In this document: positions 1 to 64,000 of the stretch, piece after piece
Layout of the letters: each line of letters opens with the position of its first letter
How positions within the stretch are numbered: the stretch's first letter is position 1
DNA from: a phage
Sequence record: PZ386977.1
DNA length: 64,000 nt
Reading direction: 5' to 3' (one strand)
Made by a program: the position numbers and the translations under genes
The notes under the pieces: model-generated
The model's input: the letters and a program-made list of their open reading frames with translations, nothing else
Told to the model about the DNA's origin: nothing
The model's database searches: none

Positions 1-299
1 TGCGGGCCATTTTTCTTAGTTTCTTGATGTGGAACTTCATAGACCTTAGGGTTAGGACATTCAATAAAATGCTCATCTAAATCGGTCGAGAATATTAAAG
101 TAAAACAATTACTGAATTTACCAACACCGGCCTGATAAATTTTACCTTCAGAAGTTCTAATTTCACAAACCGAGCCGGCATCAGTAACTTCTAAAACTTC
201 AAAAGGCTCGATAAGGTCATATGAGAACATGTTTTTAAGGCGTGGAGTAATATCCCCATTTTTAAAATTCATTTTATAAAAAGTATTAACTTTAAACAT
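1..299 (-). CDS. hypothetical protein, 5' portion only (ORF runs past window start)
   Basis: ATG at 297-299 (minus) with GAGGA upstream; frame open for 99 codons to position 1; not in ORF track because no stop lies in window. Confidence 0.4.
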   Translation of the reverse strand, partial: MFKVNTFYKMNFKNGDITPRLKNMFSYDLIEPFEVLEVTDAGSVCEIRTSEGKIYQAGVGKFSNCFTLIFSTDLDEHFIECPNPKVYEVPHQETKKNGP

Positions 300-311
300 A
301 ATTTCCTCAGT

Positions 312-327
312 GGGAGCCGAAGCTCCC
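312..327 (-). other. RNA stem-loop GGGAGC-UUCG-GCUCCC (minus-strand transcript), no U-tract
   Basis: Perfect 6-bp inverted repeat with 4-nt loop between stop of 335..700 gene and the SD of the next gene. Confidence 0.6.
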
Positions 328-334
328 AATTAAT

Positions 335-700
335 TTAGATATCAAATTCGTTAAGAACTACATCAAAGATTGCTTCGAGATGTTCAGGTTTAGCTCGGTT
401 GCTCAGGATATGACGAATCCAAGTTTTAACCAGAAGTTTACGATTATCACCATTCCAGCAAGGATGAGTACCTAAATCACGCTGACGGAAATCATCATCT
501 AATGCAATTTTAAAATTTGAACCTTCCATCGTGATTGAAACCGTGATACCATTTTCAAATCGCATATAAACGTAATTAGGAGTCATGCACTGTTCGATTT
601 CACAAACTGTACCGTTTTCGTGTTTCCATAAGCAAATAACTTCAGAAGAACCAGCAATACCGTTAGAAACATATTTACGTTCGAAGTTGGTGTAGTTCAT
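335..700 (-). CDS. hypothetical protein (121 aa)
   Basis: ORF track; early promoter just upstream; no recognisable motif. Confidence 0.6.
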   Translation of the reverse strand: MNYTNFERKYVSNGIAGSSEVICLWKHENGTVCEIEQCMTPNYVYMRFENGITVSITMEGSNFKIALDDDFRQRDLGTHPCWNGDNRKLLVKTWIRHILSNRAKPEHLEAIFDVVLNEFDI

Positions 701-741
701 TTTATTCTCCAGATGTTTAAGTTGTTTGTTGGTACAGGTCT

Positions 742-770
742 ATAATAACATAACCTGTACCAAAGTAAAC
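742..770 (-). promoter_or_regulatory. early sigma70-type promoter (GTTTAC -35, 17-nt spacer, TATTAT -10)
   Basis: Plus-strand ataata at 742-747 and gtaaac at 765-770; flanked by inverted repeat ggtacagg/cctgtacc. Confidence 0.6.
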
Positions 771-774
771 TGTT

Positions 775-1143
775 TTATGCAACTTTAATCCAATTGTCTA
801 AATTTAAAACACCTTTGGCTTTCATTTTTTCGATCAGGTTATCTGCTGTAATGCGTCCATTTTGATACCATGTAACATCTTCAGAGTAACCAGTTTCTTC
901 GTCAACATATGTTTCTGAACGAATTTTACCGGTAATAATAGTTTTTAATTCATATGTGTCACCTGTGAAAAAGTTTGCTAACACAATTTTCCAAGAGAAA
1001 TCATCAGAAGGACCTTCAGGGGTCATACAACCTACGAACTCAAATTGCTCTTTGTATAACATCCACTGGAATTCTTTAATTTCGATAGCTTTATAACCGT
1101 CATGGTCTTTACATTTGATGTATGAGTTCAGATTGATTTTCAT
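775..1143 (-). CDS. hypothetical protein (122 aa)
   Basis: ORF track; promoter upstream. Confidence 0.6.
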   Translation of the reverse strand: MKINLNSYIKCKDHDGYKAIEIKEFQWMLYKEQFEFVGCMTPEGPSDDFSWKIVLANFFTGDTYELKTIITGKIRSETYVDEETGYSEDVTWYQNGRITADNLIEKMKAKGVLNLDNWIKVA

Positions 1144-1185
1144 TTTGTTCTCCAGGTTGTTTTATTGATTAGGTGGTACAAGTCT

Positions 1186-1214
1186 ATAGTAACACATCCT
1201 ACAGGAGAGTAAAC
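1186..1214 (-). promoter_or_regulatory. early promoter (GTTTAC -35, TACTAT -10)
   Basis: gtaaac at 1209-1214, atagta 17 nt away on plus strand. Confidence 0.55.
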
Positions 1215-1250
1215 ATCTTTTTAAACTTTTTCTGCCCTAAACGCACAAAA

Positions 1251-1268
1251 GGGAGACCGAAGTCTCCC
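1251..1268 (-). terminator. intrinsic terminator hairpin GGGAGAC-UUCG-GUCUCCC followed by UUUUG on minus RNA
   Basis: Perfect 7-bp stem, tetraloop, T-run in minus orientation (plus 1241-1250 acgcacaaaa). Confidence 0.7.
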
Positions 1269-1273
1269 TAAAA

Positions 1274-1453
1274 TTATGCAACAACCTTTCCAAAACGAGA
1301 AGCATCATCTCGAAGAACTGCACGTGCTCTGCGCATGATCTTCTCAACTGTTTGATTAATACGAGAGTTCGACCCACGCTTGTATCCAGCGCGTTTAGAG
1401 GTACCATCAACTTTCTTTTCAACTGCTTTCTTTGCTTTAGCTTGTTTTGCCAT
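1274..1453 (-). CDS. small basic Lys/Arg-rich protein (59 aa), function unknown
   Basis: Own translation: MAKQAKAKKAVEKK...RFGKVVA, ATG at 1451-1453, stop immediately before terminator hairpin; below 60-aa cutoff of ORF track. Confidence 0.5.
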   Translation of the reverse strand: MAKQAKAKKAVEKKVDGTSKRAGYKRGSNSRINQTVEKIMRRARAVLRDDASRFGKVVA

Positions 1454-1748
1454 TATAAATTCTCTTTAAATGAAAATGCAGGACTTATTGACATTGCCTG
1501 CGCAAGCCCTCAAGGGGAACATAGGTTTTGGATATTTAACGACAGGATAACCATAAACCCGTCATCATACCAACCACGACTTAGACAGATAACCTTTTTC
1601 TGACGCGTGATAGTACAAAATACATTCAAGAGGTACACCGTAAAACTGCCGGGGTCTTAAAACTATAATGATTCGCAAATCATTAATCAGACAGTTCGAC
1701 GGCTCCTCGATTTTCTAGCCGCACTTAAGGTAGCGAATCACCTAAAAC

Positions 1749-1997
1749 TTATTTAAGGGTAATAACAAAATGACGTACTGCTTTACGAGCTGCAGAAGCC
1801 AAAGGCTTAGCATATTTCAGTTCATCTTTTGCTTCCAGTTCAGAGGCCAAAGCTGCCTGAGCAGGATTCAGATGTTTGAAATATCGCAGGATTTCCAGTG
1901 CTTCAGCTTCAACATCAATTGAAGCGCCGTAGTTTTCGTGACCGTTATTCCATGCGTTGCGTTGCAGTTCAAGAGCGTGTTGTAATTGTTTAATCAT
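1749..1997 (-). CDS. rIII: rIII lysis-inhibition accessory protein (82 aa)
   Basis: Near-identical to recalled T4 rIII (MIKQLQHALELQRNAWNNGHENYGA...); size and position next to gene 31. Confidence 0.85.
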   Translation of the reverse strand: MIKQLQHALELQRNAWNNGHENYGASIDVEAEALEILRYFKHLNPAQAALASELEAKDELKYAKPLASAARKAVRHFVITLK

Positions 1998-2121
1998 TTT
2001 AAATTCTCAATTCGAGATAATATTTAGTAGCCACGTTCGTCTGAATTTCACCTTCTTTCGACAAGTCTCTCGGTTGTAGGCTACCGCTTAGAAGAGTGTT
2101 CTCTTCATATAGTTATTTATA

Positions 2122-2454
2122 TCACTTATAAAGACACGGAATAGCTTTATAGTGGCATGTTACGAATTTCTGTTTAATTTCTTTAGGTTGTTTAAGTCCC
2201 AAAGCCACAAATGGATGTGGAACATTTCGAATTTGTCCAACTGGTAGTGGAGTCAAATCACCGACTTCAACAAAACCTTCAGGAACATCAGGACCTACAG
2301 AATGAACTACACATAGTTCAGGAACTTCACCTTGAACACGTTTACCAATCACAAGTCCTGATTCGGTAACTTCTTCATCACCTGCTTGAGCGGGTTCAGA
2401 AACCAGAATGACATATTCACCAACAGCACGAATTGGGAGTTGTACTTCAGACAT
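2122..2454 (-). CDS. 31: gp31 GroES-like co-chaperonin for capsid protein folding
   Basis: 110 aa, [34 protein letters not shown]... matches T4 gp31. Confidence 0.9.
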
Positions 2455-2484
2455 CTTATTTCCTTGTTGTTTGACGATAGATTA

Positions 2485-2509
2485 ATAATACCATACTATT
2501 CGTAAAGCA
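2485..2509 (-). promoter_or_regulatory. MotA-dependent middle promoter (MotA box TGCTTTA, 12-nt spacer, TATTAT -10)
   Basis: Plus taaagca at 2503-2509 and ataata at 2485-2490, upstream of gene 31 start. Confidence 0.6.
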
Positions 2510-2511
2510 TA

Positions 2512-2820
2512 TTACATAAGAAGCAAACGTTCTACCGGAGTACCATCAACCGAAATTACTTTATCAAGGCGGAAAGAACGCCACTGACCTAACTTGGTAT
2601 CGAATGCTCGAACTGATTCACGAGGTTCATAACGAACTTCTGTTGCCGGATTGTTATTTTCATATTTGACTTCAAGTTCATCACGAGAAGCAAACATCGT
2701 GCGAACATCACCATTAGCCTTTTCAAATATAACACAATGAACGCCTACAGACAGAATAGTTTTAATACGTTCACGAAGAACCATAGTTTCTTGTTCAGTT
2801 AAAATCATATTATTCACCAC
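2512..2820 (-). CDS. hypothetical protein (102 aa), 31.1-like position
   Basis: ORF track; overlaps cd stop by 11 nt. Confidence 0.6.
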   Translation of the reverse strand: MVNNMILTEQETMVLRERIKTILSVGVHCVIFEKANGDVRTMFASRDELEVKYENNNPATEVRYEPRESVRAFDTKLGQWRSFRLDKVISVDGTPVERLLLM

Positions 2821-3391
2821 AAAAGTTTCGGATTTGTTCCCAATTCAGAGAACGAAGATTATTACGAGAGTACTGAATTACTTCAATACCGGCTTGTTTA
2901 AGAATGTCTGCCCAATTTTCAGGAGATCTGTCATATAACTCAGCGTATACAACCTTTTTAATACCTGACTGCGTAATAGCTTTAGTGCAATCAGGACATG
3001 GAGAAAGCGTAGTATATAACGTAGCACCTTCAATAGAATTACCTTTACGAGCTGCAAATAAAATTGCATTCAATTCTGCATGTATTTCGTTATTAGCAGA
3101 CCATGCACTATGAGCAGCCCGATGTTCTTTAGCTAAAACAAAATTATCTACCCGTCCAAATGCTGTAGTGCCTTCTTTATGTCCAGCAACGATGGCTGGG
3201 ATTGGTTTATTCTTCAACCAACCATTTTCAGATGCATGTTCGCAACAGTTAACGCCACCTGCAGGTGAACCGTTATATCCAGTAGAGATAATGCGTCCAT
3301 CTTTTTCAATGACGGCACCAACTTTCCATGAACAACATTTTGATTCTTGAGAAATCAGATATGCAATCTGAAGGTATGTGCTAGCTTTCAT
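2810..3391 (-). CDS. cd: dCMP deaminase
   Basis: 193 aa; HAELNAI and PCxxC zinc-binding deaminase motifs; T4 cd size. Confidence 0.9.
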   Translation of the reverse strand: MKASTYLQIAYLISQESKCCSWKVGAVIEKDGRIISTGYNGSPAGGVNCCEHASENGWLKNKPIPAIVAGHKEGTTAFGRVDNFVLAKEHRAAHSAWSANNEIHAELNAILFAARKGNSIEGATLYTTLSPCPDCTKAITQSGIKKVVYAELYDRSPENWADILKQAGIEVIQYSRNNLRSLNWEQIRNFCGE

Positions 3392-4383
3392 TATTGAACC
3401 TTATTAATATAAGTTAACAGCTCTTTAGTTTGTTCCCAACTGATGCACGCATCGGTAACGGAAATGCCATAGGACATATTATCAGAAATTTTTTGATTTC
3501 CTTCATGTAGGAACGATTCTATCATAATTCCTTTGACCAAATCATTAGCTGCTAAATTTTTACCAATACCAATTTGATTGCTATAATGCCCTTCAGCGTT
3601 TGCATGGCTACAGTCAACCATTACATAATGATTCAGACCTACTGCCCTTGCTTTGTTAGAAGCTTCTTGAATATCAGAAGAATGATAGTTCGGGCCGTTG
3701 GTCCCGCCACGCAATACGATATGCGTATTCTGATTACCTTCAGCTTCAACAATGCCTACAGTACCATCGACGTCCATACCCATATACCGATGAGGCCAGG
3801 CGGCACTATACATCGCGTCTGTAGCTACTTTAATAGAACCATTGGTTGCGTTCTTGAAGCCTACGCACATCGGTAGACCTGAAGCAATTTCACGATGTGT
3901 CTGACTTTCAGTCGTACGGGCGCCAATAGCAACCCATGAGAAAATACCAGAAAGATACTTAATCGTGAATGGGTCTAATACTTCAGTTGCTAATGGAAGT
4001 CCCATACGTAGAAGTTTACGACACAATGTTCGTGCAACTATAAGACCGTGGTTCATATCAAAACTTCCGTCAAGATATGGATCATTTACAAGACCTTTCC
4101 AACCTACGGTAGTTCGAGGCTTTTCAAAATAAACGCGCATCACTAACAGAACATTAGGAAGACGAGTTTGAAGTTCAGCCAGACGTTTGCCGTATTCAAC
4201 AGCAGCAATAGGGTCATGAATTGAACAAGGACCTACAACAATAAGTTTGCGTGGGTCTTCACCATTCATAATCGAATTAACTTGTTCGCGATGAGAAGCC
4301 ACTTGTGATGCGTAAGCTTCCGACAAAGGAATAATCTCAGCCAGTTCTTTTGGAGAAATAAGTTTTCCGACGACAGGTAACAT
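3391..4383 (-). CDS. 3-deoxy-D-arabino-heptulosonate-7-phosphate (DAHP) synthase, class I (AroG/AroF-like)
   Basis: 330 aa; LIVVGPCSIHD, VMRVYFEKPRTTVGWKGL, IGARTTESQ, GFKN motifs as in E. coli AroG; stop overlaps cd start; AAGGA SD. Confidence 0.85.
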   Translation of the reverse strand: MLPVVGKLISPKELAEIIPLSEAYASQVASHREQVNSIMNGEDPRKLIVVGPCSIHDPIAAVEYGKRLAELQTRLPNVLLVMRVYFEKPRTTVGWKGLVNDPYLDGSFDMNHGLIVARTLCRKLLRMGLPLATEVLDPFTIKYLSGIFSWVAIGARTTESQTHREIASGLPMCVGFKNATNGSIKVATDAMYSAAWPHRYMGMDVDGTVGIVEAEGNQNTHIVLRGGTNGPNYHSSDIQEASNKARAVGLNHYVMVDCSHANAEGHYSNQIGIGKNLAANDLVKGIMIESFLHEGNQKISDNMSYGISVTDACISWEQTKELLTYINKVQ

Positions 4384-4503
4384 AACAATCCTTAGGAGAT
4401 ATAAACAGATTCTGATTCAACAATACCTTTAACCGGATTAGACAGGCTAAGTTGGTAGTGCTCAGATTTATGACCATTCTCGATAGTAATGAGATAACTC
4501 TCA

Positions 4504-4740
4504 TTATAGTGTTCCGTATACTCGAGTTGCTTCAACAAGACCATCACTGCCTAATTTAAGATTAGTAATTTGGTCACCATCTTTAGGATTAACGATTACG
4601 AGAAAAGAACGTGGAGATTCTTGAATAACTCGTAATGTTGCATCTTGGAAACGTTCAGACACTTTATTGATGAGTGCTTGAGCAAATTCTTTTACTTTAA
4701 TCTGAAATTCGTGTACTGTAATTGGGTTTTCACTTAGCAT
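4504..4740 (-). CDS. hypothetical protein (78 aa)
   Basis: ORF track; promoter upstream. Confidence 0.55.
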   Translation of the reverse strand: MLSENPITVHEFQIKVKEFAQALINKVSERFQDATLRVIQESPRSFLVIVNPKDGDQITNLKLGSDGLVEATRVYGTL

Positions 4741-4768
4741 TTCTATTTCCTCATTTGTTGGTAGAGTT

Positions 4769-4798
4769 ATAGTATCACAACTCCACCGTGTTGTAAAC
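4769..4798 (-). promoter_or_regulatory. early promoter (GTTTAC -35, TACTAT -10, 18-nt spacer)
   Basis: gtaaac 4793-4798, atagta 4769-4774. Confidence 0.5.
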
Positions 4799-4800
4799 CA

Positions 4801-5076
4801 TTAAATTGCTTTGCATTCAATTTTTTGTGTACCGAAATTGATATCACATTGGATAACTAAATCGCCGTCAAGATCAAATACCACTATGACGTGTGCAGAC
4901 CCAGGGAGAAGAGTAATAGCAATAGAATCTACTTGGTCTGGGAGCAAAGCATTGAGTACATGAGTTAGTTGAGCATGAACTCTGAGTTCGGCTGCATTAT
5001 CAAGCACTTCAAACATATTATTAGCAATAATCTGACTGAAGACTACCTTTACAATTTCAGAATAAGTTGGGAACAT
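4801..5076 (-). CDS. hypothetical protein (91 aa)
   Basis: ORF track. Confidence 0.55.
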   Translation of the reverse strand: MFPTYSEIVKVVFSQIIANNMFEVLDNAAELRVHAQLTHVLNALLPDQVDSIAITLLPGSAHVIVVFDLDGDLVIQCDINFGTQKIECKAI

Positions 5077-5083
5077 AATTACC

Positions 5084-5308
5084 TCAGTGTACAGTATTTA
5101 CTTTAACTCGAACAACAAATCGCTCGGTCGGTTCACCTACAGGAACAAACTCTACATGATATTCGCCTTTGTAACGAGTATTCAGATCATTACGAATTCC
5201 TGCGAGTTTGTTAATTAATGTAGGACTCATATTAAGTCCCACTAGTTTACGAAGCATTTTGTATGCTTCATCTTCGATTTCATGATGTTTATCGTACATA
5301 GTTTTCAT
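5084..5308 (-). CDS. hypothetical protein (74 aa)
   Basis: ORF track. Confidence 0.55.
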   Translation of the reverse strand: MKTMYDKHHEIEDEAYKMLRKLVGLNMSPTLINKLAGIRNDLNTRYKGEYHVEFVPVGEPTERFVVRVKVNTVH

Positions 5309-5479
5309 TTAACCATTCAATTGCCTGGTCGACGTTATCAAATATACCACCGTCCAAACGTTCTTCATGCTCATAGTCCAGCACATCAATACCGAACTGT
5401 CCATTTACTAAAGGCCAGGCAACAAACAAATATTCTTTATGCCGTTCAATGGCCTCAATCACTTCATATAATCGTTTCA

Positions 5480-5480
<1 letters not shown>
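5289..5480 (-). CDS. hypothetical protein (63 aa)
   Basis: ORF track; abuts pseT stop. Confidence 0.5.
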
Positions 5481-6566
<1,086 letters not shown>

Positions 6567-6567
<1 letters not shown>

Positions 6568-6866
6568 TATTTTATTCCTAAGAAAATTTCAAGAATACGA
6601 ATGTTATGCTCGCGCCGGTCTTTATTAATTTCAGCAACGTTTTTATTAATTGACGTACTTCTAACGTTTGAAGAAATAAATTTAATCATATGACTTTTGA
6701 GTTGTTGCAAATCCAACCCTTTTTCTTTAGCAGCTTTACGAAGAGCTTTACCTGCTTCATCTAGCGCCTTTGCTGCATCTTTGTCATAATTGCCAAGTGA
6801 CATTCCGCGACAGATATCAATATACTCATCAGACCGTTTGATGTAATTCTCTAGTAATGTTTTCAT
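6567..6866 (-). CDS. hypothetical protein (99 aa)
   Basis: ORF track; promoter upstream. Confidence 0.55.
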
Positions 6867-6894
6867 TTAGATTTCCTCAATTATCCATAGGAGC

Positions 6895-6924
6895 ATTATA
6901 ATCTGCTCCTGAGAGTTTGTAAAC
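6895..6924 (-). promoter_or_regulatory. early promoter (GTTTAC -35, TATAAT -10, 18-nt spacer)
   Basis: gtaaac 6919-6924, attata 6895-6900; -10 sits in inverted repeat ggagca/tgctcc. Confidence 0.55.
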
Positions 6925-7148
6925 TATTTTACTAAAGATTCAATATACTCGTGAAGAGCTTTAGTCGCTACTGCCCACTTATTCTGATATTCATTTTTCA
7001 GATTAGCACGAGACTGAACTAACAATCGGTCATTAGTCGGAGGCAAAGATTCTAATCGTTGAATCTGGCGCCCATAAATCATAGCCGCCATTTCAGATTC
7101 ATAGATAAGCCCTTTAATGTATTCATGCTGTTCTTTAGTCATTGGCAT
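6924..7148 (-). CDS. hypothetical protein (74 aa)
   Basis: ORF track. Confidence 0.5.
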   Translation of the reverse strand: MPMTKEQHEYIKGLIYESEMAAMIYGRQIQRLESLPPTNDRLLVQSRANLKNEYQNKWAVATKALHEYIESLVK

Positions 7149-7429
7149 TTTTCCTCTTTTAAACCACTACGATAATAACATATCATAGTCTTCTGGTCAT
7201 GTACATATCTTTTTACGTCGTTTAACCAGATACGAAATTCTTGAGAGTCTTCAAACGGCATTCCAACCCACGGATTACCATCAATAACCTTTACTTGCCA
7301 TTTCTGGTTATATTCAACAATAGATTCAGGCCATGGCGGATGTAAAGTTTCTTTAGGGCTTAAGGGCACATCCTGGGCACATCCAGCCAAAATACCAATA
7401 GATAATACAACTGCGGTTAATTTAATCAT
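7139..7429 (-). CDS. putative lipoprotein (96 aa)
   Basis: N-terminal signal peptide with lipobox LAGC (MIKLTAVVLSIGILAGCAQ). Confidence 0.6.
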   Translation of the reverse strand: MIKLTAVVLSIGILAGCAQDVPLSPKETLHPPWPESIVEYNQKWQVKVIDGNPWVGMPFEDSQEFRIWLNDVKRYVHDQKTMICYYRSGLKEEKCQ

Positions 7430-7782
7430 TCTGAGAGCTTCCTGAGGTCTTCTGCAAAGGAATCGAAGGACCTGTTGATTTGTTTTTCGACCAATCCTGG
7501 TTTACTTGCCACCACGTTCTTCTTCTTCGAATCCTTACGGAGCTTTTCATTTTCAGCCTTAAGTTGGTCAACTAAAACACGATTCTTATAAGTCATTTCT
7601 TCGATTGACTGATATTGAACCTTGAAGTCGTCTAATACTTTAGCATTGTTTTTAGCAGTCTCTTTAACAGAAGCCAATTCAGTATTCAGCGAATCAACTT
7701 TGTTGTTTAAGACAACTATTGTTACCGTAGAAACTAGAGCAAAAGCTGCTACTATAGCGTAAATCGGATTTACTTTAAGCAT
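7426..7782 (-). CDS. putative membrane-anchored coiled-coil protein (118 aa)
   Basis: Hydrophobic N-terminal segment IYAIVAAFALVSTVTIVVL followed by heptad-like charged region. Confidence 0.55.
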   Translation of the reverse strand: MLKVNPIYAIVAAFALVSTVTIVVLNNKVDSLNTELASVKETAKNNAKVLDDFKVQYQSIEEMTYKNRVLVDQLKAENEKLRKDSKKKNVVASKPGLVEKQINRSFDSFAEDLRKLSE

Positions 7783-8270
7783 GTTTTAATAATCTCAATG
7801 ATTTCATCTCGGGACAATCCATTGATAAGAACGGTTTTCAAACCATCACACTGGATTTTGTATGATTCAAACATTACACACAACTCTTCCGCTGTATGAT
7901 ATGGACTTGAGATTCCGAGACGGTTGAATTTGTCGGTAAGAGGGTCGCAAATGATGTAGAATTTTATACCTGCGATATGTACGTTGGGTTGACTAATATT
8001 AATGAACACATTAGCGTCGTATTTAGTCAAATTGTTTTGAAGAAATTCTACCATAGCATTAACTGCTTCTGGCATTGCTTCGCGTTTCTCTTCAGCGTAT
8101 CGGGTGGAATATTCCTTTTGCTTTAACTTCTTTTTAGCATTTTTCGCTAGAGTAGTACGAAGGTCCGTAAGATAACCAACTGCACGGCCTTTCTTAAAGA
8201 CCCGGATTCCATCTGTAGAATCACCAAATGCTGCCACAACCATATCGTTAGTAATCAATTGCATATTCAT
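7770..8270 (-). CDS. alc: Alc-like protein (size and position match T4 alc, inhibitor of host transcription on C-containing DNA)
   Basis: 166 aa between pseT block and rnlA as in T4; sequence not independently recognised. Confidence 0.5.
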   Translation of the reverse strand: MNMQLITNDMVVAAFGDSTDGIRVFKKGRAVGYLTDLRTTLAKNAKKKLKQKEYSTRYAEEKREAMPEAVNAMVEFLQNNLTKYDANVFINISQPNVHIAGIKFYIICDPLTDKFNRLGISSPYHTAEELCVMFESYKIQCDGLKTVLINGLSRDEIIEIIKTCLK

Positions 8271-8300
8271 AATTTTCTCCTCGTGTTGTTGATAAAAACC

Positions 8301-8330
8301 ATAGTAACACCATCCTTGGTGTTTGTAAAC
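8301..8330 (-). promoter_or_regulatory. early promoter (GTTTAC -35, TACTAT -10)
   Basis: gtaaac 8325-8330, atagta 8301-8306. Confidence 0.55.
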
Positions 8331-8332
8331 CG

Positions 8333-9466
<1,134 letters not shown>

Positions 9467-9483
9467 TCAGTTAGTTTTTTTAA

Positions 9484-9513
9484 ATTGTACCACAATCCTT
9501 GTGGTATGTAAAC
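9484..9513 (-). promoter_or_regulatory. early promoter (GTTTAC -35, TACAAT -10)
   Basis: gtaaac 9508-9513, attgta 9484-9489; overlaps 3' end of denA. Confidence 0.5.
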
Positions 9514-9923
9514 TACTTTTTCTTATGTTGGATATTCCAAGGCGGGTTGAACTTTTTGATAAAAAGCGGTTCTTCAAGGTCCATTGTTGCGATGGTCATT
9601 GAACCAAGTTCGTTGGTGACTGAAAGGTCAAAACATTGGCGGGCCCAGAATTCAACCTTTTTGCCTTGCATTAAGGCATCCAAAATCATAAGTGATTTTC
9701 TTGAATCTGAAGTCTGGTCTTTTCGATTTATGGCTGTTCGATAATAGTTAATACGTTTCTTTAAATTCTTGGTTTTACCAATATACACAAGTTCGTCATC
9801 TATAGCAATAGCATATATGACATTTTTCTTATTAGGGACATCAACTGTTTTAATTGTTGCATCTTCTAATAGCTCCAATTCTGTATATTTAATAAAGGAA
9901 TATTCGGCGGCGATATCTTTCAT
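9513..9923 (-). CDS. denA: endonuclease II (GIY-YIG family)
   Basis: 136 aa; VIYAIAIDDELVYIGKTKNLKKRINYYR GIY-YIG motif; near-identical to recalled T4 DenA. Confidence 0.9.
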   Translation of the reverse strand: MKDIAAEYSFIKYTELELLEDATIKTVDVPNKKNVIYAIAIDDELVYIGKTKNLKKRINYYRTAINRKDQTSDSRKSLMILDALMQGKKVEFWARQCFDLSVTNELGSMTIATMDLEEPLFIKKFNPPWNIQHKKK

Positions 9924-9949
9924 AATAAAGTGGGACCGAAGTCCCGTCC

Positions 9950-11128
9950 TTAGAAATATTTTTTGTATGAATTGATTACATTTTGGTCTACATCATTATC
10001 AATTTGTGCTACAAGATAAGAACTGATTTCAACTTCCTGAGGAGCGGCTTGAACTAAATCAGAGTTCAGGTATTCACGAATCCAAGGATACGGATGCTTG
10101 GTCGGAGCATCAGTGATTGGGCATGGCAACCCGCACTGTTTCATACGAGACACAGTCAAGTAATCAACAAAAGCACACATACTTTGCGTATTGATACCTG
10201 GACATGTACCATCTTTAAAGAGGTGTGCAGCCCATTCCTTCTCTTGACTATTTACTTCCATAAAAATGTCAACTGCTTCTTGTTCACATTCTTTAGCAAT
10301 TTGAACCCACTCATCGCCATCAGTACCAGATTGAAGTTGACGGATAATGTACTGAGTACCCTTGAGGTGGAGTTGTTCGTCACGAGCAATGAACTTCATA
10401 ATCTTTGCATTACCTTCCATAATTTCCATATTTTTATGGAAGTTGAAAGTACAAGCAAAAGATACATAAAAACGAATAGCTTCCAGGGCATTGATAACGT
10501 GAAGACAGAGATAAAGCGACTTCATCAGGTCTCGTTTACATTCTTCCAAATGAGTGAGACTGTTTGAATATGCTTCTAAATCATATTCATTTTCGGAAAA
10601 ACATTTAAAAATTTCTTTAGCATTTTCCCATTCACGTGTTTTAACCAGAACATCATCGTAATATTTACCTATTGATTCAGCTCGTTTCATGATTGCTTCG
10701 TCTAATACAATCTCATCAAATACCTTAGATGGGTCTGTATAAAGATTTCGCATAATATGAGTATATGAACGAGAGTGAATAGTTTCACTGAATGTCCATG
10801 TTGCAACCCATGTATCTAATGAAGGGTCAGAAATAAGTGCCATAAGTACCGCAGATGGGGCCCTGCCTTGGATAGAATCTAATAATGATTGATACTTAAG
10901 ATTGTTTGTAAAGATGTCCTGTTGGAACTGAGGAAGCTTATTGAACTGCGCAGAGTCCAACATCAAGTTTACCTCTTCTGGGCGCCAGAAAAACGACAAT
11001 TGCTTTTCAATAAGTTCTTCAAAAACTTTATGTCGCTGAATATCATAACGTGCGAGGCCAAGACCAGAACCAAAGAACATCGGTTCATTCAAAACATCGA
11101 CTTGTTGCGTGTTAAAAACTGTACTCAT
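9950..11128 (-). CDS. nrdB: ribonucleotide reductase small subunit, uninterrupted
   Basis: 392 aa contiguous ORF; di-iron ligand context (EEVNLM..., RDEQLH), position after nrdA. Confidence 0.9.
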   Translation of the reverse strand: MSTVFNTQQVDVLNEPMFFGSGLGLARYDIQRHKVFEELIEKQLSFFWRPEEVNLMLDSAQFNKLPQFQQDIFTNNLKYQSLLDSIQGRAPSAVLMALISDPSLDTWVATWTFSETIHSRSYTHIMRNLYTDPSKVFDEIVLDEAIMKRAESIGKYYDDVLVKTREWENAKEIFKCFSENEYDLEAYSNSLTHLEECKRDLMKSLYLCLHVINALEAIRFYVSFACTFNFHKNMEIMEGNAKIMKFIARDEQLHLKGTQYIIRQLQSGTDGDEWVQIAKECEQEAVDIFMEVNSQEKEWAAHLFKDGTCPGINTQSMCAFVDYLTVSRMKQCGLPCPITDAPTKHPYPWIREYLNSDLVQAAPQEVEISSYLVAQIDNDVDQNVINSYKKYF

Positions 11129-11182
11129 TATATTTTCTCACTTAGTTATAACTCATCCATGAGTAAATTATAATCAAAAGTC

Positions 11183-13438
11183 TTAAAGCTTACAAGCAGA
11201 ACAATCTTCAGCTTTAGGTGTTTCTAATTCATAGTCATCTGTACCTGACCCATCACGAGTGTTATGATAGTAGAGGTTTTTTCCGCCAAAGTACCAGAAG
11301 TAAAGCAGATCGTCAAGCATTACTGACATTGGCACTTTACCTTTCTCAAATACTGCAGGGTCATAGTAAGTATTAGCAGAAGCAGATTGGCACACCCATT
11401 TCAACATGATAGCAACTTGGGTCAAATAAGGTTTATTACCTTTCTTAGCAAGTTTCCACGCGTAGTCGTAAAGACCCATGTTATGTTCTATATTAGGAAC
11501 AACCTGACGGAAGTTGCCTTCTTTAGATTCTTTAATACTCACTGGACCACGCGGCGGTTCAATCCCGTTTGTAGAGTTTGATACTTGACTGCTTGACTCA
11601 CAAGGCATGAGAGCGCTAAGTGTACTGTTACGAATTCCGTGTTCTTTGAGTTCAGCTCGAAGTTCTTCCCAGTCACAGACGTAGTTCGGGGCTGCGATTT
11701 GGTCAATCTTTTTATTGTACCAGTCGATAGGTAATTCGCCTCTAGACCATTTAGTGTCTGAATAATACTCGCAACATCCTTTTTCTTTGGCGAGTTTGAT
11801 TGAAGCTTTGATAAGGCCATATTGCAATCTCTCAAACAATTCATGAGTCAAATCGTTAGCGTCTTCATATGAAGCGAAGTTAGAAGCTAACCATGCAGCA
11901 TAGTTCGTAACACCAACACCAAGATTACGACGCTTTTTGGCTTTTAAAGCTTCTGGAACCGGATAATCTTGATAGTCTAACAGGTTATCAAGTGCACGTA
12001 CTTGTACTTCAGCAAGTTCATTAATTTTATCTTGGTCTTGCCAATCAAATTTATCTAACACGAATGCAGATAATGTGCATAAACCAATTTCAGCATCAGG
12101 ACCATTCACATCATTAGTTGGAATAGCGATTTCACAACATAAGTTACTCTGACGAATTGGAGCTTTTTCACGAATAAATGGAGTGTAGTTGTTCGTGTTA
12201 TCAACGAATTGCGGATAAATTCGAGCAGTGCCAGAACGTTCAGTCATGAACAATTCAAAGAGTTCTAGTGCTTTGATTCTTTTCTTTCTGATTGTTGGGT
12301 CTTTTTCAGCTTTCTCATAAAGCTCACGGAATTTATCTTGATCTTCAAAGAACGAGTAGTATAGTTCGCCTGACATTTCGTGAGGGCTAAATAAAGTAAT
12401 ATAATCATTTTTACCAAGGCGTTCCATCATAAGGTCATTAATCTGAATTCCGTAGTCCATATGTCGAATACGGTTTTCATCCACGCCTTTGTTATTTTTC
12501 AGAACTAATAGGTTCTCTACTTCTAAGTGCCACATTGGATAATACGCTGTAGCAGCACCGCCACGAATACCGCCTTGAGAACAAGATTTTACTGCAGTTT
12601 GGAAATGTTTCCAGAATGGAATAACACCTGTATGTCGAACTTCACCCATACCGATCTTAGAACCTTCTGCACGAAGCATACCAACGTTGATACCAATACC
12701 AGCTCGTTTAGAAATATATTCAATAATTGATGCTGAAGTTTTGTTAATAGATTTTAACGAATCACCGGCTTCAATAACTACACAACTAGAGAACTGGCGA
12801 GTTGGAGTACGAGCACCTGCCATAATTGGGGTTGGCAATGAAACTTGATGAGTAGAAACGGCGTCATAAAAACGAATAATATGTTTCAAACGGTCATGAG
12901 TTTCATCTTGATGTAAGGCCATACCAATAGCCATGATAGCAAACTGTGGAGTTTCATAAATCTTCCCAGTTGTTTTATCTTTAACCAGGTATTTTTCTTT
13001 AAGCTGCATAGCACCAGCATAAGTCAGATCAAAATCTCGCTCATGTTTAATCCGAGAATCAAGATAAATGATTTCTTCTGCAGAATATCTAGACAACAAC
13101 TCAGGATCGTATTTGCCTTCATTAACACAATACGAGATATGGTCGATAAAAGCAGGAGGTTCAAACTGACCATACACATCTTTACGAAGTGCGAACATTA
13201 ATCCTTTAGCGGCAACATATTGATAATCAGGTTCTTCGACAGAAATCGAGTTAGCTGCAACTTTAATACAAATCTTCTGAATATCTTTGGTGCTCATCCC
13301 GTCAACAAGATGGGTCTTAATTTCTTCGTACAATTCATATGGGTCAATTTGTGTTCCTTCACACTGCCAAGTTAAGACTTGAATAATTTTCTGTGCATCA
13401 AAATTTTGGGATACACCACTGCTCTTAGTTACTTGCAT
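11183..13438 (-). CDS. nrdA: ribonucleotide reductase large subunit
   Basis: 751 aa; class Ia RNR catalytic motifs (NLCCEI, CESS...), C-terminal CSACKL-type tail. Confidence 0.95.
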   Translation of the reverse strand: MQVTKSSGVSQNFDAQKIIQVLTWQCEGTQIDPYELYEEIKTHLVDGMSTKDIQKICIKVAANSISVEEPDYQYVAAKGLMFALRKDVYGQFEPPAFIDHISYCVNEGKYDPELLSRYSAEEIIYLDSRIKHERDFDLTYAGAMQLKEKYLVKDKTTGKIYETPQFAIMAIGMALHQDETHDRLKHIIRFYDAVSTHQVSLPTPIMAGARTPTRQFSSCVVIEAGDSLKSINKTSASIIEYISKRAGIGINVGMLRAEGSKIGMGEVRHTGVIPFWKHFQTAVKSCSQGGIRGGAATAYYPMWHLEVENLLVLKNNKGVDENRIRHMDYGIQINDLMMERLGKNDYITLFSPHEMSGELYYSFFEDQDKFRELYEKAEKDPTIRKKRIKALELFELFMTERSGTARIYPQFVDNTNNYTPFIREKAPIRQSNLCCEIAIPTNDVNGPDAEIGLCTLSAFVLDKFDWQDQDKINELAEVQVRALDNLLDYQDYPVPEALKAKKRRNLGVGVTNYAAWLASNFASYEDANDLTHELFERLQYGLIKASIKLAKEKGCCEYYSDTKWSRGELPIDWYNKKIDQIAAPNYVCDWEELRAELKEHGIRNSTLSALMPCESSSQVSNSTNGIEPPRGPVSIKESKEGNFRQVVPNIEHNMGLYDYAWKLAKKGNKPYLTQVAIMLKWVCQSASANTYYDPAVFEKGKVPMSVMLDDLLYFWYFGGKNLYYHNTRDGSGTDDYELETPKAEDCSACKL

Positions 13439-13473
13439 ATATTCCTCAGTATAGGTTGATAGACATTACTCCA

Positions 13474-13496
13474 AACGGGATAGTATTTATCCCGTT
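13474..13496 (-). other. stem-loop (7-bp stem, 9-nt loop) in nrdA 5' region
   Basis: aacggga / tcccgtt inverted repeat; minus RNA followed by UUUGGAG. Confidence 0.45.
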
Positions 13497-13525
13497 AATT
13501 TATTATACACTTTTAAACTGAAGCG

Positions 13526-13780
13526 TTAATTATCCTCAGCAATAATTTCTTCGTATTCTTTAGGTGTCAAGACTGTGATATCGAAATAAACCAATGGTTC
13601 TTTTTCCATACCGTAACCACCACAAAATTCACGATATTCATAAATTCGTTCATGTGAATAACAAATGAATCGTTCACCTTTAATTGTGATTTCACTATTT
13701 GGTGAAGGGATATCCAGTTCACTTGGATTTTTCATTTCAAAAATTGTGGTGCCATATGAATTAATAAAACGTAAAATCAT
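13526..13780 (-). CDS. hypothetical protein (84 aa)
   Basis: ORF track; between td and nrdA. Confidence 0.55.
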   Translation of the reverse strand: MILRFINSYGTTIFEMKNPSELDIPSPNSEITIKGERFICYSHERIYEYREFCGGYGMEKEPLVYFDITVLTPKEYEEIIAEDN

Positions 13781-13781
13781 T

Positions 13782-14642
13782 TTATACCGCCATTTTAGCT
13801 TTGATAACTGGATGAGATTCGTAATTTTTAAGAACGAAATCGGAATGTATCATCGTTCCAGTAACCCAGTCCATTTGGATTTTTGTAGGCCAATTCTCAA
13901 AATTACTAGGCCAATTAATTTCAAGAGAACATAACTCTTTAGGTTCACGACGAAGAACTTCTTTGCATTGTTCTACATGATTGCTGTAGATATGCGTGTT
14001 GCCGCCTGAGAACACTAAATCACCTGGGATAAGGTTACACATCTTCGCTACAATATGCGTCAAGGCAGCGTACGAGGCAATGTTGAACGGCAGGCCCAAG
14101 AAAACATCTACACTGCGTTGATACCATTGTAAATCAAGATGTCCATTACGCACATTAAATTGATAGAACATATGACAAGGAGGAAGAGCCATTTGATTTA
14201 TTTCGGCCGGATTCCATGCAGAAACTATTTGACGACGATCATTAGGAAGAGCTTTAATACGGTCGATAGTTTTGACCAATTGGTCTACACCACCAAAATC
14301 ACGCCATTGTTTACCGTATATAGGACCAAGTTCACCACTATGATAACCAAGGTCTTTTGCCTGATTTTCGTAATTATCGTCCCAAATAGTTTTACCTTCA
14401 ATTAGACTACCATGAGTACGAAGACGTAATTCATTAACATTAGTAGAACCGGACATGAACCACAGTAACTCGGCAATACAAGCTTTCCATGCTAATTTCT
14501 TAGTTGTTACCGCAGGGAATCCTTTAGTCAGATCCCAACGTAATTTAGTTCCGAACAGGGCAATTGTTCCTGTGCCTGTACGGTCGTCTGTTTCGTAGCC
14601 ATTTTCTAGGATATCATTAATCAGGTATTGGTATTGTTTCAT
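13782..14642 (-). CDS. td: thymidylate synthase, uninterrupted
   Basis: 286 aa contiguous ORF; TS motifs (RRQIVSAWNP, PPCHMFYQF). Confidence 0.95.
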   Translation of the reverse strand: MKQYQYLINDILENGYETDDRTGTGTIALFGTKLRWDLTKGFPAVTTKKLAWKACIAELLWFMSGSTNVNELRLRTHGSLIEGKTIWDDNYENQAKDLGYHSGELGPIYGKQWRDFGGVDQLVKTIDRIKALPNDRRQIVSAWNPAEINQMALPPCHMFYQFNVRNGHLDLQWYQRSVDVFLGLPFNIASYAALTHIVAKMCNLIPGDLVFSGGNTHIYSNHVEQCKEVLRREPKELCSLEINWPSNFENWPTKIQMDWVTGTMIHSDFVLKNYESHPVIKAKMAV

Positions 14643-15226
14643 TTATACACACTCTCAGTAATTTCGGTGAGTTCATCGATTCTGTAGTAATGAGATTCTA
14701 CCATAGAACGTTGAAGCATAATATCTTGGACGAAATCTTTATCAAGTTGAACATCAGAATTAACACGACATTTCTTAATGATTTTAGTCATCACGATTTC
14801 ATCGGCATAAGGCAGCGCCTGTTTTAATAAAGCAGGACCGCCAATAACCGAGACATCAACATGTTCAGTAGAAAGTTTAAACGGTACGTCGGTTGAAGGG
14901 CTGAACAAGTTAATTTCACTACCCATTACCAAGGTAATAAATTCTGCTTGGGTGATATAGAAATGTGCAAGTTCGTCGGTTTTAGTCCTAGGCAGTTTTC
15001 TGGCCATATCGGTGACAACCACATGAGTACGATCCGGGAGTAGACGAGGTAATGATGCAAAAGTCTTAGCACCCATAACCAATACAGTGTTTTTAGTGCG
15101 AGCAACAAAGTTACTCATATCTTGTTTGATATGCTTCCACGGCAGTCCATCACCTAATCCAAAAGCATATTCCAGTTTATCATCAACTGTTTTAGATGGT
15201 GCGCATGCGAATACTAATTTAAGCAT
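14639..15226 (-). CDS. frd: dihydrofolate reductase
   Basis: 195 aa; GLGDGLPW and VIGGPALL motifs; overlaps td start by 4 nt. Confidence 0.85.
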   Translation of the reverse strand: MLKLVFACAPSKTVDDKLEYAFGLGDGLPWKHIKQDMSNFVARTKNTVLVMGAKTFASLPRLLPDRTHVVVTDMARKLPRTKTDELAHFYITQAEFITLVMGSEINLFSPSTDVPFKLSTEHVDVSVIGGPALLKQALPYADEIVMTKIIKKCRVNSDVQLDKDFVQDIMLQRSMVESHYYRIDELTEITESVYK

Positions 15227-15228
15227 TT

Positions 15229-15477
15229 TTATTTCCTCAGATTTTTCTTAACAACCTTCCAATCAGCTTTGAACATTTCAACGTCAGAGTGGTGAATCCA
15301 GAATCCTGCGCTTTCACCGTCTTCGTAAAGTGGACATCCATCGCATTCTTCGTTCCAGCCCATTTCACGTAAAGCTTCTTCAGCTTGTTCAAGGAGTTCA
15401 GCATCTTTACCGACGATGTTGAAGTACCATTTACCTCTAACTTCAGAATCTTTGATGCTCTGGCGTTGCAATCTCAT
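15229..15477 (-). CDS. hypothetical protein (82 aa)
   Basis: ORF track; promoter upstream. Confidence 0.55.
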   Translation of the reverse strand: MRLQRQSIKDSEVRGKWYFNIVGKDAELLEQAEEALREMGWNEECDGCPLYEDGESAGFWIHHSDVEMFKADWKVVKKNLRK

Positions 15478-15511
15478 TTTATTCTCCTCTTCACTTTTAT
15501 TTGATAGGGCT

Positions 15512-15541
15512 ACTATAACATAACCCTATCTGATTGTAAAC
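15512..15541 (-). promoter_or_regulatory. early promoter inside inverted repeat GATAGGG/CCCTATC (PeSL-like)
   Basis: gtaaac 15536-15541, actata 15512-15517; perfect 7-bp arms at 15503-15530. Confidence 0.55.
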
Positions 15542-15945
15542 TACTTTTTAAAAGTTTTTTGCAAAAGTTCGATGATTTCGTCGACGTTGGTTTCATCTAC
15601 GATACAATGGATTTTTGTTACACCTAAAGTTATACCTTCGTTAGTAGGTTGAGGCTTTACTAAATCTACCTCAGTAAAGTACTCAATAAAGTATTTGAAC
15701 TCATCAGGATAAATCTCAAAATAAGTTTCAATTTCACCACCGGCAGAACATACAGTACCATCTTCCATAGTTACACTTACTACGTTTGGCGTATCGCTAT
15801 CGTAATCAGGTTCCATTCCGTTTACAACAAAACTAGGCCCATGGAGTTCAATCAGTTTTAACATCTTAGCGTTATTATGTGGTGCTTCTTGAACAAAGTC
15901 ATCTTTAAATAAAGGATTAATGATATAAGATTTTCCGATTTCCAT
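15541..15945 (-). CDS. hypothetical protein (134 aa)
   Basis: ORF track. Confidence 0.55.
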   Translation of the reverse strand: MEIGKSYIINPLFKDDFVQEAPHNNAKMLKLIELHGPSFVVNGMEPDYDSDTPNVVSVTMEDGTVCSAGGEIETYFEIYPDEFKYFIEYFTEVDLVKPQPTNEGITLGVTKIHCIVDETNVDEIIELLQKTFKK

Positions 15946-15974
15946 TTTGATTTCCTCATGTTGTTGATAAGTCT

Positions 15975-16003
15975 ATATTAACACATCCAGGGAAGAAGTA
16001 AAC
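15975..16003 (-). promoter_or_regulatory. early promoter (GTTTAC -35, TAATAT -10)
   Basis: gtaaac 15998-16003, atatta 15975-15980. Confidence 0.5.
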
Positions 16004-16034
16004 AACTTTTTCGGCAATTTACAGATACTCAAAA

Positions 16035-16052
16035 GGGAGACCGAAGTCTCCC
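16035..16052 (-). terminator. intrinsic terminator GGGAGAC-UUCG-GUCUCCC + UUUUG downstream of gene 32
   Basis: Perfect 7-bp stem, tetraloop, T-run on minus strand. Confidence 0.75.
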
Positions 16053-16058
16053 AATTTA

Positions 16059-16958
16059 TTATAGACCAGCTAACAGGTCATCGAGGTCGCCGTCGTCAGA
16101 AGACGAGGAACTCATGAAGTCATCTTCAGTTTTTGCAGAACCAAAGGCTTCCATGTCTTTATCAAAATCGTCAAGGTCAGAAGCAACTTTATCTGCAACA
16201 GAAGCTGCGGCAGCTGCTGCACCACCAAGAGCGGCAGTACCAAGAACTTGATTAAATTTAGTATTCAATTCTTCAAACGATTTGAACTTATCTTTAGAAG
16301 TCATTTCAGAAAGGTCAACCATTTGTTCGAACAATTCTTTCTGGAAAGATTCATCATCAATGTTTGGAATCGCAGATTGATTCAGGAATTTAGATTCATC
16401 GTAGTTACTGAAACCAGAAACCTGTTTAACTTTCAGCACAAAGTTAGCACCTTCCCATGGGCAAGTTACATCAACAGGAGTTTCACCCATTTCAGTATCG
16501 ACTGCAATCATTGCATTGATTTTGTCCCAAATCTTTTTACCGAAACGATATTTGAATACTTTACCTTCATTATCTGGAGCTTGTGGGTCTTTAACAACCA
16601 GGATATTAGCCCAATAAGAAGTTTTACGTTTCAGTTGAGAATATTCTGTTTTGTTTGTATTGTATAGGTCATTTTTACTAATGTACTGACATACAGGACA
16701 AGAGTCATAATCGCCGTGTGTAGATGAACAGGTTTCAATATACCATTTGCCATTTTTCTTGAACCCGTGGTTAACAAGAATTGTAAACGGAAGTGCGTCA
16801 TCTGTTTTTGCCGGCAGGAAACGAATTACCGCTTGACCATTACCGGATGCATCGAGTTTCAGCTTCCATTCACCTTTATCTTCTGAAGAGAAACCTTTGT
16901 TACCATTCAGTTTAGCCATCTGAGCTGCGAGGTCTGCGGTACTTTTACGTTTAAACAT
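16059..16958 (-). CDS. 32: gp32 single-stranded DNA-binding protein
   Basis: 299 aa; [23 protein letters not shown]..., zinc-site Cys/His context, acidic Ser/Asp-rich C-terminus. Confidence 0.95.
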
Positions 16959-17036
16959 TTTTATTTGCCTTTATTTAGATTATTAATTAAATTTTACAGT
17001 TGGTTGCTACGACACTTATACCTCGTAGCTGGTATG
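16959..17036 (-). promoter_or_regulatory. gene 32 5' leader: AU-rich unstructured region plus hairpin 17006-17029 (translational operator-like)
   Basis: gcuacga/ucguagc 7-bp stem with 10-nt loop upstream of an A/U-rich tract ending at the gp32 ATG. Confidence 0.5.
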
Positions 17037-17039
17037 TTT

Positions 17040-17047
17040 TATTTATA
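17040..17047 (-). promoter_or_regulatory. late promoter TATAAATA upstream of gene 32
   Basis: Exact TATAAATA on minus strand. Confidence 0.6.
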
Positions 17048-17076
17048 CGGTAATTCTAACACAGATAGAATAAAGC

Positions 17077-17730
17077 TTAATACTTACATGATTTGATTGT
17101 TTCTATGAACAATTTCTTAGCAGCATTTCCATCGATTTGAAGTATTTTTCGATATGCCTTTAATTTGGTAGAATAATTTTGCCAGACTAAATTGTCAGTG
17201 AGTTCGTCATGCTTATCTATAATATTCAAAAATGAGTCCAACAATAAGAAAGTCTCAAATGAAATTATATTGCTTTGTAGCAATTTGAATATGTAGCTCG
17301 ACTGAACGTTGTTATTATAATCAAATATCTCTTGAAGCGCACTAACTTCAACTTTCTTACTGAAATAGTAGATGTTACGTACGTCTTCAGCAAACGTCTC
17401 TTTAGCTTGTTTGAGACGTCCAATATATTCCCTATAGAAAACTAATGCATCAGCGTCTGATATCTCACCAATCCATGCGTCTTGGTTAGCAACTAAGTTA
17501 CTAATGAATATCAAGGTGAGTTCCTTCAATTTATATTTCTCTGCTAGTTTTTCAAAGAAATATTTATCTCGGCGTTTTTGATACGCATTATCCGAAACAC
17601 GCATGCACCAGTTATATTTGATTACGTCATACCGACCATTAAAATGTTGTTTGCACATCAAGTATAGTTTGTATACCGATTTTCCGTTAATATAACGTTC
17701 TCCGTCAGGAGGCATGCGTATTTTAATCAT
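17077..17730 (-). CDS. 59: gp59 helicase-loading protein
   Basis: 217 aa; near-identical to recalled T4 gp59 (MIKIRMPPDGERYINGKSVYKLY...). Confidence 0.9.
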   Translation of the reverse strand: MIKIRMPPDGERYINGKSVYKLYLMCKQHFNGRYDVIKYNWCMRVSDNAYQKRRDKYFFEKLAEKYKLKELTLIFISNLVANQDAWIGEISDADALVFYREYIGRLKQAKETFAEDVRNIYYFSKKVEVSALQEIFDYNNNVQSSYIFKLLQSNIISFETFLLLDSFLNIIDKHDELTDNLVWQNYSTKLKAYRKILQIDGNAAKKLFIETIKSCKY

Positions 17731-18065
17731 AATAAGAAATCTAACGTATTAGTTTTTTCACCACGAGCAACTGATGGGCGAAGCATGTTTTCGTCAATTG
17801 CTTCGCTTGTAATTTTTTCAACAATTCCTGTAGGAATAAATTTAGCAAATTGCGTTTCTGGAATAGAATTTTCTTCTAAGAAAGCAGTTGTTGCTTCTAA
17901 ATAAGACATACCAAATTGTTCAACCATAGATTCGATAATGAATCCGTTTTCTTGTCGGTCAAGCAATTTAGCGATATCATCTTTATCATGTTTTACTGCT
18001 AATTCTTGTTCAGATAAACCGGCCTCATCAACCGGTTTAATATCACTTAGTGAAAACTGTGTCAT
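17727..18065 (-). CDS. 33: gp33 late-transcription co-activator
   Basis: 112 aa; MTQFSLSDIKPVDEAGLSEQEL...; overlaps gene 59 start by 4 nt. Confidence 0.85.
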   Translation of the reverse strand: MTQFSLSDIKPVDEAGLSEQELAVKHDKDDIAKLLDRQENGFIIESMVEQFGMSYLEATTAFLEENSIPETQFAKFIPTGIVEKITSEAIDENMLRPSVARGEKTNTLDFLL

Positions 18066-18312
18066 AAAGCTCGACTACCTCTTCGTTTTCAGCTTCAAAT
18101 TGGTCACGAGCGTCTTTATGATAAAGAGCTAACAAACGATTAAACATTTTTCCATCGACGCCAAGTTCTTCTTTAGCACGAGTACGAATGTCTTTAATCA
18201 GTTCATTATAACCAGAAATTTTAAGTTTGTTATCGGAAGCTTCCTTGACTAGTTTAGCCAGTTCTTCACCATGCACATCTTGATTAAATTCAACTGCTTC
18301 TTTCTTAGCCAT
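18043..18312 (-). CDS. dsbA: DsbA double-stranded DNA-binding protein
   Basis: 89 aa from ATG at 18310-18312 (MAKKEAVEF...); track ORF 18043..18330 begins at an upstream non-ATG codon. Confidence 0.8.
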   Translation of the reverse strand: MAKKEAVEFNQDVHGEELAKLVKEASDNKLKISGYNELIKDIRTRAKEELGVDGKMFNRLLALYHKDARDQFEAENEEVVELYDTVFTK

Positions 18313-18319
18313 GTTTACC

Positions 18320-19237
18320 TCAGAATTCATTAATTACACTTGTTAATTTAGAAAGACCAGATTTTACAAAATATGAATAAATCTTGCCTTTAGGTTGTTG
18401 TTTATATGAGTTATAATACTCTATAATGGTTGAAGCAATATTATCAGGGATATAATCAAAATCAATGAGAACCAAATTTTCTTGATACCGTTTATATTCT
18501 TCTGCACTTAATAATACTTCAGCTTGAGAACGGTCATTGGCAATTGCTTCAATAATCGATGTTTTCATACTCGGAGTTCGTTCACCTTCAACTCGAGTAA
18601 ACCAGAAGTCACCACGAACTCGAACCGATGCGACACCATCCTTACGGTCACCTTTAAGAATTTTAGTCATGCAATCAATTTCAGCAGAACCATTTTTAAT
18701 TTTGACCCATTTTTTCTGTGGTGGTGACCATTGTTTAACGTTAGGATATTTGTGTAATTGTGTAAAGTCACCATCTGATGCAACAATACATACTTTATGT
18801 CCAGCTAATGACAAATATTTAGTTAATACACCGATATGGTCATCCGCTTCATACTTGTCAATATCCATTACAACGTATGGCATGTATTTCTTAATCTCAT
18901 CAACAACTTGATGGAGTGCAGTAAAATATCCTTCCCAATCCCACTTTGAAGCTTCACGGTCTGTTTTACGGTTTTTCTTGTAATAATACGCAAAGTCCCG
19001 ACGCCAATAACCTGAAGTGGCATTATCCATACACAATACAAATTTTGTATAGCCTTGCTTACGGAACATCACTACATTTTTACGAATTGAATTCAAGATT
19101 ACATGGCGAACCATCGGAACAGTAATTTTATCGCCGTCTTCAAAGTTGTTTAATGCGGCTGCCAGTGCAATGTTACTAAAGTCGGCAAGTGCAATACCTT
19201 CTTTGTAATCTTCATCCAACATCATTTCTAAATCCAT
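18320..19237 (-). CDS. rnh: RNase H / 5'-3' flap exonuclease
   Basis: 305 aa; FEN-family acidic residues; T4 rnh size and position. Confidence 0.9.
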   Translation of the reverse strand: MDLEMMLDEDYKEGIALADFSNIALAAALNNFEDGDKITVPMVRHVILNSIRKNVVMFRKQGYTKFVLCMDNATSGYWRRDFAYYYKKNRKTDREASKWDWEGYFTALHQVVDEIKKYMPYVVMDIDKYEADDHIGVLTKYLSLAGHKVCIVASDGDFTQLHKYPNVKQWSPPQKKWVKIKNGSAEIDCMTKILKGDRKDGVASVRVRGDFWFTRVEGERTPSMKTSIIEAIANDRSQAEVLLSAEEYKRYQENLVLIDFDYIPDNIASTIIEYYNSYKQQPKGKIYSYFVKSGLSKLTSVINEF

Positions 19238-19269
19238 ATGAACCTCTTGTTCAGTTAGTCAACTTGTCT

Positions 19270-19299
19270 ATAGTAACACACTCATTTGAAAGCGTAAAC
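19270..19299 (-). promoter_or_regulatory. early promoter for rnh (GTTTAC -35, TACTAT -10)
   Basis: gtaaac 19294-19299, atagta 19270-19275; divergent from gene 34 late promoter. Confidence 0.55.
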
Positions 19300-19302
19300 T
19301 GG

Positions 19303-19310
19303 TATAAATA
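19303..19310 (+). promoter_or_regulatory. late promoter TATAAATA for gene 34
   Basis: Exact TATAAATA about 30 nt upstream of gene 34 ATG. Confidence 0.7.
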
Positions 19311-19340
19311 AGTATTATTGAAACAATAAAGGAAAAACGA

Positions 19341-22300
19341 ATGGCCGACATCAAACGTAAGTTCAGAGCCGAAGACGGTCTGGACGCCGGTGGCGACAAG
19401 ATTGTTAACGTAGCATTAGCCGACCGTACAGTAGGTACTGATGGCGTAAACGTTGACTTCCTGGTACAAGAAAACACCGTTCAAGTATATGATTCTACGC
19501 GTGGATATAACAAAGGATTTGTTGTTCTTTATGACAACCGTTTATATCAAGCAATAAATGATATCGTGTCTCCTTCCGGGGCATTTAACCTTTTACAATG
19601 GCGTGCAGTTCGTACTGATGCACAATGGATAACTGTCGCTTCTGGGAATTATCAACTTTCTTCAGGTGAATCGATTTCGGTTAACACTGGTGCCGGCAAT
19701 GATATGGTTTTCACGTTGCCAAATGCGCCGGTTGATGGTGACACTATTGTTTTGGCTGATATTGGTGGAAGAACCGGGGCAGTTAAAGTACAGATTAACG
19801 CGTCTGTGCAGAGTATTTTAAACTTTAGAGGCGAACAAGTTCGTACAGTTTTAATGACGCGTCCGCGTTCACAACTAGTGTTTGTGTTTAGTAATCGTTT
19901 GTGGCAGATGTATATCATTGATTATGGTAAAGAATCAATCACTGTTACACCTGCTACACCATATCAAGCGCAAGCAAACGATTTTATTGTTCTTCGTTTT
20001 ACTAGTGCAGCACCAATCGACATTACACTTCCACGTAATGCTAACAATGGTGATATAATCAGCCTAGTTGATTTAGATAAATTAAACCCACTGTATCATA
20101 CGATTATTAAAACATTTGATGATACAACGTCTATTGGCGAAGTCGGGACTCATATCGTCGAAGGCAGAACTTCTTCTGACGCGTTTTTTGTTTTTGATGC
20201 TGCAAATAGTTTATGGCGTATATGGGAAGGCGACCAGAAATCACGTCTTCGTATTATCCGTACAGATTCAAATATTCGCCCAAATGAAGAAGTTCTTATT
20301 TTTGGCACAAATAACGCTACAGCAGAAACTATTAATCTTACGCTGCCCACCGGAATTTTGAGTGGTGACACTGTTAAAATTTCAATGAACTACATGCGTA
20401 AAGGCCAAACAGTAAAAATTAAAGCTGCCGAAGGTGATACAATTGCTTCTTCTGTCGCATTACTTCAGTTCCCTAAACGTTCTGAATATCCACCTGATGC
20501 TCAATGGGTCTCTGTTACTGAACTAGAATTCAATGGCACTACTTCATATGTTCCTGTATTAGAATTAGCATATGTTGAAGACACCGATTCTGACACTCAT
20601 TATTGGGTTGTTCAACAGAATGTCCCTACAGTAGAACGTGTTGATGCTGGAACTGATGCTACACGAGCTCGTTTAGGTGTTATTGCTCTTGCTACTCAAG
20701 CGCAAGCAAATGCTGATTTAGAGAATACTCCAGCTAAAGAAGTGGCTATTACTCCTGAAACGTTGGCAAATCGTACAGCAACTGAAGCTCGACGTGGTAT
20801 CGCTAAAATTGCTACAACAGCACAGGTTAATCAGAATTCCACTGCAACATTTGTGGATGATACTATTGTTACGCCTAAAAAATTAAATGAGCGTACAGCA
20901 ACCGAAACTCGTCGTGGTCTTGCTGAAATTGCTACTCAGGCTGAAACAGATGCTGGTCTTGATGACACAACAATTATTACACCTAAGAAATTGCAGGCAC
21001 GTCAGGGTTCTGAAACACTATCGGGTATAGTTAAATATGTATCAACTACTTCTGCTACTCCTGCTGAAACTCGTGGAGCTGCAGGCACTAACGTTTATAA
21101 TAAAACCGTAAATAATTTAACTATTTCTCCTAAAGCCCTTGACCAATATAAAGCAACTTATGCTCAACAAGGTGCAGTAATTTTAGCTGTTGATAGTGAA
21201 GTAATTGCTGGTCAATCTCAGTCTGGATACTCTCATGCTGTAGTAACTCCTGAAACACTACATAAGAAAACTTCTACTGATGGACGTATTGGTTTAATTG
21301 AAATTGCTACGCAAGCAGAAACTAATGCTGGGACTGATTATACACGTGCAGTAACGCCTAAGACGTTAAATGATAGGAGAGCGACGGAAGGATTATCCGG
21401 CATAGCCGAAATTGCTACGCAAGTTGAATTTGATACTGGAACTGATGATACTCGTATCTCGACTCCACTGAAAATTAAAACTCATTTTGATTCTTCTGAC
21501 CGTACCAGTGTTAATTCTGATTCCGGTCTTATTGAAGAAGGAACCTTGTGGAACCATTATACTCTTGATATTTCTAAAGCAAATGAAACACAACGTGGTA
21601 CACTTCGCGTAGCGACTCAGGCAGAATCTAATGCAGGAACTTTAGATGATGTTCTTATTACTCCTAAAAAGCTTTTAGGGACTAAGTCCACTGAAACGTC
21701 TGAAGGTGTAATTAAGGTTGCTACTCGGGCTGAAACTGTAACAGGAACTTCTGCTAATACTGCTGTATCGCCTAAGAATTTAAAATGGATTGTCCAGAAT
21801 GAACCGACATGGGCTGCTACTACGGCAATTCGTGGATTCGTTAAAACTTCATCCGGTTCTATTACATTCGTTGGTGACGATACTCACGGTAGTACCCAGG
21901 ATCTGAATCTTTACGAGAAAAATAGTTATGCTATTTCTCCATATGAATTAAACCGTGTACTTGCTAACTATTTGCCATTAAAAGCAAAAGCTGCTGACGC
22001 AAGTTTATTAGATGGCATAGATTCATCTCAGTTCATTCGTAGGGATATTGCACAGACGGTTAATGGTTCACTAACCTTAACGAAACAAACTAATCTGAGT
22101 GCCCCTCTTGTATCATCTAGTACTGCTACGTTTGGTGGGTCAGTTTCGGCAAATAGTACATTAACTATTTCTAACTCCGGCACAGCTACTCGTCTGATTT
22201 TTGAGAAAGGACCTCAGACTGGAACTAACCCAGCACAGACGATGACTATCAGAGTATGGGGAAATCAGTTCGGTGGCGGATCAGATACAACACGTTCTAC

Positions 22301-23216
22301 TGTATTTGAAGTTGGTGATGAAACGTCTAATCATTTTTATTCTCAACGTAATAAAGATGGGAATATAGCGTTTAGCATTAATGGTACTGTAATGCCAATA
22401 AACATTAATGCTTCCGGTTTGATGAATGTTAATGGCGTTGCAACATTTGGTAGTTCAGTTACTGCTAATGGCGAATTTATCAGTAAATCACCAAATGCTT
22501 TTAGAGCAATAAATGGAAATTACGGATTCTTTATTCGTAATGCTGGTAATGACACCTATTTTATGCTCACTGCAGCCGGTGATCAGAGTGGTGGATATAA
22601 TGGATTACGTCCTTTGGCTATTAATAATCAGTCTGGTCAAGTAACGATTGGTGAAAGCTTAATCATTGCCAAAGGTGCTACTATAAATTCAGGTGGTTTA
22701 ACTGTTAACTCGAGAATTCGTTCTCAGGGTATTAAAACAACTGATTTATATACTCGTGCTCCTACCGCCGATACGACCGGATTCTGGTCAATTGATATTA
22801 ACGATTCGGCCACTTATAACCAATTCCCTGGTTATTTTAAAATGGTTGAAAAAACTAATGAAGTGTCTGGACTTCCATACTTAGAACGTGGTGAAGAAGT
22901 TAAATCTCCTGGTACTTTGACTCAATTTGGCAATACTCTTGATTCACTTTACCAAGATTGGATTACTTATCCAACAACTCCAGATGCACGTACCACTCGC
23001 TGGACACGTACATGGCAGAAAACTAAAAATTCTTGGTCAAGTTTTGTTCAAGTATTTGATGGTGGAAACCCTCCTCAACCTTCTGATATTGGCGCTTTAC
23101 CTTCTGATAATGCAACAATCGGAAACTTGACAATACGGGATTTCTTAAGGATTGGTAATGTCCGCGTTATTCCAGACCCTGTGAATAAATCTGTTAAATT
23201 CGAGTGGATTGAATAA
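19341..23216 (+). CDS. 34: gp34 long tail fibre proximal subunit
   Basis: 1291 aa; repeated tail-fibre motif units; first gene of 34-35-36-37 order. Confidence 0.9.
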   Translation: MADIKRKFRAEDGLDAGGDKIVNVALADRTVGTDGVNVDFLVQENTVQVYDSTRGYNKGFVVLYDNRLYQAINDIVSPSGAFNLLQWRAVRTDAQWITVASGNYQLSSGESISVNTGAGNDMVFTLPNAPVDGDTIVLADIGGRTGAVKVQINASVQSILNFRGEQVRTVLMTRPRSQLVFVFSNRLWQMYIIDYGKESITVTPATPYQAQANDFIVLRFTSAAPIDITLPRNANNGDIISLVDLDKLNPLYHTIIKTFDDTTSIGEVGTHIVEGRTSSDAFFVFDAANSLWRIWEGDQKSRLRIIRTDSNIRPNEEVLIFGTNNATAETINLTLPTGILSGDTVKISMNYMRKGQTVKIKAAEGDTIASSVALLQFPKRSEYPPDAQWVSVTELEFNGTTSYVPVLELAYVEDTDSDTHYWVVQQNVPTVERVDAGTDATRARLGVIALATQAQANADLENTPAKEVAITPETLANRTATEARRGIAKIATTAQVNQNSTATFVDDTIVTPKKLNERTATETRRGLAEIATQAETDAGLDDTTIITPKKLQARQGSETLSGIVKYVSTTSATPAETRGAAGTNVYNKTVNNLTISPKALDQYKATYAQQGAVILAVDSEVIAGQSQSGYSHAVVTPETLHKKTSTDGRIGLIEIATQAETNAGTDYTRAVTPKTLNDRRATEGLSGIAEIATQVEFDTGTDDTRISTPLKIKTHFDSSDRTSVNSDSGLIEEGTLWNHYTLDISKANETQRGTLRVATQAESNAGTLDDVLITPKKLLGTKSTETSEGVIKVATRAETVTGTSANTAVSPKNLKWIVQNEPTWAATTAIRGFVKTSSGSITFVGDDTHGSTQDLNLYEKNSYAISPYELNRVLANYLPLKAKAADASLLDGIDSSQFIRRDIAQTVNGSLTLTKQTNLSAPLVSSSTATFGGSVSANSTLTISNSGTATRLIFEKGPQTGTNPAQTMTIRVWGNQFGGGSDTTRSTVFEVGDETSNHFYSQRNKDGNIAFSINGTVMPININASGLMNVNGVATFGSSVTANGEFISKSPNAFRAINGNYGFFIRNAGNDTYFMLTAAGDQSGGYNGLRPLAINNQSGQVTIGESLIIAKGATINSGGLTVNSRIRSQGIKTTDLYTRAPTADTTGFWSIDINDSATYNQFPGYFKMVEKTNEVSGLPYLERGEEVKSPGTLTQFGNTLDSLYQDWITYPTTPDARTTRWTRTWQKTKNSWSSFVQVFDGGNPPQPSDIGALPSDNATIGNLTIRDFLRIGNVRVIPDPVNKSVKFEWIE
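20640..21790 (+). repeat. in-frame array of about 35-aa tail-fibre repeats within gp34
   Basis: Recurring units ...TRRGxAEIATQAETxAGxDDTTIiTPKKL... at least eight times. Confidence 0.7.
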
Positions 23217-23224
23217 GAGGTATT

Positions 23225-24352
23225 ATGGAAAAATTTATGGCTAAGTTTGGACAAGGATACGTCCAAACGCCATTTTTATCGGAAAGCAATTCAGTACGAT
23301 TTAAATTAAGCATAGCGGGCTCTTGTCCGCTATCAACATCTCCTGCTTATATTAAGTTCCAGGATAATCCACTTGGGTCCCAGGTTTTTTCCGTTGGATT
23401 AAACGTTCGTGTAATAAATCCTACAACAGGTGCAGTAGTTGAATCTAAGTCATATAATTTCTCTACTGAAAACGACGCCACGTCAAGTGCATTTGTTACT
23501 TTCATGGACACATATGCTTCAAATTTTATATTTGCTCTTGTTACTAATGCTAAAACAAACTTTCCTCCTGAAGTTCTTGCATGGTTTACTAAAGCTGGGA
23601 GTTCTGCTATTCCATTAGCTCAACAAGTTTTAAATATAGTGGACATTTCTTATTCTGCATTTTATATTTCTGGTAAGAATGCTATAGCACTAGAACATAT
23701 TAAGTATAGTAATAAGAAAACTTCAACCGACTATAGTACACCACTTGATGTTGTGTACGACACGATTGATGATATTGGTGCTACTGGCTTCCCTAGTCGT
23801 ACGTACGAATCGACAGACACATTTTTATCTGCTGTTGGAGGTACTAATAATGAAATTAAAAGGATGCCTACAACGTCCATTATTACACCTCTCGCCGGGT
23901 ATAAATTGAAGCCTGGAGATTTCCTTTATATGAAATTCCAACTAATGGCTGATGCCGATTTGTTAGCACAAGGGACGACACGACTTTCTATTCGTTTCTT
24001 TAAATCTCCTTCTACTTCACCTATTTCATTTAAGGATATAAACTTTGATGGGGCTGCAGGTGAATGGAAGATATATGAAGACTACATAGAAATTCCTGCT
24101 GGTGCTGATGGGTTCACGATTTATTGTTATCGTACAGCTCCAGACGGGCAAGGTGGATTAAGAAACGTTATATTCACTGAAGTATCATGTAATGGAAGCG
24201 TTTCAAAACCTGCGGAGTTTGGTATAAATGGTATTCGTGTAAATTATGTTTCAGAATCTTTAAGTGCCCCAGACATAATGACATTACCTACTCAATCTTC
24301 AACTGATACTGGTAAGGTATTTGGACAAGAATTTAAAGAAGCATCAGAATAA
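23225..24352 (+). CDS. 35: gp35 long tail fibre hinge
   Basis: 375 aa; position between 34 and 36; AAGAGG SD. Confidence 0.85.
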   Translation: MEKFMAKFGQGYVQTPFLSESNSVRFKLSIAGSCPLSTSPAYIKFQDNPLGSQVFSVGLNVRVINPTTGAVVESKSYNFSTENDATSSAFVTFMDTYASNFIFALVTNAKTNFPPEVLAWFTKAGSSAIPLAQQVLNIVDISYSAFYISGKNAIALEHIKYSNKKTSTDYSTPLDVVYDTIDDIGATGFPSRTYESTDTFLSAVGGTNNEIKRMPTTSIITPLAGYKLKPGDFLYMKFQLMADADLLAQGTTRLSIRFFKSPSTSPISFKDINFDGAAGEWKIYEDYIEIPAGADGFTIYCYRTAPDGQGGLRNVIFTEVSCNGSVSKPAEFGINGIRVNYVSESLSAPDIMTLPTQSSTDTGKVFGQEFKEASE

Positions 24353-24357
24353 ATTTA

Positions 24358-24381
24358 GGGAGACTTCGGTCTCCCATTTTT
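24358..24381 (+). terminator. intrinsic terminator GGGAGAC-UUCG-GUCUCCC + AUUUUUG after gene 35
   Basis: Perfect stem, UUCG loop, T-run on plus strand. Confidence 0.75.
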
Positions 24382-24382
24382 G

Positions 24383-24390
24383 TATAAATA
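24383..24390 (+). promoter_or_regulatory. late promoter TATAAATA for genes 36-37-38
   Basis: Exact TATAAATA immediately after terminator, about 25 nt before gene 36 ATG. Confidence 0.7.
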
Positions 24391-24414
24391 TGGTATACAT
24401 ATAAGGAGACAACT

Positions 24415-25074
24415 ATGGCCGATTTAAAAGCTGGTAGTACAACTGGCGGCGCTGTTATATGGCATCAAGGTAATTTCCCTTTAATGCCAGCAGGTGATGA
24501 CGTCCTGTATAAAACGTTTAAACTCTATTCAGAATATAATAAACCACAAGCGGCTGATAACGATTTCGTTTCTAAAGCTAACGGTGGTACTTATTTAAAT
24601 AAGGTAATTTTTAATAAAGGAATGACTGTCCCTGGCGCAGGATCAGGTGACAATGGTATTTTTGCTGGTCCTGGTGATAATGCCACGTATGATACTACAA
24701 ATATGGATATTGTTTCGTGGTACGGTATTGGTTTTAAATCATCACAAGGTTCAGCAGCCCGAACTGTTGTAATTAATACACGTAATGGTGATATTAGCAC
24801 AAAAGGTGTTGTATCAGCATCAGGTCAAGTAAGAAGTGATGCGGCTGCTCCAGTTGCAGTGAATGACCTTACTCGTAAAGATTATGTTGATGGACGAATA
24901 AATATTGTTACGGATAACGCAAATTCCCGTGTATTGCGTAAAGGCGATACCATGACTGGTACTTTAACAGCACCAAACTTTTTCTCACAGAATCCGGCGT
25001 CTGAGGCTAATCATGTTCCTCGTTTCGACCAGATTGTAATTAAAGATTCTGTTCAAGATTTCGGCTATTATTAA
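24415..25074 (+). CDS. 36: gp36 long tail fibre distal connector
   Basis: 219 aa; AAGGAG SD; position. Confidence 0.85.
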
Positions 25075-25082
25075 GAGGACTT

Positions 25083-28000
25083 ATGGCTACATTAAAACAG
25101 ATACAATTTAAAAGAAGCAAAGTGGCAGGAGTTAATCCTACTGCAGCACAATTAGCCGAAGGCGAATTAGCGATAAACTTAAAAGACCGAACTCTTTTTA
25201 CTAAAGATGACCTCGGTAATATTATTAGCCTAGGCTTTGCTAAGGGCGGGGATATTAATGGTAATGTAACTCAAACCGGCGATTATTTACAAAACGGCAC
25301 ATATAATCTTAATGGAAACCAGTTTGTTTATGCAGGAAAGTATATTGAATTCTTGCCAAAAACTGCTGGAAATGGTGCTTGGGCTAACCAACATTTGAAT
25401 AAAGCCCCTATCTTTACAGATTTAAGTTCAACTACTTCTGTTTCAGAATACCATCCGCTGATTAAACAACGCTATAAAGATGGAACTTTTTCTGCTGGTA
25501 CATTAGTAAACGAAGGTAGTTTTAAATTCCATTATATTGATGAAACCGGGACTTCAAAATACTGGACTTTTAATCGAAACGGTAATTTTCAAGTTGATTC
25601 CGGAAGTTTATTAGTATCTAATGGATATTTAGTTACTCAAAGTAATATTGAAACTAAAGCTGGTTCTTTAATTGGTCCTAAAGTTATTACCAAAAATATC
25701 AATGTGAGCACTAAATCTTGGGACACTAATATTGATACTGCATATGATTTAGTTTCATTACCGACTTGGCACTATATTCCAACCGAAACAGATTTGGATA
25801 CTAATGGTATAAACTACCTTCGTAAATTCCGCGGACATGTTTCTTCTGCTATTTTCCATGAAGTTGCTGATGCTCGTTCAGGTAAACCACAGAATATTTC
25901 GTATTGGACGGGACGTAATGCTGAAGTTTATCAATGGTCTTATACCACAGATGGGCGTATGTCTGTTGCTAATTCGATAGGTATAGGTCTTGCTGATGTT
26001 GGTGACCAAGGACGTTATCCATTGGTTTCGTTTGGTAAAGGTATTGCAATTGGTGACAATGATACTGGTATTAAATGGGTTCGTGACGGCGTTATCGATT
26101 TAGTTGCGAATGGTATTTCTGCCGGCACTATTCGTAATAACGGTATTAACAGTACTAAAAAATTGATGGTTGGTTATAGTCGAGATTCCGGTTCTACTTG
26201 GGATTTCCCAAATAATAACCAAGCAATGTTTACTGCGCGTACCGATGTTGATGGCAATAATAACGGTGATGGTCAGACTCATATCGGTTATAGCAGTAAT
26301 TCTAAAATGTATCACTATTTCCGTGGTACAGGTCGTATGTCTGTTAGCATGGGCGATGGACTTCTTGTTGAGCCTGGCATTTTAGATATTAAAACCGGTT
26401 CAAATTCGTTAAATTTGCGTGCTGATGGTACCATCGCTTCGGTTCAAACGTTAAAACTTAATAATGGATTATATTTTAATGGTGATGGAACTAATGCTTC
26501 TCTAGTTTTTAAAGCAGCTTCAGGTATTGATGGTACTAAGCAAATAATGTGGGAAGGTGGTACTCGTGCTGGGCAGAATAAAAGCTACGTAACTGTTAAA
26601 GCATGGGGTAATTCATTTAACGCATCCGGCGATCGTAATCGTGAAACTGTATTTGAAGTTAGTGACGGGCAAGGATATTATTTTTATTCACAGCGTGTGG
26701 CTCCAAGTGGCTCTGAAACTACTGGGCCTGTTGTAACCCAGTTCAATGGACAAGTTAATGCTAGAGGAAGCTTAATAACCGACGGAAGTCTTAGAGTTAA
26801 CGGATTAAGCACTCTAGTTGGCAACGTTACAATGAATAATGGATTGTTTGTTCAAGGTGGTGCCTCAATTACCGGACAGGTTAAAATTGGTGGAACAGCT
26901 GATGCATTAAGAATTTGGAATGCTGAATACGGGGCTATTTTCCGCCGCTCGGAAGCATCATTATATATTATTCCGACTCCTAAAGATGCTGGTGAAAGCG
27001 GTGGAATAAGTAATCTTAGACCATTGATAATAGAACTGAACACTGGCACAGTTAAAATGTCGCATGATGTTCATTTAGGAGATTCTGGATCTGGTACAGG
27101 ATTATTACAAGTAAGTAATAGTCTTAAAACTATTAAAATGATATGCCCAGTAACTATTAACGAACGTAATGCAGCGCTTACTCTAGATTCTCCTTCATCT
27201 TCTTCTGCTAATTATTTACAGGGTTCTAAAGCTGGAACTAGATCGTGGTATGTTGGTCTCGGTGGCTCTGGAAACGATTTATCACTTTATAGTCAATCTT
27301 ATGGACATGGTATTGTTATAAGCGATAATTTCGTGTCAATTAGTAAACCTCTTAAAGTTGGAAATGCTCAATTAGGTACTGATGGTAACATCACTGGCGG
27401 CACTGGTAATTTTGCTAACTTGAATACCACAATAAATAACCTTAAGACAGATATTGTCTCGAGTTACCCAATTGGTGCTCCGATTCCTTGGCCTACTGAT
27501 ACACCTCCTGAAGGTTATGCCATAATGGAAGGCCAAACATTTGATACTGGCTTGTATCCTAAGTTAGCTGCGGTGTATCCTTCTGGCGCTCTGCCTGATA
27601 TGCGTGGTCAAACTATCAAGGGTAAACCATCTGGGCGCGCTGTATTAAGTACAGAAGCAGACGGTGTTAAGTCACATAGCCATAGTGCAAGTGCATCAAG
27701 CACAGATTTGGGTACTAAGACCACTTCTAGTTTTGATTACGGTAGCAAAACGACTTCAAGCTTTGATTATGGTACTAAGACCAGTAATACCACTGGCAAC
27801 CATAACCATACGGTAAGTGGTAATACTAGTTCCGCTGGTGCGCACCAACACGCGCGTTCAGGTCCTCAGGTACAAGGCGGCATACCCACTAGCGTATTCT
27901 ATGATGGATACAATAGTGCGGGTCCAAACGGCAACGCTAAATTCACTGCAACCGTGAGTGGTGCTACTGCATCGTCGAATATGGCCAAAACTTCTTCAGA

Positions 28001-28220
28001 CGGTGCCCACACCCATAGTTGGTCAGGAACCACTAGCGCTACTGGTAACCATGCTCATACTGTGGGTATTGGTGCTCATACCCATTCGGTAGGTATTGGT
28101 GCTCATTCTCATACTGTTGCAATTGGTTCCCATGGACATACAATAACTGTAAATGCCACAGGAAATACAGAAAACACAGTTAAAAACGTTGCTTTTAACT
28201 ATATCGTTCGTTTAGCATAA
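25083..28220 (+). CDS. 37: gp37 long tail fibre distal subunit (receptor-binding tip)
   Basis: 1045 aa; C-terminal His-x-His array and ...[11 protein letters not shown] end typical of T4-type gp37. Confidence 0.9.
27711..27786 (+). repeat. tandem 30-bp repeat (2.5 copies) encoding G(T/S)KTTSSFDY within gp37
   Basis: ggtactaagaccacttctagttttgattac / ggtagcaaaacgacttcaagctttgattat / ggtactaagacc. Confidence 0.8.
28062..28142 (+). repeat. tandem 27-bp repeat x3 encoding V(G/A)IG(A/S)HxH(S/T) His-x-His units in gp37 tip
   Basis: Three consecutive 27-nt units, protein [27 protein letters not shown]. Confidence 0.8.
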
Positions 28221-28226
28221 GGAGAA

Positions 28227-28245
28227 GGGACTTCGGTCCCTTTTT
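28227..28245 (+). other. hairpin GGGAC-UUCG-GUCCC + UUUUU between genes 37 and 38 (terminator/attenuator-like)
   Basis: 5-bp stem with UUCG loop ending 10 nt before gene 38 ATG. Confidence 0.55.
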
Positions 28246-28250
28246 ATAAT

Positions 28251-28802
28251 ATGAAACTCTATCACTATTATTTTGACACTAAAGAATTTTACAAAGAAGA
28301 AAATTATAAACCATTAAAAGGCGTAGGATTTCCGGCTCATTCGACACCAAAAAAACCTTTAGACCCTAAAGAAGGCTATGCTGTTATATTTGACGAACGC
28401 GAGCAAGAATGGGTATATGTTGAAGACCATCGAGGAAAAACAGTATGGACATATGATAAGCAAAAAATTGTTATTGACACTCCAGGTGCTCTTAAAAATG
28501 TTACTACAGAAGAACCTGGTGAATTTGACCTTTGGACCGACGACGGGTGGAAGGAAGATGAAGCATATAAACGCGTAGTTCAACGTGATAAGAAAATTCA
28601 TGAACTCTATAAATTATTCAGTGTTTTAAGTTCTCTTATTGACGCAGAGGTTGCTAATAGAGAAGAAAAACGAAAATTTAAAGAGCTCAAAAAATTCTTT
28701 GCCCTTTTAGAAAAACATGAACATCTTGGCGGCGAATTCCCTAAATTCCCTGACCTTGAAAACAAATCTATTATCAAAGCGATTATAAATATCTTTAAGT
28801 AA
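28251..28802 (+). CDS. 38: gp38 tail-fibre assembly chaperone (T4 type, not T2-type adhesin)
   Basis: 183 aa; MKLYHYYFDTKEFYKEENYKP... and FFALLEKHEHLGGEFP match T4 gp38. Confidence 0.85.
   Translation: MKLYHYYFDTKEFYKEENYKPLKGVGFPAHSTPKKPLDPKEGYAVIFDEREQEWVYVEDHRGKTVWTYDKQKIVIDTPGALKNVTTEEPGEFDLWTDDGWKEDEAYKRVVQRDKKIHELYKLFSVLSSLIDAEVANREEKRKFKELKKFFALLEKHEHLGGEFPKFPDLENKSIIKAIINIFK
28784..28791 (+). promoter_or_regulatory. late promoter TATAAATA for holin gene t (inside 3' end of gene 38)
   Basis: Exact TATAAATA 20 nt upstream of t ATG. Confidence 0.6.
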
Positions 28803-28811
28803 GGAGGTATT

Positions 28812-29471
28812 ATGGCAACACCAAAAGTATCATTTTCGCCTAGTGATATTCTATTTGGGTTGCTAGATCGTATTTTCAAAGATAACGCTACTGGAAAGGT
28901 TTTAATGTCCCGAGTAGCGGTAATTATTCTTTTGTTCCTAATGGCACTAATATGGTACAAAGGAAGTATTTTGCTGGATTATTATGTAAGAGCTAAGTAT
29001 GATACTTATACTGAAATAATCCAAAAAGAACGAGCTTTACGTTTTGAATCTGCGGCTCTAGAACAACTGCAAATAGTTCATATCTCATCTGGTGCAGATT
29101 TTAGTGCTGTGTATTCTTTCAGACCTAAAAACTTAAATTATTTCGTCGACCTTATAGCTTATGAAGGCAAACTGCCTAGCACAATTTCTGAAAAGTCCCT
29201 TGGGGGATTCCCAGTAGATAAAACGGCCAATGAATATATAATTCATTTAAGTGGCCGTCATTTCTCGTCTAAATCAGAATTTGCATTTTTGCCTACAAAA
29301 TCTAAGACTGCCGAACTTTCTTATATGTATAGTTGTCCATACTTTAATTTGGATAACATCTACGCTGGAACTGTGACGATGTATTGGTATAAGGGGAGTA
29401 ATATACTTGAGGAAGATCGCTTAGCAGCTATATGCAACCAAGCGGTCCGAATACTAGGAAGGGCTAAATAA
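28812..29471 (+). CDS. t: holin T
   Basis: 219 aa; single N-terminal TMD (VAVIILLFLMALIWY) and large periplasmic domain; matches T4 T. Confidence 0.9.
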   Translation: MATPKVSFSPSDILFGLLDRIFKDNATGKVLMSRVAVIILLFLMALIWYKGSILLDYYVRAKYDTYTEIIQKERALRFESAALEQLQIVHISSGADFSAVYSFRPKNLNYFVDLIAYEGKLPSTISEKSLGGFPVDKTANEYIIHLSGRHFSSKSEFAFLPTKSKTAELSYMYSCPYFNLDNIYAGTVTMYWYKGSNILEEDRLAAICNQAVRILGRAK

Positions 29472-29744
29472 TTAGTTGTTAGAATACATCGCTAAATGAC
29501 GATAAATATTTTCAAAACCTTCATTGAATTCACTAATCAGTGTTTTCTTTTCTTCGGCAGTTAAATTTGTAATTAGTTTTCTAAAAGAATTCTGATTTAG
29601 CTGCCGACCATCTTTTTTAATTCCAATCTCATTCAAGAAACCGATAAAACTTGCTCGGTCTTCAACAATATCTTCCCTAGAGAATTTAATCAAAATAGAA
29701 GCAATAGTAATAATTTCGCGTACGATTTCAATGTCTTTATTCAT
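29472..29744 (-). CDS. asiA: AsiA anti-sigma70 factor
   Basis: 90 aa; MNKDIEIVREIITIASILIKFSREDIVE... matches T4 AsiA; stop abuts t stop. Confidence 0.9.
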   Translation of the reverse strand: MNKDIEIVREIITIASILIKFSREDIVEDRASFIGFLNEIGIKKDGRQLNQNSFRKLITNLTAEEKKTLISEFNEGFENIYRHLAMYSNN

Positions 29745-29777
29745 AACGTTTTATTCATTCCACTTAGTTGATATGGA

Positions 29778-29807
29778 TATAGTACCATTATCAGTGTTGA
29801 TTGTAAA
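29778..29807 (-). promoter_or_regulatory. early promoter for asiA (GTTTAC -35, TACTAT -10, 18-nt spacer)
   Basis: gtaaac 29802-29807, atagta 29778-29783. Confidence 0.5.
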
Positions 29808-29952
29808 CGGCTTTTTCTACGCTTTTAACGTAATCAATGTAGTCTTCCTGTTCATACGAGTGTAAGGCCAAGAATGGAACTAATAGTTCATTATAGACTA
29901 AAGCCTCACGCTCACGTTCGGCCTCTACTACGTTCTGAAGATTATGACTCAT
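29791..29952 (-). CDS. small acidic protein (53 aa)
   Basis: ATG at 29950-29952 with AAGGA SD; track ORF 29791..30006 is extended upstream over the arn-like gene. Confidence 0.5.
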   Translation of the reverse strand: MSHNLQNVVEAEREREALVYNELLVPFLALHSYEQEDYIDYVKSVEKAVYNQH

Positions 29953-30241
29953 ATTGTTCCTTATAACTATCAATGTAGTCCTGTATGTCGAAGAATGACA
30001 TTTCATATTCTAGGACATTAAGAGCCCGTTCTTCAGTATAGTCAGAACCAAAGACGATAGTGATTTCACCAGGCTTCATATGATTGAAATCGACACTAAA
30101 AGGAATACGAGAACATACTTCGTCTGCCATATCTACGATAACACTACGACACACTTCTCGGTTAACCTGATAAAGCTCTGCAAGTTCTTCACATCGAATA
30201 ACAAGTTCAGTGGCAGGATTTTCTTTGATTTTAGTAAACAT
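29942..30241 (-). CDS. arn: acidic protein, Arn (anti-restriction nuclease)-like by position and composition
   Basis: 99 aa, strongly acidic, next to asiA as in T4; identity not verified. Confidence 0.45.
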   Translation of the reverse strand: MFTKIKENPATELVIRCEELAELYQVNREVCRSVIVDMADEVCSRIPFSVDFNHMKPGEITIVFGSDYTEERALNVLEYEMSFFDIQDYIDSYKEQYES

Positions 30242-30315
30242 AGTCTTTACCCTTATGTTTTTGTTTACGCTTAGATTGAAGTTCTGATTTCTTCTTGTCC
30301 TTATGAACAGAAGCC

Positions 30316-30543
30316 TTATTGAAATCGTGTTTTGCTACAAGATTGTTCATAATGATTTATAACCTCGTTTAAACATTTGTCTGTGAAAGAAAACTTTTTA
30401 GCCACAGAACATTCAATAATATGCTCTTTCAAATCTTTAGGGTCGGTATAACCCATCTCAGTAATAAAGTGGCGAATTAAAGCTTTATTCTTATCATTAA
30501 CAGAATTAAAATAATCTGCTTTAGAATCAATTATTCTCATCAT
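30316..30543 (-). CDS. hypothetical protein (75 aa)
   Basis: ORF track. Confidence 0.5.
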   Translation of the reverse strand: MMRIIDSKADYFNSVNDKNKALIRHFITEMGYTDPKDLKEHIIECSVAKKFSFTDKCLNEVINHYEQSCSKTRFQ

Positions 30544-30808
30544 CTAATTTCCTTAATTGATATTGCAACGAGCTAATAATTTCTTCGTTCATTTTAATAT
30601 ACATGTCGCGCAAGAAAGGTTTTAACCCATCACGAATAATTGCTAACGTATCACCTTTACATAAATTAACCAAATAAGGATGATCTAAAGCATCCCAACC
30701 AGGCTGATTAGCATACATACCATAATTTTCTTCCATCATAGCATTCAGGCGTTTGATATGATTAATGTGGGCTTCAATAGCATCAATCTGGAGTTGTTTA
30801 AGATTCAT
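30527..30808 (-). CDS. hypothetical protein (93 aa)
   Basis: ORF track. Confidence 0.5.
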   Translation of the reverse strand: MNLKQLQIDAIEAHINHIKRLNAMMEENYGMYANQPGWDALDHPYLVNLCKGDTLAIIRDGLKPFLRDMYIKMNEEIISSLQYQLRKLDDENN

Positions 30809-31269
30809 TAGTAAAGGTCCTCAGAGTAAAGTTCTTTTTCATTACCACCACGTTCAATACGTACTTGTCCAGCGTAAGTTGCAATAATCATTGCTTCTTC
30901 ACGTGTCCAATAATTACTATATTGGTCAATAAACCCTTGGTCATCATCACAAACTTGTTGAGTAACTAATTGAGGTTTAACTACATCTAAAACTTCTGCC
31001 ATATCTTTAGAATAATGACGAGCACCTGGAATAATAAGAGTTCGTCCATCTTTTAATTTAAAACGGTTGGCTGCGCAGACAATTCGTCGTTGATACTTTT
31101 GGTTTTCATCCCAATACAGAGTCTGCCAACAGATTTCAGGAACTTCGTCTAAAACATTTTGTTCTGTATATTCACCACCGTAAGAAGCTAATTTAGCAGC
31201 CAGACTTTCCGGAGTCTCACGCGACAAAGCTTTATCTAACAGAGCTAAACGTTCTTTAAAAGTTTTCAT
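30808..31269 (-). CDS. hypothetical protein (153 aa)
   Basis: ORF track; start/stop overlaps with neighbours. Confidence 0.55.
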
Positions 31270-31595
31270 TTAAACCATTCCTTAACACGTTGCCAAATAG
31301 ATTTTTGTGATTGTTTATTTACACCAATCGAACGAATAACCGGTTGTGACTGCTGATATTCTTTATAATCTTCTTTATAGATTTCGTAAGCTGCATCAAC
31401 AAATGAACTGATCGCTGCCATAAAGTTTTTACGAAGGCCAAATGGCGCGTCATTATTTTCACGAATAACCGTATATTGGCCTGCTTTAATCTTTACAATT
31501 GTCCCTAAATAAGCCCCGTGATACCAAATATCCCATCCTTCCTGAGTAGGTTCTGCACATTTACGAAGTTCGTTAATAATATTCAGCTTATTCAT
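31266..31595 (-). CDS. hypothetical protein (109 aa)
   Basis: ORF track. Confidence 0.55.
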
Positions 31596-31605
31596 TATGT
31601 ATTCC

Positions 31606-32238
31606 TCACAGTACGTTAGTTACAAGTGTAATGATTTCTTTGGACACATTAGGGAAGTCAATATAAGTATATTTACCACCGATCTTAATCTTAACATCAT
31701 TTTCAAGAGAAGTAAACAGCTTTGATTCAGTTTCTGACATGTTGTATGCAAAGATTCTAAGAGCGCCATCTCGTCGAATTTCAATTTGGCGAATGCCTAG
31801 AACTCGTTTAGCGAATCGAACTTCTAAGTTACTACGGTTTTCACCAATTTCTTTAACTTCAACTTTATCTTTAATATTTTCAAAAACAAAGTTTGCTAAT
31901 TCATGCATTTCAGGAGTAACTCCACGTGCTTTTCTGGTGTTACGTTTCTGAAGAAGTTCTGGAGCATTTTCTTGGGCAAAGAGGTCTGCAGCTTTTTGGA
32001 TAATATCCATTGCTTCGCCTGTTGCTACAAGTCCATCACCTGATTTTTCGACTAAACCTTTCTTAATCAATACACCAATGTTAGAGTTAACAACTGATGC
32101 ATTGTATTCTGCTTCCAGAGCTTCACGGACATTGGCAGCAGTGGTGAAGTTGTTCTTAATGATATAAACCATTATTGCAGCAGTTTTTTCATTCAGAGCG
32201 TTTTCAGAAGCTTTGATGATGTAAGTAACTTTAGACAT
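31606..32238 (-). CDS. motA: MotA middle-transcription activator
   Basis: 210 aa; MSKVTYIIKAS...NIGVLIKKGLVEKSGDGL matches T4 MotA. Confidence 0.9.
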   Translation of the reverse strand: MSKVTYIIKASENALNEKTAAIMVYIIKNNFTTAANVREALEAEYNASVVNSNIGVLIKKGLVEKSGDGLVATGEAMDIIQKAADLFAQENAPELLQKRNTRKARGVTPEMHELANFVFENIKDKVEVKEIGENRSNLEVRFAKRVLGIRQIEIRRDGALRIFAYNMSETESKLFTSLENDVKIKIGGKYTYIDFPNVSKEIITLVTNVL

Positions 32239-32304
32239 TTTATTTCTCCAAATTAGTATTTGTTTTGATAGGTCTATAATATCATGTTTGAAGCAAAAGT
32301 AAAC
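32231..32304 (-). repeat. direct repeat copy A (promoter + leader + first codons of motA)
   Basis: ttagacattttatttctccaa ... gttttgataggtctataatatcatgtttgaagca shared with 32550-32625. Confidence 0.8.
32276..32304 (-). promoter_or_regulatory. early promoter for motA (GTTTAC -35, TATTAT -10)
   Basis: gtaaac 32299-32304, ataata 32276-32281. Confidence 0.6.
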
Positions 32305-32341
32305 TTTATTTTGGGCTCTTTTTAAAAAGCCCTGGTAAAAT

Positions 32342-32557
32342 TTACAAACTCATTTCTTTAATAAGGCCAATAAGTTTTGCCTTTTTAGAACGAAGCTTTT
32401 CTAAATGACGTCCATTTGAACCGCGAACCACTAAAGAATTGATTTCAACTTCTAAGAAATTTAATTCTTTAACAAGTGCTTTACGAGGAGCATTCATACC
32501 AGGTTTAACTTTACCGAAACGAGTAGTTGTGTTTTGGGTTAATTTCATTTTAGACAT
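32342..32557 (-). CDS. hypothetical basic protein (71 aa)
   Basis: ORF track; begins MSKMKL, inside duplicated promoter cassette. Confidence 0.55.
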   Translation of the reverse strand: MSKMKLTQNTTTRFGKVKPGMNAPRKALVKELNFLEVEINSLVVRGSNGRHLEKLRSKKAKLIGLIKEMSL

Positions 32558-32625
32558 TTTATTTCTCCAATTTGGTTGTTTTGTTTTGATAGGTCTATAA
32601 TATCATGTTTGAAGCACATGTAAAC
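32550..32625 (-). repeat. direct repeat copy B
   Basis: Same 21-nt and 34-nt blocks as 32231-32304. Confidence 0.8.
32597..32625 (-). promoter_or_regulatory. early promoter (GTTTAC -35, TATTAT -10)
   Basis: gtaaac 32620-32625, ataata 32597-32602. Confidence 0.6.
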
Positions 32626-32651
32626 TGTTTTGTGAGAAAAAATGCACAAAA

Positions 32652-32667
32652 GGGAGCCGAAGCTCCC
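32652..32667 (-). terminator. intrinsic terminator GGGAGC-UUCG-GCUCCC + UUUUGUG downstream of gene 52
   Basis: Perfect 6-bp stem, tetraloop, T-run on minus strand. Confidence 0.7.
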
Positions 32668-32743
32668 TAATCGTGATTGTCCAACCAATACAGCCAAATC
32701 ACTAGTGCAGCTATTGCACCGATAAATCCTAAGGCTAGGGCAC

Positions 32744-34069
32744 TCAAAGTGCCTCCAAGTCTTTAGTGTACTCTGTCACAACATCAGTAGACTTCCAATA
32801 CTCATTTTCTTCTTTCTTAGCTTTAGCTTCTTCTGCTAGTTTACGTGCTTCATCGGAAGTGATATGGAAGATGTTAAGACCTACTAGTTTATCGACGTGT
32901 TCTTTGTACATTTCGATTTGTGCTAGCTCTTCAGTCAAAGCTTTACGGGTCTTGCCTTGAATCACAATTTCGCCGGCAATAACTTTTTTGATGAAGTGTG
33001 CCTTAGCAAAAGCCAGTTTAAATGCTTTTTCAGATTCAAGAATTTTGTTGTCGATACGTTTCTGAACGTAAGTCTTACGGACTTCAACAAAATCTTTGAT
33101 TAAGTCTACTACATTATCGTAGACAGCTAATTTACCCTTTTCATTAATCACTGTAATGTTTTGTGAACGACGTTCGATGAGACTAAAATCTTTCATGATT
33201 TTTTCATGACGTAGCTCTTCGTCATCTGGAAGCGAGTACTCTTTACGGAACTTCACCTTAAACCCAAAGCCGTGTTCACCACAATCATCTTCCCATGAGA
33301 TTAGACCTTTATCTTCTAATGGGTCAAGAACCTTACTCACATACGTTTCACGGTCGAATTTATATGGTATTTCAGTTATCTGCATTTGAGTGCGAGATGT
33401 GAACTTATATGTTCCGTGAATCTCGTACCGTCCATCAACTTCATGTACTTCACCACTGAATTCCGGGAATTCAACTTTTGGCTTAGTGACATTTTTACCT
33501 TGAAGAGCTTGTAATACAGCCTTTTTTACCGATTTAAAACTATGAGGCAGAATATTTGTTGCGTAACCGGTTGCAATACCAGATACACCATTCAAAAGAA
33601 CTGTCGGAACAATAGGAAGATAGAATTTTGGTGGAACGTGTTCTTTATCTTCATGAGCTGGAGCATATTCAGTATCTTTATAGACATTATAGAAATTTTT
33701 ACTTACACGAGCAAAAATATAACGAGATGCTGCAGCTTTTTGGACTGTTCGAGAACCAAAGTTGCCTTGACCATCTAATAGTGGATAGTTGTTGTTCCAT
33801 GTGTTAGCCATTAATGCACCTGCATCTTGTGCAGAAGATTCACCATGGTGATAACCTAAATCTGCAACACCGCCTGCAATTGACGCAAGTTTATGAAATT
33901 TTTCTTTATTACCACGAGCCAAATCTAACGCACGATGAACCACAAAACGTTGAACCGGCTTAAATCCATCAATCATGTTTGGGATTGCACGGTTTTCAAC
34001 GGTGTACATCGCATATGCTAAGGCTTCGTTATCAATAATACTTTTTAGATTACGAGAATTCAATTGCAT
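32744..34069 (-). CDS. 52: gp52 DNA topoisomerase II medium subunit (GyrA-like)
   Basis: 441 aa; MQLNSRNLKSIIDNEALAYAMYTVENRAIPNMIDGFKPVQRF...; active-site tyrosine context. Confidence 0.95.
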   Translation of the reverse strand: MQLNSRNLKSIIDNEALAYAMYTVENRAIPNMIDGFKPVQRFVVHRALDLARGNKEKFHKLASIAGGVADLGYHHGESSAQDAGALMANTWNNNYPLLDGQGNFGSRTVQKAAASRYIFARVSKNFYNVYKDTEYAPAHEDKEHVPPKFYLPIVPTVLLNGVSGIATGYATNILPHSFKSVKKAVLQALQGKNVTKPKVEFPEFSGEVHEVDGRYEIHGTYKFTSRTQMQITEIPYKFDRETYVSKVLDPLEDKGLISWEDDCGEHGFGFKVKFRKEYSLPDDEELRHEKIMKDFSLIERRSQNITVINEKGKLAVYDNVVDLIKDFVEVRKTYVQKRIDNKILESEKAFKLAFAKAHFIKKVIAGEIVIQGKTRKALTEELAQIEMYKEHVDKLVGLNIFHITSDEARKLAEEAKAKKEENEYWKSTDVVTEYTKDLEAL

Positions 34070-34073
34070 ATTT

Positions 34074-34214
34074 TCACCATATTAATGAACGAATAACCAT
34101 TATAACATCTGAAATGAAAAGCACTACTTGTATTAGCCCAAACATCACACCGTAGTACAGAACCGTAAGCAACAACAAGAGCCCGAAGGCTCCTGCTAAG
34201 ATTTTCTTAATCAT
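34074..34214 (-). CDS. small hydrophobic protein (46 aa)
   Basis: Own translation MIKKILAGAFGLLLLLTVLYYGVMFGLIQVV...; ATG overlaps upstream stop (TAATG); below track cutoff. Confidence 0.4.
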   Translation of the reverse strand: MIKKILAGAFGLLLLLTVLYYGVMFGLIQVVLFISDVIMVIRSLIW

Positions 34215-34360
34215 TACTCGCCTTTTAACACGTTAAAAAGAGCTAAGACCGCTAAGGTGCCTTGTGATACGGCCTGTTGAAATACCGTTGTTTCGCCTGT
34301 AACTAAAGTGTTAACGAATAAAAACGACCAACACAACAATGCAATAATCCATGATACCAT
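34214..34360 (-). CDS. small hydrophobic protein (48 aa)
   Basis: Own translation MVSWIIALLCWSFLFVNTLVTGE...; GAGG SD; below track cutoff. Confidence 0.4.
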   Translation of the reverse strand: MVSWIIALLCWSFLFVNTLVTGETTVFQQAVSQGTLAVLALFNVLKGE

Positions 34361-34412
34361 TTTAATTACCTCACAAATAAATTAAAGGCCTATTAAGTTA
34401 GGCCTGTATAAA

Positions 34413-34859
34413 TTAGTAACTCTGCAGAATAAATTTGAAATTATCGGCCAGAAGACGGTTCATTTCAGTGAGTGTTTGATATTCTGATGTATGGTTGCGA
34501 GTGAACGCTAGAGCCAATTGTCCTTTACCATAACCAGTGGTCAGAGGTTTCATGTTCTTAGCTGAAACAAAGATTACATCGTATTCAATATTGTTAGTGC
34601 CCATGGTACGAGCTAGTTGTGAACGGCCTTGACGAATGTGAGAAAGAATTGCATCTAACCCTTGTTTAGAACGTTGACGTCCTACAAAGAATCGTGCTGC
34701 TACTTGACGCCAGTCAGATGAACCTTTAACGAAGAAGTAAAAACCTTCACGAGAACGAAACTCTTTAGAAACTTCAGAACCATATTCGCCATTACGAACT
34801 ACTGCAACAACTTCACCGCCAACTGCCAGAAGGTCTTTACGAGTTAAATATTTGGACAT
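34413..34859 (-). CDS. ndd: Ndd nucleoid-disruption protein
   Basis: 148 aa; ...[12 protein letters not shown]...[14 protein letters not shown]...[22 protein letters not shown] matches T4 Ndd. Confidence 0.85.
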
Positions 34860-34935
34860 GCTAATTTCCTCAATTGATTAATGTTTTTGTAATCCATGAG
34901 AGCATTATACTCTGCTCTCAAGAGTTTGTACAATT

Positions 34936-35136
34936 TTATTCGGTTATATCAGAACGTTCAAAAAGCTCTTCAACAGTTAAACATTCGGTGTCATCCTCAA
35001 TAAAGAATCGGGTCCAACACGTTGGGGCAATGCAGTTATGAGTTTGTCCGGCGATAGAAGCTACACGAATAAGCTGCTGTCCATTATTCAGGACGAATTT
35101 TTCACCAATTTCAACATCTTTAAAAAGCTTAGCCAT
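34936..35136 (-). CDS. hypothetical protein (66 aa)
   Basis: ORF track; promoter upstream. Confidence 0.5.
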   Translation of the reverse strand: MAKLFKDVEIGEKFVLNNGQQLIRVASIAGQTHNCIAPTCWTRFFIEDDTECLTVEELFERSDITE

Positions 35137-35165
35137 TTTGTATTCCTCGTGTTTTGATAGGACTA

Positions 35166-35195
35166 CTATACCATAATCCTACCTTGTTGTAAACA
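35166..35195 (-). promoter_or_regulatory. early promoter, PeSL-like (-10 inside taggact/aatccta repeat)
   Basis: gtaaac 35190-35195, actata 35166-35171. Confidence 0.55.
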
Positions 35196-35386
35196 ATTAA
35201 ATTACATTAAAATATGTTAAAGCTAACCATGTTCCAGTGAATGAACATGCAATGTAAAAAACCGTATCACAAATTGTTCTTAGTACAATAAGAAGTGCAT
35301 TTTTCATAAGTACCTCAACACAATTGAAAATATTATACAAATCATTGGGATACTAAGCAACCATATTCCGATCCACATTTTAGAGC

Positions 35387-35650
35387 TCATATCTCAACTT
35401 CCGCGAGTTCCATATATCCTTTGTTGATAACCTCTTTAAGGTCTTTAGAAAGAATAACACCAAAATGGTCGTTCATATGTCCGTTAACTAAACGAGTTAT
35501 TTCGGCTTCAGATGACATATAAGGCACGTCCGAGTCCCAATGAGATAGACTTAAATGAGTATAAATCATCCCTTCGTCATCTGCTGTGTTGTACATTGAA
35601 ACAAACTCACCGGTCACTTTATGTTTTGCGTAGAAAAATTTAAATTTCAT
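35387..35650 (-). CDS. hypothetical protein (87 aa)
   Basis: ORF track; promoter upstream. Confidence 0.5.
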   Translation of the reverse strand: MKFKFFYAKHKVTGEFVSMYNTADDEGMIYTHLSLSHWDSDVPYMSSEAEITRLVNGHMNDHFGVILSKDLKEVINKGYMELAEVEI

Positions 35651-35676
35651 GATGTTATCCTCTTTTAGATAGGACT

Positions 35677-35706
35677 ACTATATCATAGTCCTACTTAGTT
35701 GTAAAC
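35677..35706 (-). promoter_or_regulatory. early promoter, PeSL-like (-10 inside perfect 8-bp repeat taggacta/tagtccta)
   Basis: gtaaac 35701-35706, actata 35677-35682. Confidence 0.55.
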
Positions 35707-35719
35707 ACTTTTTATGAAA

Positions 35720-36340
35720 TTAAAGATGAAGATACCAACCGTTGTAGTTGCTCTTACGAACGATTTTCTTTAGGTCTTCATGGTCTCCCACGAACTTTAT
35801 AGAATAAGAGAAGACGTCAGGTGAGGTTTCTTTGACATTCAATATAATAATACAGTCTGCAACTCGATGATTAAGGAAGGGCCCTATGTTGATTCCGTTG
35901 CCACCCGGATAATCACCACTGTATCCTGTGGTAACAGAAATCCATTTAGAATCCATCTGATGTGTCTTGACTTCTACACGAATTCCACAATATTTAGGAT
36001 GGGCTAACACGTCCCACGCATACGTGTACGGGTCTTCTACGTCTTCAATACCTTTATTAACATATCCGTCTAGCCAATTTGCTACTACATACTCTGCAAA
36101 GACTGCAACCTTACAACGTCGAACTACGTCTTCTTTTATTTGACCTGGATCTTGTTTCAACGAGTACCGAGCAGTGTCAGCAATCTTCACTTTCATTTCA
36201 CTAGTCAAAAACTCATTCGACAGGATAAATGTCGGAAGATTCTTCAGTCTCAACAGTCCCAAGTTCGTCTTTACCATAGATACCTCTGATGTGTAGTTCG
36301 CCAAAATAAATGCGGTCTCCTTCTTCAAGATAGTTAGCAT
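35720..36340 (-). CDS. denB: DenB (endonuclease IV)-like by position; true start probably internal
   Basis: 206-aa ORF between ndd block and rIIB; sequence not independently recognised. Confidence 0.45.
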   Translation of the reverse strand: MLTILKKETAFILANYTSEVSMVKTNLGLLRLKNLPTFILSNEFLTSEMKVKIADTARYSLKQDPGQIKEDVVRRCKVAVFAEYVVANWLDGYVNKGIEDVEDPYTYAWDVLAHPKYCGIRVEVKTHQMDSKWISVTTGYSGDYPGGNGINIGPFLNHRVADCIIILNVKETSPDVFSYSIKFVGDHEDLKKIVRKSNYNGWYLHL

Positions 36341-36500
36341 CTACAGGTGGAATTTCATTAACAACTTCGTCGCATTCTAACCAGCCGTAGTGTGCATCAC
36401 CAGGATGTTTTACCAATTTAGCACAATAAACTGATTTACACTTATGATGACCACGAAGATTAGCAATTTTGGATTCTGATACGTCAAATGGATGAATCAT
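36213..36500 (-). CDS. hypothetical protein (95 aa)
   Basis: ORF track; start just after rIIB terminator. Confidence 0.5.
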   Translation of the reverse strand: MIHPFDVSESKIANLRGHHKCKSVYCAKLVKHPGDAHYGWLECDEVVNEIPPVDANYLEEGDRIYFGELHIRGIYGKDELGTVETEESSDIYPVE

Positions 36501-36520
36501 AATTACCCCTAAAGAAAAAA

Positions 36521-36536
36521 GGGGACCGAAGTCCCC
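36521..36536 (-). terminator. intrinsic terminator GGGGAC-UUCG-GUCCCC + UUUUUU after rIIB
   Basis: Perfect 6-bp stem, tetraloop, 6-T run on minus strand. Confidence 0.75.
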
Positions 36537-36541
36537 AATTA

Positions 36542-37489
36542 TTATTCTGCAAATAATTCAGTAACGTCTGAAATTACTTCATAACGACAAGTACGCATCT
36601 TAGCATCACCATAGTCAACCGGGATGGATACAACATCACGTGGATGAACTTTAACCTTAACAACTTTATCTGAGCTTGAACCAAAGTGGCGAATATAAGA
36701 TTTAGCACAAACGTGGAGACCGCGAGAACAGGTTTGAGTATCATCGTCGTTAACTCGAGTACGAGGCATTGAAACAACTTTACCTGGGGAGTTATCAAAT
36801 GTACCACTATAGCAGTCTAAATAGTCCTTACGAACTACTTTCCACGCATAGAAATACCCATCTTCAGTGATTTCAATATCATTTGCAACCAAGAAGTCGA
36901 ATAAACGTTGTACAGCTTTTTCGCTCGGGTTTTCTAACAGGTTTTCAAGGAACGGCAGATAGAATTTAAAGTCTTCGCCTTTTTCCATGGAATCAATAAT
37001 ACGATTAACCAGTCCTGAACGAATTTCTATACCTTGATAAAATAAACTACCACCTTCAATAGTAACATTACCATCAACAAACTTACTAATAGCTTTCTTG
37101 ATGTTAATAAGTTCGACAGCTTTACTAAGGTTTCCTGCGACCAGATTAGCTTTAATTTCTTCAAAATTTGCATGACTTGATGGGGTCGCATTGTATGCTA
37201 CGCGTCCTTCAATAATTGAAATAAATTTAGATGACGCGTTCCATACGATTTCAGGACGATGTCCGCCGATAATAGGTTCATCATTTTCTGGAACTTCTTC
37301 GATTACATAAGAGGCATCGTTTGCTTCAGGGACAACGCCTTCTGCTTTAAAATTCTTAACAATCTTACGAAGAGTATCTGTTGAAATGTCGAAGTAATCG
37401 GCAATTTCTTTACGAGTCCATTTGCCTGATTCAACCAGGCCGTAAGCTTCTAACTGTTCTTCTTGGGACAAGCATTTGATATTGTACAT
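36542..37489 (-). CDS. rIIB: rIIB membrane-associated protein
   Basis: 315 aa; starts MYNIKCL; directly downstream of rIIA as in T4. Confidence 0.85.
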   Translation of the reverse strand: MYNIKCLSQEEQLEAYGLVESGKWTRKEIADYFDISTDTLRKIVKNFKAEGVVPEANDASYVIEEVPENDEPIIGGHRPEIVWNASSKFISIIEGRVAYNATPSSHANFEEIKANLVAGNLSKAVELINIKKAISKFVDGNVTIEGGSLFYQGIEIRSGLVNRIIDSMEKGEDFKFYLPFLENLLENPSEKAVQRLFDFLVANDIEITEDGYFYAWKVVRKDYLDCYSGTFDNSPGKVVSMPRTRVNDDDTQTCSRGLHVCAKSYIRHFGSSSDKVVKVKVHPRDVVSIPVDYGDAKMRTCRYEVISDVTELFAE

Positions 37490-37498
37490 AATGTTTCC

Positions 37499-39712
37499 TT
37501 ATTTGGCCGCTTCCACGGCCTTCATGAATTTAACGATTTGAGCGACCTGTTCTTTAGAAAGAGTACCACGTCGTCCCATGTATTCTGACACAATATGATA
37601 ATTGGTTTCGAATTCAATAACCATTTTATCATCATTATCGTAAGCATTATCTTTAAGCTTATCGAAAATTTTAGCACACAATTCTAACTTCCTGTTCAGG
37701 TCTCTGTTTTCAGCACCTGCGAATCGATTCCATCCCCAACGATTATTTACTGTTGAGAGTTTTGCAAAATCTTTACTGATTTCTTTGTTTTTAGAGCTAA
37801 AATACTTACTAAGGAAGTTAAGCTCTTCATTACGAGTAATATGATTCAAATAAGGCTGTGCTCTACGACTTGGTGATACATACTCATCATAATCCACTTT
37901 ATCGATTAGCGTAATATAGTCATTAATTGATTTTTCGAACAAGCATTCTACTTCACCAAGTTTACGAACTTTTTTAGCAATCTGTGGACGAACTACAGTG
38001 AACTCTTTAATACCTGACAAATCAGCAATACGGGTCAAGAAATTGGAGTCATAGTTCAACCAACCTTTATCTGCGTCAAGACATTCAGCATTAGAACGAT
38101 TACGAACTATAGCATAACCTTGGATTTCATCTGCTTCACTTGCCGGAATAAAGAGGTCTTCTGATACCCAAACATCGTTTTCATTCTTAAAGAATCGATG
38201 AGCACTTGGCGATTTAGGACGAGGCTCGTTAGTCCGTTTCCTGACTTCAATCCATGGCTTAACGATTTGTAAAAGCTCTGAAGTCTTGTACATGTTAATG
38301 TTGTCGCCATCAAAGATAACTTTAAGGCGTTCCAGAAGTTTCATTGCATCTTCGTCTGTAGGGTCAACGAATAGTACACTTTTACCAAAACCGCGTGGAA
38401 CTTTACCAGTTAATTTAACCTCGTCTTTAGACATTTCAATTGAATTAAGAGCTCGCATTAATGGAACGCGTCCCTTAACGTCGTCAATAACGATTTCAAC
38501 ATTTTTAATGTTAATGCCAATCAGGCTGTTAATTGAAATGGTCGATGATGAGCTACCACTTTCACGAATACGACGAAGACGAGGGGATTCAACGATATCG
38601 TATACAACGCCAAGATTACACCACTCAGGCCCCATTTTAAAACGTTTGTACAACTCAGAATAAGTTAATTGTTCTTTAGAGTATTTCAGTGATTCAATAT
38701 TAGACCCGGCCTTTTCCATGTATTTACGAGCGGTATAGCCAAGAGAATCAATTTCACGGAACACATGACGTGGGTATTTACAATCAATCCATTTCTTAGA
38801 ATCTTCAGCGAACAATTTAGCATCGATTTCTGCAACTCGTTTATGGATATTTGCTACTGTACGTTTATCAAATGACAATGCTTCACGAGACGGAGCTACG
38901 TCTAGTTCACCCATAGGGAATTTAATATAAGCTGTAGTGCATCGTGTCATCATCCATGTTTGTTCTTTAATAACACTTCCAATTGGATATACAATACCAC
39001 CATAAACAGCCATGATATTACCACGTTCACCCCATGGAGCTTCCTTGGCCAAATATACATCGTCAAATTCAGGGAAGTATTTAATATCTTTAACACCACG
39101 AACTTCTGCAATATCACCTAGAGGACGCATAACATAAGCAATTTCGGATGCAAACTTTTCAAAATCTTCTGGGTTAACCGGTACGACTACTTCTACACCC
39201 GTACGGTCATCAGGACCCATCTTATCTACAAAGGTTGGCTTAATTTGTGGACCTGTGTCATCTTGGTAGATTACGTAACCACGAACTTCGCCGTTGTGAT
39301 AAGACGTAAGGTTAAACGTATCAGTATATGCTAATGGAGCTTTAGAACCGAGTCCAAATCCACCAATGAAATCGTTGCTCGATGTTTTAGTTGAAGCAAA
39401 ATATGAGTTATAGATTCCTGGCTCTTCGTCATTACCTCGAATGGTGAAATCGCTCATACCAGGACCAAAGTCTCGAACTACAAAGCGTGGGTCTAAACGA
39501 CCTGGAGCCTGAACAATAAACTTATCAGTGCAACCATTAAGAATTTGTCCATCGATACAGTTTGTAATTAATTCACGTACACAAGCCAATTCTTTGTTTG
39601 TATAAAGGTCATTAGACAAAATCTTATAAACTTTGCTATTGCCTTGAATAGTGAATGCTGTGCTCTTACCGCCTGAACCAATAATCGTTTCTTTAGCCGT
39701 TTCAATAATCAT
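37499..39712 (-). CDS. rIIA: rIIA protein (GHKL-type ATPase-like N-terminus)
   Basis: 737 aa; N-terminal ELITNCID...DFGPGM...GGFGLGSKA ATPase-like motifs; size and position. Confidence 0.85.
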   Translation of the reverse strand: MIIETAKETIIGSGGKSTAFTIQGNSKVYKILSNDLYTNKELACVRELITNCIDGQILNGCTDKFIVQAPGRLDPRFVVRDFGPGMSDFTIRGNDEEPGIYNSYFASTKTSSNDFIGGFGLGSKAPLAYTDTFNLTSYHNGEVRGYVIYQDDTGPQIKPTFVDKMGPDDRTGVEVVVPVNPEDFEKFASEIAYVMRPLGDIAEVRGVKDIKYFPEFDDVYLAKEAPWGERGNIMAVYGGIVYPIGSVIKEQTWMMTRCTTAYIKFPMGELDVAPSREALSFDKRTVANIHKRVAEIDAKLFAEDSKKWIDCKYPRHVFREIDSLGYTARKYMEKAGSNIESLKYSKEQLTYSELYKRFKMGPEWCNLGVVYDIVESPRLRRIRESGSSSSTISINSLIGINIKNVEIVIDDVKGRVPLMRALNSIEMSKDEVKLTGKVPRGFGKSVLFVDPTDEDAMKLLERLKVIFDGDNINMYKTSELLQIVKPWIEVRKRTNEPRPKSPSAHRFFKNENDVWVSEDLFIPASEADEIQGYAIVRNRSNAECLDADKGWLNYDSNFLTRIADLSGIKEFTVVRPQIAKKVRKLGEVECLFEKSINDYITLIDKVDYDEYVSPSRRAQPYLNHITRNEELNFLSKYFSSKNKEISKDFAKLSTVNNRWGWNRFAGAENRDLNRKLELCAKIFDKLKDNAYDNDDKMVIEFETNYHIVSEYMGRRGTLSKEQVAQIVKFMKAVEAAK

Positions 39713-39724
39713 GTTTTTCTCTCA

Positions 39725-39925
39725 TCACAAGTTACGTTTAAAAATTTCTGCTACTTCAAGAAGTTCTTCTTTAGTAGCTGTATCGGTTTGTATTTTATAT
39801 CGAATTTCTTTAAAGCGTTCTTTAAAGGACTCTGCTGACTCGATATCAAAAAATCTTTGGATAAGCCGGAATTCCCGGAGCACTGCTTTATCAAAAAGTT
39901 CCAAGTCCACGTTATATGTTCTCAT
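39725..39925 (-). CDS. hypothetical protein (66 aa), rIIA.1 position
   Basis: ORF track. Confidence 0.55.
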   Translation of the reverse strand: MRTYNVDLELFDKAVLREFRLIQRFFDIESAESFKERFKEIRYKIQTDTATKEELLEVAEIFKRNL

Positions 39926-40017
39926 AATATTCTCTTCAGTAGATTCCTAGGGCACTATTACTAAAGACCATATAATCTATCATCTTATGTGTAATAGTGC
40001 CTCAGGCGATTCAGGAT

Positions 40018-41118
40018 TTACGCTGTGAAGATTTTATCCCACATCGCAACAACTGCATCTCGGTTATACTTCTTCCATACTGCTTCAGCACGTTTAACTC
40101 TAGCTTCGTATGTGTCAGTGAATTCTAATACAGCTTTTGTGTAAAGCGCAACTACTTCTTTCTTAGGAGTAGAGGAATCAATTTCTACACGCACAGTATC
40201 TGGGTCATATTCGAATGTCGCGTGCGGATAATCCTTAAAAACTAACTGAATCACAGGGACACCTTTAGAGATGGCTTCAATAGAACTATTCTCTACTGTA
40301 CCTGTGTCAGGACACGTATTGATAAGTGCTTTAGCTGTTTTAAGACGTTCCATGATTTCACTGTGTGGAGCATCAATAATAACAGGATATTTAGCTGGCG
40401 GTGCCCATTTACTAGGACAGTATCCTGCACCGTTTTCGCCTAGTGCTTTAATCGCTTCAAGAGCAACATCAGTACGACGCATCTTAGTGTCATAACGTTG
40501 AGCACTAATAATCAGATCAGTCGCTGGAAGAACTTCAGGTTTCTCATTCAAACAAATAACCGGATAATCTTCGGCTTCAAACAACGGATTTGCTCGCCAA
40601 TAATCATAATCAATTTTGTCAGTCAGACCTGAAGTCATATAACAATATTTGCGTTCAAATTCACGGAAGGCTTTAGTAGGAGCATAACTCTTGCCACCAT
40701 TCTTATGAATTTGAATAGTCTGGTCCCAAATTTGAACAATGCCACGAGATACCGGTTCAAATGGTGTTGCCATAAAATTCTTATGAACTTTAGAGAGACC
40801 TGCGTCTTTAATTGCCTGAACGGTTAGTTTGGTCGGTTCCATTGTAACAACGAAATCGTACTCATTGATGCCGGCTAGTTCAACAATCTTACGAGCCATA
40901 GTATAACTCATACCTAGACTGAATTTAGTCAGACGACCAACAGGATGATGATTAACCTTCCAGTCACCAAACGTGTCATTATCAAAGCCGATATAATCAA
41001 TATCAGCACCGATGGACACAAGATATTTCAACACATTTAAATGTACCGCTTCAAGACCACCTTGTACACGTTCTGGGTTAAATGGGACTGCGCGAGATGG
41101 GATAAACATAACTTTCAT
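40018..41118 (-). CDS. putative GT-B glycosyltransferase
   Basis: 366 aa; C-terminal ...GTVENSSIEAISKGVPVI... resembles the nucleotide-sugar-binding E-x-E region of GT-B enzymes; not an obvious T4 alpha- or beta-gt homologue. Confidence 0.5.
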   Translation of the reverse strand: MKVMFIPSRAVPFNPERVQGGLEAVHLNVLKYLVSIGADIDYIGFDNDTFGDWKVNHHPVGRLTKFSLGMSYTMARKIVELAGINEYDFVVTMEPTKLTVQAIKDAGLSKVHKNFMATPFEPVSRGIVQIWDQTIQIHKNGGKSYAPTKAFREFERKYCYMTSGLTDKIDYDYWRANPLFEAEDYPVICLNEKPEVLPATDLIISAQRYDTKMRRTDVALEAIKALGENGAGYCPSKWAPPAKYPVIIDAPHSEIMERLKTAKALINTCPDTGTVENSSIEAISKGVPVIQLVFKDYPHATFEYDPDTVRVEIDSSTPKKEVVALYTKAVLEFTDTYEARVKRAEAVWKKYNRDAVVAMWDKIFTA

Positions 41119-41144
41119 AATTAAGCCTTATTAAAATTAAAATG

Positions 41145-41162
41145 AAGCTCCCGAAGGAGCTT
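41145..41162 (-). terminator. hairpin AAGCUCC-UUCG-GGAGCUU + U-rich tail overlapping gene 39 stop
   Basis: Perfect 7-bp stem, tetraloop; minus RNA continues cauuuuaauuuu. Confidence 0.6.
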
Positions 41163-42978
41163 AGGACATCCATTCTTTACGAAGTTCTGAATCATCACCC
41201 AACAACATTTCAAAGAGTTCTTTCCAATTTTCAGGAAGTTTAACTACGTCGTACACAGGGTTCTGAATCATTTCACGATACTCTGACTTTTCAAGGGAGC
41301 CTAATCCCTTGATGTATCGAATACTATGCTTAGGCAGCGTATCTTTAGCTTCTTCATACTCAGCTACAGTATAAAACCATTTTTGAGTTTTGCCAATTTG
41401 TGCAATAATTACAGGTGTTTTAACAAAGCGAATACGTCCTTGTTCAAACAATTCAGGCCAATTACTAAAGAAAGCAAGCAAAGCCGGATAGATACTTCCA
41501 AGGCCGTCATGATCGGCATCGGTCATAATTGCAATATTACGATAGTTCGTATTCTCTGCCTTTTCACCAAGAATAAGACCTGTGATAGCACAGATATCGA
41601 ATAACTCTTTGTTCTTCATCATATCAGCATATGACATACCCCAGCTATTCATCACCTTACCACGTAATGGGAATCCACCGTGTAGTTCACGGTCACGAAC
41701 ATCAATGAGATATCCAATCGCCGAATCACCTTCTGTTAAGAACAATGTCGTATCTGCATCTTTACCACATTGGTTAGCTTTAATATGCTTATGAACCTTA
41801 GCTTTAGTTGCCTTTTTAGCTGCTTTAGTTTCTGCAGCCTTTTCTGCTGCCAATTTACGAGCTAATGCTGCTTCAACAATAGGCATAATCAAAGCTTCGT
41901 TTTTAAGAAGTGCCTGAGCAATTTTCTTAGCATCTAATTGGATATGATTACGAATATCACCATACGTTGACGTTAAACGTTCTTTAGTCTGAGAATCAAA
42001 ACGCATGTTGCTCATGTCTCTAATAAACATCAACATTGTGAGGCATTCTTTAACACGAGCTTTAGTGACTTCAATACCCTTATATTTCTTTTTAATACCA
42101 GGCAAAAGATGTTCGCAGATATCGTCCATTACACATTCAACATGATGTCCACCATTTTTAGTATGGATGTTATTCACATAAGTTAAATGACGGAAGCCAT
42201 CTGGTGATGTTGTGAATGCTATAGAGACTTTATCATTTTCTTGAATGATATTATCTTCACCAAATTGTTTAGCAAATCGTTTAAAATTACCATCAACCTT
42301 TTTACCATTAAATGTGAACTTGATATCAGGATAAACGACTGCCAATGTTTGAAGTCGGTCTAAAGTAATATCTAAATAAATTTGAGATAAATTATGCTCT
42401 TCAAATGAAGTGAAATCAGGAGTGAAGATTACTTTAGTGCCTTTACCTTTAGATTTCTTAGAAGACCATGATTTGTTTTCCATTCCGTTTGAACAGTTAA
42501 CAGTGATTTCATTTTCGCCATCTGACGTGATGCCTGTAAACAACGTAGAGAAGATATTAGTTAAACTACTCCCGACGCCGTTCATACCACCAGTCTTGCG
42601 TTCAGAGTCATCACCAAAGTTACCACCGGCTTTTGGAATAGTCCAGGCTGCTACAGGTCCAGGAATTTGTTCACCCGTTTGGTCGGTAACTAAACCTTGA
42701 GGAATACCGCGTCCGTTATCTTCCACCGAAACTTGGTTATTTTTAATTTGCACATCAATTTTATTTGCAAACTTAAATGATGTACGAATAGCTTCATCAA
42801 CCGAGTTGTCAATAATCTCATCGATTAATTTAACCAGACCTGGAACATATTCAACTTGTTGATATTTACCAAACAAAAAACGCTCATGGGCTTCTTTGGC
42901 CGAAGAACCAATATACATGCCACTACGTTTCTTAATATGTTCTACATCTGACAATACCTTAATTTCATTTTTAATCAT
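41161..42978 (-). CDS. 39: DNA topoisomerase II large subunit (GyrB-like), single uninterrupted gene
   Basis: 605 aa; GHKL ATPase and Toprim motifs in one contiguous ORF. Confidence 0.9.
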   Translation of the reverse strand: MIKNEIKVLSDVEHIKKRSGMYIGSSAKEAHERFLFGKYQQVEYVPGLVKLIDEIIDNSVDEAIRTSFKFANKIDVQIKNNQVSVEDNGRGIPQGLVTDQTGEQIPGPVAAWTIPKAGGNFGDDSERKTGGMNGVGSSLTNIFSTLFTGITSDGENEITVNCSNGMENKSWSSKKSKGKGTKVIFTPDFTSFEEHNLSQIYLDITLDRLQTLAVVYPDIKFTFNGKKVDGNFKRFAKQFGEDNIIQENDKVSIAFTTSPDGFRHLTYVNNIHTKNGGHHVECVMDDICEHLLPGIKKKYKGIEVTKARVKECLTMLMFIRDMSNMRFDSQTKERLTSTYGDIRNHIQLDAKKIAQALLKNEALIMPIVEAALARKLAAEKAAETKAAKKATKAKVHKHIKANQCGKDADTTLFLTEGDSAIGYLIDVRDRELHGGFPLRGKVMNSWGMSYADMMKNKELFDICAITGLILGEKAENTNYRNIAIMTDADHDGLGSIYPALLAFFSNWPELFEQGRIRFVKTPVIIAQIGKTQKWFYTVAEYEEAKDTLPKHSIRYIKGLGSLEKSEYREMIQNPVYDVVKLPENWKELFEMLLGDDSELRKEWMS

Positions 42979-43027
42979 GTTGTCTCCTCGTTATGAAGGT
43001 ATTCTATCATCTGAAATCTAAAGCAAA

Positions 43028-43043
43028 AAGGGCCGAAGCCCTT
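43028..43043 (-). terminator. intrinsic terminator AAGGGC-UUCG-GCCCUU + UUUGCUU
   Basis: 6-bp stem, tetraloop, U-run on minus strand; overlaps stop of 43042..43464. Confidence 0.65.
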
Positions 43044-43464
43044 ATTTAAATTTAATTTTCTGAAGTGCATCAATTGCAGCCAAACGCCCTTGTTCACTTT
43101 TAACTTTAATGACCACATCGCCTGATACGATCACCGAACCATCAACAAATTCTATAGAGCCTTTTTTGAAATCGACAGATGTATCTGGTTCCGGAACTTC
43201 TTCAAAGAATTTAAATTCTGCACCATAAATCAGAATATCACCTTGCATACTAATGATTGTACGTCCAGGTCCATCGGTTTCAGCGGCAATCATTGAAACA
43301 CCGTAACCAATCATCTCTTCTACAATAAAATCTCTTGATAATAAAACTGTATGCAGAGTAGTGTTAAGACGTTTACCAGTTGTATTAAGAATTCTCAAGA
43401 AATTATCTTCTTGACCTTTGATAATACGATATTTCTTACCAACTTCAAAACCTTTAAAAGCCAT
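43042..43464 (-). CDS. hypothetical protein (140 aa)
   Basis: ORF track. Confidence 0.55.
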   Translation of the reverse strand: MAFKGFEVGKKYRIIKGQEDNFLRILNTTGKRLNTTLHTVLLSRDFIVEEMIGYGVSMIAAETDGPGRTIISMQGDILIYGAEFKFFEEVPEPDTSVDFKKGSIEFVDGSVIVSGDVVIKVKSEQGRLAAIDALQKIKFK

Positions 43465-43466
43465 AA

Positions 43467-43646
43467 TTAACCCTTTTTAAGTAAGTCGTAAAAACCACCG
43501 TTCACATGTTTAGGAGCAGAAACCCGACGAGTAGACAGACGATGACATTCAGGGCAAACATCGTTTTCTCGTTCAGAAATCCTTTTAATTTTTTCATATT
43601 CATGACCACAATCTTCAGATTGGCATTTATAGTCGTATAACGGCAT
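43467..43646 (-). CDS. small zinc-ribbon protein (59 aa), FmdB-like CxxC...CxxC
   Basis: Own translation MPLYDYKCQSEDCGHEYEKIKRISERENDVCPECHRLSTRRVSAPK...; below track cutoff. Confidence 0.55.
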   Translation of the reverse strand: MPLYDYKCQSEDCGHEYEKIKRISERENDVCPECHRLSTRRVSAPKHVNGGFYDLLKKG

Positions 43647-43648
43647 TA

Positions 43649-44053
43649 TTATTCCTTAAAATGTGCTTTCAACATTTGATACAAAGACCATGCCTGGTCG
43701 TTATTTTCGATAGTAACTTTCATTACTGGGAATTCTGTGAAATCTTCTATCTGTTCTTGCTCTTCAGAAGCTTGGTATGGATTTTCCACTTCATCAAAGA
43801 ACTCGGCTTCATTCGTGGAGAGCCAGATAAAGTTTTCATCAAGGATATCACCGCCTGTTGCGTATCCAACCATGCCAGTAGATGTCACAATTTTAGTAGG
43901 ACGACCAAGATGGTCAACATCTAATACTTTAAATGGTTCCATGCCAAGACGTCGTGCGTAAATCCCATTATCAGTGTGGTTTTTAATAAACTCTTCTTGG
44001 GCACGTTTATCTTTAAATTTGTACCATGAGTTAACGCGGAATTTATTAGCCAT
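43649..44053 (-). CDS. hypothetical protein (134 aa from ATG 44051-44053)
   Basis: Track ORF 43649..44071 starts at TTG; internal ATG (MANKFRV) has GGAAGGAAA SD. Confidence 0.55.
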
Positions 44054-44280
44054 TAGTAAGTTTCCTTCCAATAAGTTGTACCGTTTTCAGTGATTTCACG
44101 GAAGATACCATAGATAGGCATTTCATCACCGAGTTTTTCGTAAACGTAAACCACTTCGGTGTAGCATAAAAATTCAGTCCAGTTTTTCTGTACAACAACT
44201 AAATCAGGATTAAACAGAACATCTTCAAACTCATCGATGTTTGAATCAGTAGTTACGTTTTTAATGATTTGACGTTTCAT
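44053..44280 (-). CDS. hypothetical protein (75 aa)
   Basis: Track ORF extends to 44325 into the promoter; ATG at 44278-44280 (MKRQIIKN) has GAGGAG SD. Confidence 0.5.
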
Positions 44281-44308
44281 AATATTCTCCTCTTGTTTTG
44301 ATAGGTCT

Positions 44309-44338
44309 ATAGTATCATAGACCATAGTTGTTGTACAT
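44309..44338 (-). promoter_or_regulatory. early promoter, PeSL-like (TGTACA -35, TACTAT -10 inside ggtctat/atagacc repeat)
   Basis: tgtaca 44333-44338, atagta 44309-44314. Confidence 0.5.
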
Positions 44339-44862
44339 CATTTTAGCAAAATAAAATCAACTTGTTCTGCCAATGAACGTCTAAACATTAATTGACAACT
44401 TCCGAGGATGAAATCAGGTGCTTCATAGACCGCGATGTAGTATCCTTTAGCTTTCAAGAGTTCAACATCCACCTGGTCATCAAACCATGCATAAACCGCG
44501 TCAACACTTTCAAATCCAAAATAGAACCCTTGAGCCCAATCTTCGTTCAATTCAAATGTGTGCTCAATTCTATAGTATCTTAAGATATTTTGTTCAAGGA
44601 GTTTGTCTTCATTTACTGTAGGACGATTAGGGACATTATAGTTGTCGCCGTGATGGTAGAAGTTACCTGAGAGTATTCCATGCTTATCAAGGAACTCCCA
44701 TGTTTCTTCAGAGTTGTCGGTGCCCGACCAACCGTAAGGTGAGCGAGGTTCTTTATTCCAGGAGATTTCCCAAATTCTGACGGCTTTACCATCTTCGATA
44801 GCAACTCCTGGTAAAGATTCACGTTGAGTACAAAAACTACGTTCTACGCGGTAAACTAACAT
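44338..44862 (-). CDS. hypothetical protein (174 aa)
   Basis: ORF track; promoter upstream. Confidence 0.55.
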   Translation of the reverse strand: MLVYRVERSFCTQRESLPGVAIEDGKAVRIWEISWNKEPRSPYGWSGTDNSEETWEFLDKHGILSGNFYHHGDNYNVPNRPTVNEDKLLEQNILRYYRIEHTFELNEDWAQGFYFGFESVDAVYAWFDDQVDVELLKAKGYYIAVYEAPDFILGSCQLMFRRSLAEQVDFILLK

Positions 44863-44888
44863 ATTATTCTCCTCTAGTCGATAGATTT

Positions 44889-44917
44889 ATAGTATCAAAA
44901 CTAGAGGAGAAGTAAAC
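44889..44917 (-). promoter_or_regulatory. early promoter (GTTTAC -35, TACTAT -10) inside cctctagt/actagagg repeat
   Basis: gtaaac 44912-44917, atagta 44889-44894. Confidence 0.55.
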
Positions 44918-44921
44918 AACT

Positions 44922-45341
44922 TTATGCAAAAGATGCTGGACAATATTTTTTGATTTGGAACTCAGGAACTACCATGAACTGCCCGGCAAAAACAATGTTA
45001 TAAAGCTTGACACCATCTTCTACCCATTGGTCACTAATAAATCCGGCGATTTGCTTAGTTTTCCATGGCGTTCCATCAGTTGCAGCAGCAATAGTAAATT
45101 CATGGTCTTTTACAACTAAAACAGACCTGCACAGTTTCCATTTGAACGCTTTTTCTTCTGGTTCAATGAATTGGCTTTTAACGTAACCAATGTTGCCATC
45201 AGCATCACGAACTTTAACTTCATTGCGACCAAAAACCGGATCACTTACATAAAGAACTTCAACCAACTTACCAGCGACTTTAGAGCGAGAAGCATCTGAT
45301 ACGTGTACATAATCACCAATAGAGAGATTTGCAATATTCAT
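44922..45341 (-). CDS. paralogue family member 1 (139 aa): KOW/SH3-like N-terminus plus conserved C-terminal DQW(V/I)EDG domain
   Basis: Shares GFISDQWVEDGxKLYNIVFxGxF and ASRSKxAGxLVEV with the next two genes. Confidence 0.6.
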   Translation of the reverse strand: MNIANLSIGDYVHVSDASRSKVAGKLVEVLYVSDPVFGRNEVKVRDADGNIGYVKSQFIEPEEKAFKWKLCRSVLVVKDHEFTIAAATDGTPWKTKQIAGFISDQWVEDGVKLYNIVFAGQFMVVPEFQIKKYCPASFA

Positions 45342-45350
45342 AATAATTCC

Positions 45351-45806
45351 TTAAGCTTTACGAGGAGACACATAGCGAGTGATTTCAGATTCTTTAACAA
45401 CTCGGAAGTCACCTAAGAATACGATATTGTATAACTTTTCACCATCTTCAACCCATTGGTCACTAATGAAGCCGCACATAATATCAGTTTTGTTTGGATA
45501 ACCGTATTCATCGATGAAGTCAAATTCTTTATCAGTCTGGAATTCAACACCTTTGCAAAGGGCCCATTTGAACTGTACATTGGGTTCAGTAGAAGCAAAA
45601 TGAGCGCTCACATGAGTTTCCAAGAATTTAGGACTTACGTAAGCGTACTGAGTTTCAGTTTTTCCAGAACTAGGAATGATTCGAACTTTAACTTCTTTAA
45701 CACGACCAGTACCATTAGTACGAAGTCCGACAACTTCAACCAGACGACCTGCAGCTTTAGAACGAGATGCAGACGATACACGCTTAATTTCACCAATAGT
45801 AATCAT
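45351..45806 (-). CDS. paralogue family member 2 (151 aa from ATG 45804-45806)
   Basis: Same motifs; track ORF start at 45869 lies upstream of the predicted promoter. Confidence 0.55.
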   Translation of the reverse strand: MITIGEIKRVSSASRSKAAGRLVEVVGLRTNGTGRVKEVKVRIIPSSGKTETQYAYVSPKFLETHVSAHFASTEPNVQFKWALCKGVEFQTDKEFDFIDEYGYPNKTDIMCGFISDQWVEDGEKLYNIVFLGDFRVVKESEITRYVSPRKA

Positions 45807-45836
45807 AATTTCTCTCTCTTTGTTTAAGTTGAATTC

Positions 45837-45865
45837 ATTATACTCCATCCGTCCTTGGATGTACA
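45837..45865 (-). promoter_or_regulatory. early promoter (TGTACA -35, TATAAT -10)
   Basis: tgtaca 45860-45865, attata 45837-45842. Confidence 0.5.
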
Positions 45866-45868
45866 ACA

Positions 45869-46363
45869 TTAATTAAGGATATTAACCACAGCACTACGTG
45901 GAACTACACTAAAATCACCTGCATGAACAACGTTCAGAAGTTCAACACCGTCTTCAATCCATTGGTCAGTTACCCATCCATTTACTGGACCGGCGAATGG
46001 GCGTCGAATTGAAACATATTTACACAACAAATCAGTAGGCTCAATAGGCTTAATCAGAGTACCGTACATACAAGCGATGTCCATATCAAAGTGGAGACCA
46101 TCTTTAACAGGTGCTTCTTCAATCAACAGTTCAAAGTCGGTGCTTGGAAGGGCGGTAGTAGAAATTGTACCGTATGAATTTTTAATTTCTAAGAATAACC
46201 AAGGGCCTTCAACTTGTTTGATGAAGTTAACAATAGTGAAACTATTACCTTGAGTGGCACCTAAAATTTCACAAAACTTTTCATAAGCTCGCACTGAAGC
46301 ACCATACCAGTTGATTTGTTTTTCATCTTTCAGGATGTAAGTAGCCGTAGTATTGATATTCAT
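45869..46363 (-). CDS. paralogue family member 3 (164 aa from ATG 46361-46363)
   Basis: C-terminal GWVTDQWIEDGVELLNVVHAGDFSVV; track start at 46405 lies inside promoter. Confidence 0.55.
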   Translation of the reverse strand: MNINTTATYILKDEKQINWYGASVRAYEKFCEILGATQGNSFTIVNFIKQVEGPWLFLEIKNSYGTISTTALPSTDFELLIEEAPVKDGLHFDMDIACMYGTLIKPIEPTDLLCKYVSIRRPFAGPVNGWVTDQWIEDGVELLNVVHAGDFSVVPRSAVVNILN

Positions 46364-46393
46364 AATGTTTTCCTGTTTGGTTAAAATAGAAAG

Positions 46394-46423
46394 ATTATAC
46401 TCCAACCATCCTTGGTTGTAAAC
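46394..46423 (-). promoter_or_regulatory. early promoter (GTTTAC -35, TATAAT -10, 18-nt spacer)
   Basis: gtaaac 46418-46423, attata 46394-46399. Confidence 0.5.
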
Positions 46424-46427
46424 TGGT

Positions 46428-47105
46428 TTATCGCTGTTTTACACTTAACGGGTCAGGATTCTCAGGGACATCTTCAAGGCCAAGCGCATAACGCTGAGCA
46501 TATTTTAACATCAAAATATCTTTAGCACAATCGTGAATACTATCATGGGCAACGAATCCTTTTAGCGTACCCATCGGTAATGGACACATACTTAATCCTC
46601 GTGTCAACGAGTAAGCTTCGATTGCCGTACGAATATCACGTTGAGCCCAGAATTTAACAGGTTCTAATTTATCGGTATCAATATCTGGTTCAAGAACACC
46701 TTCATCACGATAGAGGTCACGAATCAAATCGACCAAGATCGGGAAGTCAAAGCTCATACCACGGCACCACATCTGTGATTTCCATTGGTCAACTTTATTA
46801 GCTCGACAATAATCTAAAAAGATTTTAATGCCTTCAAGCGTAGTGACATCGTCTTCAGACGGGGCCAGGTTTTTACGTGCTTCTGCTGATTGTTCTTTCC
46901 ACCATTTCATAGTGGATTTAGCGAAAACTCGCTTCCCTTTTTGAGAAGCTAAATTAAATTTAATTCGCTTACCTCGTTGAACAAGTTCTTCAAATGTTTC
47001 AACAACTTCAGGGTCCGAATTATATGCAATAACCGCAAGGTCAATAACAGCAGCTTTTGACGTATTGCCGAATGTTTCAAAATCTATAATAACATCAGTG
47101 CTCAT
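46428..47105 (-). CDS. dexA: exonuclease A (DnaQ-like 3'-5' exonuclease)
   Basis: 225 aa; IIDFETFG exo I motif, FVAHDSIHDC C-terminal motif; matches T4 DexA. Confidence 0.9.
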   Translation of the reverse strand: MSTDVIIDFETFGNTSKAAVIDLAVIAYNSDPEVVETFEELVQRGKRIKFNLASQKGKRVFAKSTMKWWKEQSAEARKNLAPSEDDVTTLEGIKIFLDYCRANKVDQWKSQMWCRGMSFDFPILVDLIRDLYRDEGVLEPDIDTDKLEPVKFWAQRDIRTAIEAYSLTRGLSMCPLPMGTLKGFVAHDSIHDCAKDILMLKYAQRYALGLEDVPENPDPLSVKQR

Positions 47106-47114
47106 AATTTTCTC

Positions 47115-48428
47115 TCAAATAAAATGGACGTCAAAACGACCACGAGTTGTGCCGACATACAATAACTGTTTAGCTAATTCTGAATCGGCATAATGGATAC
47201 ACGGTGTATAAACAAAGGCCGTGTCAACAGACATACCCTGGGCCTTATGGAAGGTTGATACTGGTAGTGCCTTCACCTTAGTGAACATACGTTTAGCATC
47301 CCAGAATTCACTCCATGGAGCTTTACCACCTTTATTCCAGAATTTGTATGTTTCTGCGGTCTTAGCCAAAAACAAATTGAATTTATAAAGCTCTTCTTCA
47401 GAAGAAATAACCTTTATATCTTCGCGGACGTATTCTTCATCATCGCCATATGTTTCTACTGTAAGATTCCAGTATCGTATCATATATTCGCCTGAAACAC
47501 CACGTGCTTTAACGAATGTAGACGTTTCTACAGCGTCTCGAATACGAACGAACTGCCCGTTATTGAAAAGCATTTCGGTCATATTTTTGCCATCTAGCTT
47601 ATACGTCTTGGTAAACGGCTCTTGTAGAACAATGACTTCATCTTTAATAAATGGCTTTTCTGTTTCGAGAAGTTTTCGGCGAATAATTGAATTCAACTTA
47701 TCTACTGACTTATTTGTGAATGCCATCATTCGATTTTCGAAAAGGTCTTCAGGAGTTTTAACGACATTAAAATAGTTCATCATATACGATTTAAGGTCTG
47801 TATATCCATGAACACCGTGCCCATCAACTACTTTATCATAAATCCATTTGCCATTACGAATATCAGTCGCAACATCAATAATTGGCGCATTGCTACGTTT
47901 AACTTCTGTAAGGTTGCATTGCACGAAGTCTTTGTGAGTGAAGAAAGGACTTAGATACGCAGTGGATTCGCCTGGGTCTACAGGTCTAATCTGACATCGG
48001 TCGCCAATTCCAATTACTGTGCACCATTTAGGGATACTAGCTAACATTATTTTAAACAGAGAACGGTCGCACATTGACGCTTCATCAAATAACAGTACAC
48101 GGCACAAGGCTAAGTCGGGAACCTTTTTCTGTTCAAATAATACGTTTTCTTCGTATGTAGTTGGGTTGATTTTAAGAATGCTATGAATAGTCGATGCTTC
48201 TTGACCTGCAAGTTTGCTTAGAACCTTTTTAGCAGCATGTGTAGGGGCTGCTAAAATAATACCTGATTCTCCAGAAGAAATAAGGGCTTCAACGATGAAT
48301 CTAGTAAGGGTCGTTTTACCTGTACCAGCAGGTCCATTAATAGTTACGTGATGTTTCTTTTCTTTAATAGCTTTCATAACAACGTTGAAGGCGTTTTTCT
48401 GGCCTTCAGTCAAATCATCAAATGTCAT
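47115..48428 (-). CDS. dda: Dda SF1B DNA helicase
   Basis: 437 aa; Walker A GPAGTGKTT, DEASM Walker B. Confidence 0.9.
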   Translation of the reverse strand: MTFDDLTEGQKNAFNVVMKAIKEKKHHVTINGPAGTGKTTLTRFIVEALISSGESGIILAAPTHAAKKVLSKLAGQEASTIHSILKINPTTYEENVLFEQKKVPDLALCRVLLFDEASMCDRSLFKIMLASIPKWCTVIGIGDRCQIRPVDPGESTAYLSPFFTHKDFVQCNLTEVKRSNAPIIDVATDIRNGKWIYDKVVDGHGVHGYTDLKSYMMNYFNVVKTPEDLFENRMMAFTNKSVDKLNSIIRRKLLETEKPFIKDEVIVLQEPFTKTYKLDGKNMTEMLFNNGQFVRIRDAVETSTFVKARGVSGEYMIRYWNLTVETYGDDEEYVREDIKVISSEEELYKFNLFLAKTAETYKFWNKGGKAPWSEFWDAKRMFTKVKALPVSTFHKAQGMSVDTAFVYTPCIHYADSELAKQLLYVGTTRGRFDVHFI

Positions 48429-48736
48429 CGTAAAGTCCCTGCAATTGGAATACTAACAATACGGCCAGTATCTAGAATTCGTTGATATAATCTTTGCGTC
48501 TCCGCATCTAGTTTAACGTGTTTCATTTCAAGCTTATTAAACCAGAACTTACGCGGAGTTTCGACCATTCTTAGAACTCCCATTTTTAAATCTGTTTTAT
48601 ACTGTGTTTTCAAAGTATCGAAAACTTTATCTGCAATATCCTTTCTAAAAAATACTGCAGGACGATGCTCATCAAGTGGAACCGGGACAGTAAATCCTTC
48701 CATATCTCGATAAACTATTGCATATACATAAACCAT
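48425..48736 (-). CDS. hypothetical protein (103 aa), dda.1 position
   Basis: ORF track; overlaps dda start. Confidence 0.55.
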   Translation of the reverse strand: MVYVYAIVYRDMEGFTVPVPLDEHRPAVFFRKDIADKVFDTLKTQYKTDLKMGVLRMVETPRKFWFNKLEMKHVKLDAETQRLYQRILDTGRIVSIPIAGTLR

Positions 48737-48738
48737 AA

Positions 48739-49485
48739 TTAACCTTTAATCAGTTGGAATAATGATGCGCTAAGTGGTAGGCCACGTTTCAATTTTAATT
48801 TACCAATGAAACCAATCTTTTCAAAACGTTGCAGACCTTGGATAACTTTATCATATGTATCGAAAAGCGATTCAGCGTCAGTTAATTTAGTTTTAGTTTT
48901 CCAGTCAGAGCCTTTAAGAAGAACGTTGAGTTTAGTAAGTTCATGGCCTTCTGCTTGATGTGAGCCATTAATGCGGGCTTTCAAAGCAACAATTCTAAGT
49001 TTAGATTCGTTAGATAAAGGTTGATTTTTCATCATGTTCGCCATATGCTTAACACGATTTTCACGTTTTGCTCGGATTTTTAAAATAGTATCATAAACCT
49101 TTTTGATTTGAGCCCATTTCTTCTCGTCGAGATTAAGTTTCTCTACTTTACGGGCAGAAGGATTAGCGATACGCCTTGCAATGGCATCACGTTTCTCAAT
49201 AAGTTCTTCTAATGTTAAATCAGAACGAGCCGTGTTATATTTTTTCTTAACTGGGATAACATTACCTTTAATGTAGCCGATATCGTTATTAAAACGTTCT
49301 AAGGATAATTTCTCACCTTCAACAGAGTTATTGAAAGATTCACCTGAGTAAGCGCAGACCTTTTGATCAAGAACGTTTTTAAGGTAATTAAAGTCTAAGT
49401 TAAAATCCTTAGAGCGTCTCTTCGCAGAAGCTCTGGTGTGGTCAAGACGACGATTGATTTTGTTAATTTTATTATTTGATAACAT
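48739..49485 (-). CDS. hypothetical basic protein (248 aa)
   Basis: ORF track; promoter upstream; no confident motif. Confidence 0.5.
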   Translation of the reverse strand: MLSNNKINKINRRLDHTRASAKRRSKDFNLDFNYLKNVLDQKVCAYSGESFNNSVEGEKLSLERFNNDIGYIKGNVIPVKKKYNTARSDLTLEELIEKRDAIARRIANPSARKVEKLNLDEKKWAQIKKVYDTILKIRAKRENRVKHMANMMKNQPLSNESKLRIVALKARINGSHQAEGHELTKLNVLLKGSDWKTKTKLTDAESLFDTYDKVIQGLQRFEKIGFIGKLKLKRGLPLSASLFQLIKG

Positions 49486-49535
49486 AATATTTTCCTCTGT
49501 CTTACGGACGTTAAGGTCATTTAGCTGATAAGCTT

Positions 49536-49563
49536 ATAATATCATGCCCTCAGGTAGTGTACA
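49536..49563 (-). promoter_or_regulatory. early promoter (TGTACA -35, TATTAT -10, 16-nt spacer)
   Basis: tgtaca 49558-49563, ataata 49536-49541. Confidence 0.45.
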
Positions 49564-49638
49564 CTCTTTTTTCATAAAATGCTTTAATTTTTTATGTGTT
49601 ATAATGGTTCTGAGTTCCATCCGGTTATTCCAATCCAG

Positions 49639-50247
49639 TCAGTAACCGACAATAGACAGATTCCAGATTGTATAACGTCCATCTTGAATAATAGAATCTA
49701 CACGCAGTGTAGTCCCTATAGGGAGCATAAATTCACATTCGTCAGATATAAGTCTAGCATTAGACCGTCTTGTCGCTTCAGGGAAAGCTCCATTGAACTC
49801 ACAAGATGGCGCAGCCAGAATCATGTTAAGCATATGTTCACGGAAGTTGAAAGCAAATGGTGCATCTTTGATGCAGAACATATTAAATGTTCCATAAAAA
49901 TTATATGAAGCGAAGTTACGTGCTACACCAAACACCGGACTAAAGCTCATTACTCTGTCAAATTTAATAATACTACCAACACCTTTATCATCGAGTGTGG
50001 CCATAGTTTTCTTAGAGATTCCACGATACATTGTCTCAGGAACTGAAGACGTCCAATTTCTACGAACGATTGAACTTAACTCCTGTTGAATACAGTCTGG
50101 CTTGTTTTCCATACACTGCCAAAGGATGCTTTGTTCATTATCGTTGAATTGACTATCAATTTCGTACTGCAATTCATCTTGATATTCAGGGCATTGAGCA
50201 CGACGAACCATTTCTTCAATTTCACATTCATTATACGGCATAAACAT
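49639..50247 (-). CDS. modA: ADP-ribosyltransferase, ModA/ModB family
   Basis: 202 aa; R (MYRGISKK), S-x-S (MSFSP), E-x-E (SDECEF) catalytic triad motifs. Confidence 0.7.
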   Translation of the reverse strand: MFMPYNECEIEEMVRRAQCPEYQDELQYEIDSQFNDNEQSILWQCMENKPDCIQQELSSIVRRNWTSSVPETMYRGISKKTMATLDDKGVGSIIKFDRVMSFSPVFGVARNFASYNFYGTFNMFCIKDAPFAFNFREHMLNMILAAPSCEFNGAFPEATRRSNARLISDECEFMLPIGTTLRVDSIIQDGRYTIWNLSIVGY

Positions 50248-50275
50248 TTAGGTTTCTCCTGTGGTTGATAAAGGT

Positions 50276-50304
50276 ATAGTATCATCGTCGGTAGAGTTTG
50301 TACA
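50276..50304 (-). promoter_or_regulatory. early promoter (TGTACA -35, TACTAT -10)
   Basis: tgtaca 50299-50304, atagta 50276-50281. Confidence 0.5.
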
Positions 50305-50886
50305 CTAAAAATTCAACATTTTTAAATGAATGATTTTGTATAGTCGAGATAAAGGGTCATATTCTAAGTCTTCAATTTCTACAATCTCAAATCTAGAGAT
50401 ACCTGAGACCATGTATTCTTGTTCAGATTCAATCATATCTAGGACGTCAACACGTTTTTCTTCCATAACATGCTTAGGGTTCTTTCCGGCGAGTACAATG
50501 TTAACCATGTTTTGGTAGTAATCGAAAATGAACGGAGCATTCCTGAGACTAAGAATAGTGTACGTTTGATATTCCCAACTCCCAGAGAACTGTCTGGCCG
50601 TACCAAAGTCTGTTGTAAACGATGTTACTCGCCCGGGAGACCAATGACATCCAACAGAAAGAAGGGAAAGACGTTCTACTTCTTCTGGAGTTACACCACG
50701 GTAGAGTTCTACTGGTACTGTAGAAGTCATATGCTTACGAACAAGATGGTCTAATTCATAGTGGAAATCTGGGTCTTCCTTAGAATCAGTGCAAGCCCAG
50801 AGAATGTTTTGTTCTTGTTTAGTGAATTTATCATCAATTAGTGCTGCGAGATATTCGCGTTCTTGAAGTTCAGATTGACATGTCAT
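50305..50886 (-). CDS. modB: ADP-ribosyltransferase, ModA/ModB family (second copy)
   Basis: 193 aa; R (LYRGVTPEE), S-x-T (TSFTTDFG), E-x-E (ESEQEY). Confidence 0.7.
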   Translation of the reverse strand: MTCQSELQEREYLAALIDDKFTKQEQNILWACTDSKEDPDFHYELDHLVRKHMTSTVPVELYRGVTPEEVERLSLLSVGCHWSPGRVTSFTTDFGTARQFSGSWEYQTYTILSLRNAPFIFDYYQNMVNIVLAGKNPKHVMEEKRVDVLDMIESEQEYMVSGISRFEIVEIEDLEYDPLSRLYKIIHLKMLNF

Positions 50887-50913
50887 GATAGACCTCCATT
50901 TAAAGATAAGCCT

Positions 50914-50942
50914 ATCATAACACGAGAGGAGGGAATGTAAAC
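50914..50942 (-). promoter_or_regulatory. early promoter (GTTTAC -35, TATGAT -10)
   Basis: gtaaac 50937-50942, atcata 50914-50919. Confidence 0.45.
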
Positions 50943-51102
50943 TACTTTTTAAGCTTTCCTACTAAAGGTCCATCAGGGCCGGGTTGTTCTAACATGAATA
51001 ACGATGCTTTAAAAAGCAATGTCAACCCTTTCACCATTCGATACCATGTCTCAAAGTCTTTTTCCTTGATTTCTAGTAAGAATTTCTCTTTAAATTTCTC
51101 TT

Positions 51103-51291
51103 TCATTTCCAAGGACTCCATGGTGGAGGGTCGTCATAATAAGAAGCCAGGTCTTTCAGGGCTTCGACAGGTAAACTAAAGCCGTGTCGTTGTATAATAC
51201 TATCTAGTTCATCAACAAGTTCACTACGATGCACTTTAGGAGCCTTGACTTCAGGCTCATCAAACATACTCATCAAGTCCATATTATTCAC
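51103..51291 (-). CDS. hypothetical protein (62 aa)
   Basis: ORF track. Confidence 0.45.
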   Translation of the reverse strand: MNNMDLMSMFDEPEVKAPKVHRSELVDELDSIIQRHGFSLPVEALKDLASYYDDPPPWSPWK

Positions 51292-51748
51292 CGAGATAAA
51301 AACTAGCAGGTTCAGAGAATGTTTCTAGCGCTACACCTTTTGTCTTAAAAAATTTCCAAATAGCTCGTTGCAAATGGATTAAATCTGCTAATGATGTAAT
51401 AAAGTATTTTTTGGCAAAATACTTATGGTCTCGCTTTTCAAACAGGTCTAAACGCTTTTCAGGATTCGCATAAACAGCATTTTCTGTAGATTCGTACCCT
51501 AAATCCTTTATGCCTTCTTCAAGACTAAACGGAGAATTTTTAGAATGAGTAATAGCTCCAACTCGCTCTACACGAATTTTGTAACCTTTAGGAATCTGCA
51601 ATTTGCAGAATTCTTCTACGATATATTGCGGATTATTTAGACTTTTGTTAATGAGAATAGCTATTTCTAGTGGAGTCTTATCTTCTACTGGTATATGTTT
51701 AAATGACTTGGCTTCAAGCAAATACATTTTAAATAACATAGCATCCAT
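51284..51748 (-). CDS. hypothetical protein (154 aa)
   Basis: ORF track. Confidence 0.55.
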   Translation of the reverse strand: MDAMLFKMYLLEAKSFKHIPVEDKTPLEIAILINKSLNNPQYIVEEFCKLQIPKGYKIRVERVGAITHSKNSPFSLEEGIKDLGYESTENAVYANPEKRLDLFEKRDHKYFAKKYFITSLADLIHLQRAIWKFFKTKGVALETFSEPASFYLGE

Positions 51749-51954
51749 TATAATTTCCTCAATGGTTCACCCATATAAAGTTTTACAATACGTTCGCCTT
51801 CATCTTCGACGAGCTTTTCTTCATGTTTCTGGAATTCTTTAGCCATATTCTCTTCAAGAACATCCAGCCAATCTTCTGGACCGACACCATCGTCCCAGCT
51901 TTTAAACCATTTAACTATCTTGTTCATTCGCAGCTCCCTGAGCTTGAACCACAA
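51748..51954 (-). CDS. hypothetical protein (68 aa)
   Basis: ORF track; stop/start overlap. Confidence 0.5.
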   Translation of the reverse strand: MWFKLRELRMNKIVKWFKSWDDGVGPEDWLDVLEENMAKEFQKHEEKLVEDEGERIVKLYMGEPLRKL

Positions 51955-52112
51955 TCAGAATAACTTGACCCAGAATCACCAGGCCAAGACGATACGTATG
52001 AATGATTATAACTTGAAGAGTTTGAAGCAGACTTAGGACGAACAACTTCTTCCATCATGCCGTCGCCAATGTATTCCCAACTTTTTTCGTGTGTATCAGG
52101 AATAGGCATCAT
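51924..52112 (-). CDS. hypothetical Ser-rich protein (62 aa from ATG 52110-52112)
   Basis: Track ORF 51924..52235 overlaps upstream gene by 110 nt; internal MMPIPD start has AGGCGAAGG SD. Confidence 0.45.
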   Translation of the reverse strand: MMPIPDTHEKSWEYIGDGMMEEVVRPKSASNSSSYNHSYVSSWPGDSGSSYSDCGSSSGSCE

Positions 52113-52125
52113 ACCTTCGCCTGGT

Positions 52126-52353
52126 TTAACAGCAAATAACTTCTTCAGTATCGTAAGCATTAATTGTTCCTCGAACAAAACGAACACCGCCATCATCCCA
52201 ACGGATTTCAGCATTAAATTTGACGTCTTCACCATCCATCATGAATGAGTGTACGACTACATCATCATAATATCCAAGACCGTATTTCAACGAAACTTCT
52301 TGAGCAATCAAAGCACCTAATGTGTTATTAGGTTTAATCCAACGATTTAACAT
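52126..52353 (-). CDS. hypothetical protein (75 aa)
   Basis: ORF track. Confidence 0.5.
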   Translation of the reverse strand: MLNRWIKPNNTLGALIAQEVSLKYGLGYYDDVVVHSFMMDGEDVKFNAEIRWDDGGVRFVRGTINAYDTEEVICC

Positions 52354-52426
52354 ATTGTTCTCCTCTTGAGTAAGTAAGAATATCTTAACACAGTTTTTAG
52401 TGGATGTAAACTCTAGAAACGAAAAA

Positions 52427-52446
52427 AGGAATCCCGAAGGATTCCT
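52427..52446 (-). terminator. intrinsic terminator AGGAAUCC-UUCG-GGAUUCCU + UUUUUUC after soc
   Basis: Perfect 8-bp stem, tetraloop, 6-T run on minus strand. Confidence 0.8.
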
Positions 52447-52454
52447 TAAATTAT

Positions 52455-52691
52455 TTAACCACTTACTGGTGTAGGGGTAAACATTGCAGCGTTCTTAGTA
52501 CGCCAATCTGCTGCATCAGAAACGACATCAGAATAAGCTGCATTTTCTGATGGAAAGATTTGGTAATGAGAATCTGCAATCCGATGTTCGTTTGAATAAA
52601 TCTCAAACGGAACAGAAACTTCCATACCTTTTACTTCTTCGCCTTCACCAGCAGGATGCGTAAAGGTTTTGATGTTTACATAACCACCCAT
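52455..52691 (-). CDS. soc: Soc small outer capsid protein
   Basis: 78 aa; MGGYVNIKTF...HYQIFPSENAAYS; from memory closer to RB69 Soc than T4 Soc. Confidence 0.85.
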   Translation of the reverse strand: MGGYVNIKTFTHPAGEGEEVKGMEVSVPFEIYSNEHRIADSHYQIFPSENAAYSDVVSDAADWRTKNAAMFTPTPVSG

Positions 52692-52722
52692 AATTAACTC
52701 CTTTGTTGTTTAATTACAGGTG

Positions 52723-52730
52723 TATTTATA
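52723..52730 (-). promoter_or_regulatory. late promoter TATAAATA for soc
   Basis: Exact TATAAATA on minus strand about 30 nt upstream of soc ATG. Confidence 0.7.
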
Positions 52731-52736
52731 ACTTAA

Positions 52737-53258
52737 TTAGTAACCATTATCCTGACGTTCAAAGTTGTGTTGGTTTTTCAAGTAGTAAAGTTTAAAGATT
52801 TCTTCAGCAGAAAGACCAAGACCTTGGAACATATTTAGAACGAAATGCAGAATATCAATCATTTCAAATTTAATTTCAAGCTGGTCTTCAGGAGACAGTT
52901 CATCGATACGACGATTTCGATATTCAGCATGTTGTGCTTTCCATGGCTTCCATACACTGCTGGCGGCTTTTTCACCATTGCTCATACCACCAAGTGAAGT
53001 CAGCAGTTCACGGAATTCATCATCAATATAATCTTTCTGATTACGCAGCCAATCAACAACATCACCAGCAGTAGCCAATTCATCAGGATGTTTGTTATGT
53101 TCAGGCTTGTCATTTGCCAGACGAACCTGTAAAGATTTCTGCATATCAAGCATTACCTGAAGTGGGTCTTTATCTTCGTGAATCAGAGCATTAAAATAAG
53201 CTTCTTCTGCTTTATCAACACCAGAAATAAGTTGTGAACATTCGTTAAAGTGTGCCAT
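52737..53258 (-). CDS. 56: gp56 dCTP/dCDP pyrophosphatase
   Basis: 173 aa from ATG 53256-53258 (MAHFNEC...); MazG-like EIxDILHFVLNMF; track ORF starts at upstream TTG. Confidence 0.85.
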   Translation of the reverse strand: MAHFNECSQLISGVDKAEEAYFNALIHEDKDPLQVMLDMQKSLQVRLANDKPEHNKHPDELATAGDVVDWLRNQKDYIDDEFRELLTSLGGMSNGEKAASSVWKPWKAQHAEYRNRRIDELSPEDQLEIKFEMIDILHFVLNMFQGLGLSAEEIFKLYYLKNQHNFERQDNGY

Positions 53259-53346
53259 TATTTTTCCTTTCAATTCAGTATAAGAGAGTTAATTCTAACA
53301 TTAATTTTATAAAGCGTAATAAATAATAGGTAACTAAGGAGATATT

Positions 53347-53544
53347 ATGTTTAAACTTACATCGTTAATCAACGCTATTAAAGGCAATAAAAAGAAAACT
53401 GCTATCGCCGCAATAGTTGTAGGTGGCATTATTTCATGGAACTTCGGGATTGCACCATTGTTAGTTGCCCATGGTATTATAGTTCCTTCTGTTCCATTGG
53501 ATACCGTAGTTGATTTGGCCTTTGCTATTATAGGACTTGTTTAA
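53347..53544 (+). CDS. small two-TMD membrane protein (65 aa) on plus strand
   Basis: Strong AAGGAG SD 7 nt before ATG; hydrophobic segments AIAAIVVGGIISWNF and VVDLAFAIIGLV; convergent with gene 61. Confidence 0.5.
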   Translation: MFKLTSLINAIKGNKKKTAIAAIVVGGIISWNFGIAPLLVAHGIIVPSVPLDTVVDLAFAIIGLV

Positions 53545-54563
53545 ATCTTCGAATAACGAGATAATCTCATTTTAGCATGCAACCCACTTGAAATATTCTG
53601 TTTCATATATTCTAAAATTTCTTGTGGTGTTGCATTTTCTTTCATTACCATATCATTCACATCCTTTGAACTCCATGGAGCTCGGTCCCAGAACATAACA
53701 CGTTCACCTGCATCAACTAATCGCTTCATACGAGCTATAGTATCCGGATGCCTAGGTTCATTATCCATTACCCATACCCGACGTTCTTTAAATGGTACCA
53801 CATCTAAATCTATCGAGCCGCCTGTAATAGCGATTGCATTGGGTATGAATAAACTATCAATAGGACCTTCCATTACCCAGACGTCTCCTTCCTTAACACG
53901 TTCAACACCATAAATTTTTGTTGCAGACTCAAACGCTTTAATAGTGATATATTTCTGAGGAGCATCTTTACGAAGTGCACGTCCTTGGAATGACTCGGCC
54001 TTCCCGTCTTTATTAAAAATAGGAATCACTAAACGTGGCTCGGGAATCTCTTTCTTATACGTGCCTGGTTGAATCTTGTTGACCAATTTAGGCCATTCTA
54101 ATGTGAACCATAATCTGTTCCACGATTCTTTAGGAATACACCGAGACTTAACATATTTCACAATAGGATGCTCTTCAGGCAACTTGTCCAGGCGAGAACA
54201 AGACGGCAAAGAATTTATAGTCTTTTTCTCCGGTTCTGGTTTATGTTCAGGAACCTTTTCAATCTTTGGTTCCATTCTAGCTTTTTCTTTACGAACTTCC
54301 ATTAGATATTCGCGATAAAGCTCTTCATCATACTCTTTTAAGTATCCGGAAATCGTATTATGATATTGGCAGTTATAGCAATGCACATTACCCGGAGTAC
54401 CGCCATAATACCATCCGCGAGCTTTCATTGCATCTGTCTGAGAGTCGCCACAAACTGGACATCGAAATGTTAATTTAAATGTGCTTGAATTATTGATTTG
54501 TCTAAAACGAGGTAGGTGAGAAAACGCACGATAAGCAAATTCGTTATCTATCCATTCAGCCAT
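53541..54563 (-). CDS. 61: gp61 DNA primase
   Basis: 340 aa; N-terminal zinc ribbon CPVCGD...CYNCQYH; Toprim motifs. Confidence 0.9.
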   Translation of the reverse strand: MAEWIDNEFAYRAFSHLPRFRQINNSSTFKLTFRCPVCGDSQTDAMKARGWYYGGTPGNVHCYNCQYHNTISGYLKEYDEELYREYLMEVRKEKARMEPKIEKVPEHKPEPEKKTINSLPSCSRLDKLPEEHPIVKYVKSRCIPKESWNRLWFTLEWPKLVNKIQPGTYKKEIPEPRLVIPIFNKDGKAESFQGRALRKDAPQKYITIKAFESATKIYGVERVKEGDVWVMEGPIDSLFIPNAIAITGGSIDLDVVPFKERRVWVMDNEPRHPDTIARMKRLVDAGERVMFWDRAPWSSKDVNDMVMKENATPQEILEYMKQNISSGLHAKMRLSRYSKI

Positions 54564-54576
54564 AGTATTCTCCAGA

Positions 54577-54596
54577 GGCCTTAAATTAATAAGGCC
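54577..54596 (-). other. hairpin GGCCUUA-6nt-UAAGGCC directly upstream of gene 61 SD
   Basis: Perfect 7-bp inverted repeat between 61.1-like stop and gene 61 start; no U-tract. Confidence 0.5.
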
Positions 54597-54602
54597 ATCA
54601 TA

Positions 54603-55097
54603 TCACAACTTATTAATATTTACTTTAATTCGCTTTCTTTTCTTGGAAGGAATTTGTTCTGGACCTTTATTTACGACTGCACCTGTAGTTGTTCCTGATG
54701 CAATAGCTTGAGGGCTGCCACCTGAATCACCAGCCACCATATCCTCAAATAAAGGGAGTTCTTTAAATATTTCTTTCTGCTGTTCTTCCGTAATGTTATA
54801 GCGTGAAGCTACAGCACTCCAGGCAGACATCATTGAGGCCATTCCATTAAGACCTGGAACAGTGCTCATCATTCGCTTCATTGAACGAACTGAAGCATGA
54901 AAAGGTGTATAAGCCGCTTTCTCTTCGGGAGTAGAAGGACGTTTAAGAACACTTCCACGTTCGTCGATTATTTTGGCTTCATACGCTTTCCATTCTGTAA
55001 AAGGTTTTTGCATTAGTCGAATAAACTTATATGCATAAACTGAATCTATTGCAGTGTTAATAATACCCATAGGTACCTCCTGAGTATATTTAATCAA
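54603..55097 (-). CDS. hypothetical protein (164 aa), 61.1 position
   Basis: ORF track. Confidence 0.55.
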   Translation of the reverse strand: MIKYTQEVPMGIINTAIDSVYAYKFIRLMQKPFTEWKAYEAKIIDERGSVLKRPSTPEEKAAYTPFHASVRSMKRMMSTVPGLNGMASMMSAWSAVASRYNITEEQQKEIFKELPLFEDMVAGDSGGSPQAIASGTTTGAVVNKGPEQIPSKKRKRIKVNINKL

Positions 55098-55287
55098 TCA
55101 CAAAGATCGCTTTATCACCGTTCGCATCTGTGACTTCATATGTAGTGTCTTCATAGTGTGGAATATTCCAAATTACACCATCATTAGCTTTTACGCTAAT
55201 ATGGCATTGGTGTTTTGAAACAACTTCATAATCTTCAAAACTTGTAAAAACACTAATTTTAGAACCAGTGCAAATTGCAGTAGTCAT
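55090..55287 (-). CDS. hypothetical protein (65 aa)
   Basis: ORF track. Confidence 0.45.
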   Translation of the reverse strand: MTTAICTGSKISVFTSFEDYEVVSKHQCHISVKANDGVIWNIPHYEDTTYEVTDANGDKAIFVID

Positions 55288-55288
55288 T

Positions 55289-55948
55289 TTAACCTCGATT
55301 CATAAATGCATTAAATATTTGGTCATCAACAGAAATTTCTAATTCGACTTCAATTGCTTCAGCCTTTTCTTCAGGTGGTAATTCGTATCCACATACTACA
55401 ATTTTTTCATCGATATCAAAATATACAGAAGCAATATGATTAATGTTATTTTCAGTTAAGTCTAAATCAACATCAACATCTTTTTGACCTACACTTAAAG
55501 GATAACTAATACGGGTTATTTTATTATCTTTAACAAAGAGTCCACCAACATACTCTGTACTACGTTTGAAGTTTACACGTTTCCGAATTGAAAGATATGA
55601 TACATCTTTACCGTGAGCTCGGCTCATAGGACATAATGAATAACTAGAATAAGAGATGTCAAATCCTACGCCTTCAACATGTGCTAGAGTATCATGAGTA
55701 AACCAATTATAGTCGTATGCCAAATCCATTAAATTATAATATGTGAAAGGCACAGGATTAACGTCATACGTTGTACCTTTAAAATCTGCCCAGGCAACGA
55801 TTTCGTTATCTTTAACAATTACAAAAATTACACCAATATGGTATCCGTTATTATTTTCATTCGGCGTTATATTATAACATTGTGCATTAGGAAATTTACC
55901 ATATTTAAATGGCGCGTTTTTGTGCATGTAATAAATCATATTATTCAC
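55289..55948 (-). CDS. hypothetical protein (219 aa)
   Basis: ORF track. Confidence 0.55.
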   Translation of the reverse strand: MNNMIYYMHKNAPFKYGKFPNAQCYNITPNENNNGYHIGVIFVIVKDNEIVAWADFKGTTYDVNPVPFTYYNLMDLAYDYNWFTHDTLAHVEGVGFDISYSSYSLCPMSRAHGKDVSYLSIRKRVNFKRSTEYVGGLFVKDNKITRISYPLSVGQKDVDVDLDLTENNINHIASVYFDIDEKIVVCGYELPPEEKAEAIEVELEISVDDQIFNAFMNRG

Positions 55949-56234
55949 CTGTGATTTCGGTTACGATATCTTTGTTATCGAAATTAGGGTCACAATACAA
56001 AACATAGTTGTACTGCATGATACCGCCAGACTTAAGTTGTTCAACAACTTTATTAACCATATTAGGACGGTCTCGTTTAGTGATGTTCATGATATCAGAG
56101 AAGATTTGTTGTTCAACATCTTCTTGATTTGCAGTCATTGACCACTCACAGAGGTCTTTATCATAACCTGCTGTAACTGGAGCTGGTGCACATGATACTG
56201 CAAGTAAGATTGCTGCCAATGATAACTTTTTCAT
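55941..56234 (-). CDS. sp: Spackle-like periplasmic protein (superinfection exclusion / gp5 lysozyme inhibitor)
   Basis: 97 aa with cleavable signal peptide (MKKLSLAAILLAVSCAPAPVTA) and conserved-looking GYDKDLCEW...QYNYVLYCD; T4 sp size and position. Confidence 0.6.
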   Translation of the reverse strand: MKKLSLAAILLAVSCAPAPVTAGYDKDLCEWSMTANQEDVEQQIFSDIMNITKRDRPNMVNKVVEQLKSGGIMQYNYVLYCDPNFDNKDIVTEITGE

Positions 56235-56263
56235 TTTAACTCCTTAGTTGATTTGATAGGACT

Positions 56264-56293
56264 ACTATACCATAGTCCATCTATAATGTAAAC
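56264..56293 (-). promoter_or_regulatory. early promoter, PeSL-like
   Basis: gtaaac 56288-56293, actata 56264-56269 inside ggactact/tagtcc repeat. Confidence 0.55.
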
Positions 56294-56297
56294 AAGT

Positions 56298-56546
56298 TTA
56301 TTCTTTTTCGCGAATAATAATTACTTGTTGAGGCTGCTGAGCGGATTTCTTTTCGGCAACGATAGACCAAATTAAAGTTCCAATCCAACCAATCATCGTC
56401 CAGTTAAAGAGTAAAGATACAAAGAAGATTGCTGTTGTGCTTTTTGTGCCACGAATAAGTGCGATTACCCAAGGCAACATGTAAATGATGATTGAACCAA
56501 TACCTGCGATTAAAACTGCTACTGAACTAGCTACAAATAATTCCAT
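56298..56546 (-). CDS. small integral membrane protein (82 aa, two TMDs)
   Basis: Hydrophobic segments VAVLIAGIGSIIIYMLPWVIALI and FFVSLLFNWTMIGWIGTLIWSIV. Confidence 0.55.
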   Translation of the reverse strand: MELFVASSVAVLIAGIGSIIIYMLPWVIALIRGTKSTTAIFFVSLLFNWTMIGWIGTLIWSIVAEKKSAQQPQQVIIIREKE

Positions 56547-56574
56547 GTTAATTTCCTCTTGATTTGTTATGTTT

Positions 56575-56604
56575 ATAATATCTTGTTTTAACTTTGGTGT
56601 AAAC
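56575..56604 (-). promoter_or_regulatory. early promoter (GTTTAC -35, TATTAT -10, 18-nt spacer)
   Basis: gtaaac 56599-56604, ataata 56575-56580. Confidence 0.5.
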
Positions 56605-56607
56605 CAA

Positions 56608-56976
56608 TTAATTAAATTTGTTTAAACGTTCAATACACTGGACGTAGTTATTAGCGATTTGTTTCTGGGAAGGCTCTTTACCAGTTGTTTCAACATAGCG
56701 AATGAATGCGATTTCAGTAGCCTGTAAGCAATGTTCTTTAACGCGTTGTTCTTTTGTCAATGCTACAGTATCAGAATCACGATAACGTTGAGCATGGGCA
56801 TCAGCTTGAATCATTCGATTACCTACAGTAACTGGGTCTTCCACTTCAACTTTAGGTTGGTTGTACTGTTTAACATTCGGGTTATAAATCAATTGGCCAA
56901 CATTATTAGGGATAAAGCCATGGGCACCACATCCGGTTAATCCAAATACCATTGCTAAAGCGATTAATTTTTTCAT
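56608..56976 (-). CDS. putative lipoprotein (122 aa)
   Basis: Signal peptide with lipobox LTGC (MKKLIALAMVFGLTGCGAHG). Confidence 0.6.
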   Translation of the reverse strand: MKKLIALAMVFGLTGCGAHGFIPNNVGQLIYNPNVKQYNQPKVEVEDPVTVGNRMIQADAHAQRYRDSDTVALTKEQRVKEHCLQATEIAFIRYVETTGKEPSQKQIANNYVQCIERLNKFN

Positions 56977-57004
56977 TTCAATTTCCTCTGTAGTTGATAG
57001 AAAG

Positions 57005-57034
57005 ATAGTAACACATTATGTAGTGCTTGTAAAC
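57005..57034 (-). promoter_or_regulatory. early promoter (GTTTAC -35, TACTAT -10)
   Basis: gtaaac 57029-57034, atagta 57005-57010. Confidence 0.5.
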
Positions 57035-57036
57035 AG

Positions 57037-57249
57037 CTATTTTAAACTTTTGCGAAATTTGCGTTTTTCTTGACGAATCTGTCGTTTAGTCGGACGTACA
57101 GCAAATTTAACGAAGTCCACTTTGCCGTGTGGAAACTTTTCAGATGCTTCACAGTCCATCATTAGTTCCCATCCTTCCAGAATAAGAGCTTTCCATTGCG
57201 TAGTTGATGCAAATTCGTATGTCGATGGTTTAAACACAGTTGAATACAT
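57037..57249 (-). CDS. hypothetical basic protein (70 aa)
   Basis: ORF track. Confidence 0.5.
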   Translation of the reverse strand: MYSTVFKPSTYEFASTTQWKALILEGWELMMDCEASEKFPHGKVDFVKFAVRPTKRQIRQEKRKFRKSLK

Positions 57250-57250
57250 A

Positions 57251-57442
57251 TTATCCTCTTAAATCGGCTTCAAAAACTTTCTCGTCATTAACAAATGCTT
57301 TAACTAATGCTTTGTTCACTTCAGCAAGTTGTACCGCAACCCACTCGATTTCTTCGCGATCACCTGATAACATGATATCTTTAGTGAACATCTCGCCGCT
57401 TTTAAACCAACCGATAAAAGTAACTTTAGTTAATTTGCTCAT
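57251..57442 (-). CDS. dmd: Dmd-like antitoxin (inhibitor of host RnlA/LsoA RNase toxins)
   Basis: 63 aa from ATG 57440-57442 (MSKLTKVTFIGWFKSGEMFTKDI...EVNKALVKAF); GAGGA SD; resembles recalled T4 Dmd. Confidence 0.6.
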   Translation of the reverse strand: MSKLTKVTFIGWFKSGEMFTKDIMLSGDREEIEWVAVQLAEVNKALVKAFVNDEKVFEADLRG

Positions 57443-57756
57443 ATTTCCTCGCAAAATGCCCATTCAGCGTGATAAACTGTAGCACCTTTAGTATCATTCA
57501 TTTGAACTACGTCTACCGGAGAAATTACTCGATAGAGACGTGGTTCACCTCCATAAGAGCGTGCTGCTCGTCCTGCATAAATCTTTGCTAAACCGATATC
57601 TTCAGTAAAGAATACACGATTCAAGTTTTTCTTACGCCCAGTTTCAGACAGAACTCCTGTTTCCTCAGGAGGACAAAGCATGTTTTCGATGTTAGCTGAA
57701 CTACTTGAACCGTGATAAAAAATCTTAAATTCTGCTTTACAATCGATGGTTTTCAT
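57439..57756 (-). CDS. hypothetical protein (105 aa)
   Basis: ORF track; stop overlaps dmd start (ATGA). Confidence 0.55.
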   Translation of the reverse strand: MKTIDCKAEFKIFYHGSSSSANIENMLCPPEETGVLSETGRKKNLNRVFFTEDIGLAKIYAGRAARSYGGEPRLYRVISPVDVVQMNDTKGATVYHAEWAFCEEI

Positions 57757-57782
57757 TTTGTTCTCCAGTAGTTGATAGGTCT

Positions 57783-57811
57783 ATAATAACACAACTACTG
57801 GAGAAGTAAAC
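57783..57811 (-). promoter_or_regulatory. early promoter (GTTTAC -35, TATTAT -10)
   Basis: gtaaac 57806-57811, ataata 57783-57788. Confidence 0.55.
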
Positions 57812-58186
57812 TTAAAAACGTAATTTAGATATATCTGCGTTGATTTCGTTTTGGTTTGCGTCGTATGCAATTAAACGAACCGCTTTAGATGGGTCATTCA
57901 ATGCATAGAAATGATGGAACATTGCTCGAACGATATCGCCATTTACGAGTTCTACCTGGATAGGAGAACCTTTTTCGAGTTGGAAATGTTCATAAGCTTT
58001 GATGGTTCGTAGATAATCAAGTTTTTGATTTCCAGCTCCAACTATTTGTACGATACGTTTGCCCATGTTTTCCATACGAGATACAATAGTTTTAGGAGCA
58101 AGAATAACGTAGGTTGCCAGCGGAGAAACTACTTCAACAGTTGTGTTTTCGGTGATTGCAGTAAAAATTGCTTGAGACATATTCAT
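57812..58186 (-). CDS. hypothetical protein (124 aa)
   Basis: ORF track. Confidence 0.55.
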   Translation of the reverse strand: MNMSQAIFTAITENTTVEVVSPLATYVILAPKTIVSRMENMGKRIVQIVGAGNQKLDYLRTIKAYEHFQLEKGSPIQVELVNGDIVRAMFHHFYALNDPSKAVRLIAYDANQNEINADISKLRF

Positions 58187-58251
58187 AATGTTTTCCTCTT
58201 GGTTGGTGTAAGTTCATCATATCATGCTTAGAGGAAGATGTAAACCCCGAA

Positions 58252-58269
58252 AGGAGACCGAAGTCTCCT
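58252..58269 (-). other. hairpin AGGAGAC-UUCG-GUCUCCU just after gene 41 stop (weak U-tract on minus RNA)
   Basis: Perfect 7-bp stem, tetraloop; T-run lies on the plus-strand side. Confidence 0.5.
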
Positions 58270-58274
58270 TTTTA

Positions 58275-59717
58275 TTAAAATTTTAACTCATTGGCTAAGC
58301 TATCTAGGTCAGCACGTGTTGCTTTGGCTTTACCTACGCGTTCCGTGCGATTCACCTCTGCCTGACGCATCTGAGCACCTGCGTTTTCATTTACTGTGTT
58401 AGGTGTGTTCATGCCTTCTTGCTCAATCTCAACCCATTTCTGATTGCCTTTACGTACACCCATCAAGAACTTGTTCCACTTATTCTTATCACCATATCGT
58501 GATTTGATTTGTTTGATAAGTTGTTGTTCAGCTTGTGCAAGTTCTTCGGTTTCAATTACGGCCAACATGAAATCTGCCGTTGCTGGTAAACCTGCTGATT
58601 CTGCAATATCACTCATGTTCATGTCTGAAGCATCCCATGCTGCACGTCCTACTTGGGCTGCAGTCCATAGAACTGTTTCAGATTCTACTGCTAATGCACG
58701 AAGTTCTTCTGCGATAGCTTTAACTAATGTGTAACTATTTTCAGTGTAAACTCTGATACGACAAGACCCACAAATACCTAAGTAATCAACCATGATTACA
58801 GATGGCACAAAGTTCTTCTTAAGTTTTAACTCATTAAGCAATGCACGGAATGTATTAGCATTAGCTCCACCAGTAGGATACTGTTTAACTACTAAACGTC
58901 CTAATGTTGTTTTTGAACGCCATTTTTCCATCTTGGCTTTATATTCAGCATAAGATACGTTACCATCATCGATATCATCGAGTGATACGTCAAGCATGTT
59001 TGCGTCTATACGCTTAGCACAAACTTCTTCAGCCATTTCCATGGAAATATAAAGAACATTATGTCCTGTTTGAAGATAATCTGCAGCAAGTGAACAAAGG
59101 CCTAAAGATTTACCAACGTTAACACCGGCCATTAAAACATTCAGTGTACCTGTTTCTGCACCACCTTTGGTGATTTTATTAAGAATGTTTAATTTGAACG
59201 GGACCTTACGTGCTTTATTTAGATAAGAAAGCCAGCGTGCTTCGTAGTCTTCCATCCAGTCATGACCAACATAACTATCAAACGAAATTGAAAGTGCTTG
59301 ACGCATAATATCAGGAATAGCTCCTACGTCAGGCATTTTCTTGTTACGTTGTTCTGGAGGTAGTTCAGCATTAGACTGAATCTCAATGATTTTGGATGTA
59401 GCATTATACATCGCTTTTTGCTGAACATATTTCTCAGTTTCTTTAACCAACCATTCGTGGTCTTCAGGAGTATCAGCCAATTTTTCAATTAGGTCCGAAG
59501 TTCCTTTATATTCGGCTTCAGTTAAAGAACTGTTATCTAAAGCCACCTTTAATGCATTGATAGATGGCATTGCATTATATTCGTTAACGTGGCTCTTTAT
59601 AATTTTAAAGACATTTTTTGCCGGTCCACGCTCAAAGTAATCAGAATCCATATAAGGCCAGACCTTAGAAAAATAAGCCTGGTCGTATACTAGATGAGAC
59701 AAAATAATTTCTACCAC
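58275..59717 (-). CDS. 41: gp41 replicative DNA helicase (DnaB-like)
   Basis: 480 aa; Walker A AGVNVGKS; RecA-fold helicase motifs. Confidence 0.95.
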   Translation of the reverse strand: MVEIILSHLVYDQAYFSKVWPYMDSDYFERGPAKNVFKIIKSHVNEYNAMPSINALKVALDNSSLTEAEYKGTSDLIEKLADTPEDHEWLVKETEKYVQQKAMYNATSKIIEIQSNAELPPEQRNKKMPDVGAIPDIMRQALSISFDSYVGHDWMEDYEARWLSYLNKARKVPFKLNILNKITKGGAETGTLNVLMAGVNVGKSLGLCSLAADYLQTGHNVLYISMEMAEEVCAKRIDANMLDVSLDDIDDGNVSYAEYKAKMEKWRSKTTLGRLVVKQYPTGGANANTFRALLNELKLKKNFVPSVIMVDYLGICGSCRIRVYTENSYTLVKAIAEELRALAVESETVLWTAAQVGRAAWDASDMNMSDIAESAGLPATADFMLAVIETEELAQAEQQLIKQIKSRYGDKNKWNKFLMGVRKGNQKWVEIEQEGMNTPNTVNENAGAQMRQAEVNRTERVGKAKATRADLDSLANELKF

Positions 59718-59726
59718 GATAACTCC

Positions 59727-60089
59727 TTAAAAGAATTTAAATTTTTTCTTGGTCCGTTCATTAAAAGCTTGTTGTACTTGCATTGTAACACATTTTTCAA
59801 CATGTGGTGCAAGTTCTGCTTTTCTGTCTTGGTCAAGAACTGCAAAGTCCATTACGATTTTACCATCAACCCAGTCTAGTTTTGTAATATAGACTATATG
59901 ATGGGAACCGTCTTCAAGTGTAATCAGAATCTCTTGAATGACATTTTCCATTGCTGAACGGACAATTTTAAGAGATTCATTAAACACTCGTTCTTTGCGA
60001 ATGTCCTCCCCTTCCAAAGAAGGGGATTCATCAACGATTTCTAGATTTAAATCATCGAGATTATTCATCGAAATCTTCCATTTCGTCAA
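59727..60089 (-). CDS. 40: gp40-like head vertex assembly protein (by position between uvsX and 41)
   Basis: 120-aa ORF; true start may be the internal MNNLDDL. Confidence 0.55.
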   Translation of the reverse strand: MTKWKISMNNLDDLNLEIVDESPSLEGEDIRKERVFNESLKIVRSAMENVIQEILITLEDGSHHIVYITKLDWVDGKIVMDFAVLDQDRKAELAPHVEKCVTMQVQQAFNERTKKKFKFF

Positions 60090-61233
60090 GGTCGTTTTCT
60101 ATATCTGCTGCAGACGGAGCATCAGAAGCTTTAACCGGAACTTTAGTTGTTGCTTTGCAATTAATAAGGTCGTTAACAGCGTCATCAACTTCTTTAATAG
60201 AAGAGATAGCACCTAGTTTATATTTAGTTTCAATTGCATCTCGGAAAGGTTTGTGTTTAAACAACGGTCCCCAGAATTCTACACAATCAGTAGCTTTAGC
60301 ACGCCACGATTTCTCTTCACGAATCATTTCACCTGTTTCTTCGTCAAGGAATTCACGAGCATACCAACCAGCTTTAGGCTTAACAACAAATCCAATTTCA
60401 GTTGCCATTTCTAACAAGCCACTGAATGGGTCGATACCGCCATCAAAATTAACCGTGATCGGGAAAGTAGATTTCTCTTTAACTGTACGAGATTTTTCTG
60501 CTTTCAACGTGAAGTCATAACCGGTCAATTCTGTACCTTCTTTAACCTGACGTTTAGAGATAAAGAATACAGTGTTAGCAGAGTAAAGAATACCTGTACC
60601 ACCACCCATAATCTCTTTAGGATATAGTCCGCCTATTTCCATTGCTGTATGGTTGATTGCAACACACGGAATATCTTTAATAGTCAGATAAGGAGTCACA
60701 ATACGGAACAGAGATTTAAGTGCCTTAGCACGAGACATATCACCTACGACTTTCTCGTTCAATGCATCTTCGGTTTCTTTCTTAGATGCAGTATTACCGA
60801 TTGAATCGATAAAGATAATAACTTTATCACCGCGTTCAATAGCGTCAAGCTGATTAGTCATATCAACTTTAAGTTGTTCGACAGATTGAATCGGAGTATG
60901 AACTACACGGTCTAAATCGACACCCATTGAACGAAAATAAGATTCTGAAGCACCGAATTCCGAGTCATAAAACAAACAGATTGCATCTTTATATTTCTTC
61001 ATATACGCTGCAACCATAGTCAGTCCAAACAATGTTTTAAAATGTTTAGAAGGTGCAGCAAAAATAGTCAAGCCTGATTGCAATCCTGCATTCAGAGCAC
61101 CACCTAGTGCGATATTCAACATCGGAATACGAGTAGGGACTTCATCACGATTATTAAACAGCTTAGACTTAGTCAAGTCTGCAGTCATTTTAGAAGTAGA
61201 AGCTTTAATCAGACGAGATTTTAAATCAGACAT
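60061..61233 (-). CDS. uvsX: UvsX RecA-like recombinase
   Basis: 390 aa; Walker A context and RecA core; acidic C-terminus DLDEMEDFDE. Confidence 0.95.
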   Translation of the reverse strand: MSDLKSRLIKASTSKMTADLTKSKLFNNRDEVPTRIPMLNIALGGALNAGLQSGLTIFAAPSKHFKTLFGLTMVAAYMKKYKDAICLFYDSEFGASESYFRSMGVDLDRVVHTPIQSVEQLKVDMTNQLDAIERGDKVIIFIDSIGNTASKKETEDALNEKVVGDMSRAKALKSLFRIVTPYLTIKDIPCVAINHTAMEIGGLYPKEIMGGGTGILYSANTVFFISKRQVKEGTELTGYDFTLKAEKSRTVKEKSTFPITVNFDGGIDPFSGLLEMATEIGFVVKPKAGWYAREFLDEETGEMIREEKSWRAKATDCVEFWGPLFKHKPFRDAIETKYKLGAISSIKEVDDAVNDLINCKATTKVPVKASDAPSAADIENDLDEMEDFDE

Positions 61234-61286
61234 TGTATTTTTCCATAGGCATCATTATATTTTACTCATGTTTAAAAGATAAGACG

Positions 61287-61311
61287 ATTATATACTAAGG
61301 GTTATACAGCA
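61287..61311 (-). promoter_or_regulatory. candidate middle promoter for uvsX (MotA-box-like TGCTGTA, 12-nt spacer, TATAAT)
   Basis: Plus tacagca 61305-61311, attata 61287-61292; one mismatch to TGCTTtA. Confidence 0.45.
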
Positions 61312-61331
61312 TTTAAAACTTTAAATGGCTC

Positions 61332-61880
61332 TTAACGAGCCCATTTGATGATTTCTGTAATCAAACCATTACGTTCGCTTGCATTAAATCCTATAACTTT
61401 GTTAGCACCATCATGATTAAGTAATTGATACGTTTGGATTTTGTTATGAATTGCAAACTCTTCAAAATGTGAAATGACTGTATTAAAACCGAATGAAGAC
61501 AAAGTAATAAGGTCGTCTTCAAAACTTTCAGTCATTTCGTTACGTGTTAAAATAATTGTGAACACATCATGGTTTTGGCAAAGACGAACATAATCCTGCT
61601 CATAAACATCAAGAACAGAGTCCGCATCTTGTCGAATACGTCCATAAACCCAGTTACTAATATATCCACGGTCTAACAGATAAATCTTAGTAGGGTCTAA
61701 ATAATTCAACATCGTTTCGAAACAGCCAACTTCATTTCTAGACTTAACATCGAAACGTCCATCAACTGTTCGTTTAGGGAAATCAATCTTTACATATCTT
61801 TCACTAATTTCCATTATGTCATTAATGAAAGTTGTTTTACCAGCATTATCCGGGCCATCTACTAAAATAATTTTAGCCAT
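61332..61880 (-). CDS. P-loop nucleotide/nucleoside kinase-like protein (TMK/dNK fold)
   Basis: 182 aa; Walker A VDGPDNAGKTT and LLDRGYISNWVYG resembling the thymidylate-kinase DRY...S..AY motif; GAGGA SD. Confidence 0.55.
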   Translation of the reverse strand: MAKIILVDGPDNAGKTTFINDIMEISERYVKIDFPKRTVDGRFDVKSRNEVGCFETMLNYLDPTKIYLLDRGYISNWVYGRIRQDADSVLDVYEQDYVRLCQNHDVFTIILTRNEMTESFEDDLITLSSFGFNTVISHFEEFAIHNKIQTYQLLNHDGANKVIGFNASERNGLITEIIKWAR

Positions 61881-61881
61881 T

Positions 61882-62781
61882 TTATTCCTCGATTACGACA
61901 TCTTCGTATTTAGGTATATTATACGGTGAAGAAATTAAAGCATTAAAGTAGATGAACTCACCAAGACCTGGATGGAATACTTCTTCAGGATTTTCGAAAT
62001 ATTGAATCTTCGGACGTCCTTTAAGAATTTGATAGTACTCAGTTTTAGTTGGATTAAAAATTCGAATCAGCGCTTCTTCAGGATACTTATTTCTGTCGAA
62101 ACTATTATTTGGATCAGTTATATAAAGCGGTTGACCTAATTGAATTGCGCATTCAACCACTTGTTCAAAACGATAGCATGGGTCACTAATTCGAAATGGA
62201 TGAAAAATACCATCTAGATGAATAGGAGCCAAATCACCTACAAGACGCTGCATGACGGAAGGACATATAACTTTCTGCGTTACGATAATCTTATTACCAT
62301 CTGCACCTGCGTTAACCAGCACTTCTTTTTGACGTTCATTCAACACAGTAGTTTGAAGTGAACGATTAACAGACAACATGTCGGTTTTTAAGAATTCATC
62401 AATATAAAAACGTGGTTTATTAGGGTCTGCAGTGATATTGAAATTGAATTCTACGTCAAAAGCGCCATCATATCCAGTGATATCTGTGATTAGAAAATCA
62501 CAATCATAATAAGCAATTAATGAATCAACCACAAATTCATTTTCAGACCAGAAATATTTACGAGTGTTATACGCGTTATCTTTATACCATAATGGAACAA
62601 ACTTAAATTCTGGGAAAAGACGTTCACATTCTTTAATATCAGATGCATTACGTGGATATGTAATCACATCACCTGGATTAGCACGGTGCAAATGAAGTTG
62701 GAAGTTGCCATCCTTAAGGATGGCATACTGTCCAGTTTCATAAGACCGCATACTCAAGATTGGTACGCGGAAAATAGCCAT
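61882..62781 (-). CDS. hypothetical protein (299 aa) in the slot where T4 has beta-glucosyltransferase
   Basis: ORF track; start overlaps next gene stop; no recognised motif. Confidence 0.55.
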   Translation of the reverse strand: MAIFRVPILSMRSYETGQYAILKDGNFQLHLHRANPGDVITYPRNASDIKECERLFPEFKFVPLWYKDNAYNTRKYFWSENEFVVDSLIAYYDCDFLITDITGYDGAFDVEFNFNITADPNKPRFYIDEFLKTDMLSVNRSLQTTVLNERQKEVLVNAGADGNKIIVTQKVICPSVMQRLVGDLAPIHLDGIFHPFRISDPCYRFEQVVECAIQLGQPLYITDPNNSFDRNKYPEEALIRIFNPTKTEYYQILKGRPKIQYFENPEEVFHPGLGEFIYFNALISSPYNIPKYEDVVIEE

Positions 62782-63497
62782 TAGTCAAGGAATCCTTTAA
62801 CATAATCAAAATCACGTTCAAACACATGGGCACTTACCATGGTATGAGTATAATCACCAACTTCTACACCGCATTCGTTAGCGATATAATGAAGTAATTT
62901 TCCTTGGAGATAAAAATCCAACTGCATAACAACAGCACAGTTCTGAGAACGCATATGACAGTGGGTATAAAGCTTACCATCACGAATATAATAAGTTACT
63001 GAGTCAGTACATGGATATTCAAGTGTTTCGTCCGAATCAAGCAAAGCCTGATCAGAACTTTCTAGAATTTGGAACACAACTCTTCGAGAGTTAGGTTTTT
63101 CTTTAAGTTCTTTTAGAAGAGTTGGTAATTGGGCCGCAATGCGAGGACCATAGAAAGTGTTGAAGTTCGCCGGCAAAACATCTGATTTTGGTTTAGAAAT
63201 AAATTTAGCGACATTAGGATATGCCTTAAACGCTTCTTCTGCGTTGGTACCACCAGAAATCATAAACTTCCAGAAGTCTTCGGCATATTCATAAGAGATG
63301 CGGTTAATACGTGGGTCGGTCATTTTGAATGATGACGGATTGTCAACAACTACTGTCATGGACCCAATTTCATTACAACGTCCAATACGAGAATCAGTTA
63401 CGAATTCCGGGTTTTCTAAAATTTCACGATTGACTGCTTTAAATGCGGTTTGAAAATCTGCGGCTTTGATATATTTCATTGTGTTATGTTTTCCCAT
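62781..63497 (-). CDS. 42: thymidylate-synthase-superfamily enzyme at the gene 42 position (dCMP hydroxymethylase-like)
   Basis: 238 aa; PNSRR phosphate-binding motif and catalytic-Cys region YPCTDSVTYYIRDGK...MRSQN; GAGG SD. Confidence 0.65.
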   Translation of the reverse strand: MGKHNTMKYIKAADFQTAFKAVNREILENPEFVTDSRIGRCNEIGSMTVVVDNPSSFKMTDPRINRISYEYAEDFWKFMISGGTNAEEAFKAYPNVAKFISKPKSDVLPANFNTFYGPRIAAQLPTLLKELKEKPNSRRVVFQILESSDQALLDSDETLEYPCTDSVTYYIRDGKLYTHCHMRSQNCAVVMQLDFYLQGKLLHYIANECGVEVGDYTHTMVSAHVFERDFDYVKGFLD

Positions 63498-63539
63498 GTT
63501 TACCTCAATACAATTTATTATATACTCGATTCGTAAAGC

Positions 63540-63779
63540 TTATTTGAATTTCTTGGCAGTGTTGATATACCGTAAAGCTTCAGCATCGATACTTCCAAGA
63601 ACACTATGAAGAAATGCATCAGCGTAGTATTCCAATTGAACAGGTTCTTTAATCACTTTAGCCGCTTTGGTTTCAAACAGGCCCATAAGGGCCTTTTTAA
63701 GAATTTGTTCGTTAGTGTTCAGTTTAATAGTCAAAATCTCTTCATTAAGTTGATGATTAAAAGTTTTTCTAGAAATCAT
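63540..63779 (-). CDS. hypothetical protein (79 aa)
   Basis: ORF track. Confidence 0.5.
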   Translation of the reverse strand: MISRKTFNHQLNEEILTIKLNTNEQILKKALMGLFETKAAKVIKEPVQLEYYADAFLHSVLGSIDAEALRYINTAKKFK

Positions 63780-63970
63780 TCCGGGTACCTCAGAGCGTCA
63801 TCAGAGTTAGTTATATCAATAATAGATATAGAGTTTTCTGCTAACCCGTTTTTAGATAATTGACGTTTATAATATCTTTCACAATATGTACACGTTGATC
63901 CGCAGATTTCATTAGCACAATCAAAATCTGGATGTCTGAACCACCTTTTTTCTAAAAAGCCATCTAACAA
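63776..63970 (-). CDS. small Cys-rich protein (64 aa), possible zinc binding
   Basis: CANEICGSTCTYCERYY cluster of five Cys. Confidence 0.45.
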   Translation of the reverse strand: MLDGFLEKRWFRHPDFDCANEICGSTCTYCERYYKRQLSKNGLAENSISIIDITNSDDALRYPE

Positions 63971-64000
63971 AGAGGTTTCAATATTTACTGTATGTGAAAA

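Follow-up and report, generated by a model that had tools for sequence, protein, structure and literature searches.

The window, a stretch of 64,000 nucleotides, belongs to an RB69-like T-even phage (Mosigvirus), and over the region described here it is 97% identical at the DNA level to the Mosigvirus ATK47. We find that positions 44922-46363 are taken up exactly by three consecutive minus-strand genes, denoted A, B and C, as a sequence-only reading of the window had proposed. Along the direction of transcription come dda, dexA, C, B, A, a motB.2-like gene, cef and a goF-like gene (Table 1), and the order in RB69 matches. The trio sits downstream of dexA in this direction, not upstream of it as the same reading had stated, and lies between dexA and cef, in the dispensable early part of a Tevenvirinae genome, a mark of membership in the MotB family. 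The mechanical ORFs of C (45869-46405, 178 aa) and B (45351-45869, 172 aa) open inside promoter-like sequence; the likely starts of the two genes are the ATG at 46363 and the ATG at 45806, respectively. AGGA is found 9 nt 5' of the ATG of C, and the predicted start of B, MITIGE, aligns with the start of T4 MotB, MIINIGE, which backs the choice of ATG 45806. The mechanical ORF of A (44922-45341) begins 9 nt past the stop codon of B and has an AAGGA of its own, and the gap between B and A leaves no space for a separate promoter of A.

Table 1. Genes, promoter-like sites and repeated sequences in and around the three-gene block (window coordinates)
Feature	Position	Strand	Remarks
goF-like gene	43649-44071	minus	ORF listing
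cef	44053-44325	minus	ORF listing
MotB.2 ortholog	44338-44862	minus	174-aa ORF; 34% identity to T4
Gene A	44922-45341	minus	139 aa; second MotB paralogue, equivalent to RB69 ORF010c
C-terminal-domain DNA repeat, copy in A	44965-45044	minus	three copies, 70% nucleotide identity
Gene B	45351-45806	minus	151 aa; T4 MotB ortholog
C-terminal-domain DNA repeat, copy in B	45394-45473	minus	as above
64-nt direct repeat, copy 1	45800-45863	minus	promoter and leader; 73% identity
Promoter-like site before B	45837-45865	minus	TGTACA-17-TATAAT; 10/12 consensus
Gene C	45869-46363	minus	164 aa; T4 MotB.1 ortholog
C-terminal-domain DNA repeat, copy in C	45900-45979	minus	as above
Conserved peptide DMDIACMYGTLIKP in C	46046-46087	minus	disordered linker; low AF2 confidence
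64-nt direct repeat, copy 2	46357-46420	minus	as copy 1
Promoter-like site before C	46394-46422	minus	sigma-70/T4-early type; GTTTACA-17-TATAAT; 11/12 consensus
dexA	46428-47105	minus	ORF listing
dda	47115-48428	minus	ORF listing

That the three proteins are homologous, as claimed from the letters, is borne out by BLASTP, by Pfam and by profile comparison. A and B align by BLASTP from end to end (45% identity, 145 aa, 98 bits), and C aligns to them only across the final 29-36 residues (59% identity over 29 aa and 45 bits with A; 44% identity over 36 aa and 42 bits with B). All three score above the 25-bit gathering cut-off of PF17613 (motB, "modifier of transcription"), B with 131.9 bits (E 2.5e-38), A with 85.3 bits (E 5.7e-24) and C with 35.7 bits, the match in C being limited to residues 102-173 of the 178-aa ORF and to profile positions 82-153. 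Likewise, A and B match the MotB-like phrog_1671 (E 1.2e-52 and 4.2e-64), and the best PHROG of C is phrog_2333 (E 3.7e-82), not 1671. The C-terminal motif G(F/W)(I/V)(S/T)DQW(V/I)EDG..L.N(I/V)V..G.F.VV is common to all three, its second residue being F in A and B but W in C. The N-terminal motif xIGDYVxVSxASRSKxAGxLVEV, also said to be shared by the trio, is present in A and B and absent from C. Profile-profile comparison with hhalign, using alignments of 43 MotB and 22 MotB.1 proteins, connects the C-terminal domains of the two groups with a probability of 98.4% (E 5e-15, 36 columns) and detects no similarity between their N-terminal domains (probability 0.2%), on the strength of which we reject homology between the two N-terminal domains. 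In the classification of Patterson-West et al. (2021), A and B belong to MotB proper (Category 1), with the KOW-like N-terminal VSxxSRSKxAGxLVEV and the C-terminal DQWVEDG domain. C, devoid of the MotB-type KOW-like N-terminal domain, belongs to MotB.1 (Category 2), as it carries a distinct N-terminal beta-barrel and a MotB-type C-terminal domain, adjoins motB, and can be aligned full-length with 21 MotB.1 proteins. The shared C-terminal domain is also visible as a DNA repeat in three copies (Table 1), and the copy in A marks the best conserved DNA part of that domain in this gene.

Comparison with T4 and RB69 gives each gene its counterpart. B is the ortholog of T4 MotB (NP_049626; 49% identity over 156 aa), which it resembles in length class, in having both domains, in being basic and in its place in the dexA-cef region. 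A is 40% identical to T4 MotB and has both domains together with all invariant residues, but it is 23 aa shorter and near neutral rather than basic, and an A-type copy is absent in T4. C is the ortholog of T4 MotB.1 (phrog_2333; 38% identity over 137 aa, across the N-terminal domain), with a matching N-terminal domain and C-terminal barrel and a position next to motB; unlike T4 MotB.1, it has a 20-aa insert that contains DMDIACMYGTLIKP. In T4 the order is dexA, motB.2, motB.1, motB, cef, such that motB.1 follows motB.2, whereas in the window and in RB69 it is dexA, motB.1, motB, motB', motB.2, cef, and C comes directly after dexA with a promoter-like site of its own. The RB69 block consists of motB.1 (NP_861703), motB (NP_861701) and ORF010c (NP_861700), in the same gene order as the window; its counterparts of A and B are 95% and 94.7% identical to ours and equal in length (139 and 151 aa), and its motB.1 is split in the record (132 aa plus a 29-aa ORF), whereas the window copy is intact.

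The AF2 model of A (mean pLDDT 85) consists of two five-stranded barrels, and that of C shows one barrel per half at lower confidence (mean pLDDT 76.8, under 50 for residues 85-108), the N-terminal half being modelled as a helix and five strands. B comprises a KOW-like N-terminal domain and a C-terminal barrel joined by a linker; A has the two domains of B with a shorter N-terminal hairpin and nearly no linker; C joins an N-terminal domain of ~85 aa, unlike that of MotB, to a MotB-type C-terminal barrel by way of a disordered linker. The conserved peptide within this linker (Table 1) occurs at other positions in other proteins bearing a MotB.1-type C-terminal domain. The OB topology is a five-stranded barrel with a helix between strands 3 and 4. 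In the models, strands 4 and 5 are connected by a short helical turn in both barrels of A and in the C-terminal one of C, an SH3-like pattern rather than an OB one. Both MotB domains may thus be tandem SH3/Tudor/KOW-like barrels, a minor and not decisive refinement of the published HHpred prediction of a KOW N-terminal and an OB-type (cold-shock) C-terminal domain (Patterson-West et al. 2021, PMC7827196). Among known structures the models match KOW domains of Spt5 and NusG and Tudor domains, at just 10-20% identity and in a comparison that leaves the aligned domain unspecified. Among viral models, Foldseek matched nothing but MotB-type proteins from T4-like phages, of which two bear the name "KOW domain-containing protein"; in the PDB, neither A nor B had a relative by sequence (best E 0.19 and 0.87, to SH3 and unrelated proteins). 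The KOW/SH3-like N-terminus ascribed to the whole trio fits A and B, by the published KOW assignment and the model matches, and gives way in C to a different small beta-barrel.

The charge of the three proteins differs strongly. B is basic (pI 8.5; N-terminal domain 10.4), and the values of T4 MotB are 9.23 and 9.75; A is near neutral (6.7; N-terminal domain 5.2) and C is acidic (4.65; N-terminal domain 4.67). Charge agrees with a DNA binding like that of T4 MotB for B, not for A or C. With acidic C-terminal domains in B and C, non-specific DNA binding would be placed in the basic KOW N-terminal domain, which suggests a different job for the shared C-terminal domain. A matches, by construction, all 39 invariant columns of the 43-sequence family alignment, among them SRSK, VKVR, FKW and DxWVExGxKLYN, and lacks both the hairpin extension RIIPxxGxxxTQ and the linker between the domains. 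As A keeps the invariant residues and has lost charge, hairpin and linker, it probably retains the core interaction of the family and binds DNA more weakly or differently.

The family is found in 774 phage records by tblastn with A. An A-type copy of at least 80% identity is present in 208 of them and none lies at 60-80%, a gap that sets A apart as a discrete clade; in these records A is always accompanied by B. A profile search with the C-terminal domain among 1.84 billion representative proteins yielded 34 clusters only, all of phage-type MotB/MotB.1 architecture save one spurious match to an Ig-repeat protein (P0261), indicating that the family is narrow and phage-specific. The N-terminal arrangements to which the MotB.1-type C-terminal domain is joined number at least four, found in proteins of ~143-169, 180 and 250 aa; one of them is the MotB-type KOW N-terminal domain, in P0180 and P0181. 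Most of the 38 invariant columns of MotB.1-type proteins fall in the C-terminal domain.

The trio is also present in the Tequatroviruses RB51, Sf23 and RB27. A and B of all three phages and C of RB51 and Sf23 are 75-93% identical to the proteins of the window, and motB.1 of RB27 is just 48% identical to C. Given that the Tequatrovirus A (88%) and B (85%) are far closer to ours than the flanking DexA (68%) and MotB.2 (35%), we conclude that the block has been exchanged between Mosigvirus and Tequatrovirus. Among Mosigviruses the pairwise dN/dS of A, B and C is 0.13, 0.26 and 0.11, respectively; these values indicate purifying selection, and positive selection on the paralogues is rejected. For A and B the dS (0.33-0.36) lies above the 0.08-0.10 of the flanking genes, pointing to mosaic recombination rather than positive selection. 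A, B and C are intact in all relatives compared, except for motB.1 in the RB69 record; this, together with the dN/dS values, identifies them as real genes and not frame artefacts.

Of the claim that each of the two upstream genes has an early promoter, the sites themselves are confirmed: the promoter-like sequences before C and before B are the best two matches in a scan of 5.2 kb, and their role as promoters is plausible from the sequence. Each overlaps one copy of the 64-nt direct repeat (Table 1). The hexamers and spacer of the site before C are identical in 7 Mosigvirus genomes, and the window contains 3 instances of the exact pattern GTTTACA-17-TATAAT, where chance would give 0.54. In the site before B the -35 is conserved and the -10 varies among relatives (TATAAT, TATAGT, TATAAA); T4 and RB51 have a separate GTTTAC...TATAAT farther upstream of motB. 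Promoter-like sites as a class are not enriched in the 5.2-kb region (15, versus 16.1 in shuffled sequence), so that position, strength and conservation, and not number, are what speaks for these two.

Two public records carry a motB.1 disrupted by single-base insertions. The T4 reference NC_000866.4 contains an extra G in the gene (ATTGGAAGATGG versus ATTGAAGATGG), resulting in an annotated MotB.1 of 119 aa and 13.8 kDa that ends in ...DQWIGRWR. The records of T4T, T4 "wild" and MT984581 encode a 143-aa MotB.1 with a complete C-terminal domain (...DQWIEDGVELLNVVHAGEYSVVPRSAVVAILN). In the RB69 record two extra T bases split motB.1 into a 132-aa ORF and the 29-aa ORF RB69p012. RB69p012 is the C-terminal end of motB.1 and not a separate gene, and the "29-aa peptide" category of the published phylogeny corresponds to this split-off end. 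Since the T4 and RB69 records are both shifted near DQWIEDG, a programmed or recurrent frameshift was considered; it was rejected given that the insertion positions differ, that the three other T4 records and seven Mosigvirus sequences (the window and six other genomes compared) are intact, and that the 143-aa form is found on 256 contigs. The insertions are confined to the T4-reference and RB69 records and represent either sequencing errors or stock-specific mutations. Kim et al. (2025) used commercial gene synthesis, cited NC_000866.4 coordinates and gave a 13.8-kDa product, and T4 motB.1 mutants and knock-outs had no phenotype (PMC12152347). From these coordinates and this mass, their plasmid-borne MotB.1 probably lacked the end of the conserved C-terminal domain, and the published lack of phenotype might in part come from a reference-derived construct without the last 24 residues of the module. 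For T4 specialists this is of practical, if modest, value: a widely used reference truncates MotB.1 in its most conserved domain, and it has already served as the source for gene synthesis in at least one recent study.

What might these proteins do? MotB of T4 is made early and is strongly toxic to E. coli; it binds DNA, whether modified or not, with no sequence specificity, the nucleoid proteins H-NS and StpA co-purify with it, and it increases burst size two-fold (Patterson-West et al. 2018, PMC6070864). It dominates the H-NS footprint by binding DNA itself rather than by sequestering H-NS, and its expression up-regulates 75 host genes (PMC7827196). The same work classified 102 homologues, ascribed two motB and one motB.1 to RB69, and noted that MotB.1 shares the C-terminal domain (PMC7827196). 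The trio is thus the known MotB/MotB.1 early host-takeover family, in an arrangement already reported for RB69, and nothing new has been discovered in this respect. We consider it very probable that the locus is the motB.1-motB-motB' block of an RB69-like T-even phage, with roles that follow from T4 orthology and from the shared module. B would be an early host-toxic protein, a function of MotB type being transferred here across 40-49% identity. Acting like T4 MotB, it would coat DNA without sequence specificity, override the H-NS footprint and relieve H-NS silencing in part, raising burst size about two-fold. A is a lineage-restricted duplicate of B, apparently co-transcribed with it, that has lost N-terminal positive charge, part of the beta-hairpin and the linker and kept the family-invariant residues. 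C, as MotB.1, has the shared C-terminal barrel fused to a different small beta-barrel, in a protein that is acidic overall. Charge, and the shuffling of the C-terminal module between proteins, suggest that this module may serve for docking or self-association in common, and the N-terminal domains may give each protein its own nucleic-acid or partner preference. The host-takeover role proposed for the trio is accordingly backed by the literature in one of its members, B, whose T4 ortholog is the toxic, early protein that associates with H-NS and StpA.

A more specific version of this scheme has the C-terminal barrel as a portable module, docking to H-NS/StpA or mediating self- or hetero-association, that is set on varied N-terminal barrels, with A modulating or competing with B; we put it forward tentatively and regard it as rather unlikely. 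Under that reading A, with its acidic N-terminal domain, would be a modulator or competitor of the DNA-coating B and not a second DNA binder. Another possibility concerns C alone, which might act on RNA through its N-terminal domain, apart from any MotB-type activity on DNA or H-NS, the C-terminal domain being a remnant of duplication. The MotB.1 N-terminal domain has been grouped with GoF and Frd.2 as LSm-like, with a barrel of SH3 topology (PMC12152347), in line with the helix and five strands modelled in C, and the acidity of C (pI 4.65) speaks against non-specific DNA coating. MotB.1, however, had no effect in an RNA reporter assay (PMC12152347), though with a construct made from the T4 reference that truncates its C-terminus, and the C-terminal domain, as the most conserved part of MotB.1-type proteins, is no decaying remnant; we judge an RNA role of this kind unlikely.

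The sequence-only reading had named, as its second option, anti-defence effectors with different targets, each of which would neutralise its own bacterial immune system. That the genes are early ones in a dispensable region, with silent sites in A and B that diverge more than in the flanking genes and with a block swapped between Mosigvirus and Tequatrovirus, fits such a role, as fast silent divergence and exchange are both common in accessory counter-defence genes. Yet none of the three matches a known anti-defence family in Pfam or PHROGs, selection on all of them is purifying and not diversifying, and the phenotypes of T4 MotB arise in standard laboratory strains, where no defence system has been implicated (PMC6070864). 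We find no support for this reading and hold it to be very unlikely, although H-NS-type silencing of foreign DNA is itself a defence and to that extent it overlaps with the preferred reading of the locus as a MotB block. Many GenBank records instead carry labels such as "modifier of transcription" or "transcriptional regulator", by which the proteins would regulate transcription of phage genes; KOW domains are known from NusG and Spt5, and MotB was historically placed with RNA polymerase in the pre-replicative complex (PMC6070864). Against this stand the DNA binding of MotB, which is without sequence specificity, and RNA-seq of infection with a T4 motB-amber mutant, in which the phage transcriptome hardly changed: early and middle genes kept their levels, and only a few late genes showed a mild decrease (PMC6070864). 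For T4 MotB the regulator label is largely refuted by these data, and for the trio we find it hardly credible.

As the re-identification of a published family the finding matters little. Should the C-terminal barrel indeed be an H-NS-docking or oligomerisation module, it would explain host nucleoid remodelling and also why phages keep two or three versions of the gene side by side.

How then do the MotB proteins compare with better known systems? The KOW and Tudor barrels, as in the KOW domains of NusG and Spt5 and the tandem Tudor of 53BP1, share just 10-20% identity with MotB, a level at which homology is not demonstrable, and nothing points to binding of the ribosome, Rho or methyl-lysine, as known in those families, for the MotB proteins. 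Other phage proteins also counter silencers of the H-NS type, namely T7 gp5.5, T4 Arn and the phage inhibitor of MvaT, a member of the H-NS family. No relationship of sequence or fold was found between these proteins and MotB; the outcome proposed for all of them is nevertheless alike, in that the association of H-NS with DNA is altered early in infection.

The motB.1-motB-motB' trio, genes C, B and A of the window, is also present in the Tequatroviruses RB51, Sf23 and RB27 (L019, L020 and L025, positions 1506-2990). In these phages A and B, A being the second MotB copy, share 85-88% protein identity with those of the window, whereas of the flanking proteins DexA is 68% and MotB.2 only 35% identical, MotB.2 lying on the opposite side of the trio from its place in the window. 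MotB.1 identity to the window protein ranges among the three from 48% (RB27) up to 93% (Sf23). The disparity between A/B and flanks shows that the motB.1-motB-motB' block has been exchanged between genera. Three metagenome proteins (P0027, P0029 and P0031) are single-gene chimeras, in which a MotB N-terminal part, B-type or T4-type, is followed by an A-type C-terminal part; this architecture would be the expected product of unequal crossover between tandem copies.

In two genome records motB.1 is interrupted. Two extra T bases in the RB69 record NC_004928.1 (L004:3877-4040, about 8376-8539) divide it into two ORFs, one of 132 aa and the other, RB69p012, of 29 aa; what was published as a "Category 3, 29-aa peptide" is therefore simply the C-terminal end of MotB.1. 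In the T4 reference record NC_000866.4 one extra G (L002:2292-2310, about 7291-7309), seen by comparison with three other T4 genome records (L003, L026 and L027), cuts MotB.1 to 119 aa and places the break inside the conserved DQWIEDG domain, whereas those three records encode an intact 143-aa protein. The motB.1 of Kim et al. 2025 (PMC12152347) appears to have been synthesised from the T4 reference record.

Some other proteins whose C-terminal domain is of the MotB.1 type carry the linker peptide of gene C (see table) at their extreme N-terminus, and further ones carry it between domains, while T4 MotB.1 lacks it; the peptide resembles a mobile short linear motif. The same 2025 study placed the N-terminal domains of both GoF and MotB.1 in an LSm-like group (PMC12152347). 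If this grouping holds, two of its members are encoded in the same short region of the window.

Features of the window around the trio
Feature	Position	Strand	Remarks
59-aa zinc-ribbon protein	43467-43646	-	equivalent of T4 39.2 (FmdB-like)
goF-like gene	43649-44071	-	phrog_622 and weaker goF PHROG matches
18-nt repeat	44300-44317 and 44880-44897		minus-strand sequence TGATACTATA(A/G)A(T/C)CTATC; 89% identical
Hairpin	44867-44911	-	upstream of motB.2-like gene (44338-44862)
Conserved peptide DMDIACMYGTLIKP	46046-46087	-	gene C residues 93-106, predicted disordered linker

The 18-nt repeat stands upstream of both cef and the motB.2-like gene, its cef copy inside a 7-bp hairpin, GGTCTATgatacTATAGACC. 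The hairpin preceding the motB.2-like gene has a main stem of 13 bp and 4 further inner pairs (TTCTCCTCTAGT...ACTAGAGGAGAA), and its predicted pairing (-20.2 kcal/mol, z -3.65) takes in the Shine-Dalgarno sequence. A promoter-like site, GTTTAC...TACTAT, and the sequence TATAAATC are so placed at this hairpin that any transcript begun in the loop would have an accessible ribosome-binding site. Upstream of motB.2, an equivalent hairpin of different sequence occurs in T4 and RB51.

What the first reader, a model, noticed from the sequence alone, without database searches (positions are those of the whole stretch)
53347..53544. Plus-strand small membrane protein gene embedded antisense in a minus-strand early block
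A 65-aa ORF with a strong AAGGAG SD and two hydrophobic segments runs opposite to all neighbours (56 and 61) and converges on the 3' end of the primase gene with a 4-nt overlap of stop codons. T4 has the oriA region and small ORFs near here. It could be a late-expressed membrane peptide (holin/antiholin-like or immunity function) or a source of antisense regulation of gene 61.
Basis: seen in the sequence. Interest (0 to 1): 0.5.

Follow-up and report, generated by a model that had tools for sequence, protein, structure and literature searches.

The report
Conserved late small membrane-protein gene
The 65-codon plus-strand ORF beside the primase gene is a real, conserved gene of T4-like phages, almost certainly transcribed late, that encodes a tiny membrane protein of unknown function. 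It is already annotated as "hypothetical" in hundreds of genomes but is missing from the T4 reference annotation.

Summary
Window 53347-53544 (+) is an intact 65-codon ORF with an AAGGAG Shine-Dalgarno, lying opposite to gene 56 and primase gene 61 and sharing a TTAA double stop with gene 61.

- **Origin:** the window is an RB69-like Mosigvirus.
- **Family:** the ORF belongs to PHROG family phrog_2024 (RB69ORF029w, RB32ORF030w), function unknown. tblastn finds it full-length in 686 of 693 phage records.
- **T4:** an intact, unannotated copy sits in T4 at NC_000866 17738-17938.
- **Selection:** between genera synonymous sites are saturated (pS 0.6-0.8) while pN is 0.30-0.37, and codon position 2 is the most conserved. 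The protein is under purifying selection.
- **Spread:** relatives, in two subfamilies that sometimes sit in tandem, occupy the same spot in at least nine T4-like genera (eight Tevenvirinae plus Marfavirus).
- **Promoter:** 12 of 13 loci examined carry an ATAAATA late-promoter core (CGG4-1 has TTAAATA), 12-21 nt before the start codon, with a strong SD. The geometry matches this phage's own holin gene t.
- **Structure:** AlphaFold (pLDDT 86) gives a basic N-terminal helix, one 25-residue membrane helix, a conserved Pro/Gly loop and a short C-terminal helix.

No holin, immunity or any other family matches. Antisense control of primase is not conserved. The gene is ordinary in kind and already catalogued, but uncharacterised.

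The parts
53347..53544 (+). CDS of a 65-aa small membrane protein (phrog_2024 family, B subfamily; equivalent of RB69ORF029w / RB32ORF030w)
   Evidence: ORF present. phrog_2024 match, E 2.2e-27, full length. 686 of 693 phage records hold a full-length copy. Purifying selection. AlphaFold model, pLDDT 86.
53336..53341 (+). Shine-Dalgarno AAGGAG, 5 nt before the ATG
   Evidence: Read from the sequence. A GGAG/GGAGG block occupies the same place in all 13 loci.
53318..53325 (+). T4-type late-promoter-like octamer AATAAATA (A at -13), 21 nt before the ATG
   Evidence: Motif scan. An ATAAATA core is kept in 12 of 13 loci and is TTAAATA in CGG4-1. The A(-13) variant is documented (PMC2988020; PMC1524935). 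The spacing matches that of holin gene t at 28784-28812. No transcript data are available.
53541..53544 (.). TTAA: overlapping convergent stop codons of the ORF (TAA 53542-53544) and primase gene 61 (TAA on the minus strand, 53541-53543)
   Evidence: Read from the sequence. The same 4-nt overlap occurs in T4, RB32, ESCO47, Marfa, QL01, Kosakonia 305 and TH41. It is absent in CJ20, JD18, CGG4-1 and the metagenome contig.
53292..53319 (-). Middle-promoter-like site for gene 56, back-to-back with the late octamer: MotA-box-like TTACGCTTTA (reverse complement of 53310-53319), 12-nt spacer, -10 TAGAAT (reverse complement of 53292-53297)
   Evidence: Pattern found in the window and in RB32, Gaprivervirus, ESCO47, Gelderlandvirus and Dhakavirus loci. 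Consensus and 12 +/- 1 spacing taken from PMC2988021. Predicted only.
52737..53258 (-). Neighbour: gene 56 (dCTP pyrophosphatase), divergent from the ORF
   Evidence: phrog_173 match, E 1.6e-45. Annotated as such in near-identical genomes.
53541..54563 (-). Neighbour: gene 61 (DNA primase), convergent with the ORF
   Evidence: phrog_47 match, E 3.8e-102. Annotated as such in near-identical genomes.

Best explanation
This is a genuine, conserved late gene of T-even-type phages that encodes a single-pass inner-membrane microprotein.

**Shown**
- The ORF is kept intact and under purifying selection across Tequatrovirus, Mosigvirus and Gaprivervirus.
- It has a sister subfamily at the same locus in Dhakavirus, Gelderlandvirus and Marfavirus (and as a second copy in ESCO47 and TH41), with more distant relatives in Jiaodavirus and Kanagawavirus.

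**Inferred from sequence**
- *Transcription:* it is read from its own gp55-type late promoter (AATAAATA 53318-53325). This promoter sits back-to-back with a MotA-type middle promoter that drives gene 56 the other way.
- *Translation:* it starts from a strong SD.
- *Topology:* the lysine-rich amphipathic N-terminus (residues 1-17) stays on the cytoplasmic face. Residues 17-41 span the membrane. The family-wide invariant W31-N32 and near-invariant P37, A39, G43 and P47 lie in the outer half of the span and the loop after it. A short hydrophobic helix (52-62) lies at or in the periplasmic leaflet.

**Mechanism I consider most likely (inferred, about 40%)**
It acts the way bacterial small membrane proteins such as AcrZ do. 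It would dock through the conserved W-N...P...G...P segment onto a larger phage or host inner-membrane protein late in infection. That would tune an envelope or lysis-related step rather than form holes itself.

**My estimates**
- Real gene: 0.95.
- Late transcription: 0.8.
- Membrane protein with N-in topology: 0.75.
- Partner-binding modulator rather than pore-former or secreted peptide: 0.4.
For: **Existence and signals**
- The ORF, its SD and its strand are as described.
- The window is a Mosigvirus, and near-identical genomes annotate this CDS.

**Family**
- phrog_2024 full-length match.
- 693 phage records match and 686 are full-length, including an unannotated T4 copy.
- 112 clusters at 90% identity, nearly all of 62-74 aa.

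**Selection**
- pS 0.59-0.79 against pN 0.30-0.37 between genera, and dN/dS 0.11-0.36 within genera.
- Variable sites by codon position are 46/21/61 of 65.

**Promoter**
- An ATAAATA core lies 12-21 nt before the ATG in 12 of 13 loci (TTAAATA in CGG4-1) from nine genera; an alignment of ten of these upstream regions shows the flanks diverge.
- In the window only 12 such octamers occur on both strands. The canonical ones precede late genes with the same spacing, for example t and soc.
- No sigma-70-like plus-strand promoter lies nearby.
- Variation at -13 is documented.

**Operon behaviour**
Where two paralogues are in tandem, only the first has the late core. The second overlaps it by 8 nt or follows 8 nt behind.

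**Structure**
- AlphaFold: pLDDT 86, helices 4-12, 17-41 and 52-62.
- Hydropathy profile.
- Invariant W31 and N32; near-invariant P37, A39, G43, P47 and G63 across both subfamilies.
Against: - **No experimental data.** There is no transcript, ribosome-profiling, proteomic or genetic evidence for this gene in any phage. Full-text searches found nothing.
- **The promoter is a one-off variant.** The other late genes checked in the window use perfect TATAAATA. The relative strength of variant promoters in vivo is unknown.
- **No partner is identified.** The partner-binding idea rests only on the conservation pattern and on analogy.
- **No informative similarity.** Fold and sequence searches give no match outside the family.
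- **Possible loss in one record.** One laboratory-evolved T4 record carries a frameshift in the ORF. Either the gene is dispensable in the laboratory or this is a homopolymer sequencing error.
Confidence: 0.6

Rival explanations
1. It is a lysis protein in the strict sense. It would be a second holin, a pinholin-like depolariser or an antiholin that sets lysis time together with T, RI and RIII.
For: - It is small, membrane-embedded and predicted to be made late, with the same promoter-SD-ATG geometry as holin gene t.
- The Mosigvirus and T4 versions of the membrane helix are rich in Gly, Ala, Ser and Thr.
- Two automatic annotations call family members "holin": EAWsc9 and the UniRef name for OE5505.
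Against: - It matches no holin or antiholin model in Pfam, NCBIfam or PHROGs.
- The C-terminus is hydrophobic and carries no basic residues, whereas holins typically end in a charged tail.
- It is not next to an endolysin, holin or spanin gene.
- The phage already has the canonical T holin.
- Strong conservation of specific loop residues is unusual for holins.
- The "holin" labels have no stated evidence.
Confidence: 0.17
2. The important product is the RNA. The late plus-strand transcript would run on into gene 61 and act as an antisense RNA that shuts off primase synthesis late in infection.
For: - The ORF converges on gene 61 with overlapping stops in seven of the sampled loci.
- No canonical plus-strand terminator is detected in window 52600-54700.
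- T4 is known to transcribe both strands at several sites at different times (PMC2988020).
Against: - The amino-acid sequence itself is under purifying selection, so the protein matters.
- In CJ20 a -23 kcal/mol hairpin plus U-run (z -7.4) separates the ORF from gene 61, and a similar hairpin is present in EAWsc9.
- The gap to the primase gene varies from -4 to +118 nt.
- In the window a stem followed by a U-rich run at 53577-53636 could stop the transcript within about 90 nt.
Confidence: 0.1
3. Residues 1-43 are a long cleavable signal peptide. Cleavage would release a hydrophobic periplasmic peptide of about 22 residues (IIVPSVPLDTVVDLAFAIIGLV).
For: - The layout is a basic N-region followed by a hydrophobic core.
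- A conserved small-x-small motif sits at the end of the helix: A41-H42-G43 in subfamily B, and T/S-Q/K-G in subfamily A.
Against: - The hydrophobic stretch of about 24 residues and the 17-residue N-region are far longer than in typical signal peptides. That favours an uncleaved anchor (established knowledge).
- The best-conserved residues of the family, W31 and N32, lie inside the supposed signal peptide.
- AlphaFold models residues 17-41 as one confident helix.
- No signal-peptide predictor was available.
Confidence: 0.07
4. It is a superinfection-exclusion or immunity-type membrane protein, in the manner of Imm.
For: - It is a small inner-membrane protein.
- sp and imm homologues lie a few kb away in close relatives.
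Against: - It has no similarity to Imm or Sp families.
- Known T4 exclusion genes are early, whereas this gene has only a late-type promoter and no sigma-70-like one.
- It is on the opposite strand to that gene cluster.
Confidence: 0.06
5. It is not a gene. It would be a chance ORF in a promoter-rich spacer, conserved only because of DNA signals on the other strand.
For: - Minus-strand signals do overlap this region: the gene 56 middle promoter lies just upstream, and in T4 a terminator-like hairpin sits inside the ORF's 5' end.
- An ORF this long arises in 1.1% of shuffles.
Against: - The frame is intact in 686 of 693 records and across saturated synonymous divergence.
- The codon-position pattern is 46/21/61.
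- The SD and start codon are conserved.
- Paralogues and translationally coupled tandem copies exist.
Confidence: 0.02

Closest known systems
PHROG family phrog_2024 (uncharacterised), including RB69ORF029w, RB32ORF030w (YP_802972.1), p000v gp151 (YP_010100153.1) and Marfa gp028
   Same: - Full-length HMM match.
- Same length of 63-74 aa.
- Same position between gene 56 (or dam) and the 3' end of primase gene 61.
- Same strand, and the same upstream late core and SD.
   Different: Nothing material. The window copy differs by 1-4 residues from its nearest relatives. The family has no assigned function.
Phage holins (T4 T; class I-III holins and pinholins)
   Same: - Small phage membrane protein.
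- Predicted late expression.
- At least one membrane helix.
   Different: - No sequence or profile similarity.
- Hydrophobic rather than charged C-terminus; the basic residues are at the N-terminus.
- Not in a lysis cassette.
- The phage has a T-type holin elsewhere.
Bacterial small inner-membrane regulatory proteins such as AcrZ, MgtS and CydX (analogy recalled from the literature, not tested here)
   Same: - Similar size of about 30-70 aa.
- Single membrane helix with specific conserved residues, suggesting docking onto a larger membrane protein.
   Different: - No homology.
- Phage-encoded and late.
- No partner known.
T4 Imm and Sp envelope-protection proteins
   Same: - Small envelope proteins of T-even phages.
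- The genes lie near gene 61 in relatives of this phage.
   Different: - No similarity.
- Those genes are early and on the minus strand, whereas this one carries a late-type promoter on the plus strand.

Membership tests
phrog_2024 (uncharacterised T-even small membrane protein; RB69ORF029w-like) | Significant full-length match to the family profile | tested here: met
   E 2.2e-27, residues 1-65 on profile positions 1-65 of 65. The T4, Gaprivervirus and A-subfamily proteins hit the same profile.
phrog_2024 (uncharacterised T-even small membrane protein; RB69ORF029w-like) | Conserved position: plus strand, between gene 56 (or dam) and the 3' end of primase gene 61 | tested here: met
   Window. 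T4, RB32, CJ20, ESCO47, CGG4-1, Marfa, QL01, JD18 and Kosakonia 305.
phrog_2024 (uncharacterised T-even small membrane protein; RB69ORF029w-like) | Family-invariant residues (W-N in the membrane helix; Pro, Gly, Pro in the following loop) | tested here: met
   W31, N32, P37, A39, G43, P47 and G63 are all present in the window protein.
T4-type late genes | TATAAATA-type element at -13 to -6, with no -35 element | tested here: met
   AATAAATA at 53318-53325. A(-13) occurs at 9 of 50 listed T4 late promoters (PMC2988020). The core is conserved in 12 of 13 loci, with TTAAATA in CGG4-1.
T4-type late genes | A gp55/gp33/gp45-dependent transcript that appears after DNA replication begins | not testable with these tools
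   No expression data were available, and none were found in the literature searches.
Holins | At least one transmembrane helix in a small protein | tested here: met
   Helix 17-41 at pLDDT above 90, and the hydropathy profile. This is a prediction only.
Holins | Hydrophilic, highly charged C-terminal tail | tested here: not met
   The last 14 residues, DTVVDLAFAIIGLV, contain no basic residue, and the protein ends in a hydrophobic run.
Holins | Similarity to a described holin family | tested here: not met
   There are no holin hits in Pfam, NCBIfam or PHROGs, including scans of all 103 family members. The only structural neighbours are family members.
Holins | Linkage to endolysin or spanin genes, or being the phage's only holin candidate | tested here: not met
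   The neighbours are gene 56 and gene 61. A T-type holin lies at 28812-29471 (phrog_860, E 2.4e-102).
Holins | Forms lethal membrane lesions at a programmed time | not testable with these tools
   This needs expression and lysis assays.
cis-antisense RNA regulators | Conserved transcription across the target gene | tested here: not met
   Only 4 nt of coding overlap. A strong hairpin plus U-run lies between the ORF and gene 61 in CJ20, and a similar hairpin in EAWsc9. The gap to the primase gene is variable.
Superinfection immunity proteins (Imm-like) | Similarity to the Imm family, and early expression | tested here: not met
   There is no Imm_superinfect hit, and no sigma-70-like plus-strand promoter upstream. 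A separate imm gene exists in relatives.

The most novel reading that the evidence does not exclude
A near-universal late-expressed membrane microprotein of enterobacterial T-even phages is a so-far-unrecognised component of the late envelope programme. Candidate roles are lysis timing, lysis inhibition or membrane-associated assembly. It would act by binding a specific phage or host inner-membrane protein through its invariant W-N...P...G...P segment. It has been overlooked in T4 itself because the reference genome does not annotate it.
Probability: 0.2. Interest if true: 0.6.

Novelty: already known. Interest (0 to 1): 0.33.

Why it matters
T4 is one of the most studied viruses, yet its reference record leaves a 309-bp "intergenic" gap between dam and 61. 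That gap holds this conserved gene.

Several properties mark the gene as being maintained for a reason:
- It is intact in about 99% of the matching phage records.
- It is held in the same place across at least nine T4-like genera.
- It is sometimes duplicated.
- It is apparently switched on together with the lysis and structural genes.

It is cheap to test because the T4 and RB69 genetic toolkits exist. The practical value here is modest:
- a correction to the T4 annotation;
- a defined candidate for late membrane biology;
- a compact example of a late promoter placed back-to-back with a middle promoter.

As a finding in this window it is ordinary. The ORF is already annotated as hypothetical in near-identical genomes.

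Tried and rejected
- **Profile searches against Pfam and NCBIfam**. There are no hits apart from sub-threshold noise such as SSPI, Myc_target_1, Ldr_toxin and SecF.
- **First word-indexed homologue search**. It returned only close relatives.
- **Exhaustive HMMER search with a narrow B-type profile**. It found just two 50%-identity clusters. That understated the family, which only opened up after the A-type paralogue was found by synteny.
- **PDB sequence-profile search** and **Foldseek against BFVD and PDB**. These returned only family members or noise. afdb50 was not available.
- **Literature.** No paper in the held library mentions RB69ORF029w or an unannotated T4 gene here, and none gives T4 ribosome-profiling or start-site data for this locus. 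The CRISPRi-ART and HIDEN-SEQ papers target annotated genes and say nothing about it. The Miller 2003 T4 genome review is not held, so I could not check whether the T4 site GATAAATA is among its 50 listed late promoters.
- **A conserved plus-strand terminator inside the 3' end of the primase gene**. A long-range stem exists in the window (z -2.3), T4, Gaprivervirus and Kosakonia 305. It is broken in Marfa and QL01 and is confounded by coding constraint, so I make no claim.
- **A read-through extension of primase.** The minus frame in phase with the primase stop stays open across the whole ORF in all nine B-type sequences. I judged this a by-product of a protein without Tyr or Gln and with a single His. 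I did not check whether the frame is closed in A-type genes, which encode Tyr, Gln and His.
- **Cleavable signal peptide.** Considered because of the conserved A-x-G motif, and rated unlikely (see rivals).

Full report
**What is there**

Window 53347-53544 (+) is an ATG-to-TAA ORF of 65 codons: MFKLTSLINAIKGNKKKTAIAAIVVGGIISWNFGIAPLLVAHGIIVPSVPLDTVVDLAFAIIGLV. AAGGAG lies at 53336-53341, 5 nt before the start.

All credible neighbours run the other way:
- soc at 52455-52691;
- gene 56 (dCTPase) at 52737-53258;
- primase gene 61 at 53541-54563;
- the 61.x genes and sp beyond that.

The ORF and the primase gene overlap by the 4-nt palindrome TTAA (53541-53544), which supplies a TAA stop on each strand. 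An ORF this long arises in 57 of 5000 shuffles of the 286-nt spacer. That is unusual but not decisive on its own.

**Where the window comes from, and whether the ORF is known**

The region is 98-98.6% identical to RB69-like phages of the genus Mosigvirus, such as OLB35, p000v and ATK47. These records already annotate this CDS as "hypothetical protein". RB32 annotates its copy as RB32ORF030w, "similar to RB69ORF029w".

The protein matches PHROG family phrog_2024, which has no known function, over its full length at E 2.2e-27. It matches nothing in Pfam or NCBIfam. Source names for members of the sequence clusters are all "hypothetical" or "uncharacterized".

**It is a real gene**

*Intactness.* tblastn finds the protein in 693 phage records, and 686 of them are full-length. 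This includes T4 itself at 54% identity. There the ORF (NC_000866 17738-17938, 66 codons) lies in the stretch between dam and 61 that the reference record leaves unannotated. T4's exact protein sequence appears only in raw-assembly sources, not in NCBI or UniProt.

*Selection.*
- Between Mosigvirus, Tequatrovirus and Gaprivervirus, synonymous sites are essentially saturated (pS 0.59-0.79), while non-synonymous differences are 0.30-0.37.
- Within genera, dN/dS is 0.11-0.36.
- Across nine sequences, the numbers of variable sites at codon positions 1, 2 and 3 are 46, 21 and 61 of 65. This is the pattern of a hydrophobic coding sequence.

*Only defect examined.* One laboratory-evolved T4 record has a 1-nt loss in an A-run. 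This may be a sequencing error.

**The family is wider than it first looked**

Contigs encoding the more divergent relatives (ESCO47 and a metagenome contig) carry a second plus-strand ORF of 67 codons immediately upstream. It overlaps the first by 8 nt. This is a paralogue (subfamily A, MGTxFYQIWKL...) that also hits phrog_2024.

| Arrangement at the locus | Where found |
|---|---|
| Subfamily B alone | T4, RB32, Mosigvirus (window, OLB35, p000v) |
| Subfamily A alone | Dhakavirus (QL01), Gelderlandvirus (CGG4-1), Marfavirus (Marfa) |
| A then B | ESCO47 and a metagenome contig |
| B then A | Gaprivervirus TH41 |
| B then a deleted remnant of A | CJ20, EAWsc9 |
| More distant members, same place | Jiaodavirus (JD18), Kanagawavirus (Kosakonia 305) |

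A profile search found 112 clusters at 90% identity, nearly all of 62-74 residues. Across both subfamilies W31 and N32 are invariant. P37, A39, G43, P47 and G63 are nearly so.

**Expression signals**

*The late octamer.* Twenty-one nucleotides before the ATG lies AATAAATA (53318-53325). This is the T4 late-promoter octamer TATAAATA with A at -13.
- Geiduschek and Kassavetis report that 9 of the 50 listed T4 late promoters have exactly this variant (PMC2988020).
- Nolan et al. report that -13 is poorly conserved in T4 relatives, including RB69 (PMC1524935).

*Conservation of the core.* An ATAAATA core occupies this position in 12 of the 13 loci examined, and CGG4-1 has TTAAATA. It lies 12-21 nt before the ATG and is followed by GGAG/GGAGG. 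In an alignment of ten of these upstream regions the flanking sequence diverges. The base at -13 can be any of the four.

*Rarity in the window.* Only 12 such octamers occur on the two strands of the window. The canonical ones precede late genes with the same geometry:
- holin t: TATAAATA at 28784, ATG at 28812;
- soc: octamer at 52730 on the minus strand.

*Other points.* No sigma-70-like plus-strand promoter lies upstream. In the tandem arrangements only the first gene has the late core, which is what an operon would show.

*The divergent promoter.* On the other strand, immediately abutting the octamer, is a good match to a MotA-dependent middle promoter aimed at gene 56. It reads TTACGCTTTA, then 12 nt, then TAGAAT (reverse complement of 53292-53319). 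This layout recurs wherever gene 56 is the divergent neighbour (consensus from PMC2988021). In Gaprivervirus and ESCO47 the TG of the MotA box supplies the C at -13 of the late octamer on the opposite strand.

All of this is sequence inference. I found no transcript data.

**The protein**

Hydropathy shows two hydrophobic stretches. AlphaFold2, run with a 103-sequence alignment, gives a confident model (mean pLDDT 86, pTM 0.67):
- a short amphipathic basic helix, residues 4-12;
- one long helix, residues 17-41 (pLDDT 91-96);
- an extended loop, residues 42-51;
- an 11-residue helix, residues 52-62.

By the positive-inside rule, the lysine-rich N-terminus should be cytoplasmic. The C-terminal helix is too short to span a bilayer. 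I therefore read the protein as single-pass, with its conserved W-N...P...G...P segment in the outer leaflet and periplasmic face, and a short hydrophobic tail at the membrane surface. Searches of solved and predicted viral structures return only family members or noise.

**What it does**

Nothing here fixes the function. I commit to the following:
- It is a late-made inner-membrane microprotein (high confidence).
- It most likely works by docking onto a larger membrane protein rather than by forming holes (about 40%).

The reason for the second point is the conservation pattern. The strongest conservation sits on specific residues in and just after the membrane helix, while both termini differ between subfamilies.

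The alternatives fare as follows.
- **Holin or antiholin.** No profile match; hydrophobic rather than charged C-terminus; not in a lysis cassette; the phage has its T-type holin at 28812-29471. Two "holin" labels in databases are unsupported automatic names. A lysis-timing role is still possible (about 17%).
- **Antisense control of primase.** Unlikely as a conserved function. The protein is what is conserved, the distance to gene 61 varies from -4 to +118 nt, and CJ20 places a -23 kcal/mol hairpin with a U-run between the two genes.
- **Cleaved signal peptide or Imm-like exclusion.** Minor possibilities.
- **Not a gene.** Effectively excluded.

**Verdict**

The holin, immunity and antisense readings are not supported.

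The feature is already catalogued and annotated, though uncharacterised, so it is not novel as a kind. Its modest interest rests on three things:
- its near-universal retention next to the primase gene in T-even phages;
- its absence from the T4 reference annotation;
- its easy testability.

Noticed in passing
T4 NC_000866.4 17738-17938 (+) = L003 2492-2692: The T4 reference record has no feature between dam (ends at 17625) and gene 61 (starts at 17935). An intact 66-codon homologue lies there, with GATAAATA and AAGGAGG upstream. T4's exact protein sequence is absent from NCBI and UniProt sources.
   Followed up: yes
window 53292-53319 (-); also L005, L004, L006, L010, L012, L014: A MotA-box-like element, an 11-12 nt spacer and TA(t/g)AAT are aimed at gene 56. 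The site sits back-to-back with, and partly overlaps, the plus-strand late octamer, forming a compact divergent middle/late promoter pair. It is conserved wherever gene 56 is the neighbour.
   Followed up: partly
L010 2805-3008 and 3001-3198; L006 2501-2698 and 2707-2907; L004 2699-2816: Two paralogous subfamilies (A and B) of the small protein occur in tandem, in either order, in different phages. In CJ20 and EAWsc9 the A copy is reduced to a remnant. This suggests repeated gain, swap and loss at this one locus.
   Followed up: partly
L004 2753-2795 (+): In CJ20 the remnant of the deleted A copy folds into a strong hairpin flanked by an A-run and a U-run (-23.2 kcal/mol, z -7.4). It looks like a bidirectional terminator between the small gene and the primase gene.
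   Followed up: partly
L003 2507-2526 (-) = T4 17753-17772: A terminator-like hairpin with a U-run lies on the minus strand (ATGGCATTAACAAGTGCCAT then TAATTTTT; -8.9 kcal/mol, z -3.4). It sits inside the 5' coding part of the T4 small ORF and could end the gene 61 transcript. No equivalent was detected in the window.
   Followed up: partly
window 53577-53636 (+), inside the 3' end of primase gene 61: A long-range stem (GCAACCCAC / GUGGUGUUGC) is followed by a U-rich run (z -2.3). The pairing is kept with different bases in T4, Gaprivervirus and Kosakonia 305, but is broken in Marfa and QL01. It might stop the late plus-strand transcript. The evidence is confounded by coding constraint.
   Followed up: partly
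window 28784-29471 (+): The canonical T-type holin gene (phrog_860, E 2.4e-102) has a perfect TATAAATA 20 nt before its ATG. It lies just after a tail-fibre assembly gene at 28251-28802.
   Followed up: partly
public records KU867307 (CGG41_026), SAKp28, PP146563 (MY02), PQ341120 (EAWsc9), and the UniRef entry for OE5505: Family members carry misleading product names: "dCTP pyrophosphatase", "DNA packaging ATPase", "holin family protein" and "Holin". The first two look like names slipped from other genes. The holin labels have no visible support.
   Followed up: partly
L001 6586-7191; L002 6242-6847; window 55941-56234 (-): In these Mosigvirus relatives the imm (superinfection immunity) homologue sits directly next to sp (spackle), downstream of gene 61. 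In the 5-kb T4 stretch examined, no imm gene lies next to sp.
   Followed up: no
window 53344-53543 (-), frame in phase with the primase stop: After the primase TAA, the same minus-strand frame stays open across the whole small ORF in all nine B-type sequences. This is probably a compositional by-product of a protein without Tyr or Gln and with a single His, not a read-through extension.
   Followed up: partly
L017 1911-2108 (LR597657, T4_ev240): A laboratory-evolved T4-like record has a 1-nt loss in an A-run that frameshifts the small ORF. Either the gene is dispensable in culture or this is a homopolymer sequencing error.
   Followed up: partly

Follow-up and report, generated by a model that had tools for sequence, protein, structure and literature searches.

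An RB69-type T-even phage locus with sp, imm and imm.1: orthologues of the T4 exclusion proteins Sp and Imm beside a predicted lipoprotein

Sp and Imm are the two experimentally established exclusion proteins of bacteriophage T4 (PMC7677548, PMC7650644, preprint 10.64898/2026.03.06.709160). Sp (gp61.3; PDB 6x6o, 6xc0, 6xc1, 7cn6, 7cn7) is exported and cleaved after residue 22, as determined by N-terminal sequencing of the periplasm-released protein (PMC7650644). Residues S32-A35, Q37 and N76 have been named at its interface with the gp5 lysozyme, and C29 and C81 form a disulfide (PMC7677548). T4 Imm co-purifies with a fragment of the tape-measure protein gp29 in a complex that has been imaged by cryo-EM, and the substitutions R33A and W50A lower exclusion; whereas the older literature assigns Imm two transmembrane domains, an AlphaFold3 model shows four short helices (preprint 10.64898/2026.03.06.709160). 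Beyond the T-even phages, Llp of T5, Cor of phi80 and N15, and Ltp of the Streptococcus phage TP-J34 are small envelope lipoproteins, expressed early or from a prophage, that block a second phage, and for HK97 gp15 an action via the tape-measure protein has been reported, as for Imm.

Here we analyzed a 64,000-nt stretch of phage DNA (record PZ386977.1; one strand, 5' to 3'), hereafter the window, whose 53.5-59.7 kb segment is a run of minus-strand genes. Gene 61 primase (53541-54563) is followed by three small ORFs, the last of which is the 61.2 orthologue encoding the anti-DarT factor AdfA (55289-55948; PF23813, E 1e-119). Next come sp (spackle, the gene 61.3 orthologue; 55941-56234, 97 aa), imm (immunity to superinfection; 56298-56546, 82 aa) and imm.1 (DUF5481; 56608-56976, 122 aa), and between imm.1 and gene 41 helicase (58275-59717) lie 61.4 (DUF7279), dmd and two small ORFs, all on the minus strand. 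Megablast of positions 55200-58300 retrieved 140 phage records with at least 80% coverage and a best identity of about 98%; RB69 (Mosigvirus) is 97.9% identical to the region at the DNA level, and other RB69-type phages reach 98.3%. The products of sp, imm and imm.1 each score above the curated Pfam cut-off, each of the three genes is present once in the window according to tblastn, NCBIfam holds no model for the three proteins, and an Rfam search of positions 53000-60000 returned no match.

A preliminary description of this DNA had reported three envelope-targeted ORFs between genes 61 and 41. All three are present on the minus strand, their coordinates proved exact, and our script recovered their targeting signals. 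Its view that only Spackle has a known counterpart, by contrast, has to be withdrawn: the RB69 record names both other proteins, the two-transmembrane one as Imm (PF14373) and the lipoprotein as Imm.1 (PF17578). Indeed, the RB69 RefSeq record names the three ORFs sp, imm and imm.1 in an order identical to that of the window, and the cluster is thus already known. In this respect the locus is a re-discovery of annotated genes and adds little. We consider it highly probable that the region represents sp, imm and imm.1 of an RB69-type T-even phage, with Sp and Imm acting as proposed below.

The assignment of Sp, described beforehand as a Spackle-like periplasmic protein, was borne out by a family match together with an export signal. 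PF25676 (T4_Spackle) is matched from profile position 1 to 96, its full length, with E 1.1e-42 and 145 bits (cut-off 27); the protein is assigned to phrog_1586, and its sequence matches the solved "Protein spackle" chains PDB 6x6o and 7cn6 with E 1.4e-39. It is 99% identical to RB69 Sp and 66% identical to T4 Sp, also a protein of 97 aa, from which it differs in 34% of its residues. Of the 75 mature residues 54 are shared with T4 Sp, but of the 22 signal-peptide residues only 10. In an alignment of the window, T4 and RB69 proteins, C29, C81, S32, M33, T34, A35, Q37 and N76 are invariant, so that the window protein retains the disulfide pair and all of the named gp5-contact residues of T4 Sp. 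Export signals were called with a rule-based script of our own making, which identified an MKK n-region, hydrophobic residues 1-23 and the sequence VTA|G at residues 20-23, the location of the A-x-A|G site in the T4 signal peptide. Sp is thus very likely to consist of a Sec signal peptide (residues 1-22) and, after it, 75 residues that inhibit the gp5 tail lysozyme in the periplasm; the RB69-type gp5 itself is encoded beyond the window. In both phages sp lies beside 61.2 (AdfA), but its upstream neighbor is imm in the window and 61.4 in T4.

Sp also carries an invariant lipobox-type motif with a conserved cysteine, C15. Because of this motif, Sp may be partly lipid-anchored rather than purely soluble. 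Published work on Sp analyzed the soluble periplasmic fraction only, in which a lipidated form would have gone undetected.

The product of imm matches PF14373 (Imm_superinfect) over profile positions 1-42 of 42 (E 1.5e-15, 57.2 bits, cut-off 27.9) and phrog_1039, "immunity to superinfection" (E 1e-30), while no PDB sequence match was found. Aligned end to end with T4 Imm (82 residues), it shows 66% identity, with the same hydrophobic layout and the same C-terminal QVIIIREKE, and residues R32 and W49, the equivalents of T4 R33 and W50, are conserved. The script placed hydrophobic stretches at residues 1-34 and 38-64, with a maximum Kyte-Doolittle value of 2.49, in agreement with the two transmembrane segments originally noted, and Imm is predicted to be a small integral inner-membrane protein. 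The surroundings of the gene differ from those in T4 in several respects. The window imm adjoins sp, is preceded by a 61-nt spacer and is served by a promoter of its own, whereas T4 imm lies between genes 42 and 43 and T4-type imm is a second cistron that begins 7-14 nt after imm.1. T4 imm is also followed by a small ATGA-coupled hydrophobic ORF, which is absent after imm in the window.

Imm.1 matches PF17578 (DUF5481) across residues 25-117 (E 1.2e-9, 39 bits, cut-off 27) and phrog_1754, a family without known function (E 2e-29). It is the most diverged protein of its neighborhood, with 36% identity to T4 Imm.1 compared with 57-86% for the neighboring proteins. As proposed for this ORF at the outset, its N-terminus satisfies the lipobox pattern: the script found an MKK start (K2, K3) and a hydrophobic core, followed by the lipobox LTGC, whose cysteine is Cys16, and the sequence conforms both to a strict [LVI][ASTVI][GAS]C pattern and to a PROSITE-type lipoprotein pattern of our own. 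In E. coli, according to the "+2 rule", lipoproteins whose residue +2 is not Asp are sorted to the outer membrane. Residue +2 is Gly in the window protein (Val in T4, and Val or Ala in two metagenomic lineages); Imm.1 is therefore a predicted lipoprotein with predicted outer-membrane sorting. The lipobox is kept in four of six lineages, while the other two, P0002 and P0011, have an AHA-type signal peptidase I site in place of the lipobox cysteine; the family thus appears to be periplasmic but not always lipid-anchored. Invariant across the six lineages, and present in the window protein without exception, are a YNP-K-Y linker motif, Y65, R66, S68, E76, C83 and C114. T4 and window Imm.1 share the location directly upstream of imm, a G-L-[AT]-G-C lipobox, the YNPNVK-Y and AQ-YR-SD motifs and two C-terminal cysteines, but T4 Imm.1 has in addition the segment PVVNQSDVGKI after the lipobox cysteine and a further pair of cysteines on either side of the YNPNVK motif, both absent from the window protein.

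An AlphaFold2 model of Imm.1 built from eight sequences has an overall pLDDT of 62 and contains helices at residues 48-70, 75-98 and 104-120. The last two helices reach a pLDDT of about 90, whereas most of residues 1-53 fall below 50, including a linker of about 30 residues that bears the YNPNVKQY motif. C83 and C114 sit on helices 75-98 and 104-120, respectively, from which we infer that they may form a disulfide. Fold and PDB-sequence searches yielded no informative structural neighbor of Imm.1. Homologues are few: a search of 1.84 billion cluster representatives gave nine at E <= 0.001, and one of 5.8 billion proteins gave eight clusters, all of them T-even-type. One match, P0003, was set aside as an apparent chimera with a DNA polymerase fragment. 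Among phage records, 657 contain an Imm.1 match, mostly from Escherichia and Shigella phages and some from Yersinia, Salmonella and Citrobacter phages. The number of records encoding an Imm at least 60% identical to that of the window is also 657, an equality of counts, and about 151 further records encode a more distant Imm without a recognizable DUF5481. Literature searches found no paper on DUF5481 and none on the function of imm.1.

The individual early promoters that had been proposed for the three genes were also recovered at the sequence level. The ATG codons of sp, imm and imm.1 are each preceded, at a distance of 29-35 nt, by a motif of the form GTTTACA-N17-TA(T/C)(A/T)(G/A)T, followed by a strong Shine-Dalgarno sequence (AAGGAG or GAGGAA). 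On the minus strand, the predicted T4-early-type promoter of sp (56264-56293) consists of GTTTACA, a 17-nt spacer with a TG and TATAGT, followed by AAGGAG; that of imm (56575-56604) consists of GTTTACA, a 17-nt spacer and TATTAT; and that of imm.1 (57005-57034) consists of GTTTACA, a 17-nt spacer and TACTAT, with -35 and -10 hexamers equal to those upstream of T4 imm.1. We searched the window for GTTTAC[AT]-N15-17-TANNNT, our own rendering of the T4 early-promoter consensus, and obtained 23 sites, 23 of 23 on the minus strand. Since 100 mononucleotide shuffles of the window gave a mean of only 2.4 sites and a maximum of seven, the motif is a real promoter class and not a product of chance, and the activity of its members is predicted. 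There is no intrinsic-terminator-like site between sp, imm and imm.1, and read-through transcripts are therefore possible as well.

Taken together with what is known from T4, these features point to the following course of events. Host sigma-70 polymerase would transcribe sp, imm and imm.1 from their own early promoters right after infection, as judged from sequence. Sp would be exported by Sec and cleaved after Ala22, and would then bind the gp5 tail spike of any later-arriving phage at its lysozyme domain and so stop local peptidoglycan digestion; this step has been shown for T4 Sp and is suggested here by the 66% identity and by the retention of the contact residues and the disulfide. Imm would insert into the inner membrane and bind gp29, the tape-measure protein that the incoming phage brings, thereby blocking the DNA conduit and leaving the second genome stranded in the periplasm. 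Exclusion by T4 Imm is long established, while evidence that it binds the tape-measure protein was presented in a 2026 preprint; for the window protein, the 66% identity and the preserved equivalents of R33 and W50 argue for the same action. With key residues kept, it is very likely, by orthology, that the T4 mechanisms of Sp and Imm apply here. Our literature search found no experiment on RB69 Sp or Imm. Imm.1 would be lipidated at Cys16, reach the outer membrane and, anchored in its inner leaflet, display a disulfide-stapled helical domain in the periplasm on a flexible tether. That it might act in the periplasm as an accessory to the Imm-dependent block is our guess, for which the sole basis is its conserved co-transcription with imm.

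The genomic location of imm.1 and imm sets RB69-type phages apart. Directly upstream of imm and on the same strand, imm.1 is found in the window, RB69, T4 and loci L004-L008, and in T4 and four divergent metagenomic loci the gene order is 43, imm.1, imm, 42. T4 and the three metagenomic loci inspected for promoters (L004, L005 and L007) have a single early-type promoter upstream of imm.1, with imm 7-14 nt later, so that imm.1 and imm form a predicted bicistron in these four; no early-type promoter was found directly upstream of imm in the T4-type loci examined. Beside sp, by contrast, imm and imm.1 occur in five of 23 sp-containing stretches (the window included), all five RB69-type. The 18 other sp loci, T4 included, have no imm beside sp, and in most of them sp lies between 61.4 and AdfA. 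Between genes 42 and 43 RB69 carries a block of other genes, several of them named as if for sugar metabolism, which presumably relate to the arabosyl-hmC DNA modification of this phage. Beside gene 43 in the same interval lies ORF054c, a homologue of a 49-aa hydrophobic ORF of T4 that overlaps the stop codon of imm (ATGA) and is unannotated in T4. These observations are best read as departure of imm.1-imm from the ancestral 42-43 site as a unit, after which imm gained its own promoter. The phage-type-specific feature is thus one of position only, namely imm.1-imm between 61.4 and sp and an imm with its own promoter, and in the RB69 lineage the pair appears to have moved as a unit.

The arrangement would also be explained if imm.1-imm had come horizontally from a different T-even lineage and settled beside sp, with loss of the resident 42-43 copy, a course that we regard as unlikely. 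Window Imm.1 is indeed closer to the metagenomic proteins P0002 and P0011 (45-46% identity) than to T4 Imm.1 (36%), and a promoter of its own for imm occurs only in the RB69-type window locus, but the 66% identity of Imm to T4 is in line with that of the vertically inherited flanking genes (57-86%), the imm.1 promoter hexamers are identical to those of T4, and no donor with an sp-imm-imm.1 arrangement was found. Whichever way the pair arrived, its adjacency to sp may carry no functional meaning. The preliminary description had called the cluster a superinfection exclusion module. Exclusion holds for two of the three genes, as orthologues of T4 sp and imm, and imm.1-imm is a conserved pair; the word "module", however, exceeds the evidence, since adjacency to sp is confined to RB69-type phages, where it coincides with the filling of the ancestral 42-43 site by other genes. 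We give close to an even chance to there being no functional module at all, with Sp and Imm acting independently, their adjacency a by-product of rearrangement, and Imm.1 serving the envelope in a way that has nothing to do with exclusion, such as the timing of lysis, protection against lysis from without or host-specific adaptation. T4 Sp and Imm act independently and their genes lie about 6 kb apart; sp and imm are adjacent only in the RB69-type loci and not in the 18 other sp loci, among them that of T4; other genes occupy the ancestral 42-43 site of RB69, where the small post-imm ORF of T4 has been retained; about 151 records have Imm without DUF5481; and each of the three genes has its own promoter, so that co-regulation does not need adjacency. 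Against this, imm.1 and imm have moved together and are co-transcribed elsewhere, which argues for some coupling of that pair at least. Moreover, in SP18 (Gaprivervirus) imm again shares a transcription unit with a predicted lipoprotein.

If Imm.1 does contribute to exclusion, it could do so with Imm or alone. We tentatively entertain, with considerable doubt, that it is a periplasmic and usually outer-membrane-tethered accessory of the Imm-linked block. Its conserved co-transcription and joint relocation with imm, its early-type promoter and its divergence, the fastest in the neighborhood, speak for such a role, whereas the occurrence of Imm without Imm.1 and the dispensability of the lipid anchor in some lineages speak against it. 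A bolder version, which we think improbable, makes Imm.1 an overlooked third component of T-even exclusion that works with Imm, e.g., by catching the tail-tube or tape-measure tip, and the RB69-type locus an early island of outer-membrane, peptidoglycan and inner-membrane blocks. Less probable still is that Imm.1, by analogy with the lipoproteins Llp, Cor and Ltp, would be a third exclusion factor in its own right, acting at the outer membrane or the peptidoglycan layer by binding a tail-tip component or masking the periplasmic face of a receptor. An early-expressed outer-membrane lipoprotein with a long tether, as predicted here, would suit such a factor, as would the restriction of the family to T-even phages and the fast divergence expected in an arms race (36% identity to T4 against 57-86% for the neighbors). 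However, Imm.1 resembles Llp, Cor and Ltp neither in sequence nor in fold, and two lineages have lost the lipobox. Comparison of Imm.1 with T5 Llp, Cor, Ltp and HK97 gp15 detected no Pfam, PDB-sequence or fold similarity; its likeness to Llp, Cor and Ltp is a functional analogy only, and the targets of all four are known, unlike that of Imm.1. Classical genetics and plasmid-borne imm alone explain T4 immunity without imm.1. Our literature search found no genetic support for Imm.1 in exclusion, which counts against an independent factor as well, and we know of none from 50 years of T4 exclusion studies. The gene imm.1 is always transcribed with imm, yet no function has ever been assigned to it, and its co-transcription, the mobility of the pair and the lipobox-type cysteine of Sp could refine the structural picture of T-even exclusion.

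The SP18 transcription unit comprises imm, a small hydrophobic ORF and a predicted lipoprotein of 167 aa (annotated as 176 aa). We considered whether this lipoprotein is a diverged Imm.1. Profile-profile alignment spans the 19-residue signal peptide only and tblastn reaches about 45 residues (E 7e-4); the candidate was rejected, as the likeness amounts to the signal peptide plus about 15 residues and homology of the mature domains is not established.

Two published labels for Imm.1 call for comment. The RefSeq name "iduronate sulfatase" for T4 imm.1 is spurious, given that only DUF5481 matches the protein. In addition, a comparative paper (PMC5885020) listed Imm.1 as specific to the T4 group and missing from the RB69 group, a result that we attribute to the divergence of the protein, at 36% identity to its T4 counterpart.

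Comparison with an RB69 stretch that includes the interval between genes 42 and 43 (L009) revealed that window positions 61332-64000, downstream of uvsX, represent the start of an RB69-specific block. This block stands in place of the T4 segA/beta-gt/42/imm/imm.1 interval; its genes include one that resembles thymidylate kinase, one that resembles dCMP hydroxymethylase, and several whose names are of a sugar-metabolism type. Replacement of the T4 interval by the RB69-specific block is the probable reason why the imm pair lies away from its T4 position.

A conserved hydrophobic ORF of ~47-49 aa, with the motif MIPT-I-GW...LQ-KYEC-N, is located directly 3′ of imm. It occurs on the minus strand in T4 (L003 11225-11377), in RB69 as RB69ORF054c (L009 7824-7967), in the Gaprivervirus SP18 as SP18_gp046 (L029 2347-2490), and just downstream of imm in the divergent metagenomic locus L007, and is absent from the metagenomic loci L004 and L005 and from the window. 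The start codon of the T4 copy overlaps the stop codon of imm (ATGA); the T4 RefSeq record leaves the ORF unannotated and treats the stretch as intergenic between 42 and imm. The RB69 copy remained next to gene 43 when imm.1-imm moved. T4 imm.1 itself (NP_049661.1, L003 11637-12014) is called "iduronate sulfatase" in RefSeq and several phage records. The protein matches DUF5481 only and no sulfatase family, and the sulfatase name appears to be a propagated misannotation.

The signal peptide of Sp carries a lipobox-type motif, [LVA][ASV]SC, at residues 12-15 (window 56190-56201). This motif is present in all 12 distinct homologues from the window, T4 (L003), and the additional stretches L012-L026, a set that extends down to 46-47% identity and likely includes Klebsiella-phage types. 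S14 and C15 are invariant among these homologues, while the remainder of the signal peptide is mostly variable, and a PROSITE-type lipoprotein pattern likewise matched 12/12. Cleavage of T4 Sp after residue 22 was determined by N-terminal sequencing of overexpressed protein, solely from the soluble periplasm-released fraction (PMC7650644). Given that restriction, a lipid-anchored fraction of Sp would have escaped detection.

Across the whole window, the T4-early-promoter-type motif GTTTAC[AT]-N15-17-TANNNT has 23 matches on the minus strand and 0 on the plus strand, compared with a mean of 2.4 in the shuffled window. One early-type promoter (58245-58216, minus strand) precedes a 124-aa ORF. 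Right before it, and right after the gene 41 stop codon, is a perfect minus-strand hairpin, GGAGAC-TTCG-GTCTCC, followed by TTTCGG (58253-58268), which the terminator scan did not call because its T-run is short.

Between gene 41 and dmd, a 105-aa minus-strand ORF (57439-57756; phrog_2110, RB69ORF040c) overlaps the longest dmd ORF with its 3′ end. It shows a weak, below-threshold match (E 0.083) to Arr-ms, the rifampin ADP-ribosyltransferase family, and has the anti-defence genes AdfA (55289-55948) and Dmd (57251-57442) around it. Adjoining the 3′ end of gene 61 is a 65-aa hydrophobic ORF, RB69ORF029w (53347-53544), the sole plus-strand gene in the RB69 annotation of this stretch.

What the first reader, a model, noticed from the sequence alone, without database searches (positions are those of the whole stretch)
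61332..63497. Kinase-like gene, 299-aa unknown gene and a TS-family enzyme sit where T4 carries beta-glucosyltransferase
In T4 the order is uvsX, bgt, 42. Here uvsX is followed by a TMK-like P-loop kinase (Walker A plus DRGYxSxxVY), a 299-aa protein with no recognisable motif, and a thymidylate-synthase-superfamily enzyme whose catalytic-Cys region differs from what I recall for T4 gp42. A dedicated nucleotide kinase next to a dNMP-modifying TS-family enzyme is the classic signature of a modified-nucleotide biosynthesis module. With the glycosyltransferase candidate at 40018-41118, this suggests a DNA hypermodification pathway distinct from T4 glucosyl-hmC. RB69-type phages are known to carry arabinosyl-hmC instead of glucosyl-hmC, so this may be that system or a relative; the roles of the kinase and the 299-aa protein would be undescribed as far as I know.
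Basis: partly seen in the sequence, partly recalled or inferred. Interest (0 to 1): 0.8.

Follow-up and report, generated by a model that had tools for sequence, protein, structure and literature searches.

The report
RB69-type 5-hydroxycytosine arabinosylation gene core
These three genes are the core of the pathway by which RB69-like phages replace cytosine with sugar-coated 5-hydroxycytosine; the pathway was published in 2025-2026, so the finding is real but mostly known, and only the kinase's job remains untested.

Summary
Three tightly packed minus-strand genes lie between uvsX and the gene-42 position: 61332-61880 (182 aa), 61882-62781 (299 aa) and 62781-63497 (238 aa). The window is a Mosigvirus (RB69-like). 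The proteins are 99%, about 99% and 98% identical to RB69 gp45, gp46:47 and gp48.

- **238-aa enzyme.** It is not a dCMP hydroxymethylase. It carries the E/C/N/D signature (E. coli ThyA L143E, C146, D169N, N177D). It is 97% identical to solved structure 9IQC. Its 98%-identical RB69 orthologue is the flavin-dependent 5-hydroxy-dCMP synthase shown experimentally by Lee et al. 2026.
- **299-aa protein.** It models confidently (pLDDT 94.8) as a compact GT-B glycosyltransferase. It is the predicted first arabinosyltransferase.
- **182-aa protein.** It is a thymidylate-kinase-fold enzyme, not a T4 gp1 orthologue. No paper I could read tested its role.

"Arabosyl-hmC" is superseded, because the base is 5-hydroxycytosine. 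The 299-aa role is no longer undescribed.

New here: the TS-GT-kinase cassette is present in 44 of 44 complete related viral loci. The kinase and the GT occur in nearly the same phage genomes (344 versus 349 of 50,697).

Two leads remain open: whether the first glycosylation happens on the nucleotide, and whether the neighbouring U32-family gene is an oxygen-independent hydroxylase.

The parts
62781..63497 (-). Thymidylate-synthase-superfamily 5-hydroxy-dCMP synthase (RB69 gp48 orthologue), 238 aa. Key residues: E160 (=ThyA L143), C163 (=C146), N186 (=D169), D194 (=N177).
   Evidence: ORF. PF00303 at 1.9e-15. 98% identical to RB69 gp48. 97% identical to PDB 9IQC/9IR2/9IQU. Only 25% identical to T4 gp42. 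Signature read from alignments A2 and tsall. Activity of RB69 gp48 shown in PMC13326640.
61882..62781 (-). Compact GT-B (GT4-like) glycosyltransferase, 299 aa. It is the RB69 gp46:47 orthologue and the predicted first (base-proximal, alpha) arabinosyltransferase.
61332..61880 (-). Thymidylate-kinase-fold P-loop nucleotide kinase, 182 aa (RB69 gp45 orthologue). Substrate untested.
63517..63539 (-). T4 middle (MotA-type) promoter-like site GCTT-N13-TATAAT just upstream of the TS-family gene, followed by a GAGG ribosome-binding site.
   Evidence: Pattern search gives 9 matches in the window versus 0.88 expected. Sequence read. The same site is annotated as a middle promoter in phage SA79RD.
61918..61941 (-). 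Second middle-promoter-like site, inside the 3' end of the glycosyltransferase gene and upstream of the kinase gene.
   Evidence: Pattern search. Annotated as a promoter at the same place in SA79RD.
40018..41118 (-). Second DNA glycosyltransferase (RB69 gp3 orthologue, proposed beta-arabinosyltransferase 2), lying between rIIA and topoisomerase gene 39.
   Evidence: 99% identical to RB69 gp3. PDB 9IQZ/9IR0 'phage HY126 glycosyltransferase' at E = 3e-247. Role proposed in PMC13326640.
52737..53258 (-). dCTP pyrophosphatase (gene 56 / RB69 gp28 homologue). It supplies dCMP and removes dCTP.
   Evidence: 98% identical to the annotated dCTP pyrophosphatase of SA79RD. Listed as the pathway dCTPase in PMC13326640 Table 1.
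63540..63779 (-). 79-aa protein of unknown function (RB69 ORF049c homologue) between the U32-family gene and the TS-family gene.
   Evidence: 94% identical to RB69 ORF049c. No Pfam match.
63776..64000 (-). Last 74 codons of a peptidase-U32-family protein (RB69 gp50 homologue), cut by the window end. Contains a CX4CX3CX2C motif. The rest of the cluster (phosphatase, bifunctional kinase/UDP-sugar pyrophosphorylase, arabinose-5-P isomerase, DNA polymerase) lies beyond the window.
   Evidence: Translation. 96% identical to the RB69 gp50 C-terminus. The full-length homologue matches PF01136 at 7.3e-11. Cluster layout.

Best explanation
The three genes are the conserved core of the RB69-type cytosine hypermodification pathway. 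The window comes from a Mosigvirus.

1. The phage dCTPase (window 52737-53258) makes dCMP.
2. The 238-aa thymidylate-synthase homologue hydroxylates dCMP at C5, using a flavin and O2, to give 5-hydroxy-dCMP. This is shown for the 98%-identical RB69 gp48.
3. Nucleotide kinases raise it to the triphosphate and the phage polymerase incorporates it in place of dC. RB69's gp1-type kinase is shown to accept 5-hydroxy-dCMP. I infer that the 182-aa thymidylate-kinase-like enzyme is a dedicated kinase for the modified dCMP.
4. The 299-aa GT-B enzyme transfers the first arabinofuranose from UDP-Araf onto the 5-hydroxyl. This step is inferred and not demonstrated anywhere I could read.
5. The gp3 homologue at 40018-41118 adds the second arabinose.

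The product is DNA in which every C is mono- or di-arabinosyl-5-hydroxycytosine, which blocks restriction and CRISPR nucleases. The genes appear to be expressed from T4-type middle promoters as a tightly coupled unit.
For: **Identity to RB69 and Mosigvirus.**

**Hydroxylase signature.** The window enzyme has L143E, C146, D169N and N177D. The same signature appears in 46 of 47 TS homologues that sit next to a relative of the 299-aa protein. The enzyme is 97% identical to solved structure 9IQC.

**Literature.** RB69 gp48 plus gp159 yields 5hodC in DNA, with 18O2 incorporation and bound FMN. D169N is diagnostic. gp46:47 and gp3 are the proposed arabinosyltransferases, and gp45 is listed as 'nucleotide kinase' (PMC13326640). 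The Mosigvirus NP chemistry agrees (PMC13390438).

**Folds.** GT-B for the 299-aa protein. Thymidylate-kinase fold for the kinase.

**Linkage.**
- The order TS-GT-kinase, or kinase-TS-GT, is present in 44 of 44 untruncated viral loci whose GT is at least 33% identical.
- The kinase occurs in 344 phage records and the GT in 349, out of 50,697, with the same genus breakdown.
- The trio persists in metagenomic loci L033-L046, where no arabinose-activation genes are seen within 8 kb. It also persists in RL38J1, whose base-proximal sugar is galactose. This ties the kinase to the base rather than to the sugar.

**Expression.** Overlapping stop/start codons and middle-promoter matches.
Against: No assay of the 299-aa protein or of the kinase was found. 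Lee et al. report no activity of single purified DLP3 transferases on 5hoC-DNA. They state they cannot tell whether the first sugar is added to the mononucleotide or to DNA.

The gp1-type kinase already phosphorylates 5hodCMP, so a second 5hodCMP kinase would look redundant.

The window kinase itself is below every curated family threshold: no PF02223 hit, and TIGR00041 scores 16 bits against a cut-off of 83. It is the fastest-evolving gene of the cluster, at 37-73% identity where UvsX keeps 84-90%.

The 299-aa family lacks a conserved EX7E motif, because E267 is K or T in most members.

I could not read He et al. 2026 or Mahler et al. 2025, which may assign these roles differently.
Confidence: 0.88

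Rival explanations
1. Nucleotide-level first glycosylation. The 299-aa transferase arabinosylates 5-hydroxy-dCMP (or dCDP/dCTP) before replication. The thymidylate-kinase-like enzyme exists because the bulky arabinosyl-5-hydroxy-dCMP is not accepted by the gp1-type kinase. The polymerase then incorporates an already glycosylated nucleotide, and only the second sugar is added on DNA.
For: The kinase is inherited together with the GT although these phages already own a gp1 kinase that handles 5hodCMP. Single GTs were inactive on 5hoC-DNA, and the authors leave the substrate level open. The kinase accompanies the GT in L052/L053, where no TS homologue is in view. The kinase is of the thymidylate-kinase type, a family that acts on a C5-substituted pyrimidine dNMP.
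Confidence: 0.15
2. The kinase is an ordinary phage dTMP/dNMP salvage kinase that merely happens to sit here and has nothing to do with the modification.
For: Thymidylate-kinase fold. Public annotation as 'thymidylate kinase'. It has its own promoter-like site. It evolves fast.
Against: It is absent from T4 at this position. It is found in essentially the same 344-349 phage genomes as the GT out of 50,697. It always lies inside the modification cluster even when its position in the cluster changes. It is far below dTMP-kinase equivalog thresholds.
Confidence: 0.08
3. One reading: the module makes arabinosyl-hydroxymethylcytosine. The TS-family enzyme is a variant dCMP hydroxymethylase and the 299-aa protein is possibly a diverged beta-glucosyltransferase.
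For: The original RB69 report named ara-hmC (PMC6024577). The genes sit at the positions of T4 42 and beta-gt. Some GenBank records call the enzyme deoxycytidylate 5-hydroxymethyltransferase.
Against: The structure was re-determined as an ether to 5-hydroxycytosine. The window enzyme has N at the ThyA D169 position, whereas T4 gp42 keeps D. It is 98% identical to the enzyme shown to make 5hodCMP. There is no sequence similarity to beta-GT.
Confidence: 0.02

Closest known systems
RB69 gp45 / gp46:47 / gp48 and the HY126 'Afh' cluster (arabinosyl-5-hydroxycytosine pathway; Lee et al. NAR 2026, He et al. Nat Chem Biol 2026, Mahler et al. Cell Host Microbe 2025)
   Same: Orthologous genes at 98-99% identity, in the same order and with the same flanks. 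The TS homologue and the gp3-type GT have near-identical solved structures (9IQC, 9IQZ).
   Different: Nothing substantive. In this window the 299-aa gene is intact, whereas the RB69 reference record splits it with one extra T.
T4 gene 42 dCMP hydroxymethylase plus beta-glucosyltransferase (glucosyl-hmC)
   Same: Same genomic slot between uvsX and DNA polymerase. Same logic: a TS-family enzyme acting on dCMP and a GT-B sugar transferase. N177D and an acidic residue at L143 are shared.
   Different: 25% identity. D169N. The chemistry is flavin/O2 hydroxylation instead of folate one-carbon transfer. The sugar is arabinofuranose on an ether rather than glucose on a hydroxymethyl. The GT is unrelated in sequence to beta-GT. 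The extra thymidylate-kinase-like gene has no T4 counterpart.
Thymidylate kinases (PF02223) and Bacillus SPbeta YorR (PDB 2axp/3kb2)
   Same: Fold, P-loop and the D-R motif followed by S-x-x-V-Y.
   Different: The window protein itself passes no curated TMK threshold. hhalign to E. coli Tmk aligns only the P-loop. The P-loop has DN rather than the DR of type I TMKs, and the lid is short. The substrate is unknown.
GT4-type retaining GT-B glycosyltransferases (sucrose-phosphate synthase 6kih, BshA, PimA) and T4 alpha-glucosyltransferase
   Same: Two-Rossmann GT-B architecture and a conserved C-terminal acidic residue after an H-P-G turn. A retaining mechanism would fit the alpha-linked first arabinose.
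   Different: Only 299 aa versus 340-400. 8-13% identity. No Pfam Glycos_transf_1 match. The EX7E motif is not conserved.

Membership tests
[quoted passage not shown] | Thymidylate synthase fold or domain | tested here: met
   PF00303 at 1.9e-15, 57 bits against a cut-off of 24.3. 97% identical to solved structure 9IQC.
[quoted passage not shown] | Asn at the position of E. coli ThyA Asp169 (D169N, the published diagnostic), together with Cys146, N177D and L143E | tested here: met
   N186, C163, D194 and E160 in alignment A2. The same signature is found in 46 of 47 GT-linked homologues, whereas T4 gp42 keeps D. The criterion comes from PMC13326640.
[quoted passage not shown] | Makes 5-hydroxy-dCMP from dCMP with FMN and O2 | not testable with these tools
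   Shown for the 98%-identical RB69 gp48. Not assayed for this protein.
T4 gp42-type dCMP hydroxymethylase | Close sequence relationship to gp42, with Asp retained at ThyA position 169 | tested here: not met
   25% identity. N186 instead of D.
GT-B fold glycosyltransferase / phage arabinosyltransferase 1 (RB69 gp46:47, DLP3 gp79) | Two Rossmann-like domains of the GT-B fold | tested here: met
GT-B fold glycosyltransferase / phage arabinosyltransferase 1 (RB69 gp46:47, DLP3 gp79) | Orthology to RB69 gp46:47 | tested here: met
   The DNA alignment is 99% identical, with a single 1-nt indel that explains the split RB69 annotation. BFVD models of ORF046c and ORF047c superpose on the two halves.
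GT-B fold glycosyltransferase / phage arabinosyltransferase 1 (RB69 gp46:47, DLP3 gp79) | Sequence membership of a curated GT family (e.g. Pfam Glycos_transf_1) and the GT4 EX7E motif | tested here: not met
   No Pfam or NCBIfam hit. E267 is not conserved and only E/D275 is.
GT-B fold glycosyltransferase / phage arabinosyltransferase 1 (RB69 gp46:47, DLP3 gp79) | Transfers arabinofuranose from UDP-Araf to the 5-hydroxyl of 5hoC | not testable with these tools
   Proposed only. Single DLP3 GTs were inactive on 5hoC-DNA in vitro.
T4 beta-glucosyltransferase | Detectable sequence or closest-fold relationship to beta-GT | tested here: not met
Thymidylate kinase family (PF02223) | P-loop NMP-kinase fold closest to thymidylate kinases, with P-loop Lys and the D-R motif | tested here: met
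Thymidylate kinase family (PF02223) | Passes the curated family threshold | tested here: not met
   No PF02223 hit for the window protein. TIGR00041 scores 16.3 bits against 83.25. hhalign to E. coli Tmk aligns only 25 columns.
Thymidylate kinase family (PF02223) | Phosphorylates dTMP | not testable with these tools
   No assay found in the readable literature.
T4 gp1 deoxynucleoside monophosphate kinase | Closest structural or sequence relative is gp1 | tested here: not met

The most novel reading that the evidence does not exclude
The thymidylate-kinase-like enzyme and the 299-aa transferase work together on free nucleotides. 5-hydroxy-dCMP is arabinosylated before replication. The dedicated kinase phosphorylates the glycosylated dNMP, which the gp1-type kinase cannot take. 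The phage polymerase then incorporates a ready-made sugar-bearing nucleotide. This would be the first pre-replicative DNA glycosylation pathway. The evidence does not exclude it: the published authors leave the substrate level of the first sugar open, and they saw no activity of single transferases on 5hoC-DNA.
Probability: 0.15. Interest if true: 0.75.

Novelty: already known. Interest (0 to 1): 0.3.

Why it matters
Arabinosyl-5-hydroxycytosine DNA protects a large group of T4-like phages from restriction enzymes, DNA glycosylases and CRISPR. The group counts about 350 sequenced isolates infecting E. coli, Klebsiella, Acinetobacter and others, many of them phage-therapy candidates. Recognising the module from sequence predicts a phage's DNA chemistry and its defence-evasion profile. 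The D169N signature plus the linked GT and kinase are enough to recognise it.

The pathway itself is published, so the value here is confirmation plus three sharpened open questions:
- What does the always-present second kinase do?
- Is the first sugar added to a nucleotide or to DNA?
- How is the hydroxylation achieved without oxygen in the gut?

Tried and rejected
1. **Sequence searches of the 299-aa protein** against Pfam, NCBIfam and PDB found nothing. Only structure prediction identified it.
2. **phmmer of the kinase against PDB** gave only P-loop noise. hhalign of the kinase profile to E. coli Tmk aligned only the P-loop. I therefore did not map base-contact residues. My tentative reading rests on the human enzyme's sequence recalled from memory, so it is not used as evidence. 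That reading was that the Arg which reads thymine O4 in human TMPK is replaced by an invariant Leu58.
3. **Net charge as a clue to DNA versus nucleotide substrate** was inconclusive. The 299-aa GT has pI 5.0, T4 beta-GT 9.05 and T4 alpha-GT 6.1.
4. **The EX7E motif** at 267-275 of the window protein is not conserved in the family, so it was dropped as evidence for GT4 membership.
5. **The sigma-70 promoter and terminator scan** was uninformative: 11 found versus 13 expected, and no terminators. The T4 middle-promoter pattern was informative instead.
6. **He et al. 2026 and Mahler et al. 2025** could not be retrieved by DOI or PMID. Searches for 5ara-hmC and the Afh gene names led nowhere.
7. 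**The phage U32 protein compared with E. coli TrhP/RlhA.** BLASTP was not significant, and the crude alignment supports only one of the two essential Cys. Orthology is not claimed.
Full report
**Observation.** The 182-aa ORF is at 61332-61880, the 299-aa ORF at 61882-62781 and the 238-aa ORF at 62781-63497. Downstream lie uvsX (60061-61233), gene 40 and gene 41. The stop of the 238-aa gene overlaps the ATG of the 299-aa gene (TAATG). One base separates the 299-aa stop from the kinase ATG. Two matches to the T4 middle-promoter pattern GCTT-N13-15-TATAAT lie at 63517-63539, upstream of the first gene, and at 61918-61941, upstream of the kinase. The pattern occurs 9 times in the window against 0.88 expected. 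The same sites are annotated as promoters in the near-identical phage SA79RD. In T4 the corresponding slot holds uvsX - segA - beta-gt - 42, so the positional statement is right apart from segA.

**Whose genome.** The 2.4-kb region is 98-99% identical to about 150 Mosigvirus genomes, including LF82-1, JS09, Shf125875 and p000v. The kinase is 99% identical to RB69 gp45 and the 238-aa protein 98% identical to RB69 gp48. The 299-aa gene equals RB69 ORF046 plus ORF047, except that the RB69 record has one extra T that splits the frame. The candidate transferase at 40018-41118 is 99% identical to RB69 gp3. It matches the solved 'phage HY126 glycosyltransferase' 9IQZ at E = 3e-247. The window ends inside the RB69 gp50 homologue. 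The sugar-activation genes and the DNA polymerase therefore lie just beyond position 64000. The dCTPase of the pathway is in the window at 52737-53258.

**What is already published.**
- Lee et al. (NAR 2026, PMC13326640) show that RB69 DNA carries mono- and di-arabinofuranosyl 5-HYDROXYcytosine, joined by an ether at C5. It does not carry the arabinosyl-hydroxymethylcytosine proposed in 2018 (PMC6024577).
- RB69 gp48 expressed with the gp1-type kinase gp159 puts 5-hydroxy-dC into E. coli DNA. The oxygen comes from 18O2, the enzyme binds FMN, and Asn at ThyA position 169 is diagnostic of such enzymes.
- gp46:47 is proposed as the first transferase and gp3 as the second. gp45 appears only in a table, as 'nucleotide kinase'.
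- The authors say they cannot tell whether the first sugar goes onto the mononucleotide or onto DNA. Single purified DLP3 transferases did nothing on 5hoC-DNA.
- An independent study of a Mosigvirus agrees on the chemistry (PMC13390438).
- He et al. 2026 and Mahler et al. 2025 are cited for further enzymology, but the library does not hold them.

**The TS-family enzyme.** It matches Pfam Thymidylat_synt. It is only 25% identical to T4 gp42. It is 97% identical to PDB 9IQC/9IR2/9IQU. Aligned with E. coli ThyA and T4 gp42, it has E160 at L143, C163 at C146, N186 at D169 and D194 at N177, whereas gp42 keeps Asp at 169. It therefore meets the published signature of a 5-hydroxy-dCMP synthase and fails membership of the hydroxymethylase branch.

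T4 beta-GT is not in the top 60. BLASTP to beta-GT is non-significant. Invariant residues include S10-M-R-S13, R197, K246, H270-P-G272 and an acidic residue at 275. The apparent EX7E motif is not conserved. A retaining GT4-like mechanism would fit the alpha-linked base-proximal arabinose. That link is an inference.

**Linkage, new here.** I fetched 51 viral loci that encode relatives of the 299-aa protein.
- All 44 untruncated loci whose transferase is at least 33% identical also carry the kinase. Nearly all also hold a TS homologue in the sequence available.
- The order is TS-GT-kinase or, in two sublineages, kinase-(U32)-TS-GT.
- 46 of 47 linked TS homologues have the E/C/N/D signature. The exception has Ser at position 169.
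- Among 50,697 phage records the kinase occurs in 344 and the transferase in 349, with matching genus counts.
- In metagenomic loci L033-L046 the trio stands without recognisable arabinose-activation genes nearby. Lee's Table 1 shows the same trio in RL38J1, whose base-proximal sugar is galactose.

The kinase is therefore tied to the modified base, not to the sugar. It is also the fastest-evolving gene of the cluster.

**Mechanism and uncertainty.** Shown for orthologues: dCMP is converted to 5ho-dCMP by the TS homologue, 5ho-dCMP is phosphorylated by the gp1-type kinase, and later sugars are added on DNA. Inferred: the 299-aa GT-B adds the first arabinose, and the TMK-like enzyme phosphorylates a modified dCMP. 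A second kinase looks redundant for 5ho-dCMP, and the first transferase has not been seen to act on DNA. I therefore keep nucleotide-level first glycosylation as a live minority reading (about 0.15).

**Side observations.**
- The gene upstream is the RB69 gp50 homologue, and only its last 74 codons are in the window. It is a peptidase-U32-family protein (PF01136). The literature implicates U32 proteins in O2-independent, prephenate-dependent C5-hydroxylation of pyrimidines: RlhA for ho5C in rRNA and TrhP for ho5U in tRNA (PMC6599085; PMC5727448).
- The phage protein is present in 222 phage genomes, all at least 80% identical. It is absent from all 57 Acinetobacter phages that carry the kinase and GT.
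- It is as conserved as UvsX and more conserved than the DNA polymerase.
- In two unrelated metagenomic phages (L052, L053) a kinase-GT-U32 trio sits next to a DnaE-type polymerase, with no TS homologue in the 14-17 kb held.
- Similarity to TrhP/RlhA is too weak to claim orthology. An oxygen-independent route to 5-hydroxycytosine is a testable idea that I did not find stated in the papers I could read.
- In locus L035 an NAD(P)H:FMN reductase gene lies two ORFs upstream of the TS homologue. This fits the flavin chemistry.

**Verdict.** The module is real and functional-looking, and it is the RB69 system. The residual novelty is confined to the untested kinase, the substrate level of the first transferase, and the U32 lead.

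Noticed in passing
window 63776-64000 (-), continuing beyond the window end; full-length homologue L001:11579-12739 (-): The gene next to the module is a peptidase-U32-family protein (PF01136, 7.3e-11) with a C-terminal CX4CX3CX2C motif. U32 proteins (RlhA, TrhP) are implicated in O2-independent C5-hydroxylation of pyrimidines. The phage protein is at least 80% identical across 222 phage genomes, as conserved as UvsX. It is absent from all 57 Acinetobacter (strict aerobe) phages that carry the kinase and GT. This suggests a possible oxygen-independent route to 5-hydroxycytosine; Lee et al. call the protein only a 'sugar or heterocycle reductase'. Similarity to TrhP/RlhA is too weak to claim orthology.
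   Followed up: partly
L053:4268-6862 and L052:7457-10048 (metagenomic viral contigs IMGVR_UViG_3300045988_171426 and IMGVR_UViG_3300035520_000516): Two non-T4-like phages (DnaE-type polymerase, RecA) carry a TMK-like kinase, a GT1-like transferase and a U32 protein in a row next to the polymerase. No TS homologue is present in the 13.7 or 16.8 kb held. The U32 protein is 47-50% identical to the Mosigvirus one, while the transferase is only 26-27% identical.
   Followed up: partly
L035:6216-6743 (+): In a metagenomic viral locus, a Flavodoxin_2/FMN_red NAD(P)H:FMN reductase gene (PF02525, 2.3e-18) lies two ORFs upstream of the D169N-type TS - GT - kinase cassette. This is consistent with a supply of reduced flavin to the hydroxylase.
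   Followed up: no
L002:4598-5498 (RB69 reference NC_004928, ORF046c/ORF047c) versus window 61882-62781: The RB69 reference record has one extra T (alignment column 545) that splits the 299-aa gene into two ORFs. The window and about 340 other phage genomes have it intact. This agrees with the published remark that the split is a sequencing error.
   Followed up: yes
viral loci L008-L010, L014-L018, L023, L028-L029: In two sublineages the kinase is a divergent version (37-42% identical). It sits upstream of the TS gene (HAD - kinase - [U32] - TS - GT - uvsX) instead of downstream of the GT. The L014-L018/L023 group also shows no U32 and no SIS isomerase within 8 kb.
   Followed up: no
relatives P0179, P0180, P0185, P0187, P0189 of the kinase (314-357 aa): Some remote relatives of the kinase are about twice as long. 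Two of the 60 sampled relatives also match the HhH-GPD base-excision glycosylase domain, which suggests kinase-glycosylase fusions.
   Followed up: no
window 11167-63539, nine sites: The T4 middle-promoter pattern GCTT-N13-15-TATAAT occurs 9 times in the window against 0.88 expected. Eight of the nine are on the minus strand, in keeping with MotA-dependent expression of this early/middle region.
   Followed up: no
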